IMG/VR virus record: IMGVR_UViG_3300001528_000621
Location: 96,001-160,000 of that record
DNA from: a virus
Taxonomy: Duplodnaviria > Caudoviricetes
Length of the DNA: 64,000 bases
Reading direction: 5' to 3' (one strand)
This document shows, piece by piece, positions 1 to 64,000 of this stretch. The translations under genes were made by a program, and so were the position numbers. The notes beneath the pieces are model-generated. The model ran no database searches, had not been told where the DNA came from, and worked only from the letters and a program-made list of their open reading frames with translations. Within the stretch, counting starts at the first letter, position 1. The number at the start of each line of letters is the position of its first letter.

Positions 1-2
1 TT

Positions 3-470
3 GATCTCGATTTCATCAGAAAGCAGGACTTCATTACAGCTGTGCCGATTGAGATAGCACTTACGCTGAAAGATAGGGTTGAAGCTCTTTATTCTCATCC
101 AAATCTCAGATTTATTGTAACCGGTGTACCTGCTAGGAGAGTACCGAATCTCTACGATCTAGGATATACAGCTTTTGCACCTCTTACAGAAGGAGATCTC
201 ATCCGGATCGTTTCAGAGAACAGCAATGAAGAGAAACCTAAAGACTGTGAAAAGGAGGTTGTGCCCGAGGCAGACGAGAATGTGGGAGATGAAAACCTAA
301 TACCTAACAAGCCGGATGAGGACAATACAACTTCTATAGAGGAGAAGTACTACGTTAACGGTAGGGAAGTTGATAAGAAGCAATACAAGAACGCTGCTAA
401 GGAGTTCGAAAACGACCTTAAGGAGCTTTCTAGTGAGTGTGAACACCTATTCGGGTTTTTTGATTTTTAA
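3..470 (+). CDS. hypothetical acidic protein, 5' end probably outside the window
   Basis: Frame of ORF 42..470 stays open back to the window edge. Confidence 0.6.
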   Translation, partial: DLDFIRKQDFITAVPIEIALTLKDRVEALYSHPNLRFIVTGVPARRVPNLYDLGYTAFAPLTEGDLIRIVSENSNEEKPKDCEKEVVPEADENVGDENLIPNKPDEDNTTSIEEKYYVNGREVDKKQYKNAAKEFENDLKELSSECEHLFGFFDF

Positions 471-791
471 CCGGACCTAAACAAAGATAACACTTAACTA
501 TGAACGAGGAAAAGGTTGACGTTTCTGTCAGCCTTTCCTTATTTATTTTAGTTATGAATGATACAAGAAATAAAGTACTGAAGATGGTAATGAGGTGCAA
601 AAAGTACCGAAAACATAAACCTACTCCTGTACAGTTTCATGTTGTGCAGTTTGGAGGATTGGATGCACCTTTATTTCCGGAATCTGAAATAAAAGAAAAG
701 AGATTTAGTTCTACAGATACTCTTGAATTACGAAACGTTCTTAGGTCTATGGAATAAAAGCTAATTATTTTTGATACGAGAATAATAACAC

Positions 792-1445
792 ATGCTATAC
801 ACTTCAATGATTCTTCCTCTTCAGACAACCGCCGAGGGTCTCACATCAGAGCAAATTGGCAATGTTGTTGGACAGCTGTCTCAGTCTAGCATTGAGCTTG
901 CTGAAGCCGCAGCTAACTTTGGTGCACTCAAAGTAATTTTTGGTATTTTTTTGGTTTTTGCTCTCATAATGGTACTGTTGTTTGTGTACCAGATGTTAGC
1001 AACGACTCGAAAGGTTTCTAAAATCTACGATACGACTAATAAAGTTACCAGAATTTTAGAAGAAACATCGAATAGAACTTTAGGACGATCTCAATCGTCA
1101 ATTCTCATACGAAGAAGTTTTAATGAATTAGCTCAGTCTATTAAGTATACAATATTACGAACAAGACTAGAGAACCACTTAGATCAGAGAGAGTACGTTG
1201 TAAGCAAGGTAGAGAAACTAATCAATCACGAATATCAGGAACTTAATAGTTTCTTAATGAATTACGAATGTGATGATAGGTCTCTAGCTGTACACATAAA
1301 CACAGAGGATTCTAAAATCATTTCTGAATTTATATTAGAGCAGGTATATTTAGACAGCTCTATCTTTACCATAGCTAGCATGGACCAAGCAGCAGACATA
1401 CTTATAAAGGGTTTGCGGCTAGAAGCACTTAAAGGAATAGAATAG
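792..1445 (+). CDS. single-pass membrane protein
   Basis: 217 aa; hydrophobic segment VIFGIFLVFALIMVLLFVY followed by a soluble helical domain. Confidence 0.7.
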   Translation: MLYTSMILPLQTTAEGLTSEQIGNVVGQLSQSSIELAEAAANFGALKVIFGIFLVFALIMVLLFVYQMLATTRKVSKIYDTTNKVTRILEETSNRTLGRSQSSILIRRSFNELAQSIKYTILRTRLENHLDQREYVVSKVEKLINHEYQELNSFLMNYECDDRSLAVHINTEDSKIISEFILEQVYLDSSIFTIASMDQAADILIKGLRLEALKGIE

Positions 1446-1446
1446 G

Positions 1447-1722
1447 ATGAAAATTCAGGTCCGAGGATGTACATTTGATTCTGATACCGGTATTTGGTCT
1501 ATTTGGATGAATAAACCTAAAGGACTAAATGTAGAGGATAAAAAACTCTACAACCGGTTTAATCAAGAGTGCTATCTAAAGAACATAAAAAATAAGAAAG
1601 GAGTTGAAATGTTAGTGCTGAAAGGTAAATTTGTAGGTACTCAACTCAATTCGTTCTTGATAGTAATGAGAGAGGACCTAACAACATACATAAATAAATT
1701 AAAGAAAACTGGAACTAAATAG
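1447..1722 (+). CDS. hypothetical protein
   Basis: 91-aa ORF abutting the upstream gene and followed by a terminator-like hairpin. Confidence 0.6.
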   Translation: MKIQVRGCTFDSDTGIWSIWMNKPKGLNVEDKKLYNRFNQECYLKNIKNKKGVEMLVLKGKFVGTQLNSFLIVMREDLTTYINKLKKTGTK

Positions 1723-1773
1723 TTTCAGCTTTTTCTTTTAGTTTTAGCTTATTGAATCAAAACATATAAAGCT

Positions 1774-2751
1774 GTGGGAAAGAAAAAGAAAGGAAAATTT
1801 AAGAGTAATAGTGTCGAAAGTTTTTCTGTAGATTTGGTCGTACCGTTTGTAGATCCTTCAGACACTCAATGGCAAAAAGACCGAGAAGAGTGGGCAGAAA
1901 AATGTAAAGATCCTTCTCTGAATGAAGTTAGTTTGGCAGCTAATCAGGACTTCAGGTTTAGGGATTGGGGAATTTTTCCATACGTTTTCAGAAGCATTCA
2001 AGAGAACATACCTTGGATCAGAAAGATATTTTTAATCGTAGCTTCAGATACTCAGGTACCGGCTTGGCTAAATAGGGACACAGTTGAAATCGTTAAACAC
2101 TCTGACATTTTTGATGCAGATGAGCTTCCAGTCTTCTCTCCTACAATAATAGAAATGAAGTTAGGAAATATTAAAGGTCTTTCAGAGCACTTCATTTATG
2201 TGAACGACGATATGTTCTTTTTGAAGCCTTTGAAAAAGTCCGACTTCTTTACAGAGGGGGGGGGCCTACCAAAAATAGGGTTTGAAACATTCTCTGTGTT
2301 CGATGTAGAACACATTAACCCTTTCATTTACAATTACGGTTTTAGGCAAAAGTATTTATTCTCTGACGAATTTGATCTTAAAGGGGATAGGACTACGTAC
2401 GGGATTTATCACGGACCTCAACCAGTACTTAAGAGCGTAGTTAACTACATACAAAGGAAGTATGCTAAGGAGATAAAAGAAAATTCTTTTAGGTTTAGAA
2501 AAGCTGTTGACGACTATAATATTTACATCTACCATATCTACAGTATCTTATCTAAAAAATACGAAAAGGGACAATCAATAACTCAATACAGTTCCATTGA
2601 AAGCTTAGCAGACGTCCCAAAGACTGTGGAAGGAGACATGCTATGTATAAACGACTACATACAGTCAGAGGAAGAAGCTGGTCCTATTATTCAGCTTTGT
2701 CAATCAAGACTTGAATCTCTATTTCCTAACAAATCCAAATACGAATTATGA
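1774..2751 (+). CDS. Stealth-family hexose-1-phosphate transferase (capsular polysaccharide phosphotransferase-like)
   Basis: CR1 VDLVVPFVDPSD..W; CR2 RFRD..YVFRSI..PWIRKIFLIV..QVPAWLN..GLSEHFIYVNDDMFF; CR4 CIND..LESLFPNKSKYE. Confidence 0.9.
   Translation: MGKKKKGKFKSNSVESFSVDLVVPFVDPSDTQWQKDREEWAEKCKDPSLNEVSLAANQDFRFRDWGIFPYVFRSIQENIPWIRKIFLIVASDTQVPAWLNRDTVEIVKHSDIFDADELPVFSPTIIEMKLGNIKGLSEHFIYVNDDMFFLKPLKKSDFFTEGGGLPKIGFETFSVFDVEHINPFIYNYGFRQKYLFSDEFDLKGDRTTYGIYHGPQPVLKSVVNYIQRKYAKEIKENSFRFRKAVDDYNIYIYHIYSILSKKYEKGQSITQYSSIESLADVPKTVEGDMLCINDYIQSEEEAGPIIQLCQSRLESLFPNKSKYEL
2256..2264 (+). repeat. G9 homopolymer inside the Stealth gene
   Basis: acaga-GGGGGGGGG-cc, currently in frame (E-G-G-G). 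Confidence 0.95.
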
Positions 2752-3482
2752 TGGTAAATAATTTCAAAAAAGTAGAACCGTATCTTACAGAAAGAGAAGG
2801 TTTCTATTACGTCATAGACATCGTATGTAGGCTAAAGGACACAAACCTTAGATTGCCTGAAGAAATCTATGGAGGTGTGAGGGTTAGAAGAGTAAAGTAC
2901 TATCTTATTAAAAGTGTATCCGATCTAAAGAACATTGAACCCGAAATTAAGCTTCTTTGTAGAGCTTTAGGAGCAAGAGCGTACATAGGACTAGTACCTA
3001 TAAACATGACGACGTTACTTCAGAAAATTGGGTGTCAAAGTTTGATGTTGTCTCTACAAGAGAACTGGGAGCAAAGGTTTATTGACATAGAAGGACTAGA
3101 ACTTCTTAATTTCGGACTTTTTGATGTCGAGGAAGGAGAGACAGAGCATCCTAAATATTCTGGATCTGAAATCTTTTTTAATTCTCTAGATACCCAATGC
3201 AAGTACCTCACATTCGATATAGATCGCCCAGAACTATTAGACAATCTTACAAAAAATTTAGATATTTTAGGAATAGGAGTTTGTGAAGAGGTACCGTCTG
3301 TTTGGGGAAAAACTCTAATAGTAAAGTTACCAGAGGACTACACTGAATCAACTTTGAAGTTTGAACAGTGGTGGAATATCCGAACTTATTACAAACTAAA
3401 AGATGTGTATCCCGGGCCGCATAAGTGGGGACCAGTAAACCTTTATGTGCCGGGAAAAAGACTTATAAGTACTGCAGTGTAG
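2748..3482 (+). CDS. AEP (primase-polymerase)-like fold protein, paralog 1
   Basis: Paralog of 8990..9628 (VNNF..., EIKLLC..ARAY); LTFDID motif; motif II degenerate (PSVWGKT). Confidence 0.5.
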   Translation: MMVNNFKKVEPYLTEREGFYYVIDIVCRLKDTNLRLPEEIYGGVRVRRVKYYLIKSVSDLKNIEPEIKLLCRALGARAYIGLVPINMTTLLQKIGCQSLMLSLQENWEQRFIDIEGLELLNFGLFDVEEGETEHPKYSGSEIFFNSLDTQCKYLTFDIDRPELLDNLTKNLDILGIGVCEEVPSVWGKTLIVKLPEDYTESTLKFEQWWNIRTYYKLKDVYPGPHKWGPVNLYVPGKRLISTAV

Positions 3483-4231
3483 TGAGAGAAGCTATAAATA
3501 ATATTGAACAAGTAGCTAAATACTTGGAACCGGTAAAAGGCTGCAAGTACGCTGTGTTTACAGTATTGCGGCAAAAAGATTCAGGAATTCAATCTCAGTA
3601 CAATCTGGACCGTGCATGCTTTCCGGAGGATGATAATGTTTTTGGATCTATAGTTACAGCAGTGAACATATCTCTACGCAACGTGTGGGTTAAGGACGGA
3701 GAAGAGCTCCTCAAATACTCTGATGAGTTCGTATCTATTTGTGAATTTACCCGTAGCAGGCTTTACATTGTAGTGGAGCCAATATCAATTGAAAAGGTAA
3801 ATACAAACTTGCTCCAAAATATTTTACATTCGTTTTACAGTACGCCAGACAAGCTTTTACCAGAAGAAGTTCTACCTCGATATTTTTACTCTTTTTTCTC
3901 TTTACGTAAAAATGATATATGGATATCTGATGTAATTTGGAGAAAAAACGGATACACAACATTCGATGTAGACAACGTTGTAGGTAGGGGTATGCAAGAT
4001 GCTCAAAGAAATCTTAGATATCTTGAAAATCTTGGATATAGTTACGTAGACAGGTTTACTACTCCAAACGGGTTTCATATTTTGATGAAATCCCCTGTAC
4101 ACGGTAAGTTTACAGTAGAAGAAGAAGCAAGATGGTATAATCGTTACATTATGCCTCCGTTTTCTACTTTAGGTAATTATCTTGGAATTCATACAGATGG
4201 CTGCATTCTAGCATATGCTCCTCAACTTTAA
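3482..4231 (+). CDS. AEP-like fold protein, paralog 2
   Basis: GTG start overlapping the upstream TAG aligns with the paralog N-termini (REAINNIEQ vs REVNNFEQ); TFDVD and TTPNGFH motifs. Confidence 0.55.
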   Translation: MREAINNIEQVAKYLEPVKGCKYAVFTVLRQKDSGIQSQYNLDRACFPEDDNVFGSIVTAVNISLRNVWVKDGEELLKYSDEFVSICEFTRSRLYIVVEPISIEKVNTNLLQNILHSFYSTPDKLLPEEVLPRYFYSFFSLRKNDIWISDVIWRKNGYTTFDVDNVVGRGMQDAQRNLRYLENLGYSYVDRFTTPNGFHILMKSPVHGKFTVEEEARWYNRYIMPPFSTLGNYLGIHTDGCILAYAPQL

Positions 4232-4260
4232 TTTATATCTTTAGAGAAATAAAAAGAAAG

Positions 4261-4464
4261 ATGGGACTAGAGAAAGCAATAGCTTCTGGAAAAGAGCATA
4301 GAAAAGAGTATAAAGGAGCAAAGAGAGTTTCTCGTAGCTGTAGAAACAACGGGGGAGGACATAAACACTCGGAGTGCCCTTACTGTCAATCAAATCGAGA
4401 ACACAATAGTAGAGTTAAAGAAGAGAAAGCCAATTTTGATTTGTCAGAAAATATAGCTATTTAA
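4261..4464 (+). CDS. small basic Cys/His protein (conserved phage hypothetical)
   Basis: LEKAIASGKEHRK...SCRN...CPYC..NR; preceded by a TATCTTTAG promoter. Confidence 0.7.
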   Translation: MGLEKAIASGKEHRKEYKGAKRVSRSCRNNGGGHKHSECPYCQSNREHNSRVKEEKANFDLSENIAI

Positions 4465-4475
4465 CAAAACATACA

Positions 4476-4527
4476 TCAGCAGTTCTGTGACGTATTCCTG
4501 CTGACTAAAAATTAAAACATAAAGTCA
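4476..4527 (+). promoter_or_regulatory. candidate preQ1-I-like riboswitch / structured leader
   Basis: 7-bp stem UCAGCAG/CUGCUGA, loop UUC...UUC, A-rich tail; directly upstream of the porin and yhhQ genes. Confidence 0.4.
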
Positions 4528-5166
4528 ATGAAAAAAATTCTTATTTTAGTGACAGCTCTTCTGCTGTCCATCGGTGCATCCGCACAAACAGATCTTCATT
4601 ATCTTCCAGTTACATTTTCTACGAACGGAACAAGTACGGTTGGAAAGGTATTTACAGCTTTAACTCTCCCTACAGAAAATACCGTAACCTATGTGGAGGT
4701 TCTTAAAACTGTTCAGGATCCAGACTATTACATTCAATTCTTTCACGAACAGAAGTTTTGGGAAGCTCCAATTTACGTGCATGCTGAGTTCCGAGACCAG
4801 AGCTGGTCTGGGTATGGAGAGACAATGCTTATGGTTGGAGGAGCTTTTGACGTCTTTACAAAGAATGGAATGATTGCTTTTGAACCTCTTTTGAGAATAG
4901 ATGGTGAAAAAAGAGATTGGGGTCATTTTCAGCCAATGTTTTCTGTCGTTACGGGACACGATTGGGGTAAATTTAATCTAAATTCATTTTCAGACTTCTG
5001 GTATGATTCAAACTACCTGAATAACGGATTTAATTGGTACTCTGAAGCTTGGGCTTATTTCAAAGTTTGGGAACACTTTCAATTAGGAGCTGTATTTTCT
5101 GCAAGCTATAACGAAAGCGTTAAGTTTTCTGCATCGGTAGCACCAGGATTAAAGATTATATTCTAA
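4528..5166 (+). CDS. outer-membrane beta-barrel, DUF5020/Tsx-like nucleoside channel
   Basis: Signal peptide MKKILILVTALLLSIGASAQ, then Q..LHY, HEQKFWEAPIYVHAEF, FSDFW, alternating aromatic strands and a C-terminal Phe. Confidence 0.65.
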   Translation: MKKILILVTALLLSIGASAQTDLHYLPVTFSTNGTSTVGKVFTALTLPTENTVTYVEVLKTVQDPDYYIQFFHEQKFWEAPIYVHAEFRDQSWSGYGETMLMVGGAFDVFTKNGMIAFEPLLRIDGEKRDWGHFQPMFSVVTGHDWGKFNLNSFSDFWYDSNYLNNGFNWYSEAWAYFKVWEHFQLGAVFSASYNESVKFSASVAPGLKIIF

Positions 5167-5186
5167 TTGTAAAGGATATTTGAAAT

Positions 5187-5915
5187 ATGGGATTTTTGAT
5201 GAGTAACGAGGCTTTGTTCCTTATCCAGCTTATTGTCTCTTTTGCAGGGGTAATATTTGCGTATAAATTTTTCGGAAAGACAGGACTTTTTGTATGGGCA
5301 GGACTAATAACTGTTTATGCTAATCTAGAAGTTAATTCTTTCTTGACAATGTTCGGTCTAGCTGTTAGTCTAGGAAATATTGGATTTTGTAGTCTAAGTT
5401 TTGCTCAAGACATTACGAATGAACAGTACGGTAAAGATGTAGCAAAAAAACTGGTAACGGTAGGACTATTTTCCTCTATTGCAATCCTGGTTGTAAGCCA
5501 GCTTAGTTGTTTCTTCAAATGCGATGGAGGTAACTATGAAGCATTTGAGAGTGTATTTGCAGCATTACTCCCGATACTGGTTTCTAGCTTAACATCATAC
5601 TTCTGCTCTAATAGGTTAAATGTATTTTTGTATAATTGGATTAGACAAAGAACAGATAAAGACTGGATAAAAACTCAAGTTAGTTCTCAGACAGCACAGC
5701 TTTTTGATACAGTGTTCTTTACGTCTCTTTGTGTAGGTTGGGAAATTTTAGCAACAAAGACAGGAGCTGGATTTCTTCATACGTATTTTCCAACAGACTT
5801 TGGAACGTTTGTAGAACTTATTGTAACTTCATATATCATTAAAGCTATAATTGTTCTAGCTGAGATTCCAGGAATGTACTTTATGAGAAAAGTTGGAGCA
5901 CCGAAAGAAGTTTAG
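5187..5915 (+). CDS. yhhQ: queuosine precursor (preQ0/preQ1) transporter, YhhQ/Vut_1 family
   Basis: About 6 TM helices; FGKTGL..W, ANLEV, LGN, DITNEQYGK..AKK.V..G, S..AQLFDTVFF. Confidence 0.85.
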   Translation: MGFLMSNEALFLIQLIVSFAGVIFAYKFFGKTGLFVWAGLITVYANLEVNSFLTMFGLAVSLGNIGFCSLSFAQDITNEQYGKDVAKKLVTVGLFSSIAILVVSQLSCFFKCDGGNYEAFESVFAALLPILVSSLTSYFCSNRLNVFLYNWIRQRTDKDWIKTQVSSQTAQLFDTVFFTSLCVGWEILATKTGAGFLHTYFPTDFGTFVELIVTSYIIKAIIVLAEIPGMYFMRKVGAPKEV

Positions 5916-5966
5916 TCTTTAAAGTTCAATAGAAATTTTTATCTTTAGCTTAGAAATAGAAAAGAT

Positions 5967-6224
5967 ATGAAAAACATACTTTCACTGCCAGATATTCCAT
6001 TCTACAGAAGTACATGCCCGTTTTGCGGCTGTGAATTTGAATATACAGCAGACGAGGCAGATTACTTGGAGTATGACGGTTATGTAGTTGTTTGTCCACA
6101 TTGCTTTAAGACTTTGCGTGTTGAGGATCCAAAACTACAAACACCGTGGAGACACGAACATCCGGAAAGGCCTGGTACATCAAATTTACCTGGGACAGTA
6201 AACATATGGAACAAAGAGTGCTAA
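5967..6224 (+). CDS. small zinc-ribbon protein
   Basis: CPFC...CPHC; has its own TATCTTTAG promoter at 5940. Confidence 0.65.
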   Translation: MKNILSLPDIPFYRSTCPFCGCEFEYTADEADYLEYDGYVVVCPHCFKTLRVEDPKLQTPWRHEHPERPGTSNLPGTVNIWNKEC

Positions 6225-6895
6225 TAACGGGAACATCCCAGGGTATCGGTCTTGCTACAGCTAAAAGGTTTCTAGAAAGATCAGGTACTTTCGTTTTTGG
6301 CTTTGACAAACAACCTTGTCCGGAAGAGCTGGAGGGTCATAAGAGGTACACTCACTTTAATATTTCTGTAACAGATATTGAAGAGTTTGTTATTCTCGAT
6401 AAACTAGATTATGTTATCTGTAATGCAGGTATTCAGACAGCCCCAGAAGCTGGTAATGTAATGATGACAAACTTTTGGGGAGTTGATAACATAATCAGAA
6501 TGTATGCTCTTCAATCTTGCTGCAAAGGCATTGTCATTGTAGGTTCAGTCTCAGGCATAACAGGAGCAGAGTTTGATGAGTATGTAGCAAGTAAAGGAGC
6601 TCTTATACCGTACACAAAAGCTATAGCTAATAAAGTAGCTCAGTGGGGAGGAGTTTGCAACTGCATTGCACCTGGAGGAGTAATGACAGAACTCAATGAA
6701 CCGGTAATGGACAATCCAAAGCTCTGGGATAGAATAATGAACCTGACACCTCTCAAACGTTGGGCAGAACCTTCAGAGATAGCAGATTGGATTTATTTTC
6801 TAGCTACTCAAAGGTTCTGTACAGGACAGACTATTATCGTTGATGGAGGAGAATCAATCAAATCTAACTTTGTTTGGCCTTCATTAGAGTTTTAA
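6206..6895 (+). CDS. short-chain dehydrogenase/reductase (SDR)
   Basis: TGTSQGIG Rossmann motif, NAG, catalytic S..YVASK, PGGV.T, TGQ.I.VDGG; start moved to the ATG at 6206. Confidence 0.92.
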   Translation: MEQRVLITGTSQGIGLATAKRFLERSGTFVFGFDKQPCPEELEGHKRYTHFNISVTDIEEFVILDKLDYVICNAGIQTAPEAGNVMMTNFWGVDNIIRMYALQSCCKGIVIVGSVSGITGAEFDEYVASKGALIPYTKAIANKVAQWGGVCNCIAPGGVMTELNEPVMDNPKLWDRIMNLTPLKRWAEPSEIADWIYFLATQRFCTGQTIIVDGGESIKSNFVWPSLEF

Positions 6896-6914
6896 GGAGA
6901 ACGTAGGATGCTTT

Positions 6915-6976
6915 AAGGGACCTTTAATTCAAATGTCTTCATAAAGAAAGATATAAATTAAAGGTCCTTTTCTTTT
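6915..6976 (+). terminator. long hairpin plus U-tract
   Basis: AAGGGACCTTTAATT...AATTAAAGGTCCTT followed by TTCTTTT. Confidence 0.7.
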
Positions 6977-7034
6977 GCTCCTTCAAAAATAATAACTATC
7001 TTTAGCTTAGAAATTAAAAACAAATAAACAGCAT

Positions 7035-8042
7035 ATGCAATATTCTCTGGATGAGTACACCTTAATTCCCAAAAGGATATCTAAAATTAGTTCTAGAAGA
7101 GATGTTCAGGTTCTTGACGATAATGGGAAGCTTCCTGTGTTTGTAGCTCCTATGACTTGTATTTTAGACAGAAACAATTTTAGTACTTTCAATAAATCTC
7201 CTTTCATTCCGGTTTATCCGGTCTGGGCTGGTGAAAATCTTGCTTCAAGACAAGTAGTACCGGGTTGGGTAGCTGTTACTCTTAAGGAGTTTGAAGAGCA
7301 ATTTGTACCTGATGAAGGGTGGTTGAGGGACCGTAAACCTCACAAAATCTTGATAGACTGTGCAAACGGTCATATGGAAAAGATTTATGATTTAGTTAGG
7401 AAAGCTAAAGCTCGCCCGGGCAACGCAGGGTTGGAAGTAATGGTAGGTAATATAGCTAACCCAGAGACATACAAAGATTGCTGCATGGCCGGAATAGACT
7501 ATGTTAGAGTAGGTATTGGAGGAGGTTCTGGATGCACAACCTCTGTTCAGACAGGTTTTCATGCTGGGATGGGATGGCTTTTAACTGAAATAGAGTATTA
7601 CAGAAGAGATATTAAGAATAACTGGAAGTTTCAAGAACCGATGACAATTACAAAGGTTGTTGCTGATGGGGGAATTAACACTATCTCAAAAGCTGTAAAA
7701 GCCCTAGCTCTGGGTGCTGACTATGTGATGATGGGTAAAATCTTTGCTCAATGTGAAGAAGCTTGTGCATTGAAAATTTCAGAGGAACAACCCTTCAGAC
7801 AGTACTACGGACAGGCGTCAGAGCAGGGACAAATAGATAGGTTTGGAGAAGTGAGGAATAACCCGGAAGGTCTAGAAACTCTCGTACACATAGAACATAC
7901 TTTGGATTCCCTTGCAACTAAGTTTAAGGATGTACTAGCCAGTGCGTGTTCGTACGCTGGAGCTTCAAACTTAAAAGAATTTATTGGACAGGTGAGGTGG
8001 GACGTTATTTCAAAATCAGAATTTAATTCGTTTAACAAATAG
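7035..8042 (+). CDS. GMP reductase / IMP dehydrogenase family (no CBS domains)
   Basis: APM, ID.ANGH, MVGNIA, VRVGIGGGSGCTT, ADGGI, ALALGADYVMMG, SYAGA. Confidence 0.9.
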   Translation: MQYSLDEYTLIPKRISKISSRRDVQVLDDNGKLPVFVAPMTCILDRNNFSTFNKSPFIPVYPVWAGENLASRQVVPGWVAVTLKEFEEQFVPDEGWLRDRKPHKILIDCANGHMEKIYDLVRKAKARPGNAGLEVMVGNIANPETYKDCCMAGIDYVRVGIGGGSGCTTSVQTGFHAGMGWLLTEIEYYRRDIKNNWKFQEPMTITKVVADGGINTISKAVKALALGADYVMMGKIFAQCEEACALKISEEQPFRQYYGQASEQGQIDRFGEVRNNPEGLETLVHIEHTLDSLATKFKDVLASACSYAGASNLKEFIGQVRWDVISKSEFNSFNK

Positions 8043-8047
8043 GACAA

Positions 8048-8371
8048 ATGACAGGTTGGGAAAGACTAAAAGATGTACTCAATTCGTATCCGGAAGAGTC
8101 TCTTGTTACAAGACAGTCTCTACTTACGGACCTTTGTAATTTTTGGACTGAAAGTACTACAGATACCGTAAGGCGTCAGTTAGTCGTTTGCGGATTTCTT
8201 GCAGACACTAAATGTACAGGAGTTTACAAAGTAGTCGGTCACATTCCTTACGAACTCTCAATGAAAGGTCTTCGAAAAAGGTATGATGATATCATGCACC
8301 ATTTTGGCTATGTAGATGAAATTCAATGGTACGAGAAAAGTTGGAGTAAATTCTGTAAAATGGAGGTATAA
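8048..8371 (+). CDS. hypothetical protein
   Basis: 107-aa ORF in a tightly packed operon. Confidence 0.6.
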   Translation: MTGWERLKDVLNSYPEESLVTRQSLLTDLCNFWTESTTDTVRRQLVVCGFLADTKCTGVYKVVGHIPYELSMKGLRKRYDDIMHHFGYVDEIQWYEKSWSKFCKMEV

Positions 8372-8800
8372 ATGAAAGTAGCAAATAAGAAGGTTTGGCA
8401 AGATTTCTTGAACGAAAATCTTTGTAAGGAGCTTCGAAAGAACGGGATTGACTTTAAAGATGCTAAGTACGTTTGTATTAATAATCAAATACTCTTTAAG
8501 TCTGACGTAGAAAACGTAGAGGAGAGAGTAGAAAAAGGAGAAGGTTTTTATACCTATACCTTGCCAGAACTTTTGTATAAGCTGCCGGAGTGGATTGAAG
8601 ACCCCAATCTTCATCTGAAAGGTTCATTTTTATCTTTCTGGAAAGATGCTCCGTTTTATTCTTTTTGTTATGAGTCCCCGAACGGATGTTCGGTATCTTC
8701 CCGAGTAGCAGAATACCCGATAGAAGCTGCTGCTTTTCTACTAATTGCGTGTATGGAACGAGGGATAGGGTGCATAGAGGATATAAGCGGTAAGGAATAG
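8372..8800 (+). CDS. hypothetical protein
   Basis: 142 aa; YTLPELLYKLP motif seen in Bacteroidales phage proteins. Confidence 0.65.
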   Translation: MKVANKKVWQDFLNENLCKELRKNGIDFKDAKYVCINNQILFKSDVENVEERVEKGEGFYTYTLPELLYKLPEWIEDPNLHLKGSFLSFWKDAPFYSFCYESPNGCSVSSRVAEYPIEAAAFLLIACMERGIGCIEDISGKE

Positions 8801-8820
8801 TATCAAAAATTAAAAGAAAT

Positions 8821-8997
8821 ATGGAAGAGATTAAAGCAACTGAAATAATGGAAGCGTACAACAAGAGGTATGCACCGGAAACAGTCACACTGGAAGAGGT
8901 GAAAGACTATTTGAATACCCACGCATTTTTTAATTTGCACCCAGATGTTGCAGCGGCAATTATGCACCAGACCCTAAAGAAGAATAAAGATGATTAG
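8821..8997 (+). CDS. small hypothetical protein (58 aa, not in the ORF track)
   Basis: MEEIKATEIMEAY...KKNKDD*; A-rich leader; overlaps the start of the next gene. Confidence 0.6.
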   Translation: MEEIKATEIMEAYNKRYAPETVTLEEVKDYLNTHAFFNLHPDVAAAIMHQTLKKNKDD

Positions 8998-9628
8998 AGA
9001 AGTAAACAACTTTGAACAAATAAAGAATTTTATAAAGTTTGACACCGACGACCAATTTTACTTTGTTCAAATTCTCCAGAGAAAGAAAGACGGTCTAGCA
9101 GCAGACGGTTCTATTGTCTCCGGTACAAACAATAAATCAAGAGCAATTAAAAGTTACTGCGTTACGAGTCGTGAATATCTTGAACAGCACGAATTTGAAA
9201 TTAAGCAGCTGTGTCGTCTCTTTAATGCAAGAGCTTATTTTTCTCCGGCAAGAAAGTCCTTTAAACAGGTTGCGTTGGCTAACCTTGTTAACTTGTCTAA
9301 ACATATAGCGGATGAAAACTTTTCTCACGCTAAAACGGATTACTGGGGTGCTTGCGGACAGTCTGGAATAGAAAAGCTTTATCTTGTAGACATCGATGAA
9401 AATCACAATAATCTTACAGACCTATATAAAATTGAAGGGGATTTACAGCAAGTCGTACGTTCTGAAGTTCCGGGATTTGAAAGAATAGTTCTAACGATAC
9501 CTACAGTCCACGGAAAGCACTTTATATGCAAACCGTTCGACGTAAATGCTTTCAAGCAGATGTGGCCGGACATCGACGTTCATAGAAACAACCCTACCCT
9601 GCTTTATAAAGCCGCTACTGAAGAATAA
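8990..9628 (+). CDS. AEP-like fold protein, paralog 3 (intact motifs)
   Basis: YLVDID (motif I), IPTVHGKH (motif II), later D; FYFVQILQRKKD N-terminal motif. Confidence 0.6.
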   Translation: MIREVNNFEQIKNFIKFDTDDQFYFVQILQRKKDGLAADGSIVSGTNNKSRAIKSYCVTSREYLEQHEFEIKQLCRLFNARAYFSPARKSFKQVALANLVNLSKHIADENFSHAKTDYWGACGQSGIEKLYLVDIDENHNNLTDLYKIEGDLQQVVRSEVPGFERIVLTIPTVHGKHFICKPFDVNAFKQMWPDIDVHRNNPTLLYKAATEE

Positions 9629-9715
9629 AATCGAATTTTTTATAAAAAAAATTTATTAGCTGGAATCCTATAAGATTTCAGCTTTTTCTATTATTTTTAG
9701 CTTAAAGATTAAGAG

Positions 9716-9901
9716 ATGAAAGATTTTATTATTGGATTACACATATCGTTTGCTGTTATTGTAATAATAGCTCTGATAGGATTGTGTACAGGAATTATTC
9801 CAGAGTTTTGGGGAATGTTGATGTTAGTGGGAATAGTGCTGTACTGTATAAGTGGAGAAATAATGAGAGTAACTGAAGAAAATCAAAACAAAAAAAAATA
9901 A
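9716..9901 (+). CDS. small 2-TM membrane protein
   Basis: Two hydrophobic helices; promoter at 9692. Confidence 0.6.
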   Translation: MKDFIIGLHISFAVIVIIALIGLCTGIIPEFWGMLMLVGIVLYCISGEIMRVTEENQNKKK

Positions 9902-9907
9902 GTAATT

Positions 9908-10441
9908 ATGGAAGAAAAATTAGATCTTTGTGAAATTCTAAAAAACTGTCCGATAGGAACGAGACTGTACAGTGTTATTCACGGAACAGTAGAGTTCGGA
10001 GGTATGGATAAGTTTAATGCTATCTGTCCTATCTGCATTAAGGTTGGACCTGGATTTAATATAACTATGTGGCTTACAAGAGACGGAAGGTATATGAACA
10101 AATATGAAGGTGGAGAGTGTATTCTTTTTCCATCAAAATACACACGTACTTGGTCTAATTGGGTAATTTTGTCAGAACTAGAACTCGAAGATAGGTACGA
10201 TCCGAGTACTTTAGGTCCATTTGACAGAATTCTTGTACACAGTGGCATAGAAGGGGATAGGTGGAATTGTGCTCTTTTTAATCGAAAGAGAAGGTTTAGT
10301 CGAGAAATCTTTACGACAGACGGAAGAATGTTCACAAGAGTTATTCCTTACTGTGAAGGTACAAAATTCTTACTCGGAACGACTAAAGATGCTCCAAAGT
10401 TCTACAGATGGTGGGAAGTAGATAATATTAAGAAACAGTAA
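9908..10441 (+). CDS. conserved Bacteroidales-phage hypothetical protein
   Basis: DL.EILKNCP.GT.LYS, GECILFPSK..R.WS, PFDRILV, IPY.E.TK.LLGT. Confidence 0.75.
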   Translation: MEEKLDLCEILKNCPIGTRLYSVIHGTVEFGGMDKFNAICPICIKVGPGFNITMWLTRDGRYMNKYEGGECILFPSKYTRTWSNWVILSELELEDRYDPSTLGPFDRILVHSGIEGDRWNCALFNRKRRFSREIFTTDGRMFTRVIPYCEGTKFLLGTTKDAPKFYRWWEVDNIKKQ

Positions 10442-10458
10442 ACAAACGAAGAATAGTT

Positions 10459-10740
10459 ATGAGAACAGTAATACACTATATGCTGTGCAGCGGAGGCTTC
10501 ATTAATATTCTTCGTAAGCTGGAGAAGGAAGTCATGGAAGATGGAAGCGAACACGGATACCTAACTACAATGATCGTAGATGCAGAGGTTCCGGCGTATG
10601 TGGTGTCACGGTACGATGATTACGATAAGATGATATCTCTATTTGTCAATAGTGATGACGGTCAGATAGACATTAGTAAGGATGAATGGGAGGAGTGGAT
10701 GAATGAGTTCATTGAAATAATTAGGAAAACATTAAAGTAA
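10459..10740 (+). CDS. hypothetical protein
   Basis: 93-aa ORF with an A-rich leader. Confidence 0.6.
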   Translation: MRTVIHYMLCSGGFINILRKLEKEVMEDGSEHGYLTTMIVDAEVPAYVVSRYDDYDKMISLFVNSDDGQIDISKDEWEEWMNEFIEIIRKTLK

Positions 10741-10788
10741 TCAAGAAAAGCTATTATCTTTAGAGCAGAAATTAAAAACAAAAGAATC

Positions 10789-11159
10789 ATGGAACAATTT
10801 ACAGTAGAAGAGTATTTGAAAAATCCGAACAGAGAAGTTGTAACAAGGACCGGTAAACCTGTACGAATCCTGTGTGTGTGGATGCAGAATTGGACTGGAA
10901 CGATAGTCCAGTAGTAGCGTTGGTAGAGAAAAGAGTACTATGTTTTACTTCATCAGGAAATCTCTATAGCACCGATGAGTCTATATTTGACCTTTTCTTT
11001 AAGCCGGTAAAATATGTTCGTTACGCAAATGTTTACCTCTATAACAACGGCAAGGACAGGTACCTTGGAAAGTCTTATGGTTCCGAAGAGGAAGCGAAGA
11101 ACGGTAAGGATACCAACAGGCGTTGTGTTGCTACGGTAAAAATAGAGTGGGAGGAGTAG
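10789..11159 (+). pseudogene. frameshifted paralog of 18151..18558 (extra TG in a (TG)5 tract)
   Basis: ATG 10789 reads MEQFTVEEYLKNPNREVV..RILCV then stops early; removing one TG at 10871-10880 fuses it to CVDAELDW...KIEWEE. Confidence 0.85.
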
Positions 11160-11162
11160 TAT

Positions 11163-11396
11163 ATGGTATCGAAGACAGACAGAAACGAGGTTTGGGACAG
11201 AAACCGACGATACCTAGACGATTCGGAAACGGTAGAAGATTTGCAACCAATCTGTAAGAGGATTTGCAAACTATCAGATAGTCTCGTAGATCCGAAAACA
11301 GGAGAGTGGTGCAAGCGTCAAAATGAGTGTCCAGCATTCCAGCTTTGGTTGTCGAATGAAAGTTTAGAGTGGTCAATGGACAGCATATTATATTAG
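11163..11396 (+). CDS. small Cys-containing hypothetical protein
   Basis: 77 aa, operonic. Confidence 0.55.
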   Translation: MVSKTDRNEVWDRNRRYLDDSETVEDLQPICKRICKLSDSLVDPKTGEWCKRQNECPAFQLWLSNESLEWSMDSILY

Positions 11397-11403
11397 TTTT
11401 GGT

Positions 11404-11655
11404 ATGAACGCAACAACACTAGACAAAGCATACGGGGCTTTACAAAGTCTTACAAAGGTTTTGAGCTTTGAAGAGTATCAAGCAATTAAGGACTGTTTAG
11501 ACTACGCAGACGATGCATATGTAGCAGCTGCAGAGGAAGCAGCAACAGCTTTCATTTTGGGCAGCGACCAGTGTAGTTGTTGTGAATCGTACAGTAAAGA
11601 GTCTTGCTTAGATTGTATGTTTAATCCACACAATAGTAGTAAAAAAGATGAATAA
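11404..11655 (+). CDS. small Cys-rich hypothetical protein
   Basis: 83 aa; CSCC..CLDC. Confidence 0.55.
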   Translation: MNATTLDKAYGALQSLTKVLSFEEYQAIKDCLDYADDAYVAAAEEAATAFILGSDQCSCCESYSKESCLDCMFNPHNSSKKDE

Positions 11656-11839
11656 TAACTTTATTGAGGTAACAAGATACTCTGGAGATAAAATTTACGT
11701 AAATCTGTCTCTTATTAAGTTCCTTCATCCTTCACGAGAGATGAAAACAGGATGCATACTATACTATACAGATGGAACAGACATTTTGCTTCGGGAAAGC
11801 ATGGAAGAAATTAAGAAAAAAATCTTAAATCAAGAGTGA
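11648..11839 (+). CDS. small protein, FlbD/SwrD-like pattern
   Basis: FIEVTR.SG..IYVN..LI...DG....RES.EEI.KKI. Confidence 0.45.
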   Translation: MNNNFIEVTRYSGDKIYVNLSLIKFLHPSREMKTGCILYYTDGTDILLRESMEEIKKKILNQE

Positions 11840-12072
11840 AAGTAAGGATAAATCCGACAGTCGGAATTCGTCGATGGTACCACAAGCTGAACGAGCACAT
11901 CGTTAGAGCAGTTTCTGGTATTAATCACAAACACGATTTTCATCTTGTAGATACTCATCGAATGTTTATAGAAGATTCTAGTCACGACATAGTTTATCGG
12001 AAGCGTTTTGATTTGTACCGATGTAAAAAATGCGAGGCTATAAGAACCGGGGAAACGGTTGAAAAAGATTAA
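11836..12072 (+). CDS. hypothetical protein
   Basis: 78 aa; GTGA overlap with the previous gene. Confidence 0.5.
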   Translation: MKVRINPTVGIRRWYHKLNEHIVRAVSGINHKHDFHLVDTHRMFIEDSSHDIVYRKRFDLYRCKKCEAIRTGETVEKD

Positions 12073-12130
12073 TTTTTAGAAAGCAAGAAAAGCTATTATC
12101 TTTAGCTTAGAAATTAAAAACAAAAGAATT

Positions 12131-12829
12131 ATGGAAAAAGTTGTAAAATCTAATTGGGTACATCTGGGAGTTTATATGCTTATAAATGAAGCTCCTATCA
12201 AAGCTTTCAAGTTCAGAACAAAGACTACACATCCACTACTGTACTTAGCTTCCATTGATACTAGAAAAGGGTTTACGTACCGAACGCCCGGTAAAGAAGA
12301 AACAGTGCCTGTTCACGAGGCTGTTACCTTGAACCTACTTAATCCCAAGCAGTTCGTAAATACAGGATTGTCACCAGAACCGTCAATATCGTCCTATAGG
12401 GTCAGGGAATCTCGACAAGCGGACATAGAATCGGGAAAAAATATGGTTGGATATGTCTACCTGGACGATATGAAATTTCTCGGCACTGCAGATAATCTTC
12501 CTATTTCAGAGAACCCTTACAGCAGATTACTGTCTCCTGCAGTTCGGAGAACTACTTTCAGAATATGGGAAAAGTATGCAATCGAGACTGGACAGTTTGT
12601 GCTGAAAGAAAACCCGGAATTTAAGAAATCGCCTCTCAAAGCAAAAGATTTCTTTGGAAACGAACTAAAAATTGGGGACACCATTGTATACAAAGTGTCC
12701 TACGTCCAGAAATTCTTGATAGGGAAAATAACGAACATAACAGACAAAAACGTAGTTATAGGCAGAAAAATCTCAACCCCTCCTAACTGTACTATAAAAT
12801 GTCCAGAAGGGAGTCTTCATAAATCATAA
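12131..12829 (+). CDS. hypothetical protein with a C-terminal SH3-like segment
   Basis: Full promoter/leader repeat upstream; KDFFGNELKIGD.IVY. Confidence 0.7.
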   Translation: MEKVVKSNWVHLGVYMLINEAPIKAFKFRTKTTHPLLYLASIDTRKGFTYRTPGKEETVPVHEAVTLNLLNPKQFVNTGLSPEPSISSYRVRESRQADIESGKNMVGYVYLDDMKFLGTADNLPISENPYSRLLSPAVRRTTFRIWEKYAIETGQFVLKENPEFKKSPLKAKDFFGNELKIGDTIVYKVSYVQKFLIGKITNITDKNVVIGRKISTPPNCTIKCPEGSLHKS

Positions 12830-12844
12830 TTACTTTTTTTTCAA

Positions 12845-12873
12845 GGGGACTCGAAAGAGTCCTCATCTTTTTT
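12845..12873 (+). terminator. intrinsic terminator
   Basis: GGGGACTC-GAAA-GAGTCCTC followed by a U-tract. Confidence 0.8.
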
Positions 12874-12906
12874 GCATATCTTTAGCTTGTAGAAAATAAA
12901 ATAACT

Positions 12907-13662
12907 ATGCTTGATTTATTTGGGATAAAGAAACGAAAACTAGCAAAATTCAAAAAGCTGGAAAGTCATAGAAACCTTTTAATTAAAGTAAGGAAGAATG
13001 TCATAATACCCTATCTGGACGAGAAAAAATTTTTATATAGAACAAAATGTAAAGAACTACAGAGAGCGGAGGAAGAGCGAGTAGGCCTCTGTAACTCTTC
13101 TTGTCCGAATTGTGGAGGCTCTAACGTGATTAACAAATTCGTTCTAGGCAAGGGAAACCTCTTTGGACAAATCAGAACTTCTCCTATGCTTAAAGTCGGG
13201 GGAACTATAAAAGGTTCTTACGATACGCTACCAGTCAACGAGTGTGCAGATTGCGGCAATCAGTGGGAAAAAGCTACAGTTTCGTATAACTGTAAAGAAG
13301 AGTATCCATATGACCCGTATCCTTATTCTAAAATGTGGTACATTGTTCGAAGACTCTTAGATTTTGTAGAAACAGAAAAGACATTGAATATTTTTGACAT
13401 TTACAAAATCCATTTCAGGGATACTCCAAGAGAAGTTATGGAGTATTTAATATACCAAACCATTAAAAACACTTATTTGTCCACTACAGCACAAAGATGC
13501 TTAACGTCTCTGAGCGCAAAGTACGACACAAATATACATTCAGAGTACTATAATGATAATGAGTTTCTTTGGACACTAAAAGACTCTCTTTGGGAGCATT
13601 TCAAAAATACAGTAAATGAAAAAACGTCAAATGAAAAGAAAAAGGACAGCGAAACTAACTGA
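12907..13662 (+). CDS. zinc-ribbon-containing hypothetical protein
   Basis: CPNCGG...CADCG. Confidence 0.7.
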   Translation: MLDLFGIKKRKLAKFKKLESHRNLLIKVRKNVIIPYLDEKKFLYRTKCKELQRAEEERVGLCNSSCPNCGGSNVINKFVLGKGNLFGQIRTSPMLKVGGTIKGSYDTLPVNECADCGNQWEKATVSYNCKEEYPYDPYPYSKMWYIVRRLLDFVETEKTLNIFDIYKIHFRDTPREVMEYLIYQTIKNTYLSTTAQRCLTSLSAKYDTNIHSEYYNDNEFLWTLKDSLWEHFKNTVNEKTSNEKKKDSETN

Positions 13663-13789
13663 GTTTGGATATATTAAAGGTTCGAAAGAAGAGGAAGAAA
13701 CTAAAAGCTTTAAGAAACTCCCAAAAGAGGAACAATACAAAGCGTACTTCGATTTTTTGGACGGTCTCAAAAACAAAATAAATAAATAA
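13631..13789 (+). CDS. small hypothetical protein (52 aa, not in the ORF track)
   Basis: MKRKRTAKLTEFGY...; ends at a terminator hairpin. Confidence 0.45.
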   Translation: MKRKRTAKLTEFGYIKGSKEEEETKSFKKLPKEEQYKAYFDFLDGLKNKINK

Positions 13790-13863
13790 AATTAGCTGGA
13801 GTCTAGTTAGATTTCAGCTTTTTCTATTATCTTTAGCTTAGAGATTAAAAGATAGGAGTAATT

Positions 13864-14997
13864 ATGTTAAAACAATTTACAACACTCTACAATAAAGACC
13901 AGAACAACAACATACGGTACTGGTACATGGAGCAGGACGAGAACAAATATAGGAGTAGGTCTGGAATTGTAGGACGAGTCAATACGTCTGAAGTAATCTC
14001 AGATTGGACAGTAGTTTCTGAAGGTACCAATATTGGAAAAATAAATGAACGAAACCCCGCTCAGCAGACCCTTTTCATCATCAATAGGATGTACACAGTC
14101 CGAAAAGAACAGGGCTTTGCTGAAAAGGTAGAAGATGCTGGAAAGAAATTTTTTCAACCGATGCTAGCTAGTAAGTGGGATGTAGTTAAGTCTAAAGTTA
14201 CGTATCCTGTCTATGTACAATCTAAGTTGGACGGAATCCGTCTAATTTGTGATATTGATGGAATGCATTCAAGGCACGGAAAAGATGTCATATCCGCTCC
14301 TCATATTCGAAAAGCTCTTGATAGGGTCTTTGAGGAAAATCCGGAACTGATACTAGACGGGGAGCTATATTGTCACGACTTGAATGAAGACTTTAATAGA
14401 ATTATTAGTCTAGTTAGGAAATCAAAACCCACTCCAGAGGACTTAGCCGAAAGTGAGAGAACAATACGGTACTGGGTATACGATATTCCGAGCGTTCTAG
14501 GTACAAACAAAGAACGAGACCAGGCTAGAAAAAGGTTCTTTGAAAAGTACATTTACGGTACGGAGCTTGAAAAATACTTCGTCTATGTTCCTTCAATCGT
14601 AGCTAACTCCGAAGAGGAAGTAAACATTCTCCTAGAACTTAATCTTGAACAAGGATTTGAGGGAGCTATAGTCCGAATACCTTCAGGAGAGTATGAAAAC
14701 AAGCGTAGTAAGAACCTCTTAAAGTATAAGAAGTTTCTAGACGAAGAGTTTCTTATAGAAGACTTTGAGGAAGGTAAAGGAAATCTTTCCGGAAAAGTAG
14801 GAAGAGTTGTATGCAGAACGAAAGAAGGTAAAAGGTTTTCGGCCGGAATGAAGTTCTCTCACGACGATGCTAGAGAATTGTGGAACCGTAAGGAGGATTA
14901 TATCGGAAAGAAACACTGTACAGTAAAGTATTTTCAGCTTACTCCGGACGGTCTTCCTAGATTTCCGAAATGTATAGCTATTAGGGACTATGAATAA
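13864..14997 (+). CDS. ATP-dependent DNA ligase
   Basis: PMLA, motif I KLDGIR, ILDGELY, YWVYD, GFEGAIVR, LLKYK, C-terminal OB fold with LPRFP. Confidence 0.95.
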   Translation: MLKQFTTLYNKDQNNNIRYWYMEQDENKYRSRSGIVGRVNTSEVISDWTVVSEGTNIGKINERNPAQQTLFIINRMYTVRKEQGFAEKVEDAGKKFFQPMLASKWDVVKSKVTYPVYVQSKLDGIRLICDIDGMHSRHGKDVISAPHIRKALDRVFEENPELILDGELYCHDLNEDFNRIISLVRKSKPTPEDLAESERTIRYWVYDIPSVLGTNKERDQARKRFFEKYIYGTELEKYFVYVPSIVANSEEEVNILLELNLEQGFEGAIVRIPSGEYENKRSKNLLKYKKFLDEEFLIEDFEEGKGNLSGKVGRVVCRTKEGKRFSAGMKFSHDDARELWNRKEDYIGKKHCTVKYFQLTPDGLPRFPKCIAIRDYE

Positions 14998-15065
14998 AAT
15001 TTCATAAAGCTCATAAAAAGCTATTATCTTTAGCTTAGAAATTAGAAATTAAAGAGAAATTAAAA

Positions 15066-15416
15066 ATGAGAGAGTTTCCAATACAAAAGTTTTGGTATGG
15101 AAAAGGAGCAGCGTGCAAGGACATAGAAGAACTAATAGAGAAAAACGTTACTTGGTTCGTTTGGGCAGTTGAGAATTTTCAGGATGTAACACCGAAACAA
15201 GCTCAACACTTCAAAGAGGTCTGGAAGATGGACCTACCAAAACAAGTAGTTACTTCCCAAAAACTTTTAGACGAAATTAATGAAGGTCTTCCATATGAAC
15301 ACAAAAAGAAGGATACCGAAGACGTTTATAAGGAGCTTTGCCGTAAATACGCTGACGCTACAGGACAGAAATGGAATGAGTGGTTGTCAGAGGGTTGCGG
15401 AGAAGCAAAAATATAA
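15066..15416 (+). CDS. DUF3820/ExoX-C-terminal-like protein (paralog of 20632)
   Basis: F..GK....IEELI.....F.WAV....V.P.QA..F.E shared with 20632..21099. Confidence 0.55.
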   Translation: MREFPIQKFWYGKGAACKDIEELIEKNVTWFVWAVENFQDVTPKQAQHFKEVWKMDLPKQVVTSQKLLDEINEGLPYEHKKKDTEDVYKELCRKYADATGQKWNEWLSEGCGEAKI

Positions 15417-15495
15417 ATAAAAATTAGCTGGAATTTTTATAATCTTCAGCTTTTCCTATTATTTTTAGCTTAGAAATTAAAAAAACAAAAGAATT

Positions 15496-15783
15496 ATGAA
15501 AATTTACGTAGCAACAGTCTTGATTGAATCAAATCAAGGGAACTCAGCTTACTCAAAGGTTGTAAGCACAAACTCCGAAAATGATAAGGACCTGTTCAGA
15601 AGTTGGATAGAAGTAGAGATGGAATCTATTCTTGCTGAATGGAACGAGTTTAACTATCCTGAAAAGAGCTCGATTATAAGCGCTGATGATGACAGATACG
15701 ACGGTATGTTGGGAGAGTATGTAGATGAACAGCGTCCGTTGCACATAACAATTGACATTGAACCAAAACGCATATGCATATGA
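15496..15783 (+). CDS. hypothetical protein
   Basis: Repeat leader upstream. Confidence 0.65.
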   Translation: MKIYVATVLIESNQGNSAYSKVVSTNSENDKDLFRSWIEVEMESILAEWNEFNYPEKSSIISADDDRYDGMLGEYVDEQRPLHITIDIEPKRICI

Positions 15784-15998
15784 AAAAGTATGTCGTTAAA
15801 GGTGTTGATGGAGTTAAGTACGAAATCGAAATAGGAGGAGAATACTTCTACCACGGAAACGATGTAGAGGTTGTAGCTGTTGACAGCATCGTAGTATTTA
15901 ACTACCTAACAGGAGAGTGTACCGGAGAAGAAGATTGCTGTAGCGTAGATGAATTCGTTTACCAAAATCCGGAATGTGAAATTAGTGAGGAGGACTAA
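15780..15998 (+). CDS. small acidic hypothetical protein
   Basis: ATGA overlap with the previous gene. Confidence 0.6.
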   Translation: MKKYVVKGVDGVKYEIEIGGEYFYHGNDVEVVAVDSIVVFNYLTGECTGEEDCCSVDEFVYQNPECEISEED

Positions 15999-16000
15999 AT

Positions 16001-16420
16001 ATGCAGAACATAAAAACAATACAATACTATACGAACGCGTTTCCAAATCAGGTTCAGGAAATGATAGACGACATTATGGACAATTTCGATTTTGAAAAAG
16101 TTCACGATGTAATGGAACACTTAGGGTGGAGCTGGGTAGTTCCGGGAAGCAACCCTGAAGTACCGGACATCGGCACCATTAGGCGTGTAGCTAGAAAGTG
16201 TCTCAGAGACGTTACTTTCAATCTTTCAAACTCAATAGGGGCTAAGGGTGTACAGAACTGTGAAGTAGATTTTGGTGGATTAGTAACTGTCTGTGAAGTG
16301 TGTAACATTCCGGACGAAGATGACCAAAAGAAAAACTACGTAGACGATGCAGCTAATCAGCTCTATATAAATCTTTCGTTTAAATTGACAGACTGGACTG
16401 GATGGTGTATTGAAAGCTAA
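16001..16420 (+). CDS. conserved phage hypothetical protein
   Basis: IDDIMDNFDFEKVH.VM..L.W.W motif. Confidence 0.7.
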   Translation: MQNIKTIQYYTNAFPNQVQEMIDDIMDNFDFEKVHDVMEHLGWSWVVPGSNPEVPDIGTIRRVARKCLRDVTFNLSNSIGAKGVQNCEVDFGGLVTVCEVCNIPDEDDQKKNYVDDAANQLYINLSFKLTDWTGWCIES

Positions 16421-16482
16421 ATTAAATTTTTAAGCAGCAAGAAAAGCTATTATCTTTAGCTTAGAATTAAAACAAAAGAATT

Positions 16483-17214
16483 ATGGAACAGAGAACAACA
16501 CACGACGTTAATGAACTTAATCGCGGACTTCTTCTAAAGGACGTCAAAACGATTATTACATTCAGAACACAGCAGTTACTTGATTTGTGGGTAAATGAAA
16601 TGTCTGGACAGATTTCAGACGGAATGTGGGAAAATTCTAGGAACACAGAATGGATTTGGAATAATGTTCTAGTCCGACTTGGGGATAAAACAGAGGTTAC
16701 GGTTCGGCCTACGTTCGGTGGCGCAAGACGTACACATTATCCACTTACTGCAGAGCTTTGGAATGTTGTCGGAGATAGAATTTTGGCTGAAAACGGATTC
16801 GCCAGCAAAAAGGAAGCTTATGCAGCGTGGAGAGAAATAGCCGAAGCTATCAGGAATTTTAAGACATTCTCCGACGAAGACGCAAAGATGGTCGTGGACT
16901 CAGAAAAAGAGATAGAGAGACAAAAAAAGATACTTAGAGTAGAACTATTCAGAGAAGGAGCAGAGGTTTTGGGTGTAGATAGTTACGGAAACTTAAATTC
17001 TCTTTCAATCTATGACGAGAATAAAAAGTGGGTAGGCAGTATTTATTGCTATACGTACGTTTCAGGTAATCTAAGTGCTTGCTGGAAAATTCAGCTACTA
17101 GATAAGCTCAACTTTATTGCAGGTTTAGGACACTTGGCTGAAGCTCTCGAATTTGCTAAAGATGCGGCACTTAAAATGCGGAAGTTTGGTGAAGTGAGGA
17201 GAGTTGGTTGTTGA
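16483..17214 (+). CDS. conserved phage hypothetical protein
   Basis: EMSGQISDGMWENSR motif; repeat leader upstream. Confidence 0.7.
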   Translation: MEQRTTHDVNELNRGLLLKDVKTIITFRTQQLLDLWVNEMSGQISDGMWENSRNTEWIWNNVLVRLGDKTEVTVRPTFGGARRTHYPLTAELWNVVGDRILAENGFASKKEAYAAWREIAEAIRNFKTFSDEDAKMVVDSEKEIERQKKILRVELFREGAEVLGVDSYGNLNSLSIYDENKKWVGSIYCYTYVSGNLSACWKIQLLDKLNFIAGLGHLAEALEFAKDAALKMRKFGEVRRVGC

Positions 17215-17282
17215 TTTGTTTTCATAATTTTTTTGGTTTTTGGGGGAAAGGGCCGCAGTGATGTGTCCCTTTTCTTTTTCTG
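17215..17282 (+). ncRNA. candidate 3'-UTR sRNA with an anti-start-codon seed and a GNRA-capped terminator (copy 1)
   Basis: CATAATTTTTTTGGTTTTT then GGGAAAGGG-CCGCA-GTGA-TGTG-TCCCTTTTC and a U-tract. Confidence 0.4.
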
Positions 17283-17507
17283 TTTTCTCAAAGCTAAACT
17301 CCTAGATAAGACTAAAAGCGTACATCAAGGAGAGTATAGATTCCCTTAAGGGAGACAAAAAGGAAGATTATTTTAATATAATATATTACTTAGCTCTTTA
17401 ACTTAGGGATACCTAAGGGATTTAATTCACAAAATTTCTTAAGTTTTTCTATTTGAAAATCATAAAAAGCTATTATCTTTAGAGCAGAAATTAAAAACAA
17501 AAGAATT

Positions 17508-17774
17508 ATGTTTGTAGAACTTATTGACAGACTCAGAACCACAGAAGGTGTAGAGAAAATGGTACCCGTTGATAACGGAGCTATAGCAGTCTACGTAGAA
17601 ACTCAAGACGGTGTACCAGCCGTACTTGCAGAAATTGCGTCAACAATGCTTGAGTACGGATACGATGAAGACTTTCAGATTACTACAAATAAAAAGGATT
17701 TGGTAGTATACATCGACCTGCTAGAAAACGACTACGAGGAAGAGTATGATGAAGAAACCGATGAAGAGGAGTAG
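17508..17774 (+). CDS. small acidic protein
   Basis: Repeat leader; D/E-rich tail. Confidence 0.65.
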   Translation: MFVELIDRLRTTEGVEKMVPVDNGAIAVYVETQDGVPAVLAEIASTMLEYGYDEDFQITTNKKDLVVYIDLLENDYEEEYDEETDEEE

Positions 17775-17777
17775 GCT

Positions 17778-18101
17778 ATGACAGTACAAGAAATCGTTGA
17801 TAAGGTAAATTCCGGAAAGTATCCAAGCCTTTGGAATGTAATGGATGACCTCAACCTTAATTATGTCGGTCCGTACACTGTATACAAAAACGGAACTATC
17901 CAGACCTTTACAGAGAATCATCGATGGTACAGTGTTGAGGGAGATATCTATGCAGCAGAGGACGGACTTGTAGCTATTATAGGAGTGGAAAAACTATATT
18001 CAGAAAAAATGTCGTACAAAGATTGTGAATTCTACTGCAAAGCTTTTGAGGTATTTCGGACCGAAGTACTCTCGTACGTTTATATGAAGAAAAGTTTTTA
18101 G
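17778..18101 (+). CDS. hypothetical protein
   Basis: 107 aa; HRWYS motif. Confidence 0.65.
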   Translation: MTVQEIVDKVNSGKYPSLWNVMDDLNLNYVGPYTVYKNGTIQTFTENHRWYSVEGDIYAAEDGLVAIIGVEKLYSEKMSYKDCEFYCKAFEVFRTEVLSYVYMKKSF

Positions 18102-18150
18102 AAAGCAAGAAAAGCTATTATCTTTAGCTTAGAATTAAAACAAAAGAATT

Positions 18151-18558
18151 ATGGAAAGATTTAGTCTAGAAAAGTATTTGAAGAATCCAAACAGAGAGGT
18201 TGTCTACGGAGAAGGTAAAACTCCAGCTAGAATACTTTGTACGGACCTTAAAGGTAGAACTCATCCGATCGTAGTAGCTGTCACGAACATTAAGGGAGAT
18301 GAGGAATTTACATACACCTGTTCAGAGAACGGCGAATGGAACGGCAGTCCTGTTCTGTTCTTCAAACCAGAAAAACGCTATGTTAACTTTTGGAGGTTTG
18401 GCAAAGACGGAGAGTGGCAAGTAGAAAGAGGAACATACGGGACTGCAGACGAAGCCAATGAAGCTGTTCAGGAAAAGTTTGATAGACTTGCAAAAAGTTA
18501 CTTAGACTGGGATTCGGTTTCGGTAAAGACGGTACCGGTTGAAATTTCTGAAGATTAA
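18151..18558 (+). CDS. conserved Bacteroidales-phage hypothetical protein
   Basis: FSLEKYLKNPNREVV..G...RILCTD.K...PIV. Confidence 0.75.
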   Translation: MERFSLEKYLKNPNREVVYGEGKTPARILCTDLKGRTHPIVVAVTNIKGDEEFTYTCSENGEWNGSPVLFFKPEKRYVNFWRFGKDGEWQVERGTYGTADEANEAVQEKFDRLAKSYLDWDSVSVKTVPVEISED

Positions 18559-18694
18559 CGGAATCGTCCGAAAGAAGTCTAGAAAATGGGGAGAGTGTTT
18601 CGAAAATATTCGGAAGCACTGTTCCTGTTAAATCAAAAAATGGGTATGGTTTTCTGCAAAAAATGGGTAGGTTTTATTTATATGAAAACTACAT

Positions 18695-18877
18695 ATGGAA
18701 CAGACAGTACGACCTATTCGGAGAGCTCCTTCTCTCGTACTAGAAGACATAGCTATGGTACGTAGAAGATTAGAGGAAGCTACATCGGAACGAAATAGAC
18801 ACAACCTCGAAATATGGTTAAAGTCTCTTGAAAAGGAACTATTTACAGCTAATAAATATCGATATGGAAAGAAATGA
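18695..18877 (+). CDS. small hypothetical protein
   Basis: 60 aa, helical. Confidence 0.5.
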   Translation: MEQTVRPIRRAPSLVLEDIAMVRRRLEEATSERNRHNLEIWLKSLEKELFTANKYRYGKK

Positions 18878-19064
18878 ACCGACTAAATTGACCCTAAAAC
18901 ACTACAATGAGATGTCTTGGGAAGGTCCTTGGGATGCAAACCTAGGCGATTTGATGACTGCGTTTGTAGGGTGTCTGAGAGGTGTAGGATTTGGTGAATG
19001 GGTAGTAAGGTCTATCCGAGACTGGTGTAATGAACAGCTACCGGAAGAGGACGTAGAAGAGTAA
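18864..19064 (+). CDS. small hypothetical protein
   Basis: Probable start at ATG 18864 (MERNEPTK...). Confidence 0.5.
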   Translation: MERNEPTKLTLKHYNEMSWEGPWDANLGDLMTAFVGCLRGVGFGEWVVRSIRDWCNEQLPEEDVEE

Positions 19065-19329
19065 TATCTAAGTCGTCACTAAAGAGTTACTAGAGGTTGA
19101 GAACTAAAATTTCTCAGCCTTTTTCTATATCTAACTTACAAGGGTAATAGAAGAAGAGTAATAAGAGCTTTATAGGAGAACTTGAGTATCCCTTAAAAGT
19201 AAAAGCTAAGTAATATAATCATATATGAAAGAAAATAACTAAGGAGAATCAAAGTTCTCCTAAAGATAGAATATAAAAGAAAACTAAAATAATTTCTATT
19301 ATGTTCAAAGATTTATACTATCTTTAGGT

Positions 19330-19596
19330 ATGGAAAAAAAGAAGAAGAAAAAGAAAGTAGATGAGGTACCGGTAGAGGTTTTTGAACTTCATCAATTGTG
19401 GGAAATCATATACAGGGAGGATAGGTATAGGACAGGACAATACTTAGCTATTCGTATGGAACATAAAGGGTTTCCTAAAATTGAAAAGGTCTTGGAACAA
19501 ATAAAATTAGCATCGGGACATACGTTCCCTGACTTAGTAAAAATTGAATTGGTTCAAGAGGGTTGGAAAAGTCTCACCAAGGAGAAAGTAGTGTAG
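19330..19596 (+). CDS. hypothetical protein, start uncertain
   Basis: 88-aa ORF after the promoter at 19319. Confidence 0.45.
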   Translation: MEKKKKKKKVDEVPVEVFELHQLWEIIYREDRYRTGQYLAIRMEHKGFPKIEKVLEQIKLASGHTFPDLVKIELVQEGWKSLTKEKVV

Positions 19597-20067
19597 AGAG
19601 GAAGGTATAATAATTCAGAGATGAAAGATAAAAGAAATAATAATAGAAAATATGACAGTATATTCTCAGTCCCCTTTATGTGGGAAAAGTAAATATATTT
19701 AGATGTATTAAAGAGAAAGAAGTAGAACTAGAGTGAAAAGAACTATTAGAAATTACAATAGAAAAAGAATGCAAAGGAAAGAATAATAAGGAGAAATAAA
19801 AGAGATAAGAGGTAAAGTGGAGAAGAAGGAGAAAATAAGGAAATAAGGTGTAAAAGAAGTGTGTATTTAATATAATGGAAGGAGAGGATAGAAAAAGGAA
19901 CCGGGTATTATCTTGAGAATCTATAACTTATCAGGAATTTTTCTTTATAATCCCCGACACCCTCTCAATGAGTTACCCGAATCCTTTTAACGGAATCCTG
20001 CATAAGACAGTTACAAAAAGTTACAGTATCTTTTAGGTTTCCTCAACCTCAGCCTATTTATAGTTGT

Positions 20068-20508
20068 ACTGAGGAGTTCCTCTAAGGTTGAAAAGACATA
20101 TAAGAGAAACTAGGAGAGTAAATAAACCTTACGAATCCAAGAAGTCTCAGGAATAAAGGGAACACGGTTGTCTAGATGGCATTTACGAAACCACCCCGAG
20201 GGGTTAAAAGGAGTAGACGAAATCACTTACATTCAGGAGACATTATTAGATTAAGGGTTAAGTTAAATCCCAGGATTATCTTAGTTGGAAAGAATATAAT
20301 AGAGTTTCAGTTATTGGTTATCCGAGAAAAAGGATATTAACTAACAGGCTCGGCCGTATGGGAGTCCGGAGTTAGACAGCTGAAAACGTTTATGTTTTAG
20401 TTAGTTACAGTTCTACCTCTTAGGTGCAGACTATGTGAAAGTCTCAGACCTAGCTACCGAGGTAGGAATCCCTATGTAATAACCTTTAGTGGGTCTTAAT
20501 CTTTCAGC
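20068..20508 (+). ncRNA. candidate large structured ncRNA (~440 nt)
   Basis: ORF-free; follows a TATTTAT late promoter (20055); 5'/3' closing helix and at least 10 nested helices found by eye. Confidence 0.65.
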
Positions 20509-20631
20509 ATTTATTATTATCTTTAGGTATGGAAAGAAAGAGAGATATAACATTTCCCGGATATCGAGGAAACCCCACTAACAAAGGAAAGGACATACCT
20601 CCTTTCATACTGTCCCCTTACAAAGAGATAG

Positions 20632-21099
20632 ATGTTAGAAAATACAAACCAGTCTCGTAAAGGTCCTTTATCGGTTTTTAAAGCAGGGAAGTATGTAGGC
20701 AATCGCATAGAGGATATCATAAAGAAAGACCCGTACTACTTTATATGGGCTGTAAAGGAGTGGTTAAATGTATCCCCAGAGCAGGCGTCCCTCTTTGAAG
20801 AGGTAACGAATGGAGGAATTATACCAGAAAAGTACATTGTAAGTCCTACTAGAAAAGAGGAACCTTTAGTAGACATTCCTTATTTATCTTGGGGACCAGA
20901 AGGGGTATGTGAGGTAAAGAATCCAGTGTACTATATTCCTAATTACGATTTTGACCCTGACCTGGCTCCTGATTTTTGGAAAGAATTCAAGAAAGCTTTA
21001 ACACCGGAAATGGGTGAAGCTGAGAGAGGAAACCTTTTTAGAAGACTCCAGGACGAATACAACAAGAAATGCTTAGCTCTCTACTTAGATGAAAAGTAA
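20632..21099 (+). CDS. DUF3820/ExoX-C-terminal-like protein
   Basis: FKAGKYVGNRIEDII..DPYY..W. Confidence 0.6.
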   Translation: MLENTNQSRKGPLSVFKAGKYVGNRIEDIIKKDPYYFIWAVKEWLNVSPEQASLFEEVTNGGIIPEKYIVSPTRKEEPLVDIPYLSWGPEGVCEVKNPVYYIPNYDFDPDLAPDFWKEFKKALTPEMGEAERGNLFRRLQDEYNKKCLALYLDEK

Positions 21100-21511
21100 A
21101 GATTACGTTAAGGTTGTTTGGAATAAAAGAAACATATGTCCTTCTCTTACTACGTTTCTAGAAAAAGTTTCTAATAGTAAGATAGAAAAGCTCAGACTAG
21201 AAGCACAGCAAGGAAACGCTTACAGATGGGCCTTAGAAGGTATTAAGGATGTAAGCTGGACGTCCTGGGCTAGTAGAGAAGCTAACACCCTCTTTAAAGC
21301 TCTCAGGTGGCCTCTTTATGAAGCTTTTGGCGATGATCTCATAGCTGTGGCTTCAGAAAACGGTACCCTTAATATCTTACTAAAAGGAGAGGAGTCCCTC
21401 TTCCGTAAAGTAAAAATTAATAAAAAGGTTCAATTAAACCGTATTGTAGGTAAGCCTCCTGTTCCATACTATATCCTTGTTTCTTACCCTAAAGATAAGA
21501 CAAAAGCGTGA
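21089..21511 (+). CDS. hypothetical protein
   Basis: 140 aa; followed by the terminator ACCTGC-TAAAAA-GCAGGT and a U-tract. Confidence 0.6.
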   Translation: MKSKDYVKVVWNKRNICPSLTTFLEKVSNSKIEKLRLEAQQGNAYRWALEGIKDVSWTSWASREANTLFKALRWPLYEAFGDDLIAVASENGTLNILLKGEESLFRKVKINKKVQLNRIVGKPPVPYYILVSYPKDKTKA

Positions 21512-21719
21512 AAGACCTGCTAAAAAGCAGGTTATTTTTTTATGTTTTGGTTTTAAAGACTCACAAAAGACAGCTATCTTTAGGTTAGGAATTAACAGAT
21601 ATAGAAACAGAGAGGAAATAAAAGTCCAAAATTAAAATAGAAAGCCTTTTATCACTCACAAAAACATCTTATCTTTAGCTTAGAAATTAAAAACAAATAA
21701 TAATTAAAACCAAAGAATT

Positions 21720-22091
21720 ATGACGTATAACAAAATTGACAAGAAGACGGCCAAGGGTCTGAATCTCAAGCAGACAGTTCTCATCGAGACTATTACTGAG
21801 AACGAGAAGACAATCACTAATATCTACCTTAATAACTCCAGAAAGAGAAGTGAGGCCTTCTACGAGATGTTCAAGGACGAGGAGAAAGAATTTAAGTTCT
21901 CAAAGAAGAAAGATCCGGTACAGAAGAGCTACCGACTCCTAAAATTTCAGAAAGCTCTCGACGAAGTCGGGAATAAGGGGGCTAAGGAAGGGGTAAGCTT
22001 CTATCAGAGCGAAACCTACAAAGAAAACCCAGTAAAGGAGACTCCAAAGGAAGAGGCTGAGACACTTGTAGTAGAGAAGATCGAAGAGTAG
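21720..22091 (+). CDS. putative highly expressed early protein (paralog of 26782)
   Basis: Tandem promoters at 21575 and 21670; YN.I.KK.AK.LN.KQTVLIETI...YLNNS..RSEA. Confidence 0.8.
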   Translation: MTYNKIDKKTAKGLNLKQTVLIETITENEKTITNIYLNNSRKRSEAFYEMFKDEEKEFKFSKKKDPVQKSYRLLKFQKALDEVGNKGAKEGVSFYQSETYKENPVKETPKEEAETLVVEKIEE

Positions 22092-22201
22092 GAAAAAAAA
22101 ATGAATAAAGAGCTCTAAAAATGTAGGGCTCTTTTTCTATTTTTCTTTTTAAGACTCACAAAAAGCTATTATCTTTAGGTCAGAAATTAAAAATAAAAAT
22201 T

Positions 22202-22429
22202 ATGCAAAAGACCTACAAAATACTTTACAGTCACCAAGATAGGTGTCACAAATATGAGGGAACAATAGAACATCTCGTAGAGCACGTATTTGGATATACA
22301 TTAGAATGTGGGCATAGTTGGAATAGTAAAATTCCTCTTAAACCAAAAACAGCCAAATCCTTGGTAAAAGCTCTCAACGACAGTGCAGAGGTATGTAGGC
22401 ATTATTCTGATTATTATAAACTAGGGTAA
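22202..22429 (+). CDS. conserved phage hypothetical protein
   Basis: EGT.E.L...FGYTLECG.SWN.KI...PKTAKSLV.ALN. Confidence 0.7.
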   Translation: MQKTYKILYSHQDRCHKYEGTIEHLVEHVFGYTLECGHSWNSKIPLKPKTAKSLVKALNDSAEVCRHYSDYYKLG

Positions 22430-22435
22430 GCATAT

Positions 22436-23296
22436 ATGGAAAATAGTGTAATGGTAACGTTTAATAGCCAGAGCTTGGCTACGCAGTTTCTCAACGAAAA
22501 TGAGATAAGGAGGAGGTGTCCCCTAGCGTATGTGGACTCTCCTACAAACGAAAAGGTGAGTGACAAGTACGTTTTAGCTAATACAGCTACAGTAATCTCT
22601 GATATGGAGAGACTTGGTTGGGAGGTTGTAGAAGCAAAGCAGAGGAAAACTCATAAAGACTCATCAGGAAGGTTTAGCTTCCATATGGTAGTTTTTCAGA
22701 ATCCTCAACTCAAGATAACGAAAACTACGGAGGAAGGAGAAGTCATAGATTGTTATCCTAGACTCATACTTACCAACTCTCACGACGGACTTAATTGCTT
22801 CAAGTTTATGGTTGGTCTCTTCAGACTGGTCTGCAGTAACGGACTTATTATAGCGACCGATGAGTTTATGGACCTGAAAATAAGGCACATATACTACAAC
22901 TTCGATGAGCTCAGAAACATTCTGGAAGAAGCAATCCAGCAAGTAGCTTTTAAGGTTGAAAGGATGACTCTTGCAGCAGGAAAGATACTTACTGTAGAGG
23001 AGAGATATGAACTCGCAACCAGAGCTATAGCTATTAGGAAGGGCTGTGAGGAAAATGAGGTCCACCTTTCTCAGGAAACCCTAGATGAAATCTTGACACC
23101 GTTGAGGAAAGAAGATGAAGGAAACAGCTTATGGAAGACTTTCAACGTTATCCAGGAAAAGACTATTAAAGGAGGGTTCTCAATGGAAAACGCTAAAGGG
23201 AAGGTACAGAAGGTTAGAAAAATCACCTCTTTTGTAAAAGATCTGGACATAAATACACAGCTCTGGAGAGCAATGGAAGAATTTCTTGTAGAGTAA
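22436..23296 (+). CDS. DUF932/DUF945-family protein
   Basis: VSDKY...T..VI, H.V.F, LTNSHDG, GLFRLVCSNGL, LW.TFN.IQE. Confidence 0.85.
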   Translation: MENSVMVTFNSQSLATQFLNENEIRRRCPLAYVDSPTNEKVSDKYVLANTATVISDMERLGWEVVEAKQRKTHKDSSGRFSFHMVVFQNPQLKITKTTEEGEVIDCYPRLILTNSHDGLNCFKFMVGLFRLVCSNGLIIATDEFMDLKIRHIYYNFDELRNILEEAIQQVAFKVERMTLAAGKILTVEERYELATRAIAIRKGCEENEVHLSQETLDEILTPLRKEDEGNSLWKTFNVIQEKTIKGGFSMENAKGKVQKVRKITSFVKDLDINTQLWRAMEEFLVE

Positions 23297-23360
23297 CAAT
23301 GAATACTCACAAATTCTATTTATCTTTAGGTCAGAAATTAAAAATAAAAGATATAGATAA

Positions 23361-23618
23361 ATGGATAAGCGAGCTATAATTTATGCCTTGAAGGAGTGCA
23401 ACTTAACAGCTAAAGATATTTCTTCTATTGAGGACGGAGATACTAAAGCTAAAATTTATCTTCAGAGAGGAAAAGGATGTATTTACGTAGAGCAGATTAC
23501 AACAGTTTTCAGAAGAAAGAAACAGCCAGATGGACGAATGAGCATGTATATAACACATCCAGACAACCTATACAAATATAGGTACAATGCAGGAAAATGG
23601 GCCTCATTTGAACTCTGA
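23361..23618 (+). CDS. hypothetical protein
   Basis: Repeat leader upstream. Confidence 0.6.
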   Translation: MDKRAIIYALKECNLTAKDISSIEDGDTKAKIYLQRGKGCIYVEQITTVFRRKKQPDGRMSMYITHPDNLYKYRYNAGKWASFEL

Positions 23619-23641
23619 ATCTCTTAAATCATCATACACTT

Positions 23642-24025
23642 ATGAAGGTTGTATATTCTAAGATTATCCCGTTCAAGGGTTACCTAGCAATAAACCTGTT
23701 CGGGGTAATCTTTGTCAGAGCAGAAAGAAGAGAAGCTATTGAGAAGCATCCAGGATGGTTCACCCGCACTTGGACCCATGAATCTATTCATACAGAGCAG
23801 ATGAAGGAGACCTTCTACATCGGTTTCTACATTCTTTATCTCTTATTCTGGATTTTTAGGCTTCTTACTCCTCCAATGAATACTGCTTACAAAGATATCT
23901 CATTCGAGCAAGAAGCATATCTTAATGAGGACAACCCCGACTACATCAAGACAAGAAAGCCGTACGCTTGGATGCAATATCAGTTAAAAAGCTACAGAAA
24001 AAGCTTAGAAGATCAGAAAAAATAG
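23642..24025 (+). CDS. HExxH zinc-metallopeptidase-like membrane-associated protein
   Basis: IPFKGY.AINLFG.IF.R, HESIHTEQMKE, AY..ISFE.EAY. Confidence 0.75.
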   Translation: MKVVYSKIIPFKGYLAINLFGVIFVRAERREAIEKHPGWFTRTWTHESIHTEQMKETFYIGFYILYLLFWIFRLLTPPMNTAYKDISFEQEAYLNEDNPDYIKTRKPYAWMQYQLKSYRKSLEDQKK

Positions 24026-24048
24026 CTATCTTTAGCTTAGAAAGAAAG

Positions 24049-24288
24049 ATGAACAAGAAAGAGATAGAAAGACTAAAGAACACAGGCTATAGAGAAAGAG
24101 AAGGTCTAGATAGAAGAGACTACAATAGAGCTATATTAGACAAGCTTAAAAGGATAGTAGAAGAGTACCCTGACCAGAGGTTTGGGCAAATTATAGCTAA
24201 CTATGTACTCCCTAATTATAGAAACAAAGACATCTTCTTTGAAGAGTCTAAAGAAACATACAAAACAGTTAAAACGTTATGTGGCTAG
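24049..24288 (+). CDS. hypothetical protein
   Basis: Start moved to ATG 24049, after the promoter at 24027; YPDQRFGQII.N...D.FFEES. Confidence 0.7.
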   Translation: MNKKEIERLKNTGYREREGLDRRDYNRAILDKLKRIVEEYPDQRFGQIIANYVLPNYRNKDIFFEESKETYKTVKTLCG

Positions 24289-24773
24289 AAGAAAAAGAAG
24301 AATACTGGAAGAAGAGGAAAGAAAGAACATCCTTTAATGTCCCTTCTTTAGGTGAAGAGATATATACGTCAACAGGAATGGTCTTGGTACCAGAAACAGG
24401 ACCTAAGATGCCTGAAGAGCTTCAAGTAAAGATGATAAACACCCTTAGGTGGTTTTTTAGCTCAGGTGTACGCATAGAAGTCTTTACTGAGAATGAATCA
24501 GTGAGATTTAGAGTGCTATCAGGTTATAATCCAAAATTGATTGCAATCTTTTCAGACGTCTCTAACATAGAAAAGGACCTATCAGAACTAAGGAAGAGAA
24601 TAAATGACGAAGACAGTAAATTCAAGAAATGTAAACTCTTCTTTCTCAAATATGATTGTGAACCAGAAATGAACTCGTTCAACATAGTGTTCAACGCTAA
24701 TTGGAGAAAGTATGAAAACTACGAGATTCTTTTCAGGTCTAAAACTCAGCTAAGAAGAGCTAGAGAATATTAA
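24279..24773 (+). CDS. hypothetical protein
   Basis: 164-aa ORF. Confidence 0.55.
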   Translation: MWLEEKEEYWKKRKERTSFNVPSLGEEIYTSTGMVLVPETGPKMPEELQVKMINTLRWFFSSGVRIEVFTENESVRFRVLSGYNPKLIAIFSDVSNIEKDLSELRKRINDEDSKFKKCKLFFLKYDCEPEMNSFNIVFNANWRKYENYEILFRSKTQLRRAREY

Positions 24774-24803
24774 AATAACAACAACACTATTTATCTTTAG
24801 CTT

Positions 24804-24995
24804 ATGACAGATATAAAATCAGCTAAAGAAGTAGCTATCCAGAACGGATGCACTTACGAAGAGCTATATTATGCCGCAGCTTACGGAACATTAAAAGGTA
24901 AGCTAGAGGGTATCATCGATTATGGTAAGAGCTATGAGACAGCTGAAGAACTCTACAATTTCATCCTAAAAACTTGCAAGGATGTTATCAAGTAG
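24804..24995 (+). CDS. small hypothetical protein
   Basis: 63 aa, after the promoter at 24792. Confidence 0.55.
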   Translation: MTDIKSAKEVAIQNGCTYEELYYAAAYGTLKGKLEGIIDYGKSYETAEELYNFILKTCKDVIK

Positions 24996-25067
24996 TGTAA
25001 GTCCATAATTTTTAATTGTTAATGATGGGGAAAGGAGTCCGCCGCGATGGTGTGCTCCTTTTTTTTT
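24996..25067 (+). ncRNA. candidate 3'-UTR sRNA with an anti-start-codon seed and a GNRA-capped terminator (copy 2)
   Basis: CCATAATTTTTAATTGTTAAT then GGGGAAAGGAGT-CCGCC-GCGA-TGGTG-TGCTCCTT and a U-tract. Confidence 0.4.
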
Positions 25068-25138
25068 GTTTAACTTTTAGTATTAAAACTCACAAAAATA
25101 TGCTATCTTTAGCTTAGAAATTAAAAATAAAAGAACAC

Positions 25139-25699
25139 ATGGGTATTAAAAAGACAGTAATCCCCCTAATAGGAGCACTTACATTGGGATTAATTTCAGT
25201 CTATGAATTAGGGGAACGTCAAGGCAAAGTGTCCCAGCAAAGGCTATATCAGGACGAACTAGCAATACAGCAAGAAATCATCGTAGAGCTACAGAAGTGG
25301 CAGAAAGATAGTCTGGATGAATGGATGATGTTAGAGATGGCTATAATGATGACAGAAAGTAGATACAATCCAAACGCTGTAGGAAAAAGTAAAGACCAGG
25401 GCGTGTTTCAGCAGACTCCGATTTACGTTAAGGAGGTTAATAGGATACTAGAAAAGGTAGGTGTTTCTCAAAGATACACTCACGAAGATTCTTTCAACAT
25501 AAAGAAGTCTATCGAGATGTTTAACATAATCCAGAACTACTACAATCCCCAGCACTCCCCTTCAGTAGCTATACAAAAGCAGAATCCCGGAGGAGAATCT
25601 ATAGGATATTCAAAGAAGGTATACGAGAATCTCATCTTTATTGAGAGAATGGAGACAGCTAGAAGAGAATTGATAAATTACCACAAAGAGAGACATTAA
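25139..25699 (+). CDS. membrane-anchored lytic transglycosylase-like protein
   Basis: N-terminal TM/signal segment; TESRYNPNAVG...GVFQ (SLT catalytic Glu). Confidence 0.75.
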   Translation: MGIKKTVIPLIGALTLGLISVYELGERQGKVSQQRLYQDELAIQQEIIVELQKWQKDSLDEWMMLEMAIMMTESRYNPNAVGKSKDQGVFQQTPIYVKEVNRILEKVGVSQRYTHEDSFNIKKSIEMFNIIQNYYNPQHSPSVAIQKQNPGGESIGYSKKVYENLIFIERMETARRELINYHKERH

Positions 25700-25794
25700 G
25701 GAGAAGCTAGGTATCCTTTAGGAAGATTAAAGTAAATATGCTCTTAATATAATTTATTATAAGAGAGATCTAATTAAAGAATACCTGAGGAAAG

Positions 25795-26352
25795 ATGATG
25801 AAAAAGACTTTAGTGATTCATCCAAAAGACCCGACAACGGACGTACTTTGTGAGATATATAGGGACAGGGCTTGGACTATCATCCGAGACCCCGAAACCT
25901 CTATGAATGAAATAAAGAGACAGATACGTCTTCACGACAGAATCATAATGTTGGGTCACGGAACACCTCAAGGTCTTTTAGCTAGTCATCAGGAAGGAGA
26001 GAAGTATACTCAATTCTACAGATTCATCATCAATAGTGATTTGGAATATGAACTGAGAAATAAAGAAACACTCTCTATTTGGTGTAATTCAGATGCTTTC
26101 TTTCGTAAGCTAGGCTTGAAAGGCCTTCACACCGGGATGATTATCAGTGAGGTTCAAGAAGAAATGTATGTGTTAGGTAAAGAGATATTAACGAAAGAAG
26201 AGATGTATGAGAATATGAAAAGATTTAGTGAAGCTTTTAGAAAGAATATTGATGAGGAAGATGTAGAAGAAATGAAAAGAAAAATATTGGAGGAATATAC
26301 AGGAAAGGATGAGGTGACAAAACACAATAGGGAAAAAATAATTATTATTTAA
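25795..26352 (+). CDS. conserved phage hypothetical protein
   Basis: KTLVIHPKDPTTD.L, IIMLGHGTP.GL, IWCNSD.F, TGMIISE. Confidence 0.75.
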   Translation: MMKKTLVIHPKDPTTDVLCEIYRDRAWTIIRDPETSMNEIKRQIRLHDRIIMLGHGTPQGLLASHQEGEKYTQFYRFIINSDLEYELRNKETLSIWCNSDAFFRKLGLKGLHTGMIISEVQEEMYVLGKEILTKEEMYENMKRFSEAFRKNIDEEDVEEMKRKILEEYTGKDEVTKHNREKIIII

Positions 26353-26449
26353 TCTATTAAAAGTCTCAATAAATTAAAGCGTTGAACTTTTATTTTATAA
26401 ACCACAAAAACACCTTATCTTTAGGTTAGAAATTAAAAACAAAACAATT

Positions 26450-26623
26450 ATGGCACCAATAGACATCATTACTGATCTTTTGAATCAACAAGCTGAAATT
26501 TCTCTACAGAATATGGAGAATGTTACCTACAATTCAGATGCATACCACTATTATAGAGGAGAGGTAGGAGCTCTCAGAGAAGCAATAGACAATCTTAGAA
26601 ATTTGGAAAAGCTTTTTAGATAG
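26450..26623 (+). CDS. small hypothetical protein (57 aa, not in the ORF track)
   Basis: Full promoter/leader repeat directly upstream; MAPIDIITDLLNQQ... Confidence 0.65.
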   Translation: MAPIDIITDLLNQQAEISLQNMENVTYNSDAYHYYRGEVGALREAIDNLRNLEKLFR

Positions 26624-26781
26624 ACTCACGAAAGTCTATTATCTTTAGAGCAGAAGAAAAAAGATAAACAAATCGAATAAAAAATAAAAGAAAAAAGATT
26701 TAGAACATTCACAAAATTCGATTATCTTTAGGTTAGAAATTAAAAACAAAAGCATATTAACAATTAAAAACCAAAAACATT

Positions 26782-27219
26782 ATGGCACAGTACAACAACA
26801 TCAGTAAGAAGGACGCAAAGGCTCTCAACAACAAGCAGACAGTTCTTATCGAGACTATCGAGTATCAGAAAGAGCTGAAAGACGGCACCAAGAAAACGGT
26901 AAAAGAGGTAAATGTATATCTCAACAATTCAAAGAGAAGGAGTGAAGCTTACTACGGAATGTTCAAAGACGAAGACAAGAACTTTGCATTCTCAAAGAAG
27001 AAGGACCTAGTCCAGAAAAGCTACAGACTTCTGAAATTCTTTAGAGCTCTCGAAGAAATCGGAGAAGCAGGAGCAAAGGAAGGAGTAAAGTTCTTTAAGA
27101 GTGAGAATTACGTAGAAGATGTAGTAGTAGAGGAGAAGAAGGAAGAAACTCTTGAGACGCCAGCTGAAGAGGTGGAGGTTGAGATACCTAAACAAACAGA
27201 AGAGAAAATAGAGGCATAA
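26782..27219 (+). CDS. putative highly expressed early protein (paralog of 21720)
   Basis: Tandem promoters at 26640 and 26723; clear identity to 21720 along the core; acidic tail. Confidence 0.8.
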   Translation: MAQYNNISKKDAKALNNKQTVLIETIEYQKELKDGTKKTVKEVNVYLNNSKRRSEAYYGMFKDEDKNFAFSKKKDLVQKSYRLLKFFRALEEIGEAGAKEGVKFFKSENYVEDVVVEEKKEETLETPAEEVEVEIPKQTEEKIEA

Positions 27220-27340
27220 AAAGAATAAAAAAGAAGAAGCTGGCCACGAAAAGGTCAGCTTTTCTTATTATTTTTAGCTTAGAAGAAAAGAAATAAAACA
27301 ATAACAGAACACATTATTAACAAAAGTCGTCACCAAGGTT

Positions 27341-27586
27341 ATGAAAAAGCAAACAAAAAGATCAAGACCATTCTTCAGCACAACACAAGAAAAAGTAGCA
27401 GCTATTATCTGGGTAAGTTGGATAGGTCTTCTCACAATACTTCTCATTCTAAACAAAGTATCGGATAATTCATACTTGTTTCATTGCTTAGTGGCATCTC
27501 TTATCTGTACATTGATAGCTGAAAGCAAAAGTGAGAACTTTGAGAAAAGTGTAGATGAATTGCTAGAAGAAGAAAATAGAAGATAA
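27341..27586 (+). CDS. small 2-TM membrane protein
   Basis: Two hydrophobic helices. Confidence 0.6.
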   Translation: MKKQTKRSRPFFSTTQEKVAAIIWVSWIGLLTILLILNKVSDNSYLFHCLVASLICTLIAESKSENFEKSVDELLEEENRR

Positions 27587-27657
27587 TAATGCCTAGTAGT
27601 CTTTTAGAACACACAAAATTATATTATCTTTAGCTTAGAAGAAAAGAAATAAAAGAT

Positions 27658-27837
27658 ATGTCAGGCAACAAAAAAGAAGTACATTATCTCACTCCTTACG
27701 AGGCAGGTGCTAGGGATGCTAAAGCAGGCATATATGATAAGTGGTATAGATGGCACAATAGGGGTGAGGAGTATGATAAGGGTTGGAAAGAGAACAAGGA
27801 TGAGACTCTAGACTATAAGGTGATTGAGGGTTACTAG
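27658..27837 (+). CDS. small hypothetical protein (59 aa, not in the ORF track)
   Basis: Promoter repeat at 27625; MSGNKKEVHYLTPYEAGARDA...YDKGW. Confidence 0.65.
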   Translation: MSGNKKEVHYLTPYEAGARDAKAGIYDKWYRWHNRGEEYDKGWKENKDETLDYKVIEGY

Positions 27838-27859
27838 ACCAAAGCTCTTCTGAGACTTA

Positions 27860-28004
27860 AAGGTGACGTCGTCGTACTGAAACCTCTGACCTCAAGGTTA
27901 GGTAAAGGTGAGATCAAGGTGACGTCACGGTTGTCTCAAGGTTAGGTCACATTGACGGTTATTTTCACTAAAGGGGGGAAACCGTTAGGAGGTCGCAAGG
28001 TTAG
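27860..28004. repeat. cluster of short direct repeats
   Basis: AAGGTGACGTC x2 (27860, 27916), CTCAAGGTTAGGT x2 (27891, 27935), six AAGGT cores in non-coding DNA. Confidence 0.7.
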
Positions 28005-28273
28005 TAGGTCCTGATTCTCCTATATTTTTTCAAGGCCTGCCCCGATTTCATTGAAACTCAACTAGTTATGCCTAAATTACCAAATTTTAAGAAAGTTTTG
28101 CTAACTCCAAAGTTCAACCAAGTCACCCCGCCCTAAAGAATCTATATTTCAGAGCCTCGACTTAGTGTAATTTCGCCCGGACTTGAAAATTTTTTTGGGC
28201 CAAAAATTCTTTAATATACTGAGCGTAACTAATTATCTAAAGAAATTATTTTTACATAAGATATAACAATACT

Positions 28274-28708
28274 ATGCAATCAACTAAGTTTGTATTAGAA
28301 GACTATTCGGCTAAGAAGGACCAAACAATGGAAGCTCTTAAGAAAGCTTTAGTCGGTTCTCCTTGGAATCCTAGAGACGTCGTTGACTGGGTTCAAGAGC
28401 AATTTGCGAATAGAGCTGAAGAGTCTGGACCTTCTGACCATTATTGTGATTTTTCTTCTGATAGATACGGAATCGAGTATGAGGATGGAAGTCAAGATTT
28501 CGACGTAGATGCTGACCTTGAAGAAGAAGGATACTATCTTCATCTCGAGGGTCACGGCAATGCTACGGTTTCTGGAGTAGAACCTGCTACATATGACTAT
28601 CCTGGATATGCTGGAGATATCGACTATGTTATAGGAGACGCTACTCTGTCTATCTATGATCCGGACGATAAGGAAACTACTCTCGACATTACTTCAATTG
28701 TAGAATAA
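28274..28708 (+). CDS. acidic hypothetical protein
   Basis: 144 aa; PATYDYPG. Confidence 0.65.
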   Translation: MQSTKFVLEDYSAKKDQTMEALKKALVGSPWNPRDVVDWVQEQFANRAEESGPSDHYCDFSSDRYGIEYEDGSQDFDVDADLEEEGYYLHLEGHGNATVSGVEPATYDYPGYAGDIDYVIGDATLSIYDPDDKETTLDITSIVE

Positions 28709-28714
28709 ATCAAT

Positions 28715-29272
28715 ATGGCAGAAAAAAAGACAACTAGGACACCAAAAAAGACAGCTGCAATAGCTGAGCTTGAAAAAACTATTAAGGTTACTAAGAAAGA
28801 AATTACTGAAGATACTGAAACCAGAGAGGAAATCGCTGCCCCTTCTGTAGAGGAAATTACTCAACCTAAGGAGGAAATTACTGTTTCTGAGGATCTCGCA
28901 AAACCTTCGGTTAAGTCTCCTGAAGAAGTCACTGAAGTCCCTGAAATTAAAGAGGAAATCGCCGAAATTGCTACTCCTTCTGTAGAAGAAATCGCTGAAC
29001 CTAAATGCGGTAAGGAGATTGAAGCTACTGCTATTGACACTTCTGAATCTTACAAAAAATTCATAAAAGACCTCTCTAAAGTTGTAGTAGACCTTAAAAA
29101 AGCTAATCCGAATCTTTCGGACGACAAGAGTAAATGGTCTGTAGAAATTGTTAAGGACAATAAACGACATTTAATCTTCAAAGGAGGATATGCTAAAGCT
29201 TTAAGGTGGGCTGAGAATTACTGTAAAGAACATAACATCCCTGAATCGGATATTAGAAAAATAAAGAAATAG
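28715..29272 (+). CDS. protein with acidic Pro-rich repeats
   Basis: Repeated EEIA..PSVEEI units. Confidence 0.7.
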   Translation: MAEKKTTRTPKKTAAIAELEKTIKVTKKEITEDTETREEIAAPSVEEITQPKEEITVSEDLAKPSVKSPEEVTEVPEIKEEIAEIATPSVEEIAEPKCGKEIEATAIDTSESYKKFIKDLSKVVVDLKKANPNLSDDKSKWSVEIVKDNKRHLIFKGGYAKALRWAENYCKEHNIPESDIRKIKK

Positions 29273-29274
29273 TA

Positions 29275-30666
29275 ATGAAACTAAAACTAAACCAAGTCGG
29301 TGAAAAATATCGACTTCGAACCGAACAAGGCGGATCTCTTCGACAAATGGGACCTAGAAAACTCTCTAAAAATGTTGCTGAGTATCGTCTCGCTGTTCTT
29401 ACTGGCGAGGAGCCTTATGATTATGTAGATGACCCTACTTCTCCTGAAGAAGCTGCAGCAATCGATGCAGCTATTGAAAAATACATTGCTAGTGTACAAA
29501 GGAGCATTGATAATGCAAATACTCAAATAGCTTCTTACGAACAAAAGATAGCTGCAAGTCAAGCAATCATAGACAATCCGGACTCTACTGAGGAACAAAA
29601 AGAGCAAGCTGCTAAGAACATTGCAATTTACGAAACGTCCATTGCTTCTTACAAGAGCATGATAGTTACCTATGAAGATAACATTAAGAACGCAGCTTCT
29701 AATGTAAATTATGTAACTATCGAGGAAATTCCGGAAGTTCTTACCTTAGGTGATTCCAAGTGTAAATTCACAATTAAGGGAGATTTTGCAGCTAACGAAA
29801 TCACTACAATTCAAGCTAACGAGAAGTTATCTAAACCCTTAACTTTGAACAATACCGGAAATGCTGCTAATCTTGTACTAGATTTAGGTAACTCTGATGC
29901 TGTTCTTTCTGGAAATTGGAACGAAATCTCTATTAAATCTGTAGCTAATCTCAAGATTAATAGCTTTGCTCATGTTGAGAAACTTACCATTTCTAGAGGA
30001 AATGCTCTCGTAAATAACGCTTATGTTGACGATTGCGTCACCGAAGTCGTAGAAGAAGGTGGTTCTGTTGAAGCTAACGCTCCTGTTGAAGCTTCTGATG
30101 TTAAGTCCTTTACTGCTCTTCCTAGAGTCGTTCGGGTAAACAAAGAAATAAATCTTACTCAAATTAAATTAAGTTATTCTAATTCTGGACACCATGTCTA
30201 CGAAAATAACGGAAGAGTTAATTCTGATTACAAGGACGGAGCTCTTCAAGTTTTAGGTATAGCTAAGGTTGACTTTAAGGGACAAGGAGAATGGCATAGT
30301 AATTCCAATCCTACTATCTGGATAGCTAACGTAGATGCTGTAGCTAATGTGTACGACGGTAAATTCTATAACGACGCAAATGAAGCTGAAACGATTTATG
30401 CTGAAAAGGGTACTATCAATATTTACGGAGGAGAATTCCACAATGTTCCTAAAGAAGGAGCTAAGAACTATCTTCTAAACTGTAAGGACGACCAATACAA
30501 GGCTGGAAAGGCTAATATCATCGTTTACGGAGGTAAGTTCTACGAATTCAACCCTGCAGCTAATGGTGCTGAATCTTCTGACGACTCTACCAACTTTGTT
30601 GCTGAAGGATATAAGTCCATCTTCAACGAAGAGGGAGGATATTATGAAGTTGTTAAGGATGAATAG
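29275..30666 (+). CDS. coiled-coil plus beta-helix protein, possibly virion-associated
   Basis: N-terminal heptads; C-terminal IYGG.F..LNC.D..Y..G.A.I.V.GG.F..FNPA..TNFVAEGY.S resembles Bacteroidales surface proteins. Confidence 0.65.
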   Translation: MKLKLNQVGEKYRLRTEQGGSLRQMGPRKLSKNVAEYRLAVLTGEEPYDYVDDPTSPEEAAAIDAAIEKYIASVQRSIDNANTQIASYEQKIAASQAIIDNPDSTEEQKEQAAKNIAIYETSIASYKSMIVTYEDNIKNAASNVNYVTIEEIPEVLTLGDSKCKFTIKGDFAANEITTIQANEKLSKPLTLNNTGNAANLVLDLGNSDAVLSGNWNEISIKSVANLKINSFAHVEKLTISRGNALVNNAYVDDCVTEVVEEGGSVEANAPVEASDVKSFTALPRVVRVNKEINLTQIKLSYSNSGHHVYENNGRVNSDYKDGALQVLGIAKVDFKGQGEWHSNSNPTIWIANVDAVANVYDGKFYNDANEAETIYAEKGTINIYGGEFHNVPKEGAKNYLLNCKDDQYKAGKANIIVYGGKFYEFNPAANGAESSDDSTNFVAEGYKSIFNEEGGYYEVVKDE

Positions 30667-30725
30667 AGGAAAACTAAGGAGAAACTTAAGTAAAAACCTC
30701 AAATAATAAAAGATATTACTTCTAG

Positions 30726-30950
30726 TTAAACTAAGGTGTCACCTGCGGATGCCTTAGTTTTCCCTTTGTCTCTAGAATGACGTATGACTTTTCTAATCAA
30801 AGCTACTGGAAGAAACAACAAAACCCAAAGCTCCAACGCAGCTAACATTAGGGGAAAGCATACAATGATTAGTGCTATTTTGAGCCAGAACCACGTCACA
30901 CCTGGTAGTGTGTCCACCCACTCTGTAAAATCGTAACCTAGAATTGTCAT
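30726..30950 (-). CDS. small membrane protein; the only supported minus-strand gene
   Basis: Long hydrophobic stretch; a reverse-strand TATCTTTAGGTC promoter at 30974-30982 and an A-rich leader point to it. Confidence 0.75.
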   Translation of the reverse strand: MTILGYDFTEWVDTLPGVTWFWLKIALIIVCFPLMLAALELWVLLFLPVALIRKVIRHSRDKGKTKASAGDTLV

Positions 30951-30992
30951 TTTGCTCCTATTTTTTTCTTGACCTAAAGATATTTAAAGTTT

Positions 30993-31337
30993 TTGACAGT
31001 TTCTATGACTTTTTTGGATTATTTAGTAGAATTTCTTGAAACAGGACGATGTGAACTTCCTGGAAAACAACGAGTTGAAGAAGATTATTTTCTTCGCGCT
31101 GCTTTCGCTTGTTCCATTTTTGAGCGAGAAGTTTACAAGAGGCTTGGTAACGTTTCTGAAAGTTCATATAAAAGATTTTATCATAGTCTTATTTTACTGT
31201 TACATTCGCATCTGAATGATATTTCTTCTTTAGATCTTAAATCAAGAAACGTCTTACTTCGTAATCTAGATTCGGCGGCTGAACTTTTACCTGAATTTTC
31301 TGTTGAAATTTCTATAATCTCTAAATCTCTCCTTTAG
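30993..31337 (+). CDS. hypothetical protein
   Basis: 114 aa, start uncertain. Confidence 0.45.
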   Translation: MTVSMTFLDYLVEFLETGRCELPGKQRVEEDYFLRAAFACSIFEREVYKRLGNVSESSYKRFYHSLILLLHSHLNDISSLDLKSRNVLLRNLDSAAELLPEFSVEISIISKSLL

Positions 31338-31477
31338 ATTTGGAATAATCATTATATTGATTTATCTTATCTCTAGATATTTAAGAAGATCTTTAGGCGG
31401 ACTTAATATATCTTCTTACTATGTCTTTCTTTTCTTTCTAAATCTTTAAGGTCAATTTATAAAGTTATAGAAACATT

Positions 31478-32125
31478 ATGACAAATTTAACTGCAGAAGC
31501 TATAGAGAAAAACTACAACCAGTTCATTAACATTATCGAAAAATGTATTTCTAGTCCTCGTAAGGAGAAAATACTGGAAATGATGGAAAAGATAGGTGAT
31601 GAAATGGCTGTCTGTCCTGCTTCTGGGAGAGTCTGGTATCACGGGGCTTATTCTGGTGGATACCTTGTTCACGTTCTCAAGGTCGTAACTGCTGCTATGA
31701 AAGTCAAGAAGCTTTATGAAAGCATAGGCGGTGAGATAGATTTTACGGATGAAGAACTCATCTTTTCAGCTCTGTTCCACGATTTAGGTAAGATAGGAGA
31801 TGGAAATAAACCCAACTATGTACCTCAAGACTCTGAGTGGCACAAAAAGAACCAAGGTATTATCTTCAAGAACAATCCTGAGATAGACTTTATGCTTGTT
31901 CCTCAGCGGTCTCTTTTCGTTCTTCAGAAATTCGGAATTCCTATAAACCAGAAAGAGTATCTTGCTATCTTAACTCACGATGGACTTTACGAAGAGACTA
32001 ATAAGCCTTATCTTGTTTCGTTTTCACCCGAGTCAAAGATGAAGACAATTCTTCCTAAGATACTACATGCTGCTGACCTATTAGCTGCTGCAGCTGAGTT
32101 TGATGAAGAAACCCTTAATTCATGA
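31478..32125 (+). CDS. HD-domain phosphohydrolase
   Basis: H.A..GG...H, LFHDLGK, HDG, LH.AD. Confidence 0.9.
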   Translation: MTNLTAEAIEKNYNQFINIIEKCISSPRKEKILEMMEKIGDEMAVCPASGRVWYHGAYSGGYLVHVLKVVTAAMKVKKLYESIGGEIDFTDEELIFSALFHDLGKIGDGNKPNYVPQDSEWHKKNQGIIFKNNPEIDFMLVPQRSLFVLQKFGIPINQKEYLAILTHDGLYEETNKPYLVSFSPESKMKTILPKILHAADLLAAAAEFDEETLNS

Positions 32126-32430
32126 TTACGCTTAACTTATTACAAACCATAGTGATATGTGCAGTGGTTCTTTTACTACTGTACATTTCTTTTATTCAGT
32201 ACCGAAGAGCAGATAAAGCTACGGAAGCTGCTGACATATTAGCATCAAACCTAAACACCATCTCTGAATATATTCGGGAAGCTACTGAGAAGATGAACAA
32301 TCCTAGACTTAAGCAAGCTTTTGAGTCTGACGATGAAGTCGGTTTCTTTTTCAAAGAGCTTCAGAATATTCAGGAAACATTGACAAACTTTACATCTCAA
32401 GATGAGGAAACCAGCACCGACGTCGAGTAG
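32122..32430 (+). CDS. membrane-anchored protein
   Basis: N-terminal TM; FESDDEVGFFFK motif. Confidence 0.7.
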   Translation: MITLNLLQTIVICAVVLLLLYISFIQYRRADKATEAADILASNLNTISEYIREATEKMNNPRLKQAFESDDEVGFFFKELQNIQETLTNFTSQDEETSTDVE

Positions 32431-33121
32431 AAATTACTTTACAAAAGAAACAGACGAATGGGTAATCAGGTATAACGAAACGGTTGATCCGGTAGAAAAA
32501 GAGAAGATTTTTCAAGAGCACCTATATTATCCGTTTTATAAGCTAGCAGAGAATATCATTAATACCTTTAAGTTCTACCATATAGACGTGGATACAGTCG
32601 AGGACCTAAAGCTTGATGTTATTTCGATGATAGTTCAGGATAAGCTACCTGGATTTAATCCTAAGCTAGGAACCAAAGCTTTTTCATATTTCGGTACCAT
32701 TATTAAGAGGTGGCTTATAGCTTACTGTAATACAAACTATGCTCGTAAGAAGAGAAGAGCTAACATACAGAGTTATGAAGATGTTCTATCTGAAGGAACT
32801 AAAGAGGTTGAAGCTGTTCCGACTATGACCCTTGCTACATTCTTTGACAACTGGATTGAAGACATGTATGAACAGGTTGAAGAGATGTTTCCTAGAAAAG
32901 AGGATCAACAGGTAGCAAATGCTCTACTTACTGTATTTGAGAAAAGACAAGATCTTCAACTCTTTAAGAAGAAAGAGATCTACATCTACGTTAGAGAAAT
33001 AACAGGCTGTGACACTCCGTACCTCACTAAAGTTGTCAACACATATAGAGATAATTTTCTAGAAAAATATAAAAAGCTTGCTGCAGAAGGTTATATTCGG
33101 GTCGAAGAATCTGAGACGTAA
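32402..33121 (+). CDS. late sigma factor, T4 gp55-like
   Basis: NYFT...F.KLAENII...FNP..G.KAFSYFGTI.KR (sigma region 2-like); lies at the head of the structural module. Confidence 0.75.
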   Translation: MRKPAPTSSRNYFTKETDEWVIRYNETVDPVEKEKIFQEHLYYPFYKLAENIINTFKFYHIDVDTVEDLKLDVISMIVQDKLPGFNPKLGTKAFSYFGTIIKRWLIAYCNTNYARKKRRANIQSYEDVLSEGTKEVEAVPTMTLATFFDNWIEDMYEQVEEMFPRKEDQQVANALLTVFEKRQDLQLFKKKEIYIYVREITGCDTPYLTKVVNTYRDNFLEKYKKLAAEGYIRVEESET

Positions 33122-33144
33122 TATTTATTACAAACTGAGTAGTA

Positions 33145-33534
33145 ATGGTTGATGATTTTAATTCTGTAGAGCTTTTTGAAGGAAAGTCACTTTCAGACCT
33201 CTTCAAAGAAATATACGATAACTCAAACGCAAAAAGAGTTCAAATAAAGGAACTTATCGGAAGTTTAGCACCACTTGTTGAAGGAATAGGCGATGCTACT
33301 CTCCTGGTTCCGCTCATTAAGGACTACCTTGACGTTGGAGTTAAGAATGACGAACAGCTCATTAAGTTGGCCCAGATTGTTCAGAGATTGAACAGTAATG
33401 CTAAGCAAGCTTCGGGTGCTGATGACATCTGGGCATCATTTGCTTCTGCTATGGAAGAGGATAAAGCTAATGAAAAGGAAATAGCAGAGGTACAGGAAGT
33501 ACAAAAAGAGGTTACAAAAGATGTTGAGAGTTAG
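33145..33534 (+). CDS. conserved phage hypothetical protein
   Basis: LFEGKS.SDL.KEIY.N, VPLIKDYL.VGVKNDEQLIKLA.IVQR. Confidence 0.75.
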   Translation: MVDDFNSVELFEGKSLSDLFKEIYDNSNAKRVQIKELIGSLAPLVEGIGDATLLVPLIKDYLDVGVKNDEQLIKLAQIVQRLNSNAKQASGADDIWASFASAMEEDKANEKEIAEVQEVQKEVTKDVES

Positions 33535-34702
33535 TCCTGGTCTTTCTCGAAAATATGCTAATACGTCTCTTACTCCGGGAACAGGAGATAGTGATGACGC
33601 TAACTACTACGGTAGAGTTGTAGACGTGATCCTTGATGTGTCCCATCCAAAGATTAAAAGTTTGGGTGGGACTCAAGCTTTATATGGCGTCTTTTTTCAA
33701 AAGCTCTTTACTCAAGACGTGGATGAAGAACGAGATGAGTTTGAGGATTATAATACCCGTTTTGCATATTGTGGCCTTACGACTTGTAAGCAAATACCTG
33801 TAAAGGGTGAGATTGTTCGACTTGAAACGAAATTAGCTACAAGTAATGTAGAGGACGATTATAATCAAGATACTCTTGTACCAAAACTATATTGGGTAGA
33901 GATTGTACCTCTTTGGAACAACCCGCATCTTAATCTTTATCCGGATACTAAAGCTCTAGAAGGTCTTGCTGATTTAGGTCCCGACTTTAAAGAGAATGCT
34001 GATATTAAACCTCTCCAGCTTTGTACAGGGGACACAGCATTAGAGGGCAGGTACGGACAATCTCTACGGTTTGGAGGAACTAGATCAAAGTTAAGTCCAA
34101 TAGCGACAGAAGGTACCAATAAGTTTCCTTACACCATTCTTCGGAACGGTCAAGCAGAAGCTTCAGGAGATACTTCTTTCGAAGATATAAACAGAGATGA
34201 TTCTTCTATCTATCTTACCTCTAACCACAAGGTTCCTCTTACAGAAGCTAACCGTACCTTTAAAGGAGCTAAAAAAGTTCCTGAATTAGCAGGTAAATAT
34301 CAAGGAAAGCAGATCGTCGCTAATTCTGATAGAGTAGTTTTGAATGCTAGAGAGGACAATCTTACTCTCGCAGCTAAGAAGCATGCAAGCATTAATGCAG
34401 CTTCAACCAGTATTGATGGAGAAGAGTACGTAGGTGTAGATGGAAAGAAAATATACCTGGGTTCTTTTGCTCAAGAAGAATCGGAACCAGTTCTAAAAGG
34501 TCAGGTTTCTGTAGATTTCTTAAAAGAGCTCTACCAGATTCTCTATACGTTCTTCAATACTCAAGGAACATCTTTAGCTTCAGCAGGTAGTACTGCTTGG
34601 GAAAAAGCAGCTTCAGTACCGTTTACTATGGCAGGTACCCAGCTACAAACCTTGTTTACTCGAGTGGATAGTCTTAAATCTAAAAAGGTTTATACTGAAT
34701 AG
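33521..34702 (+). CDS. baseplate hub/spike protein, gp5/VgrG-like
   Basis: N-terminal OB-like P.KGE.V; GD..LEGRYGQSLRFG; beta-repeat NSDRVVLNAR..; KIYLG...EPVLKG. Confidence 0.65.
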   Translation: MLRVSPGLSRKYANTSLTPGTGDSDDANYYGRVVDVILDVSHPKIKSLGGTQALYGVFFQKLFTQDVDEERDEFEDYNTRFAYCGLTTCKQIPVKGEIVRLETKLATSNVEDDYNQDTLVPKLYWVEIVPLWNNPHLNLYPDTKALEGLADLGPDFKENADIKPLQLCTGDTALEGRYGQSLRFGGTRSKLSPIATEGTNKFPYTILRNGQAEASGDTSFEDINRDDSSIYLTSNHKVPLTEANRTFKGAKKVPELAGKYQGKQIVANSDRVVLNAREDNLTLAAKKHASINAASTSIDGEEYVGVDGKKIYLGSFAQEESEPVLKGQVSVDFLKELYQILYTFFNTQGTSLASAGSTAWEKAASVPFTMAGTQLQTLFTRVDSLKSKKVYTE

Positions 34703-34704
34703 CT

Positions 34705-36447
34705 ATGGCAACTTGGACACGAATACCGGAAACAAAGATAGCGAGTACCTTAGGAGGAGCTATTGGAAAAGCAGCAGGAACTGTAACTAAGGTAGCTAAT
34801 AAAGCCCTGGACGCTGTAGAGTTGCAGATAGAAGTACTCCAGAGATCGAACGACGACAATCGAAAGCAAGTTCGTATCATTCAGGAATCAGCCCAACAAC
34901 AGGTTCAGGATTCCGAATCTAAATCTTCTGCTCAGACTGCTACATTGGGAGGAGGAGCTTATAGTAAGTTTTTAGGAAAGACAACAGAAAATTCTGGAAG
35001 TCCAGAAAGTATCGTAAACTCTGTTTCTACTAACATTCAGAGTATTCTTTCTGATGCACAAGCTCAGATTGAAGCTACCGTTAGTAAGAACAACAGAGAT
35101 ACTCAAAAATCTCTCAGAGAGATAGATCAAACTCTAAAAGCTGTAGAAGTTTCTTTAAAGACTTGTTTAACACCTCTCAGTACAGCTAGGACACTTTGTA
35201 AAACACTTAAAGCTCCTCTAACAGCTCTAAAGGTAGCAATTCAAGTTATTAAGCTTCTTCCTTTGCCTCAGATTTACCTGGTTGTAGCATTTACTACGGT
35301 AGAGTCTGATTTGCTTGAAATGCTAACTGAACTTGTTAAGCAAGCAGAAGAAGAGGTTTCTGGACTTGAAGCAATTATAAAGACCTTAGAACAAACACTG
35401 CAGCCAATCATTGACCGAATTGAGAGGATTAGAGCTAAAATTGCTCTTCTTGGAACAGAGAGTGAATTAGCTTGTGCATCTTCAGAAGATCAAGATGTTT
35501 TAGATAAAGCTGGACTTTTGGATGAAAGTTCAGGAGATTCTATTTTTTCAGCTATTCAAGGTGGATTATCTGGAGGAGGGGTTTCTTTACCTGGAGGAGG
35601 AAGCTGTATACCCTATGGATTGGATACGAGTAGTTTAGACTTATCTGATCCTGAAATAATTAACCAACTTGCTCTTAAGAATCCTGGGGATAAGATAGAA
35701 ATTCAAGTATCAGGTTCAACCGGGACTAGAATAGAAACTTGGTATAGTTCGGAGACAGATAAGCCGGAGATACCCGGAGGATTTTACAGAGGCTCTGGAA
35801 GTTGGACTCAAAACCCTGAAGGAGCTAAGTGGCAGTTTGAAGCTAAGGTAACAGGGACAGGTAAAGCTTACTCTATTGGAGAGGTAGGGGAGTTCGTTCC
35901 TACAAATGAAATTTCTGGCTCTTCATCTTCTTCAAGTGACAGTGGTTTTTCATCTTCTTCAAGTACCGTAACAGGATCTACAGGTAACAGCTCTTCGACA
36001 GACTCTTCTTTGTTTGGAATCACACAGGAAATTAATATTTTAGGTAAAGACAATTATGGAGATCGTCCTGGAATCTTGAAGATCGAGGATTGGAGTTCAT
36101 TTTTAGAAGATGTTTTGTCCAAGCTTCGAAATCTTCCACTATCTCAGGATATGAAAGATCAACTAGATAGTTATTGGAACTATCAGGTAACCTCTTTAGG
36201 AAAATCAGATGAAGTAGATGAAAGTGGTACAGATACTTCCAATACTAGAACGATTACAAGTGGAGGAGAGACATACACTGTTGAAGTTATTGAGGATGAA
36301 CATTCACCTAGAGTAGCAATTAGACGATATGCGCAGGTTAAAGATTCGCAAGGAGTCGTAATATTATCAGGTATAAAGACATTTAGTACCAATTTGGATA
36401 CATTAATCCAAGAAATTAAGATGCAATTGGACCAGTTAACTCGATAA
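34705..36447 (+). CDS. virion structural protein (coiled-coil, Ser/Gly-rich)
   Basis: 580 aa, between the spike and gp25-like genes. Confidence 0.6.
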   Translation: MATWTRIPETKIASTLGGAIGKAAGTVTKVANKALDAVELQIEVLQRSNDDNRKQVRIIQESAQQQVQDSESKSSAQTATLGGGAYSKFLGKTTENSGSPESIVNSVSTNIQSILSDAQAQIEATVSKNNRDTQKSLREIDQTLKAVEVSLKTCLTPLSTARTLCKTLKAPLTALKVAIQVIKLLPLPQIYLVVAFTTVESDLLEMLTELVKQAEEEVSGLEAIIKTLEQTLQPIIDRIERIRAKIALLGTESELACASSEDQDVLDKAGLLDESSGDSIFSAIQGGLSGGGVSLPGGGSCIPYGLDTSSLDLSDPEIINQLALKNPGDKIEIQVSGSTGTRIETWYSSETDKPEIPGGFYRGSGSWTQNPEGAKWQFEAKVTGTGKAYSIGEVGEFVPTNEISGSSSSSSDSGFSSSSSTVTGSTGNSSSTDSSLFGITQEINILGKDNYGDRPGILKIEDWSSFLEDVLSKLRNLPLSQDMKDQLDSYWNYQVTSLGKSDEVDESGTDTSNTRTITSGGETYTVEVIEDEHSPRVAIRRYAQVKDSQGVVILSGIKTFSTNLDTLIQEIKMQLDQLTR

Positions 36448-36469
36448 ATCTATTTATTGTAAGCATAGT

Positions 36470-36844
36470 ATGACAACAGCAGAACTAGCAGAAGCTTTAA
36501 GGCCGGTCATAAAGGAGGTTGTAAAGGAAACAATGCAGTCTGAGCTTCGAGAAATATTAACAGAAGCTGTAGAGATTGCAAGCAGGCCTAACAATTCGGG
36601 ATCAGAAGATAGTTTTGAGATTGAAGATACTAACCCAGTAGCAAAGCCTAGTCTTCATCTCGAAAAGCCTGATTGGGTTCAGGAGCTTCAGCAAAAGCAA
36701 GATGAATTTGAAAGTAAGTTGTCAGAGAGTAAAAAGCAGGCGAAGCAAGATATGCAGTCAGAAGCACAAAAAAACATGATGATGAATCTTCTTGCAGAGA
36801 CTAGCCGGACAATGACAGCTGAAGATAGGAGTAATTTTGGATAA
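36470..36844 (+). CDS. conserved hypothetical late protein
   Basis: IKEVVKE....ELREILTEAV; late promoter at 36451. Confidence 0.65.
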   Translation: MTTAELAEALRPVIKEVVKETMQSELREILTEAVEIASRPNNSGSEDSFEIEDTNPVAKPSLHLEKPDWVQELQQKQDEFESKLSESKKQAKQDMQSEAQKNMMMNLLAETSRTMTAEDRSNFG

Positions 36845-37317
36845 TGGCATATAATGTTAGAAAGATTCAGCCGGTTGATCTTGAAGGACGTAAGATTATC
36901 GGAGTAAAGCTTCCTTTCGGAGGAACATACTCAACATCTTATGACCAAGGGCTGAGTTTGTCTAGAGGTCGCAGATCTAGGAGCACTAGGTCTGTTATCT
37001 TTGTTCCAACATACCAAACCAAAGATGCAATTAGAACAAATCTCCTTAACTACTTTATGACAGCTAAAGGAGAGAGGTACTTTAATAGGCAGTTTGGAAA
37101 CGAACTACTTAACAGTCTTTTTGAACATGATACACCAGAAAGAAGGCAGATCATTTTAGACCAGACTAAGAAAGATTTACAAATTTGGTTTCCTAGAGTA
37201 CAGGTAATTACTTTAGAATTAAGTAGTCTTGACGAAAATGATCTTCAGCTTTATCTGAAGTATGTTATTAAAGAGACAAACACAATTGACGAACTTACGA
37301 TTAATTTAACACAGTAG
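36844..37317 (+). CDS. baseplate wedge subunit, gp25-like
   Basis: IG.KLPF, T.DAIRTNLLN..MT.KGER.F...FG..L..LFE, W.P.V. Confidence 0.85.
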   Translation: MAYNVRKIQPVDLEGRKIIGVKLPFGGTYSTSYDQGLSLSRGRRSRSTRSVIFVPTYQTKDAIRTNLLNYFMTAKGERYFNRQFGNELLNSLFEHDTPERRQIILDQTKKDLQIWFPRVQVITLELSSLDENDLQLYLKYVIKETNTIDELTINLTQ

Positions 37318-39227
37318 TGGGAACTAGCACTAGAAGTATAAAATACAATCAGAAAAATTTTAGCGGGTTTAAAGAACAACTTCTTGAATTCGCTAAGAAT
37401 TATTTTTCAGATTCTTATAGCGATTTTTCTGTTCCATCTCCAGGTACAATGTTCTTGGAAATGGCTGCGTATGTTGGGGATGTTCTAGCTTTTTACCAGG
37501 ATGTTCAGGTTCAGGAGACCTTCATTAAGTATGCTAAGAATCCAGCTAACCTGTATGCCATAGCTTACATGATGGGATACAGACCTAAAGTAACTACTGT
37601 AGCAGAAGCAGAGCTAACATTTCAGCAGAACGTACTTGCTGTATCCGAGACAGATGAAAACGGAAATGTAACTTATCACCCAGATTGGACTAAACTAGTC
37701 AAGATTGGAGCATATTCCGAAATTAAGTGTACAGCTTTGGCTAATACGCAGTTCCTTCTTCGAGATGATGTAGATTTTTCATTCTCAAGTTCTTATGATC
37801 CTACAGAGATTTACGTAGGTGCTGTTGATTCTGAAGGAAATCCAACATATTATCAGCTTTATAAGAAAGGTATAGCCTTTTCAGGAGAACTTCGAGAGCA
37901 GAGTTTTACCTTTGGAGAGTTTAAAAAATTCCAGACAATTACCCTTAAGGATGAAAATATTGTAGGTGTAACTAAAATTACAGATAAGAATAATAAAGAA
38001 GAGTGGGAAGAAGTACCTACCTTAGGCCAAGATACGGTATTCGTAAGTGAGAGGGTTGAAAATCGAGAAGAAGCTGTCAAACAGGGAACAGCCTATAACT
38101 TAAGACTTAAGAAAGTAGACAGAAGGTTTACAACGAGATTTAATACTAAAGGAACTCTAGATATTCAATTTGGAGCAGGAGTGTATGCTGAGGATTCTGA
38201 TGAGGAGAACTTTTTACCTAACCCAATCTCACTTCAGCCAGGTACCCAAGATTTTGTTGAAAAGTACGACGTAGCCTACGATCCATCTAATTTTCTTTTC
38301 TCTAAAAGCTATGGTCTTGCTCCTGTAAACAGAACATTGACAGTTGAGTATATAGTCGGAGGAGGTCTTTCAGCAAACGTACCTGCTAACACATTGACAG
38401 AGTATAGCTTACTTCGAGTCTCTAGTACAGAGACAGGAGAGTCTATAGATCTAGATGATCTTACTATAGATTTACCGGACGGTACTGAATTAAACGCTAT
38501 TGAATTCTGGAATACAAATCCTGCATCTGGAGGTAGGAGCGGGGATACTCTTGAAGAGATTCGAGAAAACTCATTAAGAGCTTTTGCCGAACAAAAGAGA
38601 ATAGTTACCTTGGGGGACTACAACATACGCGCTTTGAGTATGCCCCAGAAGTTTGGAACTATCTCTAAAGTTTATGCTGTTAACGAACCTTTAACGGACG
38701 TAGAGGTTTCTGCTTTGTTTAGAAATCCTCTTGCCATAACTCTGTATGTTCTTAGTCAAGACGTAAACGGGCACCTAACAACAGCTTCTTCTCTAGTTAA
38801 GGAGAATTTAAGAACATATCTTTCTGAATATATGATGATTACAGACGCTATAGACATTAAAGATGCGTACATCGTCAATATTGGAATTAACTACGACATT
38901 GTTCTTCGTCCAGGAGCGCAGACTAGGGAAGTTCTTTTGGATTGCAATGAAGCAATTCAAGATTACATGAAAATTGAAAAGAGGTCCATTAACGAACCTC
39001 TCAACATTTCAGACTTGTATACAATCCTTGACCAGGTTGAAGGTGTTCAGACAGTTCAAAACGTGTCCATTAAGAACTTAACAAAGCGAGACGGAGACTA
39101 TTCAAACTACAGTTACAGTATTGCTGTAGCGTTACGAAATCACGTACTTTATCCTTCTTACGATCCTTGTATCTTTGAGGTAAAGTATCCAGAGTCAGAC
39201 ATTTTAGGAAGAGCAGTTACACTGTAA
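37317..39227 (+). CDS. baseplate wedge subunit, gp6/baseplate-J-like
   Basis: F..FK..L.EFAK.YF..YSDFS..SPG.MF.EMAAYVGDVL.FY, GY.P, QFG.G, ASGG...ET/DTLEEIR, Q.R.VT..DY. Confidence 0.9.
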   Translation: MGTSTRSIKYNQKNFSGFKEQLLEFAKNYFSDSYSDFSVPSPGTMFLEMAAYVGDVLAFYQDVQVQETFIKYAKNPANLYAIAYMMGYRPKVTTVAEAELTFQQNVLAVSETDENGNVTYHPDWTKLVKIGAYSEIKCTALANTQFLLRDDVDFSFSSSYDPTEIYVGAVDSEGNPTYYQLYKKGIAFSGELREQSFTFGEFKKFQTITLKDENIVGVTKITDKNNKEEWEEVPTLGQDTVFVSERVENREEAVKQGTAYNLRLKKVDRRFTTRFNTKGTLDIQFGAGVYAEDSDEENFLPNPISLQPGTQDFVEKYDVAYDPSNFLFSKSYGLAPVNRTLTVEYIVGGGLSANVPANTLTEYSLLRVSSTETGESIDLDDLTIDLPDGTELNAIEFWNTNPASGGRSGDTLEEIRENSLRAFAEQKRIVTLGDYNIRALSMPQKFGTISKVYAVNEPLTDVEVSALFRNPLAITLYVLSQDVNGHLTTASSLVKENLRTYLSEYMMITDAIDIKDAYIVNIGINYDIVLRPGAQTREVLLDCNEAIQDYMKIEKRSINEPLNISDLYTILDQVEGVQTVQNVSIKNLTKRDGDYSNYSYSIAVALRNHVLYPSYDPCIFEVKYPESDILGRAVTL

Positions 39228-39231
39228 TACG

Positions 39232-40278
39232 ATGGCTATTAAGAGACTTAAACCAATACAAGATACTTTTATTGTTCAGACAGGAACAGGGGCTAGTTTT
39301 GGAACAGATGAAATTCTAGAATTAGGTCATTGCTTGCGCTTTGATGCTACAGGAAGTTCTAGAATTATTCTTGAGTTTATGACAAATGAAGTAGAGGCTC
39401 TTCTTGGAAATCATAGCCTTAGTAGAGCTATTCTTAACTTGAAGTTTGCTCATGCTGAGAATTTACCACCTGTTTGGGGAGTAGACATTACGGAAATTGA
39501 TACCGAATGGACCGAGGGTTTGGGTCACGTGTATGATATTCCGGGAAGCACTAATGGAGCTTCTTGGTACAGACCTAAAGGTACCGAAATTGAGGAATAC
39601 TGGGAAGGAGGCTTAAAACTTGACGACGAACAAAACTTGATTTGGAAGCACGAATACTTCACAGGCTATGAAGCTTCTAAAGATATTCAACTTGACGTAA
39701 CAGAGTGGGTTTACAATTGGATTCTTCGAGAGAGTAGAGCTTTAGGTTTTCTTATTAAGCTTTCTAACGAAAAGCTAGCCCAAGATTGGTTAACTCGAAT
39801 TTGCTACTACAGTTCTGAGACACACACTGTTTATGGTCCTTACCTGGAACTGTCTTTTGACGATAGTGTCATAGAAGGAGAACCTGCTGTAGCAGATCCT
39901 ACAAACCTTTACGTGGAAGCTAAGAACCTCAAAGGGTCCTACTATATTGGAGAGAGAGCTAGAATTGATTTACTCTCTAGGCCTGAATATCCTCGAAGAA
40001 CTTTCACAACTTCATCTATCTATCGAGATGCGGGAGAACTTATTCCCAATGCTAGATGGGGTCTCAGAGACGAGTATACAGGAGAAATGTTTGTTCCTTT
40101 TAATGAGTTTGGAACAAGGTGCAGTTACGATTCAAGAGGAAATTACTTTATTTTAGATACAGACCTTCTAGAACCTGAAAGATATTATAGGCTTCTTATC
40201 GAGGTTGAGACAGAGAATTCTAGAAGAATTTATGACCCTAAACAAACCTTTAGAGTAACAAAGCATGGGGAACTATAG
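39232..40278 (+). CDS. virion structural protein (DNRLRE/CBM-like N-terminal domain)
   Basis: DT.I..., G.DEILE, SR..L.F, W.EG.G, DVT.WV, YSSET.T.Y.PYLE. Confidence 0.6.
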   Translation: MAIKRLKPIQDTFIVQTGTGASFGTDEILELGHCLRFDATGSSRIILEFMTNEVEALLGNHSLSRAILNLKFAHAENLPPVWGVDITEIDTEWTEGLGHVYDIPGSTNGASWYRPKGTEIEEYWEGGLKLDDEQNLIWKHEYFTGYEASKDIQLDVTEWVYNWILRESRALGFLIKLSNEKLAQDWLTRICYYSSETHTVYGPYLELSFDDSVIEGEPAVADPTNLYVEAKNLKGSYYIGERARIDLLSRPEYPRRTFTTSSIYRDAGELIPNARWGLRDEYTGEMFVPFNEFGTRCSYDSRGNYFILDTDLLEPERYYRLLIEVETENSRRIYDPKQTFRVTKHGEL

Positions 40279-40630
40279 TGTTGAGTTTGAAAAAAGGGTA
40301 TACGATAAACAATCTTTTCAAAAAGTTGTAGATAGAACCTTTAAGGAATTCGCACAGGTTCCTACAGAAAGCGTTAAAACAGTAGATCAGTTCTTCAGAG
40401 ATTATGATGAACTGTATTATAAAATTCCTGCTACAGGATCTACAAACTCACATCAGTTTTTAGTAGAGAGAAGTTCATTACTATATAAAGGAGACCAGGA
40501 CTTCATTGATATTCAGCCGCTTATCGATGAAATTACAACTCTCAAAGCTCAGAACGTTGAATATCAGCAGCAAATTATAGATCTTAGAACGCAGGTAGCT
40601 AATAAGAGTATAAATGAGACAGGAGTATAG
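40265..40630 (+). CDS. baseplate-region structural protein
   Basis: F..Y.ELYY.IP..G..NSH.FL..S; C-terminal coiled coil. Confidence 0.65.
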   Translation: MGNYSVEFEKRVYDKQSFQKVVDRTFKEFAQVPTESVKTVDQFFRDYDELYYKIPATGSTNSHQFLVERSSLLYKGDQDFIDIQPLIDEITTLKAQNVEYQQQIIDLRTQVANKSINETGV

Positions 40631-43600
40631 GTATACAGTAGAACGGCTTGATTCTAAAAATTCGTCCATATTAAGCGAAAAGGATCAAAATCTTGTTTCA
40701 ACCTACATTTCCGGTATTAAGTCTTTTAATCCGGACGAAAGTAGGTTGGACGTAGTCGTGTCCAGCGAAACTGGTGATGTTCTAGAAACATACCGAGATG
40801 TGCCAGATTACACTGTTCACGGCGTTGTTCAAGGTTCTACTAAAATTAATCAACTAGAGGTAGATCCGACAATTTATCTCGAAGGTAGAACATACTTGGG
40901 GGATGTTGTTGTAGAGTACAAAGCTTTTAATAATCTGTATTCAAGGGACGCTACTGTATTTCTATCTGGTATCTCATCGGATAGGACAGAGATTCAAGTT
41001 AAATCTTTTGCTGTATCTCTTCGAGACCTACAGTACTATACGAATAAGCTACAGTATAGTTTTGAAAATCAAAGTTATTCGACAGAAGCTTTTTTAGAAA
41101 TTTCAGATACCGGACAGCAAATACCTGTTGTAAATGCTACAACCGAGGTGGTTGGATCTGAAACTGTAGCTGTATTCAAACTGTATGAACCACTTCCAGA
41201 TAGTATAGGACTGAAAGATGTTTGTCAAATTCTTGAAAGTCTAGGAGAGTCATCCCGGTTTCTTATTAAGAGAACGACCGTCGTAGTTGAAGATCCTGTA
41301 CCAGAACTTAAAGGTCCTAACTTTTCGGTTGAAGTTGGAACATCTACAATCTCAACAGATTATAAGAACTTTACTCAGCTTCTAAGTCAAAAATCCTGGG
41401 AAAGCTCTAAAGGACTCTATACAGCATTTAAGAAATCTTCTCTACATACAAGCATAAACTACGAGGATTTTGGAGACTTTATTCATTTCTCTTCAGCTGT
41501 AGAACGGTTAGAGAATGCTAGGTATAAGTTTGAGAAAATCTTTGAATATCAAAGCCTTATCAGCTCTTCTTTATCAGAAGCAGAAAAGTCTAGATATCAG
41601 ACCGAGATCGACGGTATTGTAGAAAATTTTGACCATTACGAGAACTATCTCTACTTTGAATCCGGGTCTAAAGCTTGGCCTAAGAAATTTGATGAAGAAG
41701 TAGGGTGTACTATTCGACCTTACGAAAACGAGACAAACCCTCTCGTTTATGAACCGTGGTATAACCAAGTATTCACCGAAGCAGAAGGGTATGATAACAA
41801 TAATAAGGATATTCTGATTAGTACGATACCTGCTGCTATTCGAGAGGATTTAGATCACAATGAACCTTACTTGATATTCATCCACATGATCGGCCAACAT
41901 TTTGACGATCTTTGGGTGTACGCTCAAGCCATAGCAAACAGGTATAAAGCAGACAACCGTCCTGAATTCGGCATCTCAAAAGAGCTTGTTAAGGATGCTT
42001 TAGAGTCTTTTGGATTAAATCTTTACGAATCAAACCAAAACCTAAATGCTTTGTTTGAACTGTGCCAACCAGACGGAACTTACGATCCGGGATTAGAGAC
42101 AGCGGTAACAGACTTTAAATCAATTTCAGGAGACCCTGCCCTTGCTGAAGCTTATACTAAGGAAGTCTACAAGAGAATTTATCACAACATTCCTACTCTC
42201 CTTAAGACCAAAGGAACGAGCAGAGGATTAAGGGTTCTGATAAATTGCTTTGGTATTCCTAGTGATATACTGGCAGTGAAGGTTCGAGGAGGAGTGGATT
42301 CAGATAAAAGACCTTTTTTTGGTCCAGAGGAAGCTATAGCAGTTTCTCCAGAATTTGATACTAAGGGTCTAGAAATATCGGGAAGTATTGATAAGGTTCG
42401 AACTAAACCATCAACTCAGATTTTAGAGTATACTTCTCAGAATAGTACAGGGTCTTTCTTTAGAAGTACTACCCTTTCAAGGTATACAAATACTACAGCT
42501 AGTGTAAAACCTCTAACAGATGATTTACATCAAGTTGAGGTAGGTTTTAATCTAAATGAAGCTGTTAATAGATACTTCAAGGAGAACCTAGGAGACTTCA
42601 CGGTAGACGATGTTTTAGCCGATCCAAGTATAGTAGAAGAAGATTATGGGGATGCTTGGAAATACCTAAGGGAATCCCTTCTAAATGACGTAACAAAGTC
42701 AGGTAAGAATTTCAGATCTCCTACAGCTATCATTCGTCTTGTTAGATACTTTGATACAACTCTCTTTCGAATGTTGAAAGATTTTCTACCAGCTAGGTCT
42801 GTTGTAGAAACTGGAGCTATTGTTAAGGATAATGTTCTTCACAGAAACAGGTGGAGGGGTGTAAACGTATCTTGGCTTTCAATTTTAGAGACAGGAAGCA
42901 TATCAGGCAGTACAGTTAAGGGTACTCACGGTGGAGCTTTTCTACATGCTGGTCAGAGGTTTGAAACAACTGAGTTTTCTGGAAGCTATTACAACCCTGT
43001 TAGTACAGGAGACAAGTGGGTAGACAAGCCTGTAATCTCTGGATCTAGAGAGTACACCGGTGAGTTAGGAGGAACTCAACTAAGGGTTGCAGATATAGAT
43101 CTTACAAAGAATAATAAAGATAGGAAAGCTAAACAACCTGTAAATGATTACGGTTACAATTTCTGGTTCTTAGGACTACCGGATCTTCCTCTCTGTTCTG
43201 CAAAGATTGTAACTAGTTTCGAAACATACTATAGAAGATTTACAGAGTTGGGGTTACCGACAGCTTCTGCTACACTGGGAGATCAATTCAACGTAAGTTT
43301 AAAGGAAGCAGAGACTTATCATGCTTTTGATCCAAATATAACGTATCGAGCTACAGCTCAAACACATTGGAGAGACCATGAAACTGTACCGGAGACTTTT
43401 ATGGGATGGTTCACCGGTAGTCTTAATTACGGTCATCCTCACACGGTAAGGAGTATGCTGCAGATTACGCCAGCTGAAACAGTCGTGGAAGATTGTACGT
43501 GGACAGCTAGCTATTGTACAGGAAGTAGAAATATTTTGTGGTTCTATCCATACTGTTTTGATTCTGATTACGGATATTTTTATTATTACTATAAAGGAGA

Positions 43601-43991
43601 TATAATACTTACTTGGAAGTATCTAGATACCTCTCAGGATCCGGAGAAGGATCAAGCAGAGTCCGGTAGCGGCGTTTGGGGACACCTAGGCAGTACCAAG
43701 TTACTATTTCAGTGTCAGAACACGGTACTGAGCTTAACTCTTCCAGAAACTTCATTATTTGGTACAAGCGAAGGGTACTGGTGGGTAAACTATAGTAGTG
43801 GAAGTCTTCCTGAAAACTATGGAGAAATCATAGACTTTTTAGGTGTTAAAGCTTTGAGAGGAAATTATACAGGTCCTTTCATTAGTGACGGAACTATTGT
43901 AGATTCACAGTGGTACGGAAATCACGGAGAATGGCCTTGGAAGAAATGGGAGACATCAAAAGATATAAGTACCGTAGGAAAGAAGATATAG
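40614..43991 (+). CDS. large baseplate protein (gp7-like wedge)
   Basis: 1125 aa; IS.DRTEI, FIHFSSA.ERL, MIGQHFD, KRIYHN.P.LLKTKGT.RGLR.LINCFGIP. Confidence 0.7.
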   Translation: MRQEYRYTVERLDSKNSSILSEKDQNLVSTYISGIKSFNPDESRLDVVVSSETGDVLETYRDVPDYTVHGVVQGSTKINQLEVDPTIYLEGRTYLGDVVVEYKAFNNLYSRDATVFLSGISSDRTEIQVKSFAVSLRDLQYYTNKLQYSFENQSYSTEAFLEISDTGQQIPVVNATTEVVGSETVAVFKLYEPLPDSIGLKDVCQILESLGESSRFLIKRTTVVVEDPVPELKGPNFSVEVGTSTISTDYKNFTQLLSQKSWESSKGLYTAFKKSSLHTSINYEDFGDFIHFSSAVERLENARYKFEKIFEYQSLISSSLSEAEKSRYQTEIDGIVENFDHYENYLYFESGSKAWPKKFDEEVGCTIRPYENETNPLVYEPWYNQVFTEAEGYDNNNKDILISTIPAAIREDLDHNEPYLIFIHMIGQHFDDLWVYAQAIANRYKADNRPEFGISKELVKDALESFGLNLYESNQNLNALFELCQPDGTYDPGLETAVTDFKSISGDPALAEAYTKEVYKRIYHNIPTLLKTKGTSRGLRVLINCFGIPSDILAVKVRGGVDSDKRPFFGPEEAIAVSPEFDTKGLEISGSIDKVRTKPSTQILEYTSQNSTGSFFRSTTLSRYTNTTASVKPLTDDLHQVEVGFNLNEAVNRYFKENLGDFTVDDVLADPSIVEEDYGDAWKYLRESLLNDVTKSGKNFRSPTAIIRLVRYFDTTLFRMLKDFLPARSVVETGAIVKDNVLHRNRWRGVNVSWLSILETGSISGSTVKGTHGGAFLHAGQRFETTEFSGSYYNPVSTGDKWVDKPVISGSREYTGELGGTQLRVADIDLTKNNKDRKAKQPVNDYGYNFWFLGLPDLPLCSAKIVTSFETYYRRFTELGLPTASATLGDQFNVSLKEAETYHAFDPNITYRATAQTHWRDHETVPETFMGWFTGSLNYGHPHTVRSMLQITPAETVVEDCTWTASYCTGSRNILWFYPYCFDSDYGYFYYYYKGDIILTWKYLDTSQDPEKDQAESGSGVWGHLGSTKLLFQCQNTVLSLTLPETSLFGTSEGYWWVNYSSGSLPENYGEIIDFLGVKALRGNYTGPFISDGTIVDSQWYGNHGEWPWKKWETSKDISTVGKKI

Positions 43992-43995
43992 AGGA

Positions 43996-45162
43996 ATGGA
44001 AAAATCAGTACTAAGTAGAGCATTTAAATATGTAAGTCCAGAATATCCGGAAATAGGGTCAGTTAGTCTGGTTTTATCTGGTTCTGTTCCGTACATTGGA
44101 ACTTACGAAAGCGGATCTGTAGATACAGCGTCCGTTGCTTCCACACTATACTCTGTCGTAGGTGTTGGGTTTATTGCTGAAGGATCTCTTCGAGACACAA
44201 TACACTCTGTTTCAGAGCTTTGGATACCAATATTGGATAAAGAAGGAGAAACTCACACTATTCATGTACCGGTAAAAGAGCGTTCAGTCTATTCTAATTG
44301 GATTTATTTGTGGGCTAGCAGCACTAAAGATTTTATTTCCGGATCTTGGTTTGTAGACGATCTTCAAGTTGCTCCTGACAGCTATGAAAAGTATAACACT
44401 GGCCACGAAACATTAGAGTATAGTTGCACTGTTCAAGGTCCTGGTAATATTATTTTCGTTACATATGTACCGGAAGGTTTTGAGCAAAGAGGAGAGTATA
44501 ATGCTATTTTAAACAATGCTACAACTCAAAGTCGTACTGAACTTTTTACGGTGGACAGTTCATCTAATACAACTGTAAAGCATTACATCTCCGATGAACA
44601 CAAAACAAACTTTGTAGGAGGATGCTATGCAGGACGTCTCGAAGTTAGTCAAGAAGGTTCTTCAGATCAAAAAACTTTCGATTTCTTTAGAGGTTTTGAA
44701 AAGCAGAAGCTAGACGACAAGTATGTTCAGACTCTTGATTTAGCTTTTATGAACTATAGAGCTATTTCTGCTAGCGTATACGTAGACAGGTCGTTCATAT
44801 CTGGAGGAGTTGAACAAAAGCAATCTGTTGAGGAGGTTTGGTCAGATCTTCAGAATGGAAACGTAGATGAACCAGAAACGATTTATTTTTCTCCTAGATC
44901 TTACATACGAGAGGGACTTGATCCAGAGAAAGTTAAAAGCACAGGATGGATAGATCCTCCAACAGGAAGTTATTACCGTTCTGCATCTGTAGTTCAGGAA
45001 GATAGAACATCTACACCTACTCTTGGAAGTATTTTGTTTAAAGTCAAAGATAATATAACAGTAAGATATGTTCAGTCTACAATATATGCTCCGTTTTTGA
45101 ATACGGTATATAGGACAGACGATTTCGGGGTTGTATCTGATATGTACCCGGAACCTAAATAA
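43996..45162 (+). CDS. tail/baseplate-associated protein
   Basis: 388 aa, SGS-rich, in the structural operon. Confidence 0.55.
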   Translation: MEKSVLSRAFKYVSPEYPEIGSVSLVLSGSVPYIGTYESGSVDTASVASTLYSVVGVGFIAEGSLRDTIHSVSELWIPILDKEGETHTIHVPVKERSVYSNWIYLWASSTKDFISGSWFVDDLQVAPDSYEKYNTGHETLEYSCTVQGPGNIIFVTYVPEGFEQRGEYNAILNNATTQSRTELFTVDSSSNTTVKHYISDEHKTNFVGGCYAGRLEVSQEGSSDQKTFDFFRGFEKQKLDDKYVQTLDLAFMNYRAISASVYVDRSFISGGVEQKQSVEEVWSDLQNGNVDEPETIYFSPRSYIREGLDPEKVKSTGWIDPPTGSYYRSASVVQEDRTSTPTLGSILFKVKDNITVRYVQSTIYAPFLNTVYRTDDFGVVSDMYPEPK

Positions 45163-45234
45163 AGTCTCACGAAAGAACACAATATTTTACCATAAATCTA
45201 TTTATAAAGCAGATTAGAAAGAAAATAATACGAA

Positions 45235-45900
45235 ATGGGATACCTAAACAACTCCATCGTAACTGTAGATGCTGTTCTCACTAGAAAAGGTAGAGAACTT
45301 CTTGCTAGAGGAGACGGTTCATTTAAAATAACTCAATTTGCTTTGGCGGACGATGAAATAGACTATACCTTGTATAATCCTAAACATCCGTCTGGTTCCG
45401 AATACTATGGAGAAGCTATAGAAAAGACACCGCTTCTAGAAGCTTTTGTAGACGAAACACAAATGCTTAAGTACAAGCTTGCTACTCTTCCTCGAGGTAC
45501 TTCTAAGCTTCCTATTCTGGATATTGGTTACACTGTCATTACTCTTAAGCAAGGATCTGCTCTTGCAGTTACACCTCAGACTCTAAACTATCTAGGTATT
45601 ACTCAGACTTATGAGAGTTCTGGATATGCAGCTACCATTGCTGATGTTAGAGTTTTGAATTCTTTTACAGGCGTAGGTATTACAAGTGCAGATGTAGTAG
45701 CAGCTAACAATTCTCAGACAACCGGTACTAGTATTTCACGAACCGTTATCGGATCTACCATTAACCTTGTTGCTACAAACGTGAATGACCTGTTCACTCA
45801 GAATGGAGCTGATACACTGTTAACTTCACTTACTATTGTTGGTAGAGATTCTGGAGCTCGACTTACAGTTCCTGTTAAGATTTTAAAAGCTAGTGCATAA
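45235..45900 (+). CDS. conserved virion structural protein
   Basis: MGYLNN..VTVDAVLT.KGRELLA.G..F.ITQFALADDEIDY; late promoter at 45199. Confidence 0.8.
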   Translation: MGYLNNSIVTVDAVLTRKGRELLARGDGSFKITQFALADDEIDYTLYNPKHPSGSEYYGEAIEKTPLLEAFVDETQMLKYKLATLPRGTSKLPILDIGYTVITLKQGSALAVTPQTLNYLGITQTYESSGYAATIADVRVLNSFTGVGITSADVVAANNSQTTGTSISRTVIGSTINLVATNVNDLFTQNGADTLLTSLTIVGRDSGARLTVPVKILKASA

Positions 45901-46979
45901 TGTCTTTCAAAAGGTTTGAAACAGAAGATATAGTTCTAAGTTCGGACGTTATAACATTTCCGACATGGTATACCCAAGAGAACGGAGATACCTCTGAACT
46001 ACATAATGAAGACTGGGTACCTTGTGATACTCAAGGAGCTAGTATAGACTTTTATGCTGATTTTTACAGCAAATATACATACATATCTGCTTCTGGAGAA
46101 GAGGTTTCTGGTTATGACCCTTCTCACTCTAAAGCTTTGTTTAGCTTAGCTTATGCTGAGCGGCCAGAAAAAGGATATGTAGAGACTGGAAGTGGGGTTG
46201 AAATTAAAAACTCTGAGATCATTTTTGGACAGTACAGGTCTCTTGTTCTTGGGGATGAAGAGAGTGAATTTAAGTTCGGAAGTACGGTTCACGGTGTAGA
46301 AGGTGACGGAGTAGCTGCTAAATCTTTCATGGCTTTTTCTGTTGAGAGAGCTAGATTTAGAGAGAAGCTTGACCCTAATACGTGCAGGTTTACCTTTAAG
46401 TCTGGAGAAAGCAGTGCTAGTTTTTCTTTAGCCCCTGACATTAATGCAAATCAGAGATACCTAGATGCAGGTAGAGTCTATGACCTAGCTGAATATGCGG
46501 ATGACGGTAGTGGAAGCATTTCCTACAAATATCCAGAATCCTCATCTGCAGCAGGTTCTTATGGGTATTTCTTACCTGACATTGGACTTGTTCTCTTCAA
46601 CACCGATACAGGATCACTTGAAAAGATGACCGGTATTGATCCTGAAGTTTGGAATTCTAGTGACGAAGCAGGAAAGAGAGACCTCTTCATTCAGAGTCTT
46701 TCAACAGCTTCAATTAGGTCTCAAGAGACAGTTACATCCAATTACATTTTCGTTCGGGCTAGAAACGCTGAATTTAATTATTCTACTAATCCTAGCAACA
46801 TTACAGGAAGTGCAGGAAACATTAGATGGGATACGATGATTAACCAGCCTCAGGCTTTCGTAACAACTGTAGGTTTATATAACGATTCTAATGACCTTTT
46901 AGCTGTAGCAAAACTTTCTCGTCCAATTATAAAAGATTTCACTAAGGAGATCCTTATTAGAGTTAAGTTAGACTATTAA
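45900..46979 (+). CDS. tail-collar/fibre-attachment-like protein
   Basis: C-terminal TTVGLYND..DLLAVAKLSRP..K..L.RVKLD. Confidence 0.7.
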   Translation: MSFKRFETEDIVLSSDVITFPTWYTQENGDTSELHNEDWVPCDTQGASIDFYADFYSKYTYISASGEEVSGYDPSHSKALFSLAYAERPEKGYVETGSGVEIKNSEIIFGQYRSLVLGDEESEFKFGSTVHGVEGDGVAAKSFMAFSVERARFREKLDPNTCRFTFKSGESSASFSLAPDINANQRYLDAGRVYDLAEYADDGSGSISYKYPESSSAAGSYGYFLPDIGLVLFNTDTGSLEKMTGIDPEVWNSSDEAGKRDLFIQSLSTASIRSQETVTSNYIFVRARNAEFNYSTNPSNITGSAGNIRWDTMINQPQAFVTTVGLYNDSNDLLAVAKLSRPIIKDFTKEILIRVKLDY

Positions 46980-48073
46980 TGAGCGTTTATAAGGGATTAA
47001 ATAGGTCCGACGTCTTTTTGACAGACTATATCTCAAGAAAAAAGTGGATAGCGTCCGGATCAAATCTAGAAGAACTGGGCTTGCGCCTTTTACAGGGAGT
47101 GTCCAGTTCTCGTCCCTATTACACTGTAGACGAAGATATAAAAGAATTTAGGCCGTACACAGGTACAGTCGGTATAACTAGCTCTTATACAGAAGGTAAA
47201 TATAACAGAAAGCTTCTTTTTGGAAGCATTTATGAGCAGTTCTACAGTGGATCTCTTGAAGATGGGACATTTTATGGAGATCGAAACTTAAGCTTACAAA
47301 CAACCCTAACTGTACCTGGTTCTAGAAGACTAATTACAAGTTCTTTTAGAGATACAAAACAAGAAACTTGGATACCCGGGGATCAGAGAGAAGAAGATAA
47401 TGTAATAATCATGATTCTTTCTATTCCAAAAGAGGTGTTCGGAAATGCTATAACACCGGGATCTTTTAAGGTTAACTTGGATAAAGATGTTTGGACCTAC
47501 GTTGAGGATGATTATGTAGCTAACGAACACGGAAGTATCTGCGATGAAGGATACCCGGAAGGTGTGTACACTCGACCTAGCAATCATTGGGTAGATCCAT
47601 ATTTTGAAGATTTACATCAAGCTGGAGCTTACGATTATGAGGGTGTTTTGATTGTAGATGGGTTTGTTGGAGAATGGCATCAGCCAGAGGAATACAAATA
47701 CCCAACACCAATTCAGGTACAAGCGAACGTTGTAGGAGATATTATATATAACCAGGGTCTTGTAATCTTTACAAATCCTTTTGTTCGATTCTTATTTGAA
47801 AATTGGGATGCAGAGACATTCGAATGGGAAGGAAGTAGGGACATATACACAAAGCACATAGTTTGTAAAGCTAGGGACATAGACTTCAACAAGACCTTTA
47901 ATCCAACAGCTACAGAAGAGTTACAGAATACAGAAGGGTTTACTCCATACATAACAGCTGTAGGTCTCTATAACAATCGGGGAGATCTTCTTGCTGTTGC
48001 AAAACTAAGTAAACCTATTAAGAAAGCTCTGGATACAGAGATGACGTTTGATATTCAAATCGATTTAGGATAA
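46979..48073 (+). CDS. tail-collar/fibre-attachment-like protein (paralogous C-terminus)
   Basis: C-terminal PYITAVGLYN..GDLLAVAKLSKP. Confidence 0.7.
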   Translation: MSVYKGLNRSDVFLTDYISRKKWIASGSNLEELGLRLLQGVSSSRPYYTVDEDIKEFRPYTGTVGITSSYTEGKYNRKLLFGSIYEQFYSGSLEDGTFYGDRNLSLQTTLTVPGSRRLITSSFRDTKQETWIPGDQREEDNVIIMILSIPKEVFGNAITPGSFKVNLDKDVWTYVEDDYVANEHGSICDEGYPEGVYTRPSNHWVDPYFEDLHQAGAYDYEGVLIVDGFVGEWHQPEEYKYPTPIQVQANVVGDIIYNQGLVIFTNPFVRFLFENWDAETFEWEGSRDIYTKHIVCKARDIDFNKTFNPTATEELQNTEGFTPYITAVGLYNNRGDLLAVAKLSKPIKKALDTEMTFDIQIDLG

Positions 48074-49152
48074 TGAGTACGATAACAGATTGTGCATATT
48101 GGAGATATTTAGGGGAGAATGATGTACCCAAAGTAGAAGGTTCAATCAAACACATTGATCCTTCTCAACTCGACGAAGGAGTAGTTCCTCTAACAGAAGA
48201 AGAGTACGAATCAGGTTCTAAATCTACACCTAAGGTTTTGACAAGATCTCAGAAAGGTCAAGCCCTTACTCACCTTGAGATGGATTTTAACCTTGCTTCT
48301 CTTTTTCATAAACTTAATACATCTAGTGTATCTAGTTCTTTCTCAGAGGATGAGTACAGTGAGGACAATGATGTCTATTTTGAGAGACGTAAGCCTACTC
48401 GAGAGGAAGAAAAAGCAGGGTTGTTTGCTACATTTTCCTATGCTCCTATAACAAATGATGGACGAACCCTTATTCAGAATGGATTCCAGACTATTAAAGT
48501 ACAACATACTACCGATGAAATAAGGTATAAGCTTTCTAATGAGAGAATTCCGGGAACTTTAGATATTGAAGAAGACTTTAGGGTCACGGGGAGTGCGTTT
48601 GTAGGAAATAACCTATACGTTACAGGAAATCTTGACGTACAGAATGACACCGGTACCAGGACCTTAAATGTAGAGCAATCTGCTAGCATTGAACAGACTC
48701 TTCGAGTAAAGGGCACAGCTTCCTTTGATAGGGATCTTACCGTAGAAGGAAACCTCTACGTTAAGGGTTTAATTTTTGGCGATCTTTCTCAGAAAGGCTA
48801 TAATAGTCTTGAAAATCCAGGATATGCTGCTAAGTATACCAGGTTTGGAACTCAAGATACAGGAAGCCAGTCTGATTTTAGATTAAAGAAAGATTGTCGG
48901 GAGATTGAGAATGCTCTTGAAGCTGTAGAGCATATATCGGGTTACAGGTTTGAATGGGATTCTAAAGCTGAAAAATCTGGATCAGATATTGGTGTCATTG
49001 CACAGGAAGTTAAGCCTTACGTTCCTGAAGCTGTTTCAACTGGGGAAGATGGCTATTTAAGGGTGGATTACGTAAAACTAATTCCTATTCTTATTAACGC
49101 TATTCACGAATTACGATGTCAAGTAACAGAGCTTCAGCAAAAACAGAAGTAG
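48073..49152 (+). CDS. tail fibre/spike with an intramolecular chaperone (peptidase S74) domain
   Basis: N-terminal R..KG..LT..EMD.N; beta repeats; SDFRLK...G..F.W...GVIAQEV...V.Y.KL.P.LI.AI.EL. Confidence 0.85.
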   Translation: MSTITDCAYWRYLGENDVPKVEGSIKHIDPSQLDEGVVPLTEEEYESGSKSTPKVLTRSQKGQALTHLEMDFNLASLFHKLNTSSVSSSFSEDEYSEDNDVYFERRKPTREEEKAGLFATFSYAPITNDGRTLIQNGFQTIKVQHTTDEIRYKLSNERIPGTLDIEEDFRVTGSAFVGNNLYVTGNLDVQNDTGTRTLNVEQSASIEQTLRVKGTASFDRDLTVEGNLYVKGLIFGDLSQKGYNSLENPGYAAKYTRFGTQDTGSQSDFRLKKDCREIENALEAVEHISGYRFEWDSKAEKSGSDIGVIAQEVKPYVPEAVSTGEDGYLRVDYVKLIPILINAIHELRCQVTELQQKQK

Positions 49153-49595
49153 AACCTTGGGTATATCAAGGGCGTCCCATGGGGAGACTTGAAGACTTTC
49201 CTGAAGGAACATATGGATTCATTTATGAAATTACCTATAAGGAGACCAATCAAAAGTATATCGGCAAAAAACAACTTTTAAGCTATCACAAAAAACCTAC
49301 TAAAATATTTAATGAAAAAACAAAGCGTTGGAACAAATCTTGGGAAATTCTTACGACAGAGTCTAATTGGCAAGATTATTTTGGAAGTAACAGAGAAATC
49401 GTAGACCTAGTAAAGAAAGAAGGAAAAGATAAGTTTAAAAGAGAAATAATTTACCTATGTCCAGATAAAAAATTGCTCACATTCTACGAACTAGCATTTC
49501 AATGTAAGAGAGACGTATTAACAGATCCAGATTACATAAACAGTAATATTTTAGGAAAGTTTTTTAGATCTGATTGGAAAAAAGAGTCTGAATAA
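49116..49595 (+). CDS. GIY-YIG nuclease, T4 endonuclease II-like
   Basis: YGFIYEIT...KYIGKK, ESNWQDYFGS, FKREI..LC, Y.N.NI.G. Confidence 0.8.
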   Translation: MSSNRASAKTEVEPWVYQGRPMGRLEDFPEGTYGFIYEITYKETNQKYIGKKQLLSYHKKPTKIFNEKTKRWNKSWEILTTESNWQDYFGSNREIVDLVKKEGKDKFKREIIYLCPDKKLLTFYELAFQCKRDVLTDPDYINSNILGKFFRSDWKKESE

Positions 49596-49658
49596 TCAGG
49601 CTCTTTTCTTATATTCTCTGATAAGAAAGTTTAAAAACAAAGGTTTAGGTTCGACTGT

Positions 49659-50600
49659 ATGGAAGAAAATTTTTTCTTGGTAGGTGCTCTAGAGAATATT
49701 CTAGGTAAGAGTAAAAAGACAGCTAGAGGAAATAGATCATTTCATTGTCCGTTTTGCAATCATAGAAAACCTAAACTTGAAATAAAGGTTGTAGATTCCC
49801 CAGACGGTTCCTATCCTTGGCAATGTTGGGTTTGTGGAACAAAAGGTAGGACAATACAGAGTCTTCTTCGTCACTTAAATCTATCAGGTCCAGAAGCTAG
49901 AGAGATTCTTCAATATGTGCGAAAGAGCGGAGATCAAGAAGAGAAGCAGGTAGTTCCAAAAGCTTTAAGACTTCCAGAAGAATTTGAACCTCTAGAACTA
50001 GCTCCAAAGACATCTATATATGCTAATAGGGTTAGAAATTATCTGCATGGTAGAGGATTGACAGATATAGATTTTATTCGGTATGGAATAGGCTATTGTG
50101 TCACAGGAAAGTACGAGGATCACATAATTATTCCTAGCTACAGTGAAAATAATGTTCTAAATTATTTTGTAGCTAGAAACATAAATCCGAGAGCATACAG
50201 GCACTACACAAATCCAGAAGCAAAGAAAGATGAGATTATTTGTTTCGAAAATCTTATAAATTTTGACCAACCTCTTATACTCTGCGAAGGAGTGTTTGAT
50301 GCTATGTCATTGAGACGCAATGCAGTACCTTTACTGGGTCAAAATATCTCATCAGCTCTAATGAAGAGAATCATAACATCTTCATGTCCGGACATCTACA
50401 TCTGCCTCGATCGGGATGCCCAAAAGAGAGCTCTTAAGCATTGTGAGACATTCTTAAACATGGGGAAGAGAGTCTTCTTTGTAGTTCCTCCTAAAAAAGA
50501 TTCATCTGAAACTGGATTCGAACTTATGACTAGAGTATTACAAACAGCAGAAGAACTTACATTTAGTTCTCTTATAGAGTACAAACTTAACTTAATATGA
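49659..50600 (+). CDS. DNA primase (Zn finger plus TOPRIM)
   Basis: CPFC.H...CWVC; YL..RG; IIIP; CEG.FDA; CLD.DA. Confidence 0.9.
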   Translation: MEENFFLVGALENILGKSKKTARGNRSFHCPFCNHRKPKLEIKVVDSPDGSYPWQCWVCGTKGRTIQSLLRHLNLSGPEAREILQYVRKSGDQEEKQVVPKALRLPEEFEPLELAPKTSIYANRVRNYLHGRGLTDIDFIRYGIGYCVTGKYEDHIIIPSYSENNVLNYFVARNINPRAYRHYTNPEAKKDEIICFENLINFDQPLILCEGVFDAMSLRRNAVPLLGQNISSALMKRIITSSCPDIYICLDRDAQKRALKHCETFLNMGKRVFFVVPPKKDSSETGFELMTRVLQTAEELTFSSLIEYKLNLI

Positions 50601-51406
50601 TTGAAGAAGGAATTAACATTAACGAAAAGGAAAGCTTTTTTAAGAAAAATAACGGAATAACGGTCGAGAGGGAAAATAAATCTTTAAAGAGAATAGATTT
50701 TTGTGACCGTCGCGTCTATGAGAGAGAATCTGGAGTTTATTACCCTTCTGTAACATCAATCTTATCCGCGTACCCGACCTCAACTTTCTTTTTAGATTGG
50801 GTTAAGGATACAGGTCACAATGCAGACATTATTCGTGACAAAGCTGCTCGAGAAGGTACTCAGGTTCATGAAGGAATAGAAAAGCTTTTAAAGGGAGAGA
50901 AGTTGGAGTGGGTAGATGAATATGGAAATGCTAAATACAACCTTGCAGTCTGGAACATGCTACTTAAGTTTCAGGACTTCTACAATCTCGTTAAACCTAA
51001 AACACTAGCTTCAGAACTGTTCCTTTACTCAGATAAGTACAGGTTTGCAGGAACGACCGATTATCTTTGTCGGGTTGAAGAAGAGAAATGGCTTATTGAC
51101 TTTAAGACAAGCAACCATGTTGGAGGAAGTTACAACCTGCAACTCAGTGCTTATGGAAAAGCTTTAGAGGAACAAAGAGGAATTAAAGCTGATCGTCATG
51201 CTGTTCTTTGGTTAAAAGCTCAAACCAGGTCTCAAAAGTTTGACGCAAAGAAAGGAATTGTACAGGGACAAGGATGGCAGCTCATTTTTGATCCAGATCC
51301 TGAAAAATCTTTTACGGTGTTTGAGCACGTTCATGAAATTTTCAAAGTTCTGAATCCTAAGATTGAACCCTACACCAGAAGCTATCCTGTAGAAATATCG
51401 CTATAA
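50597..51406 (+). CDS. PD-(D/E)XK exonuclease (Cas4-like)
   Basis: YPSVTSIL, GT.VH, E, AGTTD, IDFKTS, QLSAY. Confidence 0.85.
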   Translation: MIEEGININEKESFFKKNNGITVERENKSLKRIDFCDRRVYERESGVYYPSVTSILSAYPTSTFFLDWVKDTGHNADIIRDKAAREGTQVHEGIEKLLKGEKLEWVDEYGNAKYNLAVWNMLLKFQDFYNLVKPKTLASELFLYSDKYRFAGTTDYLCRVEEEKWLIDFKTSNHVGGSYNLQLSAYGKALEEQRGIKADRHAVLWLKAQTRSQKFDAKKGIVQGQGWQLIFDPDPEKSFTVFEHVHEIFKVLNPKIEPYTRSYPVEISL

Positions 51407-51470
51407 ATTTCTATTTATTTTACAGTGATTCAAAATCTTTTGATATCTTTAGGTATTAAAGATTAGCATA

Positions 51471-52388
51471 ATGGGAGGAAGAGTTTTTGACGGCTCAAAG
51501 CCGATAAAGAAAGAAGATATTAAGCCTACTCTCTCTAGGTTTATCCAAGAGTTCTCTAGGGTTTTTCCTAAAGCTAAAGGATATTTTGAAGGTCTTCGAG
51601 TTTTGGGATCTGCAGGGAAGAAACCGGAAAGTGGAGATATAGACCTATGTTTGGACGAGAAAGCTTTTAAAAATATAAAAGATTGGGGTCTTTCTGAGAA
51701 GGACGTCAACGAATACTATCTTAAGTTTAAAGCTAGAGCTAGAACAGCTACAAAGCAGCAAATCATGAAGAGGGCCATAATTGTAGCTATTGGAGATAAG
51801 CTCGAACTTGAATCTTCACACATCAACATAGACACTAAAGGAGCTGGAAATGGAACATTGTTCTGCCAATTTCCTCAGTACAACTCTAAAGGGGATATGC
51901 TTGCACAGCAGGTTCAAATCGATTTAAATATTGGAAATATTGATTGGCTAAGCTTTGCATATTATTCAGACTCCTATGAAGGTAACGTCAAGGGTCTTCA
52001 CAGAACGCAACTAGTGCTTTCTTTATTTTTAGTTGCGGGATATTCTTTTTCTCACAACTACGGGGTAAAGAACAAAGAAACAGGAGAGATTGTAGCCCAA
52101 ACACCTCAGCAAGCTATAGGTATTCTATCAAATGCATATAATGCTGAATTTTCTCCTGAAATCTTGAACAATTATTTTAAACTTCAAGAGTTTCTTAAAA
52201 AGCACTTAGATGAGGCTGATTTGCATGAAGTTTGGGATGCATACTTGAGTATTCTGGATCGAACAAGGTGCGATATTCCGAACGATCTTCAAGAATATTG
52301 GATTGAAAATCAAGATAGGTTAGGTCTTACAGGAAAATTTCTTCCAAAGGAATCAAAACTTTACATGTTTAGGGAGGATAACGACTAA
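51471..52388 (+). CDS. Pol-beta-superfamily nucleotidyltransferase-like protein
   Basis: LGSAGKK..SGDIDL and a later VQIDL. Confidence 0.75.
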   Translation: MGGRVFDGSKPIKKEDIKPTLSRFIQEFSRVFPKAKGYFEGLRVLGSAGKKPESGDIDLCLDEKAFKNIKDWGLSEKDVNEYYLKFKARARTATKQQIMKRAIIVAIGDKLELESSHINIDTKGAGNGTLFCQFPQYNSKGDMLAQQVQIDLNIGNIDWLSFAYYSDSYEGNVKGLHRTQLVLSLFLVAGYSFSHNYGVKNKETGEIVAQTPQQAIGILSNAYNAEFSPEILNNYFKLQEFLKKHLDEADLHEVWDAYLSILDRTRCDIPNDLQEYWIENQDRLGLTGKFLPKESKLYMFREDND

Positions 52389-54538
52389 TGAGCGGAAGTA
52401 TAGGAGGAGATCGAATTCCTCACAATGCTGTACAAAAGACAGTAGAAAAATACATTAAGAATATACTTAGTGGATTTGAAGGTTTTAAATCTGCTAAGAT
52501 TACAGGAAGTTACAACACAGGGCAGAAAAAAGACCACGGAGATTTGGATTTGTGCGTCTATGTTGAAGCTAGAAATAGGGATCTTCGTCAAGTTAAGAAA
52601 GAGCTTAAAGATTACCTAGAATCCTCAAAATATACATACCCGTTCAGGTCTGGACGAAATAAGGGTAAAAAAGCTCAAATGTACGGAACAGTTGTAACTT
52701 GTCAAGTTCCTATAGAGGGGTTTGAAGGTCTTTTAGTCCAGGTGGACAACATGGTTGTTCTTTCTGAAAAAGAGCAGGAATACCAGCAGAATTTTTTGGA
52801 TGCAGATGCTGCAAAACAAGGACTTTTAATGGGACTTGTACGGGTAATCATGACTGAAGAAAATCCTGAAACTGTTCTTAAAAGAGTAGGTATCAAGAAG
52901 GTTCCTGAACTTGGAAAAAATCAAGAGCTTGAATTTGTTCTCTCTAGTTCTGGACTTTCATTGAGAAGAGTAACTCTTGAAAACTTTAAGGAGGTTGACA
53001 GAGAAGAGCTCTGGAGATCTACAGACTGGCAGGACGTCGTGAAATTACTTAAGAACTATGACCTTTCTCAGGATTTTGATCATCTTCTTGCGGATGTCAA
53101 GGATAAGATTAAAGATGCTCGATCTAGAAGACGTATAATCGGTATTATGAAATCTATGATTAACGTTGGAGTGGGAGAGAAAGGAACACCTAAAGGAGAT
53201 GCTAAAGAGCGAGCAATTCAAGCTGCTTCTAATTCTCTAGAAACGTTGGACGAGGTTGCTGAAGAAAATAAGAAAGGTGTGATCGGACTCTACGGAGGCG
53301 GATTTAAGCCTCCACATAAAGGTCATTACTCTGTTGTACAGAAACTTCTAAACAGGGTAGACAGGATTATAATCTTCATAGGTAGTGGAAATAGGGAAGG
53401 AATACCTATCAACCAGGACCAGTCCAAAGAAATTTGGAAAATATATATAGATGCATCCGGATGGTCAGATAGAGTAGAAATTCGAGAAGTTCAATCTCCT
53501 GTAGGAGAAATTTATAAGATTATTCAGAATCCGGATCTTCAAGAGTACCAATTCAGAATTGCAAAATCTGGGGAAGGTTCTGAAGAAGATAAAAAATGGA
53601 AATGGTTCATTAAGAATCAAGACAAATTTCCGAACGTAAAACTTATTACGCTTCCGGTTATTCTCGATAAGGATAGTGAAAAGCTTTCTGCTTCAGATCT
53701 CAGAGCTTCTGAAACTAAAATCAAAAAAGGAAACTGGATTCCTCAAAATGTACTTTCAACCGAGGATATTTCAAAGGTAATAGACATTGCACTAGAACAA
53801 GTAAAGGTGGAAATATTAAAAGAAGAACTTAAAGCGGGTAAGCTTGATGCTAAGACTTTCGAAAACATCGTAAAGCAAGGTCTTCAGGATGCTGAAAGCA
53901 GTGCTGATAATATAGGTGAAGGTTTCTATGGACCTCCATCAACCCCGAGAGCTGCTATTTCGTCCGAAGATAGAGAAAAGCTTGGGCACATATATGAAGA
54001 GCTTAGAGAAAAATATGAAAGTCAAGGGATTAATGTAATCTTTAATGGAAATAATATCTTACTTAAGGTTCTCTATCCTGGGGACATAGCTGGAATTGGA
54101 AACGACACACCGGGTAATATTAGAGAAAGCGAAGAAGATGCTACTCGAGAAGAAGAGTTTGATTATCTTCCTTACATTGTATCTTACTTAAAGTTTCTTA
54201 AGGAGGAGAGGGGAATTTCAATTGAACCTCTTCCGGAAATTATCTTAAATAAAACTAGTCAAAAAGGTCAAGGAATCTTAGCTAAGACTGGTGAGTACAA
54301 TCCTGAAGATAAGGTCATAACTGTATACACAAAAGATAGAGCACCAAAAGATGTGCTTCGGTCGGTAGCGCACGAGTACCAACATGCATACCAAGATGTT
54401 ACGGGAAAGTTAAAAGGTTTTTCAGGACAGAAAACAACAGAAAATGAACCTCTATCTGTTCTTGAAGAAGAGGCTTATCGGGACGGAAATATGAATTTTA
54501 GAGCTTGGCTTGAATCAATAGGAGCGTATGAAGGATAG
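52388..54538 (+). CDS. multidomain protein: Pol-beta NTase + HxGH cytidylyltransferase-like + HExxH metallopeptidase-like
   Basis: TGS...GDLDL/VQVD; GGGFKPPHKGH...LSASDLR; LRSVAHEYQHAYQ...EEEAY. Confidence 0.8.
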   Translation: MSGSIGGDRIPHNAVQKTVEKYIKNILSGFEGFKSAKITGSYNTGQKKDHGDLDLCVYVEARNRDLRQVKKELKDYLESSKYTYPFRSGRNKGKKAQMYGTVVTCQVPIEGFEGLLVQVDNMVVLSEKEQEYQQNFLDADAAKQGLLMGLVRVIMTEENPETVLKRVGIKKVPELGKNQELEFVLSSSGLSLRRVTLENFKEVDREELWRSTDWQDVVKLLKNYDLSQDFDHLLADVKDKIKDARSRRRIIGIMKSMINVGVGEKGTPKGDAKERAIQAASNSLETLDEVAEENKKGVIGLYGGGFKPPHKGHYSVVQKLLNRVDRIIIFIGSGNREGIPINQDQSKEIWKIYIDASGWSDRVEIREVQSPVGEIYKIIQNPDLQEYQFRIAKSGEGSEEDKKWKWFIKNQDKFPNVKLITLPVILDKDSEKLSASDLRASETKIKKGNWIPQNVLSTEDISKVIDIALEQVKVEILKEELKAGKLDAKTFENIVKQGLQDAESSADNIGEGFYGPPSTPRAAISSEDREKLGHIYEELREKYESQGINVIFNGNNILLKVLYPGDIAGIGNDTPGNIRESEEDATREEEFDYLPYIVSYLKFLKEERGISIEPLPEIILNKTSQKGQGILAKTGEYNPEDKVITVYTKDRAPKDVLRSVAHEYQHAYQDVTGKLKGFSGQKTTENEPLSVLEEEAYRDGNMNFRAWLESIGAYEG

Positions 54539-54797
54539 TATATCTATGGTTTTTCTTCTAGAGCAGAAGGATTTTTTTGAACAACACGAAATTAAGAAAG
54601 AAAAAGGGTCTCTTTCAATCGGATTTTCTGAGAAGGAACAAAAGTGGTACGGATGGTCCCATAGAGCTATCCAAGGGTTTGGAATTGGGGATAAATTTCG
54701 AGAATGCTACCCTTCGGGTACGAAGATAGGTAGAAAATGTAGAACTTTAGCTGACTGTAAAGAAGCAGCTAAAAAATTTGCAGAATCTGTAAGTTAA
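54528..54797 (+). CDS. conserved large-phage hypothetical protein
   Basis: SIGFSE.EQKWYGWSHRA..GFGIGD..A..FAESVS. Confidence 0.75.
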   Translation: MKDSISMVFLLEQKDFFEQHEIKKEKGSLSIGFSEKEQKWYGWSHRAIQGFGIGDKFRECYPSGTKIGRKCRTLADCKEAAKKFAESVS

Positions 54798-54801
54798 TTC
54801 T

Positions 54802-55383
54802 ATGGACAGTTTATTAAAAAAAGAGTGGAGAGAAGAAGATATCCAGAGAGTTCGAAACCTAATAACCGGACATTACGGAAAATCTACTCGAGACATTATA
54901 GGTTACGGTAAGGTTGAAGAAACTCACTCTGAAGGAGATATTTGGACTGAAGACGGAAAAACTTGGACCATTAAGGACGGACTTAAGCAGACAGTCTCTA
55001 AACTTTCAGAAGTTAGACATACCTTAAGAATGCCCCTAACCTGTCCGAAATGCGGAAAAGCAATGGCATCTTATCTTGACAAAAAGATGTACCCTATTCA
55101 CGGTTTTTGCTTTGACTGTGTTTGTAAGATGGAGGATGACCTTAAACGAGCGGGAATATATCAAGAGTATGAAAAGAGGTTAGTTGAAGGTAATATTCGA
55201 AACTTCGTTCAAGACCTTAAAGATAGGATTACGCACATCTCTAAATCTAAAGTAGAGTATTCAACAGACATTGGAGAGGTTGAAGATTGGGGGGATGTTT
55301 CAGATGATCTTATTAAAAGTCTAGATCAATGGGCAGAACTACTAGCAGAAAAATTAGGTAAACCAGAGGAATCCCAAGGGTAG
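54802..55383 (+). CDS. zinc-finger-containing conserved protein
   Basis: EGD.W.E.GKTWTIK.G; CPKC...CFDC. Confidence 0.75.
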   Translation: MDSLLKKEWREEDIQRVRNLITGHYGKSTRDIIGYGKVEETHSEGDIWTEDGKTWTIKDGLKQTVSKLSEVRHTLRMPLTCPKCGKAMASYLDKKMYPIHGFCFDCVCKMEDDLKRAGIYQEYEKRLVEGNIRNFVQDLKDRITHISKSKVEYSTDIGEVEDWGDVSDDLIKSLDQWAELLAEKLGKPEESQG

Positions 55384-55454
55384 CTTGAGATTCCTTTCAT
55401 ACATTACAGATTATCTATTTATTGTGTAGAAATTAAAAATTCCTTAGGTTTTCC

Positions 55455-56795
55455 ATGAGTAAACTAAACGAACAAACCGATAAGCTTGTTAAGGTTACAA
55501 GTGATAAAGGCGAAGAAACAATAGAAAGAGTACCGGAGGGTACTGTAGACGACCTTCGAAAGTCTGGCGTTGATTTTGAAGATCCAAAAACTGGACAAAA
55601 GAACGTAGGTAGAACTGTGTATGAAGGTCAAGAGGACAATCAAGCTGATGCTATAAACGTAGCTAAAGAGCTTGGTAAATGCCTTAGAGATGCTCTTCGA
55701 GAGCACGGGGATGAGATGCAGACAATGTCTCTTAAAAACCTCAATACAAGAGGAGTAACCGTAAAGGTTATCTACAAGCCAGATGAGCAAGGACAGCAGA
55801 CTGAGGATGAGTTCAAGTTCACTTGGGACAATGGACATATTCAATTTGATAATGGAGGAGAGGCTGTAGATCTAGGACAGATACAAAATAGGTCTGGACG
55901 ATCAACAATTCAGAAGGATCTGATGAAGTCTAATCTACTTAGTTTCCTAAATAGCCATGACACTACTCAAACTCCTGTAGAGCAGCCTGCTGAAATGCCT
56001 GAAGGAACTCCACTTAACGAAGAGTCTTGTCTTTGGGAAAGTGAAGAAGCTGAAACAGCGTTTAGAGATGCTCTAGACGTATATAAGACAAACAAGAGTA
56101 AAGACAGTCTTAAAGCTCTTTTGAAATCTTGCAGACCTTTCAGAAAAGGAAATACATTGCAGGAGAAGTTTAGAGGAGCTTATAATTGGTTTAAAGAAAA
56201 TCCTCCTAAAAACACAAAGAAAGAGATCTTTTTAGAGGACCATAACAGCAATAGTGATTGGGATCTATACTTCGACATTTTCAAAACTCTTGCAGGGCTT
56301 AGAGAAAATTGGAAAGAGCTTATAGGTCGAGGCGGAGAATGGGAAACCGACGGTGAGTTTGATGTTCTGTATCAAGACTATACTCATCTTGTTAGGGATA
56401 TGAGACGATATTATGATCTTTACTGTCAACCAGATTCTTTAGATGAGGATAGGAATTTGGATGAGTTCATGGACCTTAATGACCCTATCGCTAATGGAGA
56501 GAAAAAGAATCCAGATACAGTAGAACCGAACTACGATTGGGACAGAGATGACATAAATGAGAGAGATGAGTACGGACCTGAAGTAGGGGATCAAGTTGAC
56601 TATGAAGGAGGTAACTATAAGCTTTACGGTTATTGTGGAAATGAGGTTGTTCTCCAAAACGTAGACGATGATCGAGATTTCAAGGTGGTAAAGCCTGCAG
56701 ATATTGGAATCGGATTTAACCAAAAACAGGTTGATGAAGAAATAGAGTATGTTGATCCTGAAAATTTACCAGACGATGAAGAGGAGAGAATTTAA
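55455..56795 (+). CDS. acidic late protein, possibly a head-internal protein
   Basis: Late promoter at 55416; many (L/I/V)-x-E motifs. Confidence 0.65.
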   Translation: MSKLNEQTDKLVKVTSDKGEETIERVPEGTVDDLRKSGVDFEDPKTGQKNVGRTVYEGQEDNQADAINVAKELGKCLRDALREHGDEMQTMSLKNLNTRGVTVKVIYKPDEQGQQTEDEFKFTWDNGHIQFDNGGEAVDLGQIQNRSGRSTIQKDLMKSNLLSFLNSHDTTQTPVEQPAEMPEGTPLNEESCLWESEEAETAFRDALDVYKTNKSKDSLKALLKSCRPFRKGNTLQEKFRGAYNWFKENPPKNTKKEIFLEDHNSNSDWDLYFDIFKTLAGLRENWKELIGRGGEWETDGEFDVLYQDYTHLVRDMRRYYDLYCQPDSLDEDRNLDEFMDLNDPIANGEKKNPDTVEPNYDWDRDDINERDEYGPEVGDQVDYEGGNYKLYGYCGNEVVLQNVDDDRDFKVVKPADIGIGFNQKQVDEEIEYVDPENLPDDEEERI

Positions 56796-57390
56796 AGAAT
56801 ATATCTATGAATGTTATCGTGAGTTTCTTATTAGGAGAAACGCTATAGCTTTGATGGAAGATGAAGCTAAAGATGCTGACATGGTGTATGGAGATGGAGC
56901 TATTCTTCCTACAGCAAAAGACCAAATTTTAGCTAAATTTCCTACCCTTCGACATGCTCTTATTCGGTTGCATTCAGAAGATTGGGAAAACTTTGTATCC
57001 GGAATAGAGTGGGTTTCTCCTAGACCTACAATATTCAGAATTAAGCTTACTAATGGTCAAGACTACACGCTTAAGTGGATGGGTCAAGACTTTCAAGCTG
57101 ATATTTCTGGAAAGAAGTATTATCTTGGACAGGTAGGAGATTATCAGCAAGCCCTTACAAAACTCTCTATACTCTATCAAGAGGGTCCTATGGGAGAAGA
57201 ACCCGAAGCAAGCAGTGGTGGAGCTAGTGGAGCAGCTGAACCAGTAGGATTTGGCGGCGGAGGCGGTGGTGGAGATTTTCCTGGAGGTGATGAAGGAGGT
57301 TCTGAATCTGAAGGAGGAGAAGATTCCGGATCTGAAGGTAAAGATATGGGAGGAGAAGATATTGACTTTGAAGCAGATTCGTCAATATAG
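56776..57390 (+). CDS. conserved late protein with a Gly/Glu-rich tail
   Basis: KFPTL...PRPT.FRI.L.NGQ...GKKYYL; likely start at ATG 56776. Confidence 0.7.
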   Translation: MKRREFKEYIYECYREFLIRRNAIALMEDEAKDADMVYGDGAILPTAKDQILAKFPTLRHALIRLHSEDWENFVSGIEWVSPRPTIFRIKLTNGQDYTLKWMGQDFQADISGKKYYLGQVGDYQQALTKLSILYQEGPMGEEPEASSGGASGAAEPVGFGGGGGGGDFPGGDEGGSESEGGEDSGSEGKDMGGEDIDFEADSSI

Positions 57391-57471
57391 TATCTAGATA
57401 AATCTAAAAAAACTTAAAAGAAAAGAGGAGAGCTGATATAACTATCAGCTTTTCTTTTTATAATAAGCTAT

Positions 57472-58725
57472 ATGGCAAGCTTATCTAATACAGAACTCTC
57501 TAAGTTTAGAAATGGAGAGTATAGGTGGGAAATTTTTACAAAAAAACTCAAACAGGGTGAAGAGTTTGAATTAACACCTGAAATTCAGCAGAAATTTCAA
57601 AGTAAAAAAACAGCTCTAGAACCTCTAGATCCGGAATTCTTTTATACGCAAGCAGAATTAGGGTGCTGTAGTGGAGATTTTTCATCCCTAGTAGGAGTAA
57701 AGTTTCAAACAAAATTCGGAATTTTAGGTCTTACAGCTCTTCAAAAGACAGAAGAATTTAGGTCATCTTCCGGTACAGGAGGCGGTTCAGAACAGACAGC
57801 ATACATAGAGTGTAGGACAGCTAGAGAATGTGCTACCATTACAAACGGAATGTTTAATGGAATTCCTCACGCTGAAAGATTTGATCACACCTTCGAAGAC
57901 ACTTATTGGGAAAATAAGCTGGATGAGTCCTGGAAAGCTTCTATAGCGGAAGAACCTAAACTTATTGTTTCTTCTGAATTTACTAAAAACTTACCAGATT
58001 ACACCTACCCAAACCAAAATACAGGAAATATAGGTAAATGGGTTTCAGATGCTTACAATAGGTGTAAAGTAAGAACTTCGTATGCTTCCCGTAACATCAA
58101 TAAGTGGAATCCTGCAGATATCTGGTGTTCTTCTGGAAGTCTTTTAGAAATTTCTTCAAGTTTAAACAAATGTTCTACTCTAGGTGAGCTGAGTCAAATA
58201 TGTTATTCTTCACAGCTCAAAGGAATTTCACTTAAGAAAGGTGGAACCGAAATTAAAGAAGTTAGGTGGATAGAAGGAGAAAAAAATTGGCAGATCGAAT
58301 CTTGGAAATATCTCTCAGATCCAAGAAAAACAAACACTAAGGGTCTTAAGATCCGGTTTAATTTTGTAGGAGGAAAAGACAAAACATTAACTATTCGAAC
58401 ATCAGGACAATCATTAAAAGCTGAAACTCAAACTGTAGGTTCTAATCACAGAAACGGCAGCTGCGGATTACAGCAGATCAATCTTTGTCTAGCTTCCCAA
58501 AATTTAAGGTTTAGGTTTGATATGAAGAGAAAAATCAGAAATCTTCGGAATTCTTGCGCAAACCTAGATGAAACTGTTTGTAAAGCAACTCAGGAAAGTT
58601 TGATTGAGTTTGTGGAATACTTTAAATATCTTTCGGAAGAGAAACAAAGACTATTTATAGCTGATTTAGTAAGACATTGTGTGTGTCAATGTAGAAATCA
58701 TTGTACATACTTGAAAGTTTCTTAA
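57472..58725 (+). CDS. PD-(D/E)XK-type endonuclease-like protein
   Basis: KTEEF, E..TA, KWNPADIW, GISLKK. Confidence 0.55.
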   Translation: MASLSNTELSKFRNGEYRWEIFTKKLKQGEEFELTPEIQQKFQSKKTALEPLDPEFFYTQAELGCCSGDFSSLVGVKFQTKFGILGLTALQKTEEFRSSSGTGGGSEQTAYIECRTARECATITNGMFNGIPHAERFDHTFEDTYWENKLDESWKASIAEEPKLIVSSEFTKNLPDYTYPNQNTGNIGKWVSDAYNRCKVRTSYASRNINKWNPADIWCSSGSLLEISSSLNKCSTLGELSQICYSSQLKGISLKKGGTEIKEVRWIEGEKNWQIESWKYLSDPRKTNTKGLKIRFNFVGGKDKTLTIRTSGQSLKAETQTVGSNHRNGSCGLQQINLCLASQNLRFRFDMKRKIRNLRNSCANLDETVCKATQESLIEFVEYFKYLSEEKQRLFIADLVRHCVCQCRNHCTYLKVS

Positions 58726-58732
58726 TAAAAAA

Positions 58733-59461
58733 ATGCTAACAGAAAAACAGAGGAAAGCTCTTTTAGAAGCTATTCAAGATCCGAAGAACAGTAAGAAAAC
58801 ATTAGAGGAATGGACAGCAGATTATGACGAGTATGATGATCCTACAAACGCTTCTTGGTATACAAACGAAGAGGAGCGTCTAGAGTATGAGGTTTTTCGA
58901 GAACTAGATATGGATCCTAATGAAGTGTCTGATGAAGATGCTGAACGAGTAGCAAACGCTATTTACACTGTCTACGATCAGCTTAAATTTGATGGTAGGC
59001 CGGAAGATGTGCAGATTGTAGTAAAGCAATTATTTGATAAAAACTCTTTAAACTTAGATAAAGCTGAAAGTGTAAAGGAAAACAAGAAATTTGATTATAA
59101 ACAATACCTGACCGAAGGGTGGCTTCTTCAAGAAGCAAAAGCACCGCAGCAGAAAGATCTTTATAAAAATCGAGCAGATAGAGCTAGCAAGGGTAACTGG
59201 AAAGGCAGCATCGGAAAGTACGTAGAAACCCGTGGAGAAGAACTCAAGAAAGCTTTTGAGTCTGGAACTCTTAGGCATTACGTTCAGACAAAGATGAAAT
59301 CTGCTCTTAAGTCAGAAGAAGATCGAAAATATTTAGAGAATATTGAAGTAAGCTCTAAGACTGATATGAAACTTTACAGTGCTCTTTATAATATTGCTTT
59401 AAAGGGTGCCGGTCTGGGCGGAGAAAAGGCTCACGGAATTAACGTTTCTTCAAAGAAGTAG
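58733..59461 (+). CDS. late protein, possibly head-internal
   Basis: TATTTAT at 58652; LTE/LLE/LQE motifs. Confidence 0.6.
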   Translation: MLTEKQRKALLEAIQDPKNSKKTLEEWTADYDEYDDPTNASWYTNEEERLEYEVFRELDMDPNEVSDEDAERVANAIYTVYDQLKFDGRPEDVQIVVKQLFDKNSLNLDKAESVKENKKFDYKQYLTEGWLLQEAKAPQQKDLYKNRADRASKGNWKGSIGKYVETRGEELKKAFESGTLRHYVQTKMKSALKSEEDRKYLENIEVSSKTDMKLYSALYNIALKGAGLGGEKAHGINVSSKK

Positions 59462-59488
59462 AAGAACAAAATAAGACACAGACAGATA

Positions 59489-59526
59489 TGCGTATTTACG
59501 GTTTTTCGTAAGTACGCTTTCTTTTT
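59489..59526 (+). terminator. intrinsic terminator
   Basis: GCGTATTTACG-GTTTTT-CGTAAGTACGC followed by TTTCTTTTT. Confidence 0.75.
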
Positions 59527-59559
59527 GGCTAATGTCTATTTATTAAAAAGGCATTAGCC
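59527..59559 (+). promoter_or_regulatory. hairpin enclosing a late promoter and covering the translation start region
   Basis: GGCTAATGTCT/AGGCATTAGCC 11-bp stem with TATTTAT at the top; ends 1 nt before the GTG. Confidence 0.75.
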
Positions 59560-60375
59560 GTGAAGTACTATTTTTACAGAACAACCAATCTGATCAACGG
59601 GAAATACTACCAGGGAGTACATCATTCCCTGAATCCTGAAAAAGATCCGTATTTTGGGTCTGGTCCCGGAATACAGGCTGCTGTAAAAAAGTACGGTCGA
59701 GAAAATTTTAAGGTTGAGATACTTCGGGACGATTTTAAAAGTATGAAGGAAGCCTACGAATACGAAGCTTCCATTATTACTCTCGATTCTTTAGATTCTA
59801 GAATTTGCTACAACCAGGTTCCCGGTGGTAAAGGAATTCGAGACGGAGTCATAACCGTGTCAAAAGGAGAAACAGAAATCAGGATTCACAAAAAACTTCA
59901 AACAGGTTATGAAGAGATGGGATGGGTCAGAGGTAGATCTCAAAAAGCTCGAGAAAATGTTTCAAAGGTACGTAAAGGAAAACCTAGTAAACAAAAAGGA
60001 AGATTATACTTACATAGAGGTTATGATGAGGAGATAAGAGTAGAAAAAGATCAAATTTTACCTTATCTCTCCCAAGGATATGAGCTAGGACACTCACAAG
60101 CTAGCAAAGATAAAATAAGCAATGGAAGAAAAGGCTATTTTTGGATTAATAACGGAACACAAAGCTTACAAGTAAAAGATCTATCAGAAATACCAGAAGG
60201 ATTTAAACCGGGCAGACTAAAGGTATCAGAAAACACTAAACAGCTCTTAAGTCAAGCTGCTAGAGGTAAGAAAGATTCAGAAGAAACAAAAGAACGAAAA
60301 AGTAAAGCAAAGAAAGGGAAGTCTTGGGTTCTAGTAAACGGAAAAAGGGTCTGGACTTCTAAAATAGAAAAATAA
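59560..60375 (+). mobile_element. free-standing GIY-YIG (Seg-like) homing endonuclease 1
   Basis: YFYRTTNLINGKYYQGVH, YFGSG, KKYGRENF, YN...GG; NUMOD-like repeats (WINNG, SEETK). Confidence 0.88.
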
Positions 60376-60380
60376 GTAAT

Positions 60381-61238
60381 ATGGCAGAAAATAAAGCAAA
60401 CTACAAAGAGTACCTTAAGAGGAAAGGTTGTGTTTCCGCCATACCTAAGTTGTTCTACATCTTCTACCGAACAGATAACCTAGAGAACGGAAAGTATTAC
60501 TACGGAGTCCATGCAACAGACAATCTACAGGACGATTACCTGGGTTCGGGAAAAATACTTAAAAAAGCTATTCAAAAGTACGGAAAAGAAAAATTTAAAA
60601 GACAGAATCTCAAATTCTTTAACTCTATGTTAGAAGCTTACGAGTACGAAGCTCGAATTGTAACCAGGGACTTGGTTGCCGACAGTCTATGCTATAATGT
60701 GAAACCGGGAGGATTAGGTGGAATGAAAGGAATGGTTACAGTGCATAAGAATGGACAATATTGGAAAGTTAGGATTGAAGATTTAGAGAACACATTAAAA
60801 TTAGATTCAAACATAAGCATAGGTAATAGTCTTCAAGGCAGAGCTTCAAAACTTAAAGGTAGAAAGCAAAGTGAAGAACATGTGCGAAAAAGGTCAGAAG
60901 CTCTTAGAGGTAGGACAGGTCGAAAAGGTATACCTAAGCCGGACGGTTTTGGAGAAAAAATAAGACGAGCTCGATTAGGTAAAGAAGGAAATACGAAAGA
61001 TCGAATATCCGTTTGGAAAGATAGGGTTAGACTCTTGATTCAAAAAAGTGAACTAGATAGATACGAGAAAGAAGATTGGATTAGAACAAACGAATATAGG
61101 TGTGTTCGTAGTGTTGAGACAAACGAGTTTTGTGTGGTTTCTCGAAAATATTTACAGGCTTTTCTAAGCAAAGGCTTTATGAAAAGCAGGTTTTCGGATT
61201 TGAAGGATAATCAAATTAGCTTTAAAGTTATACTGTAA
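60381..61238 (+). mobile_element. free-standing GIY-YIG homing endonuclease 2
   Basis: FYRTDNLENGKYYYGVH, YLGSG, YNVKPGG; NUMOD3-like KGRKQSEEH. Confidence 0.88.
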
Positions 61239-61245
61239 AAAAGTT

Positions 61246-62085
61246 ATGGAAAATCAAAAAGCTGCAAACTATAAAGAGCTATTAAAAGCTGAGTATATAA
61301 AGTGTGTGAAAGATCCTGCGTACTTTATGCGCCGGTATGTATACATACAGCATCCGATAAGAGGTCGTATACTCTTTAACTTGTATCCCTTTCAAGAAAA
61401 AGTCCTTCATTTGTTTCGAGATTCAAAGAATATTATTGTTCTAAAGTCTAGACAGCTCGGTATCAGTACTCTTGGAGCTGGCTATGCACTCTGGTTAATG
61501 CTTTTTCACTCGGATAAAAACGTGCTTTGCCTTGCTACGACACAGGCTACAGCTAGAAACTTGGTTAGGAAGGTCATTTTTGCATACGATGCATTACCGG
61601 CCTGGCTTAAAGTCCCGTCAACGTTTAAGAATAAGCTTTCAATGGGTCTAAAGAATGGATCTAAGATTGAAGCAAAGTCAAGCAACAGTGACGCTGCTCG
61701 TTCCGAAGCCGTATCTTTGCTTTTGGTTGACGAAGCAGCATTCATCGACAACATTGAAGAGACGTTTGCAGCAGCTCAACAGACACTTGCTACCGGTGGA
61801 CAAGCAATGCTATTGTCTACTCCTAATGGTATAGGAAATTTTTTCTATAATACATGGGTTAAAGCTGAGCTTGGAGAAAACACATTTGTACCGGTTAAGC
61901 TTCCGTGGCAAGTCCATCCAGAACGAGATCAAGCTTGGAGAGATAAGCAAGACTCTGATTTGGGTCCAAGGTTTGCTGGACAAGAGTGCGTAGATGGTGA
62001 GACTGAAATTACAGTAAGAGATAAGGATACGGGAGAGGAATTTACGATACCTGTAGAAGAGTTTTACAAGCTTGTTGAGTTCTAA
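61246..62085 (+). CDS. terL: terminase large subunit, N-terminal ATPase part plus split intein N-fragment
   Basis: LYPFQ, KSRQLGIST (Walker A), LLVDEAAF (Walker B), STPNG; ends AGQE|CVDGETEITV... Confidence 0.93.
   Translation: MENQKAANYKELLKAEYIKCVKDPAYFMRRYVYIQHPIRGRILFNLYPFQEKVLHLFRDSKNIIVLKSRQLGISTLGAGYALWLMLFHSDKNVLCLATTQATARNLVRKVIFAYDALPAWLKVPSTFKNKLSMGLKNGSKIEAKSSNSDAARSEAVSLLLVDEAAFIDNIEETFAAAQQTLATGGQAMLLSTPNGIGNFFYNTWVKAELGENTFVPVKLPWQVHPERDQAWRDKQDSDLGPRFAGQECVDGETEITVRDKDTGEEFTIPVEEFYKLVEF
61987..62082 (+). mobile_element. split intein N-fragment (32 aa)
   Basis: Block A C-V-D-G-E-T-E-I-T-V followed by a stop codon. Confidence 0.88.
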
Positions 62086-63245
62086 TGAGGTACTGTTTTT
62101 ATGAAACAACGAATCTCGTAAACGGAAAGAAGTATCTAGGTATTCACGGATCTGAAGATTTTGAAAAAGATACCTACATAGGGTCCGGTACATTACTACA
62201 AGAAGCTATACAAAAGTACGGTAGAGAAAACTTTATTCGTAAAGATATCAGATATTTCAACAAGCAAAAAGAAGCCAGAGAATTTGAAGCTTTATCTATT
62301 ACTCCGGAAATTTTACGAAGTTCAAACTATTACAACATAGCTAAAGGGGGAGGAGGTGGTTCTGTAGGATCTAAACCTTTCTACGAAGGTAAGGTCAGAT
62401 ATCTAGTAGATCCCGAAGCTATAGAAAAATTCAAAGTTCAACATCCGAACGCTGTAGAAGGAGTTCCTGAAGAGATAGGAAAAGAGCACAGTAAAAAGAT
62501 GCTTGGAAGAATTACCGTAAATAACGGAAAAGACCATAAACTCATTTTACAGAAAGATCTTCAGAAGTATATAAAAGAGGGTTGGACTATTGGAACGACA
62601 GAAGAACTTAACCTTAAGAACAGTAACTCCAAGAAAGGTATAAAGATTATGCATCTTGGAGATAGTACTAGACATGTAAGGTTAGAAGATGTAACTGAGT
62701 TTCTGAAGAAAGGTTATGAGTTTGGTCCATCTTCTTGGATTTCCGAACGAAACGGGAAAAGACACAGAGGCTTAGTTAAGGTTTACAAAGGTGCAGAAAT
62801 TAGGTTTGTATCTTCAGATAAGGTAGAGGACCATATAAAGCAAGGATATTGTACAGGAACTTCTTCAGAGGAGAGAAAAGTTAGAAGTAAAGTTAGTAGA
62901 GGAAAGATTTTCATACATAAGGATGATCGAGAAAAGCGAGTTCCTAAAGAAGACATGGAGTCTTATTTAAGAGAAGGCTGGGAAAGAGGAAGATCTAAGC
63001 AAGTTCTTGATCAGTTAAGTATTGTAAATAAAACAACAGCTAAAATAAGAAAGAAGAGATCTAAAGAAGAAGCTGCAACTAGGAAGGTGATCTATACAAA
63101 ATCAGAAGAATTTCAGAGATGGTGGAAAGAAAATAGTAAACACTATTCGAGAATACACTACGCAGTTGGATATTTCTTAAAAGAATTAGGTCTCAGTAAA
63201 TCTGAATTTCTTCATAAGATGAAAGAAAAAGGTGAGTATGAGTAA
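62085..63245 (+). mobile_element. GIY-YIG homing endonuclease 3, between the intein halves
   Basis: FYETTNLVNGKKYLGIH, YIGSG, KYGRENF, YYNIA.GG; repeated ~45-aa units (Y.K.GW..G). Confidence 0.88.
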
Positions 63246-63573
63246 CATCAACTATAATTTAAGGTACGAGGTTTTAGGTAAGTCCGGCTTTCAAGCTTTT
63301 CAGGGAATCCGAAAAGTAGTAAAGTCGTTCTACTATAAGATTACTTTCGAATCTGGTCAAACCTTAAAAGCTTCTGCTAGACACAGGTTCTTTCTTGAAG
63401 ATGGAACTGAAATTTTTGCAGAAAAGCTAAAGAAAGATGTAAAGATTCTAGCTAGAAATGGAAAGTTAGATGTAGTTAGGAAGATAGAAAAGGTCAACGA
63501 ACCTTGTGTAATGTATGATGTTGTTCAATCAAAAGATCACACATATTACACGGGTAACTCATTGAGTCACAAT
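63238..63573 (+). mobile_element. split intein C-fragment (112 aa)
   Basis: Block B S-x-x-H (SARH), block F YDV, block G SHN, +1 Cys at 63574. Confidence 0.9.
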
Positions 63574-64000
63574 TGCGATTGTAATTTTCTAGCGTCCGGT
63601 GATACTGTGTTTGAGTTTGCAGATCTAGAATTCTTCGAAAAGACCCATATGTGTGACCCTATCGAACGAAGAGGAGAAGGAGGAAATTATTGGATTTGGG
63701 AAAGACCAGACTATTCGAGATCATACTTATTATCAGCTGACGTTGCTCGAGGAGATGGAACAGACTATTCAGCTTTTCATGTTTGGGATGTAGAGACATG
63801 TGCTCAAGTGGCTGAGTATAAGGGTAGGATGACACCTAAAGATTACGGTGCTTTTTTAGTTGCAGCTGCTACAGAGTACAACAATGCTCTTCTTGTTTGT
63901 GAAAATGCCAACATCGGCTGGGCCTCGGTCGAGGAGATATTAGCTAGAGGATATCAAAATACATACTACAGTGTATCTGGTGGAGGGACTAAAGTGGAGA
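63238..64000 (+). CDS. terL: split intein C-fragment plus terminase C-terminal nuclease part (runs off the window; not in the ORF track)
   Basis: MSNINYNLRYEVL...SARH...MYDV...SHN|CDCNFLASG...ADVARGDGTDYSAF...ENANIG. Confidence 0.92.
   Translation, partial: MSNINYNLRYEVLGKSGFQAFQGIRKVVKSFYYKITFESGQTLKASARHRFFLEDGTEIFAEKLKKDVKILARNGKLDVVRKIEKVNEPCVMYDVVQSKDHTYYTGNSLSHNCDCNFLASGDTVFEFADLEFFEKTHMCDPIERRGEGGNYWIWERPDYSRSYLLSADVARGDGTDYSAFHVWDVETCAQVAEYKGRMTPKDYGAFLVAAATEYNNALLVCENANIGWASVEEILARGYQNTYYSVSGGGTKVE

Follow-up and report, generated by a model that had tools for sequence, protein, structure and literature searches.

A candidate riboswitch related to the class I preQ1 riboswitches precedes a putative queuosine-precursor import module in large phages and Bacteroidales

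Positions 4476-4527 of the window (the whole 64,000-nt stretch of phage DNA analysed here, taken from a complete 187.8-kb virus record with direct terminal repeats) likely form the aptamer of a riboswitch related to the class I preQ1 riboswitches, putatively acting as a translational OFF switch. The leader is probably an enlarged structural variant of the preQ1-I kind that controls translation independently of a Shine-Dalgarno sequence.

The leader abuts the start codon of a 212-codon ORF

Long ORFs in the phage DNA lie almost all on the + strand, and the leader occupies the region, free of ATG, between the stop codon of a 67-codon ORF (4462-4464) and a 212-codon ORF whose ATG (4528-4530) follows an A-rich tail. 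Read along the + strand, it begins with the 5' strand of helix P1, UCAGCAG (4476-4482), which pairs with the P1 3' strand CUGCUGA (4498-4504); this helix is apparent on reading the sequence, in the predicted fold and in covariation. The P1 strands enclose a 15-nt hairpin loop, TTCTGTGACGTATTC (4483-4497), made up of L1 (UUCUG, 4483-4487), the 5' strand of a second helix, P2 (UGAC, 4488-4491), and L2 (GUAUUC, 4492-4497), whose last base, C4497, is the candidate specificity base according to the comparison of variants. Downstream of P1 comes L3, an A-rich 19-nt linker (4505-4523) that contains AAAUUAAAACAUAAA, recognised by comparison with leaders from metagenome-assembled genomes (MAGs), and that ends in A. 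The P2 3' strand, GUCA (4524-4527), was assigned as the partner of 4488-4491 by the covariation test described below and abuts the start codon on its 5' side.

The minimum free energy structure of the leader is the P1 hairpin. The stability of this 29-mer gave a z-score of -2.05, with 6 of 200 shuffles equally good, and a z-score of -0.88 when the hairpin was placed in an 81-nt context. Taken alone, the P1 hairpin is thus marginal and within chance, and it is the comparison with relatives that settles the case. The site does not resemble an intrinsic terminator, having a 15-nt loop, an A-rich tail and no U tract, and a terminator scan made no call there. No convincing Bacteroidetes -7 promoter box was found upstream of the phage copy.

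Both helices covary among relatives

Structure was compared across 18 distinct leader variants, in alignments that were small (11-13 rows each) and whose members are related. Across relatives, 98.7% of the cells of the 7-bp P1 pair, with compensatory changes at five of the seven pairs; none of 500 shuffles reached the observed pairing, and slid registers gave at most 62%. The loop-proximal A-U and G-C pairs are invariant. Pairing is kept in variants that include UCAGCAG/CUGCUGA, ACAGCAG/CUGCUGU, UACGGAG/CUCCGUA, GGCGGAG/CUCCGCC, AGGAGAG/CUCUCCU and AGCGAAG/CUUCGCU.

For the 4-bp P2, the register joins the four loop bases preceding the 6-nt L2 to the tetranucleotide immediately downstream of the conserved ...AYAAA. 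We tested this helix by covariation in the fixed register; a test for any 4-bp helix between loop and tail was undiscriminating (94% observed versus 54% in shuffles). In the fixed register, 98.1% of cells pair in relatives, compensatory changes occur at three of the four pairs and one position shows five pair types, whereas 0 of 500 shuffles were as good and slid registers reached at most 54%. The helix reads UGAC/GUCA in the window and in contigs L002 and L030, UGAC/GUUA in L044, GCUU/GAGC in L004 and L046, GCCU/GGGC in the MAGs, GUCU/GGAC in L047 and GACU/GGUC in L075; in L034 it is GGAC/AUCC, which forms 3 bp plus a C.A mismatch. The RNA can be assigned to the + strand because the U.G wobbles would read as C.A on the opposite strand. 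As judged from covariation, the loop of the P1 hairpin therefore pairs with the 3' tail, which is the H-type pseudoknot of preQ1-I.

These results bear on an earlier, sequence-only reading of the same DNA. That reading had correctly located P1, the 15-nt loop, the A-rich tail, the ATG, TGACT (4502-4506), AGTCA (4523-4527) and C4497, and the covariation that it proposed to seek in homologous leaders was found in both helices. Neither of its two further pairings survived the comparison. The pseudoknot it had drawn between UGUG and CAUA is unpaired in relatives, Bacteroidales MAGs having UAGG opposite CAUA, and the supported P2 is 4488-4491/4524-4527 instead; the alternative hairpin UGACU/AGUCA occurs only in the window phage and its 98% twin and is absent from L002, L030 and L044.

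Counterparts of the preQ1-I ligand-pocket nucleotides are conserved in a leader not recognised by Rfam

Three elements are invariant in all 18 variants: the closing G-C pair of P1 is directly followed by UUC, the loop finishes with UC where it meets the P1 3' strand, and the final L3 base before P2 is A. The consensus line of RF00522 has the same UUC start and UC end together with an A-rich tail. All main-type members have a 6-nt L2 of the form GUNWUC. Solved structures of preQ1-I show preQ1 contacted by the U, C and A at these positions, with the C as the Watson-Crick specificity base (PMC10622847); the corresponding nucleotides of the leader, the U that opens L1, the C that closes L2 and the A that closes L3, are all invariant. 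Conservation of L3 extends to a 16-mer, AAATTAAAACATAAAG, that is identical in the window phage and in Bacteroidales MAGs, while the barrel proteins encoded downstream are only ~38% identical.

The leader is large for a preQ1-I aptamer. Minimal aptamers of this class measure about 30-36 nt, and those of types I and II have a short L1 and an L3 of about 6-8 nt, whereas the window aptamer has 52 nt, with an L1 of 5 nt and an L3 of 19 nt; in relatives L1 is 5-6 nt, the loop 15-17 nt and L3 19-23 nt. Two points raised by the sequence-only reading are borne out here: the GUUC..C signature of the loop (closing G-C pair, UUC and terminal C) is kept in every variant, and loop and tail are longer than canonical.

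The Rfam preQ1 models, which that reading had suggested as a check, failed to recognise the window site. At gathering thresholds, Rfam 15 reported nothing anywhere in the window, and at E values up to 10 no preQ1 model was reported on 4400-4600, including RF01054 (preQ1-II) and RF02680 (preQ1-III); the latter two were also absent at six related loci at E up to 10. RF00522, whose gathering threshold is 39 bits, was applied to all 187.8 kb of the record with E values up to 10 and produced five junk matches elsewhere and none at the site; it had no match to the MAG, L004 and L030 versions. By the curated RF00522 model, then, the window site is not a recognised preQ1-I member. A covariance model built from MAG and metagenome sequences only, with none from the phage group of the window (R1), nevertheless scores the window site with 28.5 bits (E 3e-4), and with a broader model (R2) the window site is the only true match in the phage genome.

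A second R2 match in the phage, at 25 bits, was rejected as a false positive, being the T-arm of a tRNA gene. This probable tRNA gene lies outside the window (G000:C1:~86640-86715; L079:1455-1530), and its T-arm, GGAGTTCGAGTCTCC, is followed by an A-rich stretch.

The leader precedes a three-gene module

The first gene under putative control of the leader (4528-5166, + strand) encodes a protein of 212 aa with a signal peptide and a C-terminal Phe, predicted from its structure to be an outer-membrane 12-stranded beta-barrel. It has no Pfam or NCBIfam match. The AlphaFold model has a pLDDT of 91.3 and in structural comparison is most similar to the nucleoside channel Tsx (TM 0.68), then to NanC (TM 0.62); KdgM is also among the matches. 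Beginning 20 nt behind the barrel gene, a second gene (5187-5915, + strand) encodes a YhhQ/Vut_1 queuosine-precursor transporter, with matches to PF02592 (7e-27) and to TIGR00697 (115.7 bits versus a cut-off of 50.95). The third, at 6146-6895 on the + strand, encodes an SDR oxidoreductase identified by profile matches, which also follows the barrel and transporter genes in MAGs and in other phage and metagenome contigs.

Barrel, Vut_1/YhhQ and SDR make up a conserved three-gene module in MAGs and large phages (4528-6895 in the window; L031, L034, L036, L043 and L044), in the order barrel-YhhQ-SDR or YhhQ-barrel-SDR. As expected of a preQ1-I association with queuosine genes, a Vut_1 gene is present at every locus long enough to show one. 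The transporters of the phage and of L034 pass the TIGR00697 equivalog cut-off, and the YhhQ-like protein of most MAGs scores 31-33 bits, under that cut-off. Since the MAG transporters score below the cut-off and an SDR belongs to the module, the compound that is transported or sensed could be another deazapurine or a related heterocycle. No TGT/DpdA, QueC, QueD or QueF was found in the phage.

A GMP-reductase/IMPDH-like protein is encoded at 7035-8042, adjoining the import module; the related 162-kb contig L002 has a gene of the GMP-reductase/IMPDH family on the upstream side of the module instead. The window also encodes, shortly before this region, at 1774-2751, a Stealth-family protein (CR2, CR4) of the capsule-type hexose-1-phosphoryltransferase family.

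The leader is shared by phages and Bacteroidales

Leaders of this kind were found in three groups of related uncultured phages, in several short metagenome contigs and in at least seven MAGs, six of them labelled Bacteroidales, where they either head the barrel-YhhQ(-SDR) module or stand immediately 5' of YhhQ. Three close homologues of the barrel are each followed by a Vut_1 gene, and a profile search returned 50 cluster representatives. The closer YhhQ homologues, at 65-74% identity, come from phage-like contigs that either lack the barrel gene or are arranged YhhQ-barrel-SDR. A scan of one genome per species yielded seven loci, six in MAGs with Bacteroidales labels (Cryptobacteroides, Rikenellaceae, 'Bacteroides sp.' and unclassified Bacteroidales) and one in a MAG labelled Anaeromicropila. 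At the MAG loci examined (L031, L034 and L036), the order is leader, barrel, Vut_1-like gene, SDR. All of the loci with barrel or YhhQ homologues described here, in phage-like contigs and MAGs alike, have a leader of this type.

The Anaeromicropila-labelled MAG (L034, CAYPEJ010000017.1) carries the barrel-YhhQ-SDR module as well as the leader. Anaeromicropila is a Firmicutes genus, and the presence of an outer-membrane barrel together with the leader suggests that this contig is mis-binned or derived from Bacteroidales. The other six MAG loci (L031-L033 and L035-L037) share a TAnnTTTG box, TATATTTG, which matches the Bacteroidetes -7 promoter consensus and is separated from P1 by 10 nt (L031:1060-1095 and the corresponding positions). 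In these six MAGs the aptamer is probably where transcription starts. No TAnnTTTG box is present in L034.

Pattern scanning of JGI metagenomes gave 29 matches, of which six were true, and contributed one further variant; P1 was 7 bp in all six true matches, compared with at most 4 bp in the 23 chance matches. In IMG/VR, the ten matches of a first DNA pattern scan and the single match of a second all arose by chance. No match was obtained by blastn against INPHARED phages, and protein-seeded locus searches (barrel, YhhQ) of IMG/VR and JGI metagenomes gave no confirmed loci. Applied to 151 Bacteroidales genomes, R2 recovered only the seed genome among 35 candidates that were scored out of thousands of first-look candidates, a result that says little on distribution.

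Related phages carry tandem copies with two kinds of expression platform

The window and most relatives have 0-3 nt between the end of the P2 3' strand and the AUG. The ORFs of the window show no excess of upstream Shine-Dalgarno 4-mers (12 of 63, versus a background of 24%) and have A-rich leaders, which fits a Bacteroidota-type host. The earlier proposal of a preQ1-I-like aptamer over a start site lacking a Shine-Dalgarno sequence stands in its essentials, with a covarying H-type pseudoknot, the hallmark nucleotides, YhhQ in the operon and no Shine-Dalgarno enrichment, but it had mis-assigned P2. The accompanying idea of a phage riboswitch adapted to Bacteroidota agrees with the lack of enrichment in the window; the RNA is not, however, a phage invention, as Bacteroidales MAGs have the same RNA and operon.

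In one set of related phages (L020-L029 and L043), two aptamers are arranged in tandem before yhhQ (L020:2305-2503). The upstream copy, A, is near-canonical and aligns to the full length of RF00522 with a score of 20 bits (E 0.056 in a search of 236 nt), which is below threshold. Copy A is followed by a strong hairpin and a U9 tract, that is, a terminator. When the nascent transcript is folded, ACAGC and GUGUC in the copy A tail pair with the 5' half of the terminator, so that the P2 3' strand of copy A, CAGC, becomes part of an antiterminator, and blocking the P2 strands weakens the predicted antiterminator from -22.6 to -16.1 kcal/mol. As modelled by folding, the layout of copy A is that of the classic transcriptional OFF design. 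The downstream copy, B, is of the long translational form; for its P2, the candidates UUAG/CUAA and AGUU/AACU fit equally well because those sequences do not vary.

As in preQ1-I riboswitches, the P2 3' strand is thus found either at the translation start or within an antiterminator. Two kinds of expression platform are a riboswitch hallmark, and the use of both by one aptamer family, always on the same transporter module, is riboswitch-like. The L020-type contigs also have an ORF of the NUMOD3-like (homing-endonuclease-like) kind just after yhhQ.

Discussion

From the layout of the leader and the identity of its conserved nucleotides, we infer a mode of action in which a 7-deazaguanine, most likely preQ1 or preQ0, would bind at the junction of P1 and P2. 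The cytosine that ends L2 would pair with the ligand in Watson-Crick fashion, assisted by the first uridine of L1 and the last adenine of L3. Binding would lock P2 and allow the A-rich L3 to dock along P1, withdrawing the region from -23 to -1, which a Bacteroidota ribosome would need unstructured and A-rich. Translation of the barrel would then stop, probably along with expression of the closely following YhhQ, and the genes would be OFF when the precursor is plentiful. The phage would carry the switch together with the import module under its control.

A genuine riboswitch of the same fold might recognise a different ligand, such as queuine or queuosine, another 7-deazapurine, a pterin, or a substrate or product of the SDR, and would then be a specificity variant or a new class. 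The enlarged loops, the failure of RF00522 to detect the leader, the constant presence of an SDR and a dedicated Tsx-like outer-membrane channel in the module, and the divergent Vut_1 proteins of the MAGs, which fall below the TIGR00697 cut-off, all point in this direction. We consider it unlikely nonetheless, given that the three nucleotides with preQ1-contacting roles (PMC10622847) keep their positions and are invariant, that the phage and L034 transporters score above the queuosine-precursor equivalog cut-off and that related phages carry a near-canonical preQ1-I copy in tandem with the long form. In a specific form of this proposal, which we likewise regard as doubtful, the enlarged aptamer would be a distinct sensor of another 7-deazapurine or related compound, the true cargo of an unrecognised two-membrane import module (Tsx-like barrel, divergent Vut_1 and SDR), and large Bacteroidales phages would carry the sensor so as to import the compound only when the infected cell runs short of it. 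If true, this would provide a case of natural riboswitch control of translation wholly without a Shine-Dalgarno sequence.

The leader could also be structured yet respond to no ligand, serving as a constitutive translational attenuator, a site for a protein or sRNA, or an element of mRNA stability or processing. Pseudoknots at start sites can act constitutively, and the very high conservation of L3 could reflect binding of a protein or of ribosomal S1; the arrangement and the invariant nucleotides mirror a known ligand pocket, however, the element stays with one metabolic transporter through different gene orders and a terminator/antiterminator version exists, which together make a ligand-free role improbable. 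The marginal advantage of the hairpin over shuffles and its position 12 nt past the stop codon might suggest a chance structure, or a terminator that ends the upstream 67-codon ORF. This reading is very improbable and is already contradicted by the comparative data: both helices covary across hosts and phages, and the MAG element comes after a TAnnTTTG promoter box and not a gene end. In addition, there is no U tract and the terminator scan is silent.

The reading that we favor, an enlarged riboswitch of the preQ1-I kind, has several implications. The preQ1-I fold would tolerate sizes of P1, L1 and L3 far above those provided for in the database model, and current annotation would consequently undercount such leaders. 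For bacteria that initiate translation without Shine-Dalgarno pairing, the leader offers a clean test case of the way in which a pseudoknot stabilised by its ligand would block initiation. It also flags the outer-membrane channel, YhhQ and SDR as an uncharacterised module of queuosine-precursor traffic in the gut, one that large phages carry as an auxiliary function. Riboswitches are rare in phage genomes, where McCown et al. (2017, PMC5473149) found only a handful. For the Bacteroidaceae, Sun et al. (2013, PMC3766115) reported only two riboswitch regulogs and none for preQ1, and they described preQ1 riboswitches as mostly limited to Firmicutes. In a survey of transporters for queuosine precursors (PMC11130926), neither such a leader nor an outer-membrane partner is mentioned.

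Comparison with known preQ1-I riboswitches

No catalogued preQ1-I type has the combination of features seen in the leader. Its closest counterpart in overall plan is type II (RF00522; B. subtilis queC and T. tengcongensis), with which it shares the order P1-L1-P2-L2-P1'-L3-P2', UUC after the closing G-C pair, a final C of L2 before the P1 3' strand and an A-rich L3 ending in A. In both, the P2 3' strand is placed at the translation start or in the antiterminator, and both are found on queuosine-precursor genes. At 6 nt, L2 also has the length found in the B. subtilis aptamer. The differences from type II are largely ones of size, the leader having a P1 of 7 bp versus 5, an L1 of 5-6 nt versus 2, an L3 of 19-23 nt with the conserved AAAUUAAAACAUAAA versus about 6-8 nt, and a total of about 52 nt versus 33-34; in addition, its P2 is without a Shine-Dalgarno sequence and RF00522 is blind to it.

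Type III, the yhhQ leader of E. coli and Shigella (PMC10622847), resembles the leader in gene context and in mode of control, since both sit before yhhQ and type III acts on translation, as proposed here. Type III has an unusually short pyrimidine-rich loop with an L2 of 3 nt, and its Shine-Dalgarno sequence contacts the ligand (PMC10622847), whereas the loop of the leader, at 15-17 nt, is longer than that of any catalogued type and no Shine-Dalgarno sequence is present. Both have a longer, variable A-rich 3' tail that joins P1 to the expression platform (PMC10622847), and since type III has such a tail, the long L3 of the leader is not foreign to the class.

Follow-up and report, generated by a model that had tools for sequence, protein, structure and literature searches.

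A candidate queuosine-precursor salvage operon with a pseudoknot leader RNA in a large gut phage and in Bacteroidales

On balance, positions 4475–6974 of the window, a 64,000-nt stretch of DNA from a gut phage, are best read as a self-contained queuosine-precursor salvage operon common to Bacteroidales gut bacteria, which the phage has probably acquired from a Bacteroidales-type host. Queuosine is a micronutrient-like tRNA modification for which gut microbes and their hosts compete, and the precursor source of preQ1-auxotrophic gut anaerobes is partly known. The operon couples a leader RNA to an outer-membrane barrel, an inner-membrane transporter of the Vut_1/YhhQ family and an SDR dehydrogenase, and is carried by a complete phage genome of 188 kb (DTR, CheckV 100%).

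RESULTS

A conserved unit of one leader RNA and three genes

A sequence-only reading of the DNA had placed five genes in a single import and conversion cluster. All five ORFs were confirmed with their coordinates (Table 1), yet they are not a single unit, the zinc-ribbon and GMP-reductase-like genes falling outside it. The conserved unit consists of the leader RNA, a DUF5020-type barrel, Vut_1/YhhQ and a classical NAD-type SDR, and was found in five phage or phage-like contigs and eight Bacteroidales genomes. The flanks of the unit are unrelated among the eight Bacteroidales genomes and phages L002, L007 and L265, and at the DNA level the cluster gave no match to GenBank phages. This recurrence upholds the proposal that barrel, YhhQ and SDR are one conserved uptake unit linked to queuosine-precursor salvage. 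The 3' end of the unit is a stable hairpin (–28.9 kcal/mol, z –5.1) that none of 200 shuffles matched in folding; in Rfam, hairpin-type models matched it only below their thresholds. A simple terminator scan overlooked this hairpin, which was revealed by folding.

Table 1. Features of the locus, in window positions.
Feature	Positions	Strand	Basis
Leader RNA, H-type pseudoknot	4475–4530	+	Covariation, covariance model
Outer-membrane 12-strand β-barrel, divergent DUF5020 member, 212 aa	4528–5166	+	Homologs, structure model
Inner-membrane Vut_1/YhhQ (COG1738), putative queuosine-precursor transporter, 242 aa	5187–5915	+	PF02592, TIGR00697
Small CxxC zinc-ribbon protein, 85 aa	5967–6224	+	CxxC pairs, weak zinc-ribbon matches only
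Classical SDR dehydrogenase, 229 aa from ATG 6206	6206–6895	+	Profile, motifs
Hairpin followed by a U run; terminator-like, end of unit	6915–6974	+	Folding
Divergent GMP-reductase/IMPDH-family enzyme, 335 aa	7035–8042	+	Fold/profile match

Components of the predicted uptake route

The barrel protein carries the signal peptide MKKILILVTALLLSIGASAQ and its C-terminal end reads ...GLKIIF, with a terminal F. No Pfam model matched it at E ≤ 10, PF16412 included, while 17 of its 31 HMMER homologs match DUF5020 (PF16412) with a best E of 3e-12. The AlphaFold model, of moderate confidence (pLDDT 69.5), contains 12 strands, and its top fold matches were all outer-membrane barrels, the best being E. coli Tsx (PDB 1tlw) with a TM-score of 0.66. 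Tsx is likewise a monomeric 12-strand barrel of similar size; however, the phage protein has no sequence similarity to it (10% identity) and is placed by its homologs in DUF5020 of Bacteroidota. The barrel gene adjoins Vut_1 in L002, L003, L004–L011, L022 and L265, and by analogy the barrel could plausibly hand a nucleobase-like solute to the inner-membrane carrier.

The transporter scored 95.1 bits against PF02592 (E 7e-27; cut-off 27.2) and 115.7 bits against TIGR00697, 'queuosine precursor transporter' (cut-off 50.95). It thus shares its Pfam family with E. coli YhhQ/QPTR (COG1738), an experimentally shown importer of preQ0 and preQ1 that is known downstream of preQ1 riboswitches (PMC5372724), and like YhhQ/QPTR it occurs in genomes that need queuosine-precursor salvage. 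Putative transport of preQ0, preQ1 or queuine is read from this context. Unlike the known YhhQ/QPTR, the importer described here forms a fixed unit together with a barrel of the outer membrane, an SDR dedicated to it and an RNA that would regulate in cis. YhhQ homologs have already been reported in phages (Hutinet et al. 2019, PMC6884629); neither that paper nor PMC5372724 mentions the barrel or the SDR as partners of the importer. DpdA was not found in the present phage.

The SDR reading frame spans 6146–6895, within which translation probably begins at the ATG at 6206. The protein retains TGxxxGIG, Asp34 (NAD type), NNAG, Ser114/116 and Tyr126-x3-Lys130. It belongs to a large subfamily, and among 83 of its members at least 95% keep each of the family hallmarks (PF00106/PF13561: TGxxxGxG, NNAG, Ser and Tyr-x3-Lys). 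Cys151 and Cys205 are almost invariant, and the closest relatives of known structure are generic enzymes of the FabG-like type. Among the 80 best species loci the SDR gene adjoins Vut_1 in 76 and lies within 1 kb of it in 77, the two are also neighbours in a further five of five neighbourhoods, and the pairing of SDR with a YhhQ importer extends to about 500 species genomes. From sequence and neighbourhood, the SDR can be taken as an uncharacterised enzyme dedicated to Vut_1, in keeping with the sequence-only reading, which had suggested an uncharacterised salvage or tailoring enzyme. A constant association of the SDR with the DUF5020 barrel was also considered; a Bacteroidales sample agreed (8/8 versus 0/7), but in the wider survey the barrel was present at 0 of the 80 best SDR loci and the idea was rejected.

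A covarying H-type pseudoknot precedes the unit

The leader RNA was absent from the sequence-only reading. Its P1 helix, of 7 bp (UCAGCAG/CUGCUGA), encloses a loop of 15 nt, UUCUGUGACGUAUUC, and an A-rich linker lies 3' of P1. P2 is a 4-bp pseudoknot in which UGAC of the loop pairs with a GUCA located 4 nt upstream of the AUG of the barrel gene, so that the pairing lies over the ribosome-binding region. Across a set of 21 distinct copies, together with those of L007, L265 and L266, both helices covary. Four P2 haplotypes were present, each fully complementary (GCCU/GGGC, GCUU/GAGC, CUCU/GGAG and UGAC/GUCA), and out of the 24 ways of pairing the four loop with the four tail sequences only the one observed is fully complementary throughout. 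P1 occurs in 13 haplotypes, with at least six contiguous pairs in every copy except one, where one internal pair is mismatched. A covariance model, R1, recovered three copies that had been left out of its building (E 2e-5 to 8e-5). Two loose DNA-pattern scans returned mostly chance matches and, after filtering, at least about 12 new true copies. At 10 further loci the leader precedes Vut_1 alone, and two Vut_1 subtypes were found downstream of it.

The leader resembles the preQ1-I riboswitch (RF00522) in several respects. Both are H-type pseudoknots with P2 over the ribosome-binding region; the P1 loop begins UUC(U) and ends in a C directly before the 3' strand, the 3' tail is A-rich, and the gene downstream of the RNA is of the yhhQ family, in genomes auxotrophic for preQ1. 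However, P1 is 7 bp compared with about 5 in preQ1-I, 5–6 nt separate P1 from P2 where preQ1-I has about 2, and the A-rich linker measures some 18–22 nt against 6–7. At E ≤ 10 no Rfam family, preQ1 models included, matched the leader in a 121-nt search of the phage sequence, and the bacterial leader loci gave the same result. Rfam applied to 17 Firmicutes Vut_1–SDR loci likewise identified no preQ1 riboswitch and no other relevant family. Given the genes regulated and the queuosine-pathway make-up of the carrier genomes, the ligand is most likely preQ1.

Carrier genomes retain TGT and QueA and lack QueC and QueF

The base inserted into tRNA by bacterial TGT is preQ1. Queuosine-pathway genes were examined in 66 genomes carrying the leader (16) or the SDR (50), most of them incomplete MAGs; TGT was present in 60 and QueA in 63, no genome had QueC, and at most one had QueF, by a marginal match. 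Within the leader set, 15 of 16 genomes encode TGT and all 16 QueA, with no true QueC and no QueF, and the SDR set, which covers several phyla, gave 45 genomes with TGT, 47 with QueA, none with QueC and the single marginal QueF. With TGT and QueA present and QueC and QueF missing, the carrier genomes are therefore preQ1 auxotrophs, a pattern that ties the SDR homologs to queuosine salvage as had been proposed. QueC was found in 13 of 81 genomes of the whole bacterial family, in which it is commonly lacking, and shared ancestry may account for part of the correlation.

The phage encodes four G34 tRNAs and no detectable transglycosylase

The phage encodes 31 tRNAs, including those for Tyr, Asn, Asp and His with GUN anticodons (G34). 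These four read 17.5% of all phage codons, and 55–67% of the codons concerned are NAU. The sequence-only reading had offered a different motive, modification of the phage DNA with 7-deazaguanines, and an operon that feeds such modification through a very divergent transglycosylase or a host enzyme has some precedent, since there are phage DpdA systems that draw their precursors from the host or by import, and YhhQ is encoded by certain phages (PMC6884629). Phage L266, in which two Vut_1 genes and the SDR lie together with a formyltransferase and an amidase, is also compatible with it. Four kinds of search nevertheless identified no DpdA or TGT: the Pfam TGT model on six frames of the complete genome; the 9g DpdA, one bacterial TGT and a profile built from two sequences, each compared with every frame without filtering; the Dpd models of PADLOC, which gave no DpdA on 42 ORFs of intermediate size; and Pfam on the same 42 ORFs, where TGT was not among the matches listed (25 of 33 families). 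The complete genome also contains none of the preQ0 synthesis genes QueC, QueD, FolE and QueE, and no phosphoribosyltransferase, deoxyribosyltransferase or PurA that would carry a base to the nucleotide level. For its precursor, the phage combines missing synthesis genes with an encoded import route. The lack of a transglycosylase elsewhere in the genome is among the outcomes that the sequence-only reading had itself named as refuting its proposal. An 'EndoII-like nuclease' cited as support for modified DNA proved to be a Seg-type homing endonuclease, the ORF at 49116–49595 matching the SegE GIY-YIG family (E 1e-25). Given the lack of DpdA/TGT, of preQ0 synthesis and of transferases, together with the four G34 tRNAs, tRNA queuosine salvage is the best reading, and a role in DNA modification is unlikely.

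The radical-SAM genes of the phage were considered as QueE or a QueL-like lyase and rejected, since profiles identified the two large ones as twitch-domain proteins and the third as NrdG.

Less probable still is that the unit imports another compound, such as a pterin, another vitamin or an ordinary purine, on which the SDR would act in the manner of pteridine reductases. The Vut_1 family, labelled 'putative vitamin uptake', is broad, with substrates that differ between subgroups (PMC5372724), and the FabG-like relatives of the SDR are generic. Against this, the transporter exceeds the TIGR00697 equivalog cut-off, carriers across several phyla share the pattern of TGT and QueA without QueC and QueF, and the leader is built like preQ1-I in its P1, the C before the 3' strand, the A-rich tail and the pseudoknot over the ribosome-binding site.

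The zinc-ribbon and GMP-reductase-like genes lie outside the unit

In phage L265 a homolog of the zinc-ribbon gene (E 1.5e-10) immediately precedes the SDR. No other phage shares the gene, and it was not found in the bacterial operons; in L002 its position is taken by an unrelated small ORF that resembles window positions 4261–4464. The gene is a phage-only accessory, probably dispensable for the unit, and the earlier assignment to the pathway was not sustained.

The product of 7035–8042 has the IMPDH/GMP-reductase fold (E 6e-38), and among solved structures its best relative is a GMP reductase, 1ypf. Like GuaC (1ypf, PRK05458) it has a TIM-barrel fold and a GxGxGSxCTT-type loop, and it keeps the catalytic Cys-x-Thr and the later Glu-Gly, GIGGGSGCTTS aligning with GIGPGKVCITK of 1ypf and NPEG with NVEG. 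Unlike GuaC, it falls in a phage-wide divergent clade (PHROG 9582, 'dehydrogenase'); its score against PRK05458 was 120.7 bits, below the 344-bit equivalog cut-off, and it reached the cut-off of no other GMPR or IMPDH equivalog. The family exceeds 3000 members in unrelated phage contexts, occurring in crAss-like phages, Lak phages, Bacillus phage G, Thermus phages and other large phage contigs, and in three neighbourhoods examined no Vut_1 lay beside its relatives. In the sister phage L002 the gene is located 3 kb upstream of the unit with four genes between. With the terminator-like hairpin separating it from the SDR, the gene is a neighbour and not a unit member.

Deamination of a 7-deaza-GMP analogue by such an enzyme is performed by ToyE and TubD in toyocamycin and tubercidin synthesis. 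A toyocamycin-type nucleotide conversion (ToyH/ToyE/ToyG-like) was rejected given that PRTase, PurA and deoxyribosyltransferase are lacking and the GMP-reductase-like gene is independent and widespread. A purine or deazapurine import-and-conversion pathway of all five genes, with the GMP-reductase-like enzyme deaminating such an analogue, would suit the retained Cys and Thr and the position of the gene, 140 nt 3' of the SDR here and, in L002, less than 4 kb from the unit, but is very improbable in view of the intervening hairpin, the absence of the gene from every bacterial version of the unit, the wide distribution of its family away from Vut_1, and the lack of enzymes (phosphoribosyltransferase, adenylosuccinate synthetase, deoxyribosyltransferase) to make or use a deaza-nucleotide.

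DISCUSSION

In the proposed mechanism of queuosine-precursor salvage, the DUF5020 barrel would pass a 7-deazaguanine-type base through the outer membrane and YhhQ/Vut_1 would move it over the inner membrane. The cytoplasmic NAD-type SDR would then turn the imported compound into preQ1, preferably by oxidation of a queuine-type precursor with release of preQ1 or, alternatively, by reduction of preQ0. When ligand, most likely preQ1, is ample, the leader pseudoknot would cover the ribosome-binding region and switch translation off. During infection the operon may boost preQ1 in a host unable to make it, allowing host TGT to modify G34 in tRNAs of the host as well as in the phage tRNAs for Tyr, Asn, Asp and His. 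The operon thus most likely serves tRNA modification of both host and phage. One point counts against this mechanism: preQ1 imported as such would need no enzyme, and the role of the SDR would then be unexplained.

Queuine salvage in Clostridioides difficile, as reportedly described by Yuan et al. in 2019, uses a QueK hydrolase, the QueT/QrtT transporter and QueL, a radical-SAM queuine lyase. The present unit would likewise combine a transporter with a cytoplasmic enzyme to give preQ1 in TGT- and QueA-positive bacteria lacking QueC or QueF; however, its transporter belongs to another family, and an NAD-type SDR stands in place of the radical-SAM lyase.

The locus points to three undescribed parts of queuosine-precursor supply, namely an outer-membrane channel, a YhhQ-bound dehydrogenase and an RNA missed by current riboswitch models, with the whole regulated unit carried by large phages. 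It is possible, if somewhat short of probable, that all of the following hold together: that the SDR is a new queuosine-salvage enzyme, that the barrel is the first dedicated outer-membrane channel for queuosine precursors, that the leader represents a new class of preQ1-type riboswitch, and that phages have taken over the whole system. If so, hundreds of gut species without QueC/QueF would use the SDR to derive preQ1 from a precursor that they import, through NAD-dependent queuine oxidation followed by preQ1 release or through QueF-independent preQ0 reduction, and phages would use the regulated system to control the tRNA-modification state of the infected cell. Found with four queuosine-family tRNAs and without a DNA transglycosylase, the unit would exemplify viral investment in the supply of host tRNA modification rather than in DNA protection.

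Membrane proteins and composition of the uptake unit

The parent virus record (187,848 bp), of which the window covers 96001-160000, has direct terminal repeats and a completeness rating of 100%; the GC content of the DNA is about 37%, the + strand carries almost every gene and 31 tRNA genes are present in the genome. The sequence-only reading had taken five ORFs between 4528 and 8042 as one cluster for 7-deazaguanine/purine import and conversion, and all five were confirmed in their places. The two-membrane uptake route that it proposed, consisting of a barrel and a Vut_1/YhhQ transporter, is real and linked to queuosine salvage, as is the SDR, a dedicated partner of the transporter. To the phage YhhQ genes and riboswitch-controlled yhhQ already known, this locus adds a barrel and an SDR as partners and an unrecognised leader RNA, all carried together by phages lacking DpdA.

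Features of the uptake unit and neighbouring genes in the window
Feature	Position	Strand	Description
Leader RNA	4475-4530		upstream of barrel gene
DUF5020/Tsx-like barrel (predicted)	4528-5166	+	212 aa; typical signal peptide; C-terminal GLKIIF
Vut_1/YhhQ transporter	5187-5915	+	above NCBI cut-off for 'queuosine precursor transporter'
Small CxxC (zinc-ribbon) protein	5967-6224	+	85 aa
SDR	6146-6895	+	classical SDR; real start probably ATG at 6206
Long hairpin and U run	6915-6974		after SDR stop codon; folding -28.9 kcal/mol, z -5.1
GMP-reductase-like gene	7035-8042	+	divergent IMPDH/GMP-reductase-family protein; catalytic Cys and Thr kept
SegE-type GIY-YIG homing endonuclease	49116-49595		family match

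The barrel protein itself matched no Pfam, NCBIfam or PHROG model. An exhaustive HMMER search returned 35 relatives, and 17 of the 31 aligned relatives match DUF5020. The AlphaFold model (pLDDT 69.5) has 12 strands, with fold matches to outer-membrane barrels only, the best being the nucleoside channel Tsx (TM-score 0.66). Transitive homology and the modelled fold together support the label DUF5020/Tsx-like barrel.

Gene order was compared across phage and bacterial relatives. The barrel, Vut_1, a small ORF and the SDR are consecutive in a 162-kb sister phage contig (L002), where the GMP-reductase-like gene lies 3 kb upstream of the unit with four genes intervening, while a distant copy (L003) has the barrel and Vut_1 side by side. 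A third phage contig of 179 kb (L265) carries Vut_1, barrel, a zinc-ribbon homolog and the SDR (77% identity), and in a phage-like stretch (L007) a DNA ligase gene adjoins barrel, Vut_1 and SDR. The closest barrels within eight Bacteroidales genomes (35–43% identity) are each followed by a 249-aa Vut_1 gene and then an SDR (45–48% identity to the phage SDR), within flanks that are unrelated and differ from locus to locus. Given these conserved orders and the hairpin past the SDR, the unit consists of the leader, barrel, Vut_1 and SDR. The five genes do not form one pathway. Insertion of the zinc-ribbon gene is occasional and seen in phages, and the GMP-reductase-like gene is a neighbour only.

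The small ORF of L002 is unrelated to the zinc-ribbon gene of the window and resembles window 4261-4464 instead. Both this stretch and L002:9487-9687 encode a Cys-rich protein of 66–67 aa (MGLEKxIxSGKEHRK...CPYC), located just upstream of the leader in the window and between Vut_1 and the SDR in L002; this small phage gene seems to be mobile.

A conserved leader RNA precedes the transporter genes

The element upstream of the barrel gene in the phage recurs, conserved, in related phages and in the bacterial operons; the bacterial copies stand downstream of a Bacteroidetes-type TAnnTTTG box. A 7-bp hairpin (P1) closes a loop of 15–16 nt that starts UUCU(A/G) and ends (C/U)AUC or AUUC, and an A-rich stretch, AUAAAUUAAAACAUAAAG, lies 3' of P1. 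Four nucleotides overlapping the last G of this stretch, 4–12 nt before the AUG, pair with loop positions -10 to -7 to form a pseudoknot helix (P2). Among 21 distinct leader copies P1 has 13 haplotypes, with at least six contiguous pairs in 20 copies and a single internal mismatch in the remaining one (L213). P2 occurs as four haplotypes (GCCU/GGGC, GCUU/GAGC, CUCU/GGAG and UGAC/GUCA), each fully complementary, and of the 24 ways in which the four loop haplotypes could be matched with the four tail haplotypes, the observed one alone is fully complementary.

A covariance model trained on these 21 copies detected the leader in L265, L266 (a 166-kb phage contig) and L007, all left out of model building, at E-values of 2e-5 to 8e-5; L007 has a fifth P2 haplotype, GGAC/AUCC, with three pairs. 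The leader has the same build as the preQ1-I riboswitch, but with longer joining segments, and no Rfam family matched it at E≤10. It precedes either barrel–Vut_1–SDR or Vut_1 alone, with two Vut_1 subtypes found behind it.

The SDR is a dedicated partner of Vut_1

The SDR subfamily numbers 2771 relatives at E≤1e-30 and is present in 510 of the species genomes scanned. Within the 80 best loci, a same-strand Vut_1 gene directly adjoins the SDR in 76 and is no more than 1 kb away in 77, with one further locus ending at a contig end; the pair recurs in five of five additional metagenome neighbourhoods. No published description of this pairing was found in the literature. Neither barrel nor leader occurs at any of these 80 loci, which marks both as additions, made in Bacteroidales and phages, to a more widespread Vut_1–SDR pair.

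Members of the subfamily retain the complete SDR catalytic set, along with two nearly invariant cysteines and many aromatic residues. Their strand 2 ends in an Asp, as is typical for enzymes that use NAD and not NADP. Because a carrier importing preQ1 itself would need no enzyme, we infer that the SDR converts an imported compound to preQ1. An NAD-type SDR could oxidise the ring hydroxyl of queuine, yielding a beta-amino ketone able to release preQ1. Alternatively, the SDR may be a preQ0 reductase, which would fit the universal lack of QueF equally well.

Carrier genomes lack QueC and QueF

The 16 genomes with the leader encode TGT in 15 cases and QueA in 16, with no QueF and no QueC (weak PP-loop matches of 22–27 bits only). 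Fifty genomes with the SDR, drawn from Bacteroidales, several Clostridia families, Erysipelotrichaceae and Kiritimatiellae, gave 45 with TGT, 47 with QueA, none with QueC and one marginal QueF. The presence of TGT and QueA without QueC and QueF was taken as preQ1 salvage by Zallot et al. 2017 (PMC5372724), who also reported yhhQ behind preQ1 riboswitches. The absence of QueC is to be read with caution, given that this gene occurs in 13 of 81 genomes of the Bacteroidales family concerned and most lack it anyway. Most Bacteroidales carriers of the leader or SDR (G001-G015 and about 13 of G247-G296) have two QueA-family genes, one of ~350 aa and a second of ~410 aa (~320 bits).

Neighbouring genes

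Relatives of the GMP-reductase-like gene number more than 3000 at E≤1e-10, and many of them show ~50% identity and lie on contigs of 70–190 kb. Three sampled neighbourhoods held helicases, GroEL and small early genes, with no Vut_1 beside the relatives. GenBank phages with the gene include a crAss-like phage, Lak megaphages, Bacillus phage G, Thermus phages and jumbo Xanthomonas phages. The simplest view is that the product is an enzyme of general use in phage nucleotide pools; by turning GMP into IMP it would serve a genome rich in AT. In a 141-kb IMG/VR contig (L001:5352-7836) the gene is in two pieces ~1.5 kb apart (residues 1–167 and 167–335), as if an intron or homing endonuclease had inserted between the halves.

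Paralogous PHROG 14949 proteins (window 3425-4231 and 8990-9628) flank the cluster, one on each side. Window 1774-2751 encodes a 325-aa protein with the CR2 and CR4 regions of Stealth, a family of hexose-1-phosphoryltransferases with a known part in making capsules. Elsewhere the genome encodes a GDP-mannose-dehydratase/epimerase-type enzyme and a family-7 glycosyltransferase, and the phage may thus glycosylate some target. Outside the window, G000:C1:8632-10963 of the phage genome encodes two adjoining twitch-domain radical-SAM proteins (NF033640; 315 and 460 aa), possibly the two ORFs matched by PADLOC viperin-type models in a set of 42 mid-size ORFs.

Purpose of the unit in the phage

The earlier suggestion that import serves 7-deazaguanine modification of phage DNA found no support in this genome. 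An EndoII-like nuclease had been cited as a sign of modified DNA; this ORF matches SegE-type homing endonucleases and lends no support. A transglycosylase was sought elsewhere in the genome and none was found: the Pfam TGT model detected all 14 control genomes and nothing in six frames of the phage genome, and phmmer searches with phage 9g DpdA, a bacterial TGT and a two-sequence profile against every open frame, with filters off, returned noise only. Across the 42 mid-size ORFs, the six PADLOC families matched include no Dpd family, and TGT is not among the 25 Pfam families listed of 33 matched. The genome also lacks the preQ0 synthesis genes QueC, QueD and FolE, its radical-SAM genes being the two twitch-domain proteins and NrdG. 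DNA modification nevertheless keeps some weight, as phages that may depend on imported precursors were noted by Hutinet et al. 2019 (PMC6884629), and in L266 the Vut_1–SDR pair is accompanied by a formyltransferase and an amidase. The L266 genes (109-4675) run in the order formyltransferase, leader, Vut_1, amidase-signature enzyme, second Vut_1 (preceded by a shorter hairpin that resembles preQ1-I) and SDR, and may form a larger cluster for the processing of deazaguanines.

No phosphoribosyltransferase, nucleoside deoxyribosyltransferase or adenylosuccinate synthetase was found in the phage genome. By contrast, the substrates on which bacterial TGT acts, tRNA-Tyr(GUA), Asn(GUU), Asp(GUC) and His(GUG), are all encoded by the phage. 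The codons read by these four tRNAs make up 17.5% of phage codons with an NAU share of 55–67%, the share being 38–50% in bacterial loci with the unit. Given four tRNA substrates and no genes for transglycosylation, synthesis or base-to-nucleotide conversion, the best-supported purpose of the unit is therefore to supply more preQ1 for queuosine in host and phage tRNAs. The leader would tie expression of the unit to need.

Follow-up and report, generated by a model that had tools for sequence, protein, structure and literature searches.

Positions 19597 to 20528 of the window (the whole stretch of phage DNA that was analysed, 64,000 nucleotides) are without a plausible gene and truly non-coding, and they contain a conserved structured RNA with covarying helices. 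This compact core, here called Domain 1, is a new RNA family that is absent from Rfam 15 and of a known general kind. The stretch around it is probably an accessory RNA cassette read on the + strand, made up of a promoter-like motif, Domain 1 and lineage-specific tails, and as far as can be judged from the letters its product is most likely a stable or leader RNA of that strand. The initial annotation of this DNA had announced an ornate RNA of 440 nt; that headline was overstated, and the core finding survives in smaller form. The features are collected in Table 1.

Table 1. Features of the gene-free stretch and its downstream flank, with positions in the window.
Feature	Position	Strand	Basis
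Block B, ...CTGAAAC.TCCAA.TTTT.CTTATAAT-like, intergenic module	19900-19954	+	Conservation in relatives
Module CAATGAGTTACCCGA	19966-19980	+	Conservation in relatives
Degenerate copy TATCTTTTAGG of early-type motif TTATCTTTAGG	20028-20038	+	Motif class
Hairpin CCUCAG/CUGAGG, promoter motif in loop	20047-20074	+	Pairing checked in strains
Promoter-like motif CCTATTTATA, late-gene/tRNA class	20053-20062	+	Motif copies in genome, invariance in strains
Small 5' hairpin GAGG-AGUU-CCUC, near putative transcript start	20071-20082	+	MFE and centroid folds
Domain 1, structured core	20144-20241	+	Homology, covariation, alifold z
Domain 1, helix P1	20144-20148/20237-20241
Domain 1, helix P2	20151-20154/20231-20234
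Domain 1, helix P3	20156-20161/20223-20228
Domain 1, hairpin P4	20169-20172/20178-20181
Domain 1, helix P5	20182-20186/20213-20217
Domain 1, helix P6	20193-20196/20201-20204
Domain 2, clade-specific 3' extension, uncertain fold	20248-20502	+	Three strains
Hairpin UAUCC-loop-GGAUA in Domain 2	20319-20336 (20319-20323/20332-20336)	+	Compensatory series
Proximal early-type promoter motif TTATCTTTAGG of downstream operon	20517-20527	+	27-nt block match
Small conserved ORF, 43 aa	20529-20660	+	Synonymous changes, homologues
Downstream gene, 155 aa, weak ExoX-like_C match	20632-21099	+	PF20600

Genome setting and the gene-free stretch

The virus record is 187,848 bp long and carries direct terminal repeats; the window is its bases 96001-160000. 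Its G+C content is ~37% and the + strand carries nearly all genes. Judging from a baseplate-wedge match the phage is a myovirus, and most of its proteins lack a PHROG family. Small genes at ~12-27 kb of the window have the repeated motif CACAAAA-N6-TTATCTTTAGG(T) before them, and structural genes start from ~28 kb. The gene-free stretch had been described as lacking any ORF, and this is correct: between 19560 and 20660 there are 21-28 stop codons per frame on both strands. All three kinds of stop are present in every frame, so that no recoding rescues any of them, and an alternative genetic code for the stretch is thereby ruled out.

The cassette region is single-copy in the phage genome, and no + strand intrinsic terminator was predicted from 19123 to 21200, the end of the scanned region. 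The other long gene-free gaps of the genome are two tRNA clusters, ~41 and ~29 kb distant from the cassette, with seven tRNAs (L013, 73500-75500) and three tRNAs (L014, 86200-87800). In the first of these a ~270-nt stretch with a terminator is found between tandem promoter motifs and the first tRNA. A purine-rich (A+G) tract with strain-specific indels occupies 19600-19900, 3' of gene 19330, and includes a 32-nt imperfect repeat (19785-19816 and 19823-19854). Similar purine-rich tracts trail the upstream gene in the relatives L004, L005, L008, L011 and L019.

Domain 1 in three lineages

A blastn search against 50,697 phage records gave no similar known phage, and relatives in IMG/VR were not found with three flanking proteins and a profile. 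The relatives used here are metagenome contigs, reached by protein searches with the downstream 155-aa gene and an upstream 88-aa gene. Domain 1 is present in three lineages, namely this phage with its sister strains L006 and L007 (~96% identity), L005, and L019, between which the neighbouring protein is 39-50% identical. Window positions 20164-20221 match L005 684-744 with 82% identity over 61 nt (E 1e-10), and the rest of the two spacers is unalignable. When the window clade and L005 were folded together, RNAalifold gave a structure with five compensatory pairs. The covariance model made from that fold, R1, scores L005 at 106 bits and detects L019, which was left out of model building, at 2419-2534 with 94 bits (E 4e-19). 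Using nhmmer and R1 over all relative loci examined and the whole genome, Domain 1 was found beyond the window only in L005, L006, L007 and L019, and exact-pattern scans for its core in viral contigs and prokaryote genome contigs found none.

In the alignment of all five sequences, canonical pairs fill 96% of pair cells (87% in shuffles), both sides have changed in six pairs (0-2 for slid registers), and the covariation score is reached by none of 500 shuffles; these statistics come from three lineages, effectively three independent sequences, and from an alignment (A9) fitted to the model. Helix P2 exists in three pairing versions (GAAU/AUUC, ACC/GGU and CCU/AGG), and in P4 a G-C pair becomes A-U and a U-G pair becomes C-G between lineages. 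The unpaired segments ACGGUU, CGAAAC, UUAAA.GGAG and GACGAA are invariant across the Domain 1 lineages; the internal loops (CGAAAC and UUAAA.GGAG) are among them. An extra C-G to U-A covariation in P3 between L005 and L019, seen by eye, was dropped as dependent on the alignment register. The first hand-drawn fold of this domain was right in GUCUC/GAGAC, GAAU/AUUC and ACCC-CGAG-GGGU. Its helix GUCUA/UAGAC is wrong because L005 would give A.C and C.A there; two local helices take its place, the hairpin P4 (UGUC-UAGAU-GGCA) and P5 (UUUAC/GUAGA).

The domain has a fixed relation to a promoter-like motif. In both L005 and L019, P1 starts 3 nt after CCTATTTATA, and conservation between these two contigs starts exactly at GCCTATTTATA, with ~50% identity upstream and ~88% downstream. 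The core of the motif, TATTTAT, is found a single time in each of the early-region fragments of L005 and L019, ahead of Domain 1. The homologous spacers of L002, L008 and L011, which have no Domain 1, do not contain it. Since conservation runs from the motif onwards and TATTTAT is otherwise absent, the promoter motif and Domain 1 travel together.

Promoter-like motifs

Genome-wide there are two classes of promoter-like motif, CACAAAA-N6-TTATCTTTAGG(T) (early) and CTATTTAT(A/T/C) (late). Examples of the early type are found at window positions 21577, 22172, 23323, 26418 and 26725, with an ATG directly behind in four cases. When one mismatch is tolerated, CTATTTAT(A/T/C) is seen 6-50 nt ahead of many structural-gene starts, at 33122, 36451, 45199 and 55416 and past the window end. 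The genome has six copies of CTATTTATA, all six on the + strand and five of them intergenic. A tRNA-Arg begins 24 nt behind a motif of the CTATTTATA / CTATTTAT class, and a tandem of TATCTTTAGG then CCTATTTA heads the region with the seven-tRNA cluster. Past the window end, the CTATTTATA copies at genome positions 160450 and 177628 lie between short inverted repeats (CACATA/TATGTG and ACCTG/CAGGT), much as the copy here lies between CCTCAG and CTGAGG. This could be typical of the motif class or could simply reflect chance in AT-rich sequence.

Only the copy at 20053-62 has neither an ORF nor a tRNA behind it for 467 nt. Its ten bases are invariant in the sister strains L006/L007, while variation across the locus peaks in the 25 nt that flank it on each side, the flanks varying by 10-14 per 100 nt. 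Earlier it had been pointed out that a late-type TATTTAT sits within a hairpin in an otherwise early region. The position is borne out: TATTTAT at 20055-61 lies between CCTCAG (20047-52) and CTGAGG (20069-74). As a motif class the description is reasonable, the motif preceding structural genes and a tRNA, and it is from these genes that we infer late timing for the CCTATTTATA class. In L006/L007 the closing pair of the hairpin is lost and two of its pairs are changed to U-G and G-U, which is tolerated only as + strand RNA.

The motif TATCTTTTAGG has one extra T and a spacer of 8 nt vs 6 nt, and its promoter function is doubtful because the copy differs in both sister strains, L006 and L007. 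At the proximal promoter of the downstream operon, the 27-nt block of the 20517 motif resembles the block before gene 19330 with 93% identity, and TTATCTTTAGG stands at the proximal position before the homologous gene in L002, L004, L005, L008, L011, L016 and L019. The RNA stretch is flanked by two copies of TATCTTT(T)AGGT.

Flanking modules and the downstream operon

The 155-aa gene, which has 99 relatives in a representative library, served as the synteny anchor for comparing the spacers. Its match to PF20600 has an E of 4e-4, which is under the curated cut-off. All relatives have in common a long spacer of conserved modules upstream of its homologue, consisting of a purine-rich tract, block B, CAATGAGTTACCCGA, the proximal TTATCTTTAGG, and a small ORF that encodes a GKDIPP motif and overlaps the gene start; in the P0002 contig the gap upstream of the homologue is 616 nt. 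Block B is common to L002, L004 and L005, and visible too in L008, L011, L016 and L019. The match to CAATGAGTTACCCGA is exact over all 15 nt in L002 and over 13 nt in L004; the module is present in L011, and altered in L008 and L016. The conserved non-coding modules are located at 19900-19985 in the window, and at L002 1119-1312, L004 1480-1776, L005 538-600, L008 1460-1640 and L011 296-490. A further module of the relatives, AGAAAAATCAATG...GTGCTGAAAAGTCTGG, occurs as a duplicate in L008; the window lacks it. These conserved upstream modules may be regulator sites.

Downstream, four of the five differences between the 43-aa ORF and L003 are synonymous third positions. Because these differences are mostly synonymous, the non-coding stretch is taken to end at 20528. 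Homologues of the ORF are found in L002, L005, L008, L011/L012 and L019, and are called as genes in L002, L005 and L011/L012. The ATG at 20529 comes 1 nt after the promoter motif TATCTTTAGGT, so the ORF looks leaderless. The encoded peptide has Gly-X-Y-like repeats and a GKDIPP...SPY motif, and the ORF runs, in a different frame, into the start of gene 20632.

Upstream of the homologous gene, the cassette is absent from L002, L004, L008-L012 and L015-L017, with the operon and its promoter kept. Relatives without the RNA thus retain operon and promoter, and the RNA is therefore an accessory cassette and not an obligatory cis element of the operon.

The whole stretch and Domain 2

The minimum free energy (MFE) of 20041-20508 is -109 kcal/mol, compared to -111.4 +/- 6.8 in dinucleotide shuffles (z +0.35), and the minus strand gives a z of -0.14. 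Single-sequence stability is thus at chance level, and the case for a functional RNA therefore has to come from comparative data. The view of the initial annotation that all ~440 nt form one highly structured RNA is not supported, with a z of +0.35, with only Domain 1 conserved across lineages and with no predicted terminator to mark a discrete 3' end. The 15 helices that it listed do exist as complementary segments, all 15 consisting of canonical pairs. Taken together, its hand fold reaches -59 kcal/mol vs -98.7 for the MFE fold, with which it has 46 of 82 pairs in common. The small GAGG-AGUU-CCUC hairpin is invariant in L006/L007.

Neither Domain 2 nor the 75-nt leader (20068-20143) is present in L005 and L019, where Domain 1 is followed by unrelated 3' tails of 95-135 nt. 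Since Domain 2 is absent outside the clade, the evidence for it must come from three near-identical strains, which over 20076-20510 differ by 15 substitutions and one indel. Folded alone, Domain 2 has a z of -0.53 vs shuffles. Its clearest element is the hairpin at 20319-36, in which the pair 20323/20332 is C-G in the window, U-G in L006 and U-A in L007; it has a 1-nt insertion in the loop and is found in both the hand fold and the RNAalifold fold. The pair 20276/20468, in the proposed helix GGAUU/AAUCC, reads U-A, C.A and C-G across the three strains and is ambiguous. Here, RNAalifold prefers another fold of Domain 2, in which U20276C turns U-G to C-G with no change of partner needed, and in which an outer helix of 11 bp (20250-60/20480-90) takes up G20255A as G-U to A-U, a substitution that is disruptive in the hand fold.

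If the substitutions in the three strains are placed at random, two pairs that vary on both sides turn up with P ~0.004, and two such pairs were never obtained in 433 rotations of the structure; the alifold energy vs re-placed substitutions is not significant in the three strains (p 0.2). The hairpin at 20319-36 is thus supported by its clean series, and some long-range pairing in Domain 2 is plausible. Among the other long-range contacts that had been proposed, the closing helix 20087-92/20503-08 shows one compatible and one disruptive change, and the pseudoknot falls, a C-G pair being broken by G20492A in both sister strains. Covariation in homologues, the check that had been put forward for the whole RNA, is present in Domain 1 and slight in Domain 2.

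Comparison with known RNAs

With Rfam 15, no family was matched to the stretch when the whole window was searched at the gathering threshold, and at E<=10 the segments 19400-20800 and 20040-20530 gave noise only (snoRNA and miRNA models with scores far below threshold). ARAGORN found neither tRNA nor tmRNA in the window. The stretch had been read by eye as having no signature of tmRNA, RNase P or group I/II intron, and this agrees with the searches; cmscan, which had been suggested as a check, gave no match to these or to ROOL and GOLLD even at E<=10. Several individual readings were set aside. For RNase P RNA there is no model match at E<=10, and GGAGUCCGG at 20361-69 resembles CR-I superficially only. 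A group I or II intron has no Rfam match at that threshold and the flanks are non-coding on both sides, and the known riboswitch classes gave no match to a curated aptamer model in Rfam. Model support is also absent for a hammerhead-like reading of CGAAAC and CUGA.GA, for a sarcin-ricin-like AGUA/GAA motif (G20187A in the sister strains removes the GAA), and for a reading of Domain 2, which is single-copy, as a MITE.

In T4, the small stable RNAs C and D (species 1 and 2), whose function is unknown, are made by the phage-tRNA transcription apparatus; they are encoded inside the tRNA cluster and undergo processing together with the tRNAs. By description, the cassette differs in standing alone in an early-type gene region. 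ROOL and GOLLD are large non-coding RNAs of phages and prophages whose function is unknown and which are linked to tRNA genes, possibly by co-transcription (PMC5737381). Multimeric cages have been reported for them (PMC12286853). As with ROOL (RF03087) and GOLLD (RF01998), which frequently lie next to tRNA genes or in (pro)phages, the cassette belongs to a phage, and its motif type is also that of the tRNA-Arg of the same phage. However, the two covariance models give no match to it even at E 10, its conserved part is ~100 nt vs 580-800 nt, and it does not adjoin the tRNA clusters. ROOL and GOLLD also have many conserved multistem junctions and pseudoknots, unlike the cassette, whose proposed pseudoknot is disrupted in the sister strains. 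Its tie to tRNAs is the shared promoter-motif type only. The roles that the initial annotation had drawn from this analogy (scaffold, virion-packaged or anti-defence RNA) are speculative.

A third comparison is with the phi29 pRNA (RF00044), likewise a phage RNA of ~120 nt with a multi-helix junction and functionally important loops. Here again no Rfam match is obtained, and the pRNA oligomerises via complementary loops, whereas the palindromic P4 loop of Domain 1 (CUAG, and UAUA in the sister strains) is not kept in L019. The pRNA is moreover expressed from an early promoter at one genome end, unlike the cassette. By analogy, the cassette would work most like the orphan stable phage RNAs (GOLLD, ROOL and T4 RNAs C and D), being a member of none of them.

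Proposed mechanism and alternatives

For the cassette, transcription, timing, RNA ends and function are what we infer. The promoter-like CCTATTTATA, of the class found before structural genes and the tRNA gene, would be followed by a folded RNA whose conserved functional core is Domain 1. In this core the stacked P1-P2-P3 stem would open into a junction bearing hairpin P4 and the arm P5-P6, and in the window clade it would have gained a ~75-nt leader and, as Domain 2, a ~255-nt 3' extension. The cassette lies downstream of a conserved regulatory block and ahead of the proximal promoter that serves the next operon. The RNA would be made late in infection and act as RNA, through conserved loops that would bind another RNA, a ligand or a protein, and it would be either a stable species released by processing or the 5' part of a late read-through transcript. 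As no terminator is predicted, it would be cut from longer transcripts, end atypically, or head a late read-through mRNA.

An alternative that we find doubtful and still worth keeping in view is that Domain 1 could be a cis-acting 5' leader, riboswitch-like or a protein-binding operator, placed where a late transcript starts and controlling late expression of the operon of the small ORF and the ExoX-like_C gene. It might do so by governing read-through, or by hiding an otherwise leaderless start codon in a long transcript. The same operon is found downstream in all three lineages and no predicted terminator separates it from Domain 1. A compact junction domain with conserved unpaired nucleotides is also what such leaders have, and with P1 so close to the motif in L005 and L019 the domain would be aptamer-like at the very 5' end of a transcript predicted to run into the operon. 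However, most relatives use the same operon and proximal promoter and dispense with Domain 1, and in the interval from Domain 1 to the operon the window clade has no conserved sequence in common with L005/L019. An expression platform with alternative pairing was not found, and no known riboswitch class is matched in Rfam.

The stretch is unlikely to be a non-functional spacer, that is, a decayed gene cassette between duplicated promoter copies with segments that are complementary by chance. The MFE is no better than that of shuffles, a TATCTTT(T)AGGT copy lies on each side, Domain 2 is without a homologue outside the clade, and gain, loss and reshuffling of cassettes are common in the region. 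Such a spacer would not be expected to keep Domain 1 at 82-88% identity with compensatory changes amid flanking spacers that cannot be aligned, nor a promoter motif that is invariant amid hypervariable flanks, and neither translated similarity nor a codon-like substitution pattern was seen.

A role at the level of DNA in place of RNA, for example as a promoter array, an origin or a site bound by a regulator, is very improbable. It is true that several modules, promoter-like and conserved, lie crowded in this 1-kb gap, and that when one sequence per lineage is used the alifold z of Domain 1 from column shuffling is nearly the same on both strands (-4.4 on +, -4.1 on -). With all five sequences the + strand is clearly better (-4.9 vs -2.7). 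The earlier remark that many G-U pairs work only on the + strand also holds, as many pairs are G-U or change by way of G-U and would be A.C mismatches on the other strand. The helices are also long-range and nested, and not simple palindromes or iterons, and GC skew has no turning point at the cassette region.

Finally, a small basic protein from the 54-aa ORF at 20176-20340 is scarcely credible: its ATG (AUGG.AUU) is kept in all lineages and the frame is recovered after the 2-nt and 1-nt indels that separate the window from L005, but all four changes in the first 8 codons between these two are non-synonymous, L005 and L019 differ by three synonymous and three non-synonymous changes and then an 11-nt indel, C20323T is a premature stop in L006/L007, and the stop position differs in every lineage.

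Beyond the accessory cassette as set out above, it may be suggested, quite tentatively, that Domain 1 is the core of a new phage RNA class with a specific molecular partner, for instance a late-phase aptamer or riboswitch, or a decoy that sequesters a protein or counters a defence system. The promoter and RNA would in that case form a mobile cassette in rare ~190-kb myoviruses of the rumen or gut, and Domain 2 would be a functional extension specific to its clade.

Significance

To our knowledge, few structured phage RNAs are known beyond tRNAs, and most of these (GOLLD, ROOL and the T4 stable RNAs) have no known function. What is added here is a compact, covariation-supported domain with invariant loop nucleotides that is tied to one promoter class and is gained and lost as a cassette. 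This combination makes the system tractable, as a 100-nt core can be probed, pulled down or deleted. The value of the find is limited by its rarity, with three lineages that are all uncultured. The comparison also brings out the transcription layout of this phage group, with two classes of promoter motif and leaderless-looking starts.

Gene order around the cassette

Gene order and content around the RNA cassette differ between strains and relatives, which fits an exchange of cassettes at repeated promoter sequences. The sister strains have an extra cassette of ~645 bp that encodes a 214-aa protein (L006 492-1136 and L007 496-1140), at a place corresponding to window position 17492 and missing from the window. 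In L002 the same gene families as in the region around 17492 are found in a different order. Both of these observations fit cassette shuffling at repeated promoter sequences. It is also worth noting that a 116-aa protein (15066-15416) is paralogous to the N-terminal portion of the 155-aa ExoX-like_C protein, and that the first ORF of L002 resembles the 116-aa and 155-aa proteins, with 71% and 39% identity.
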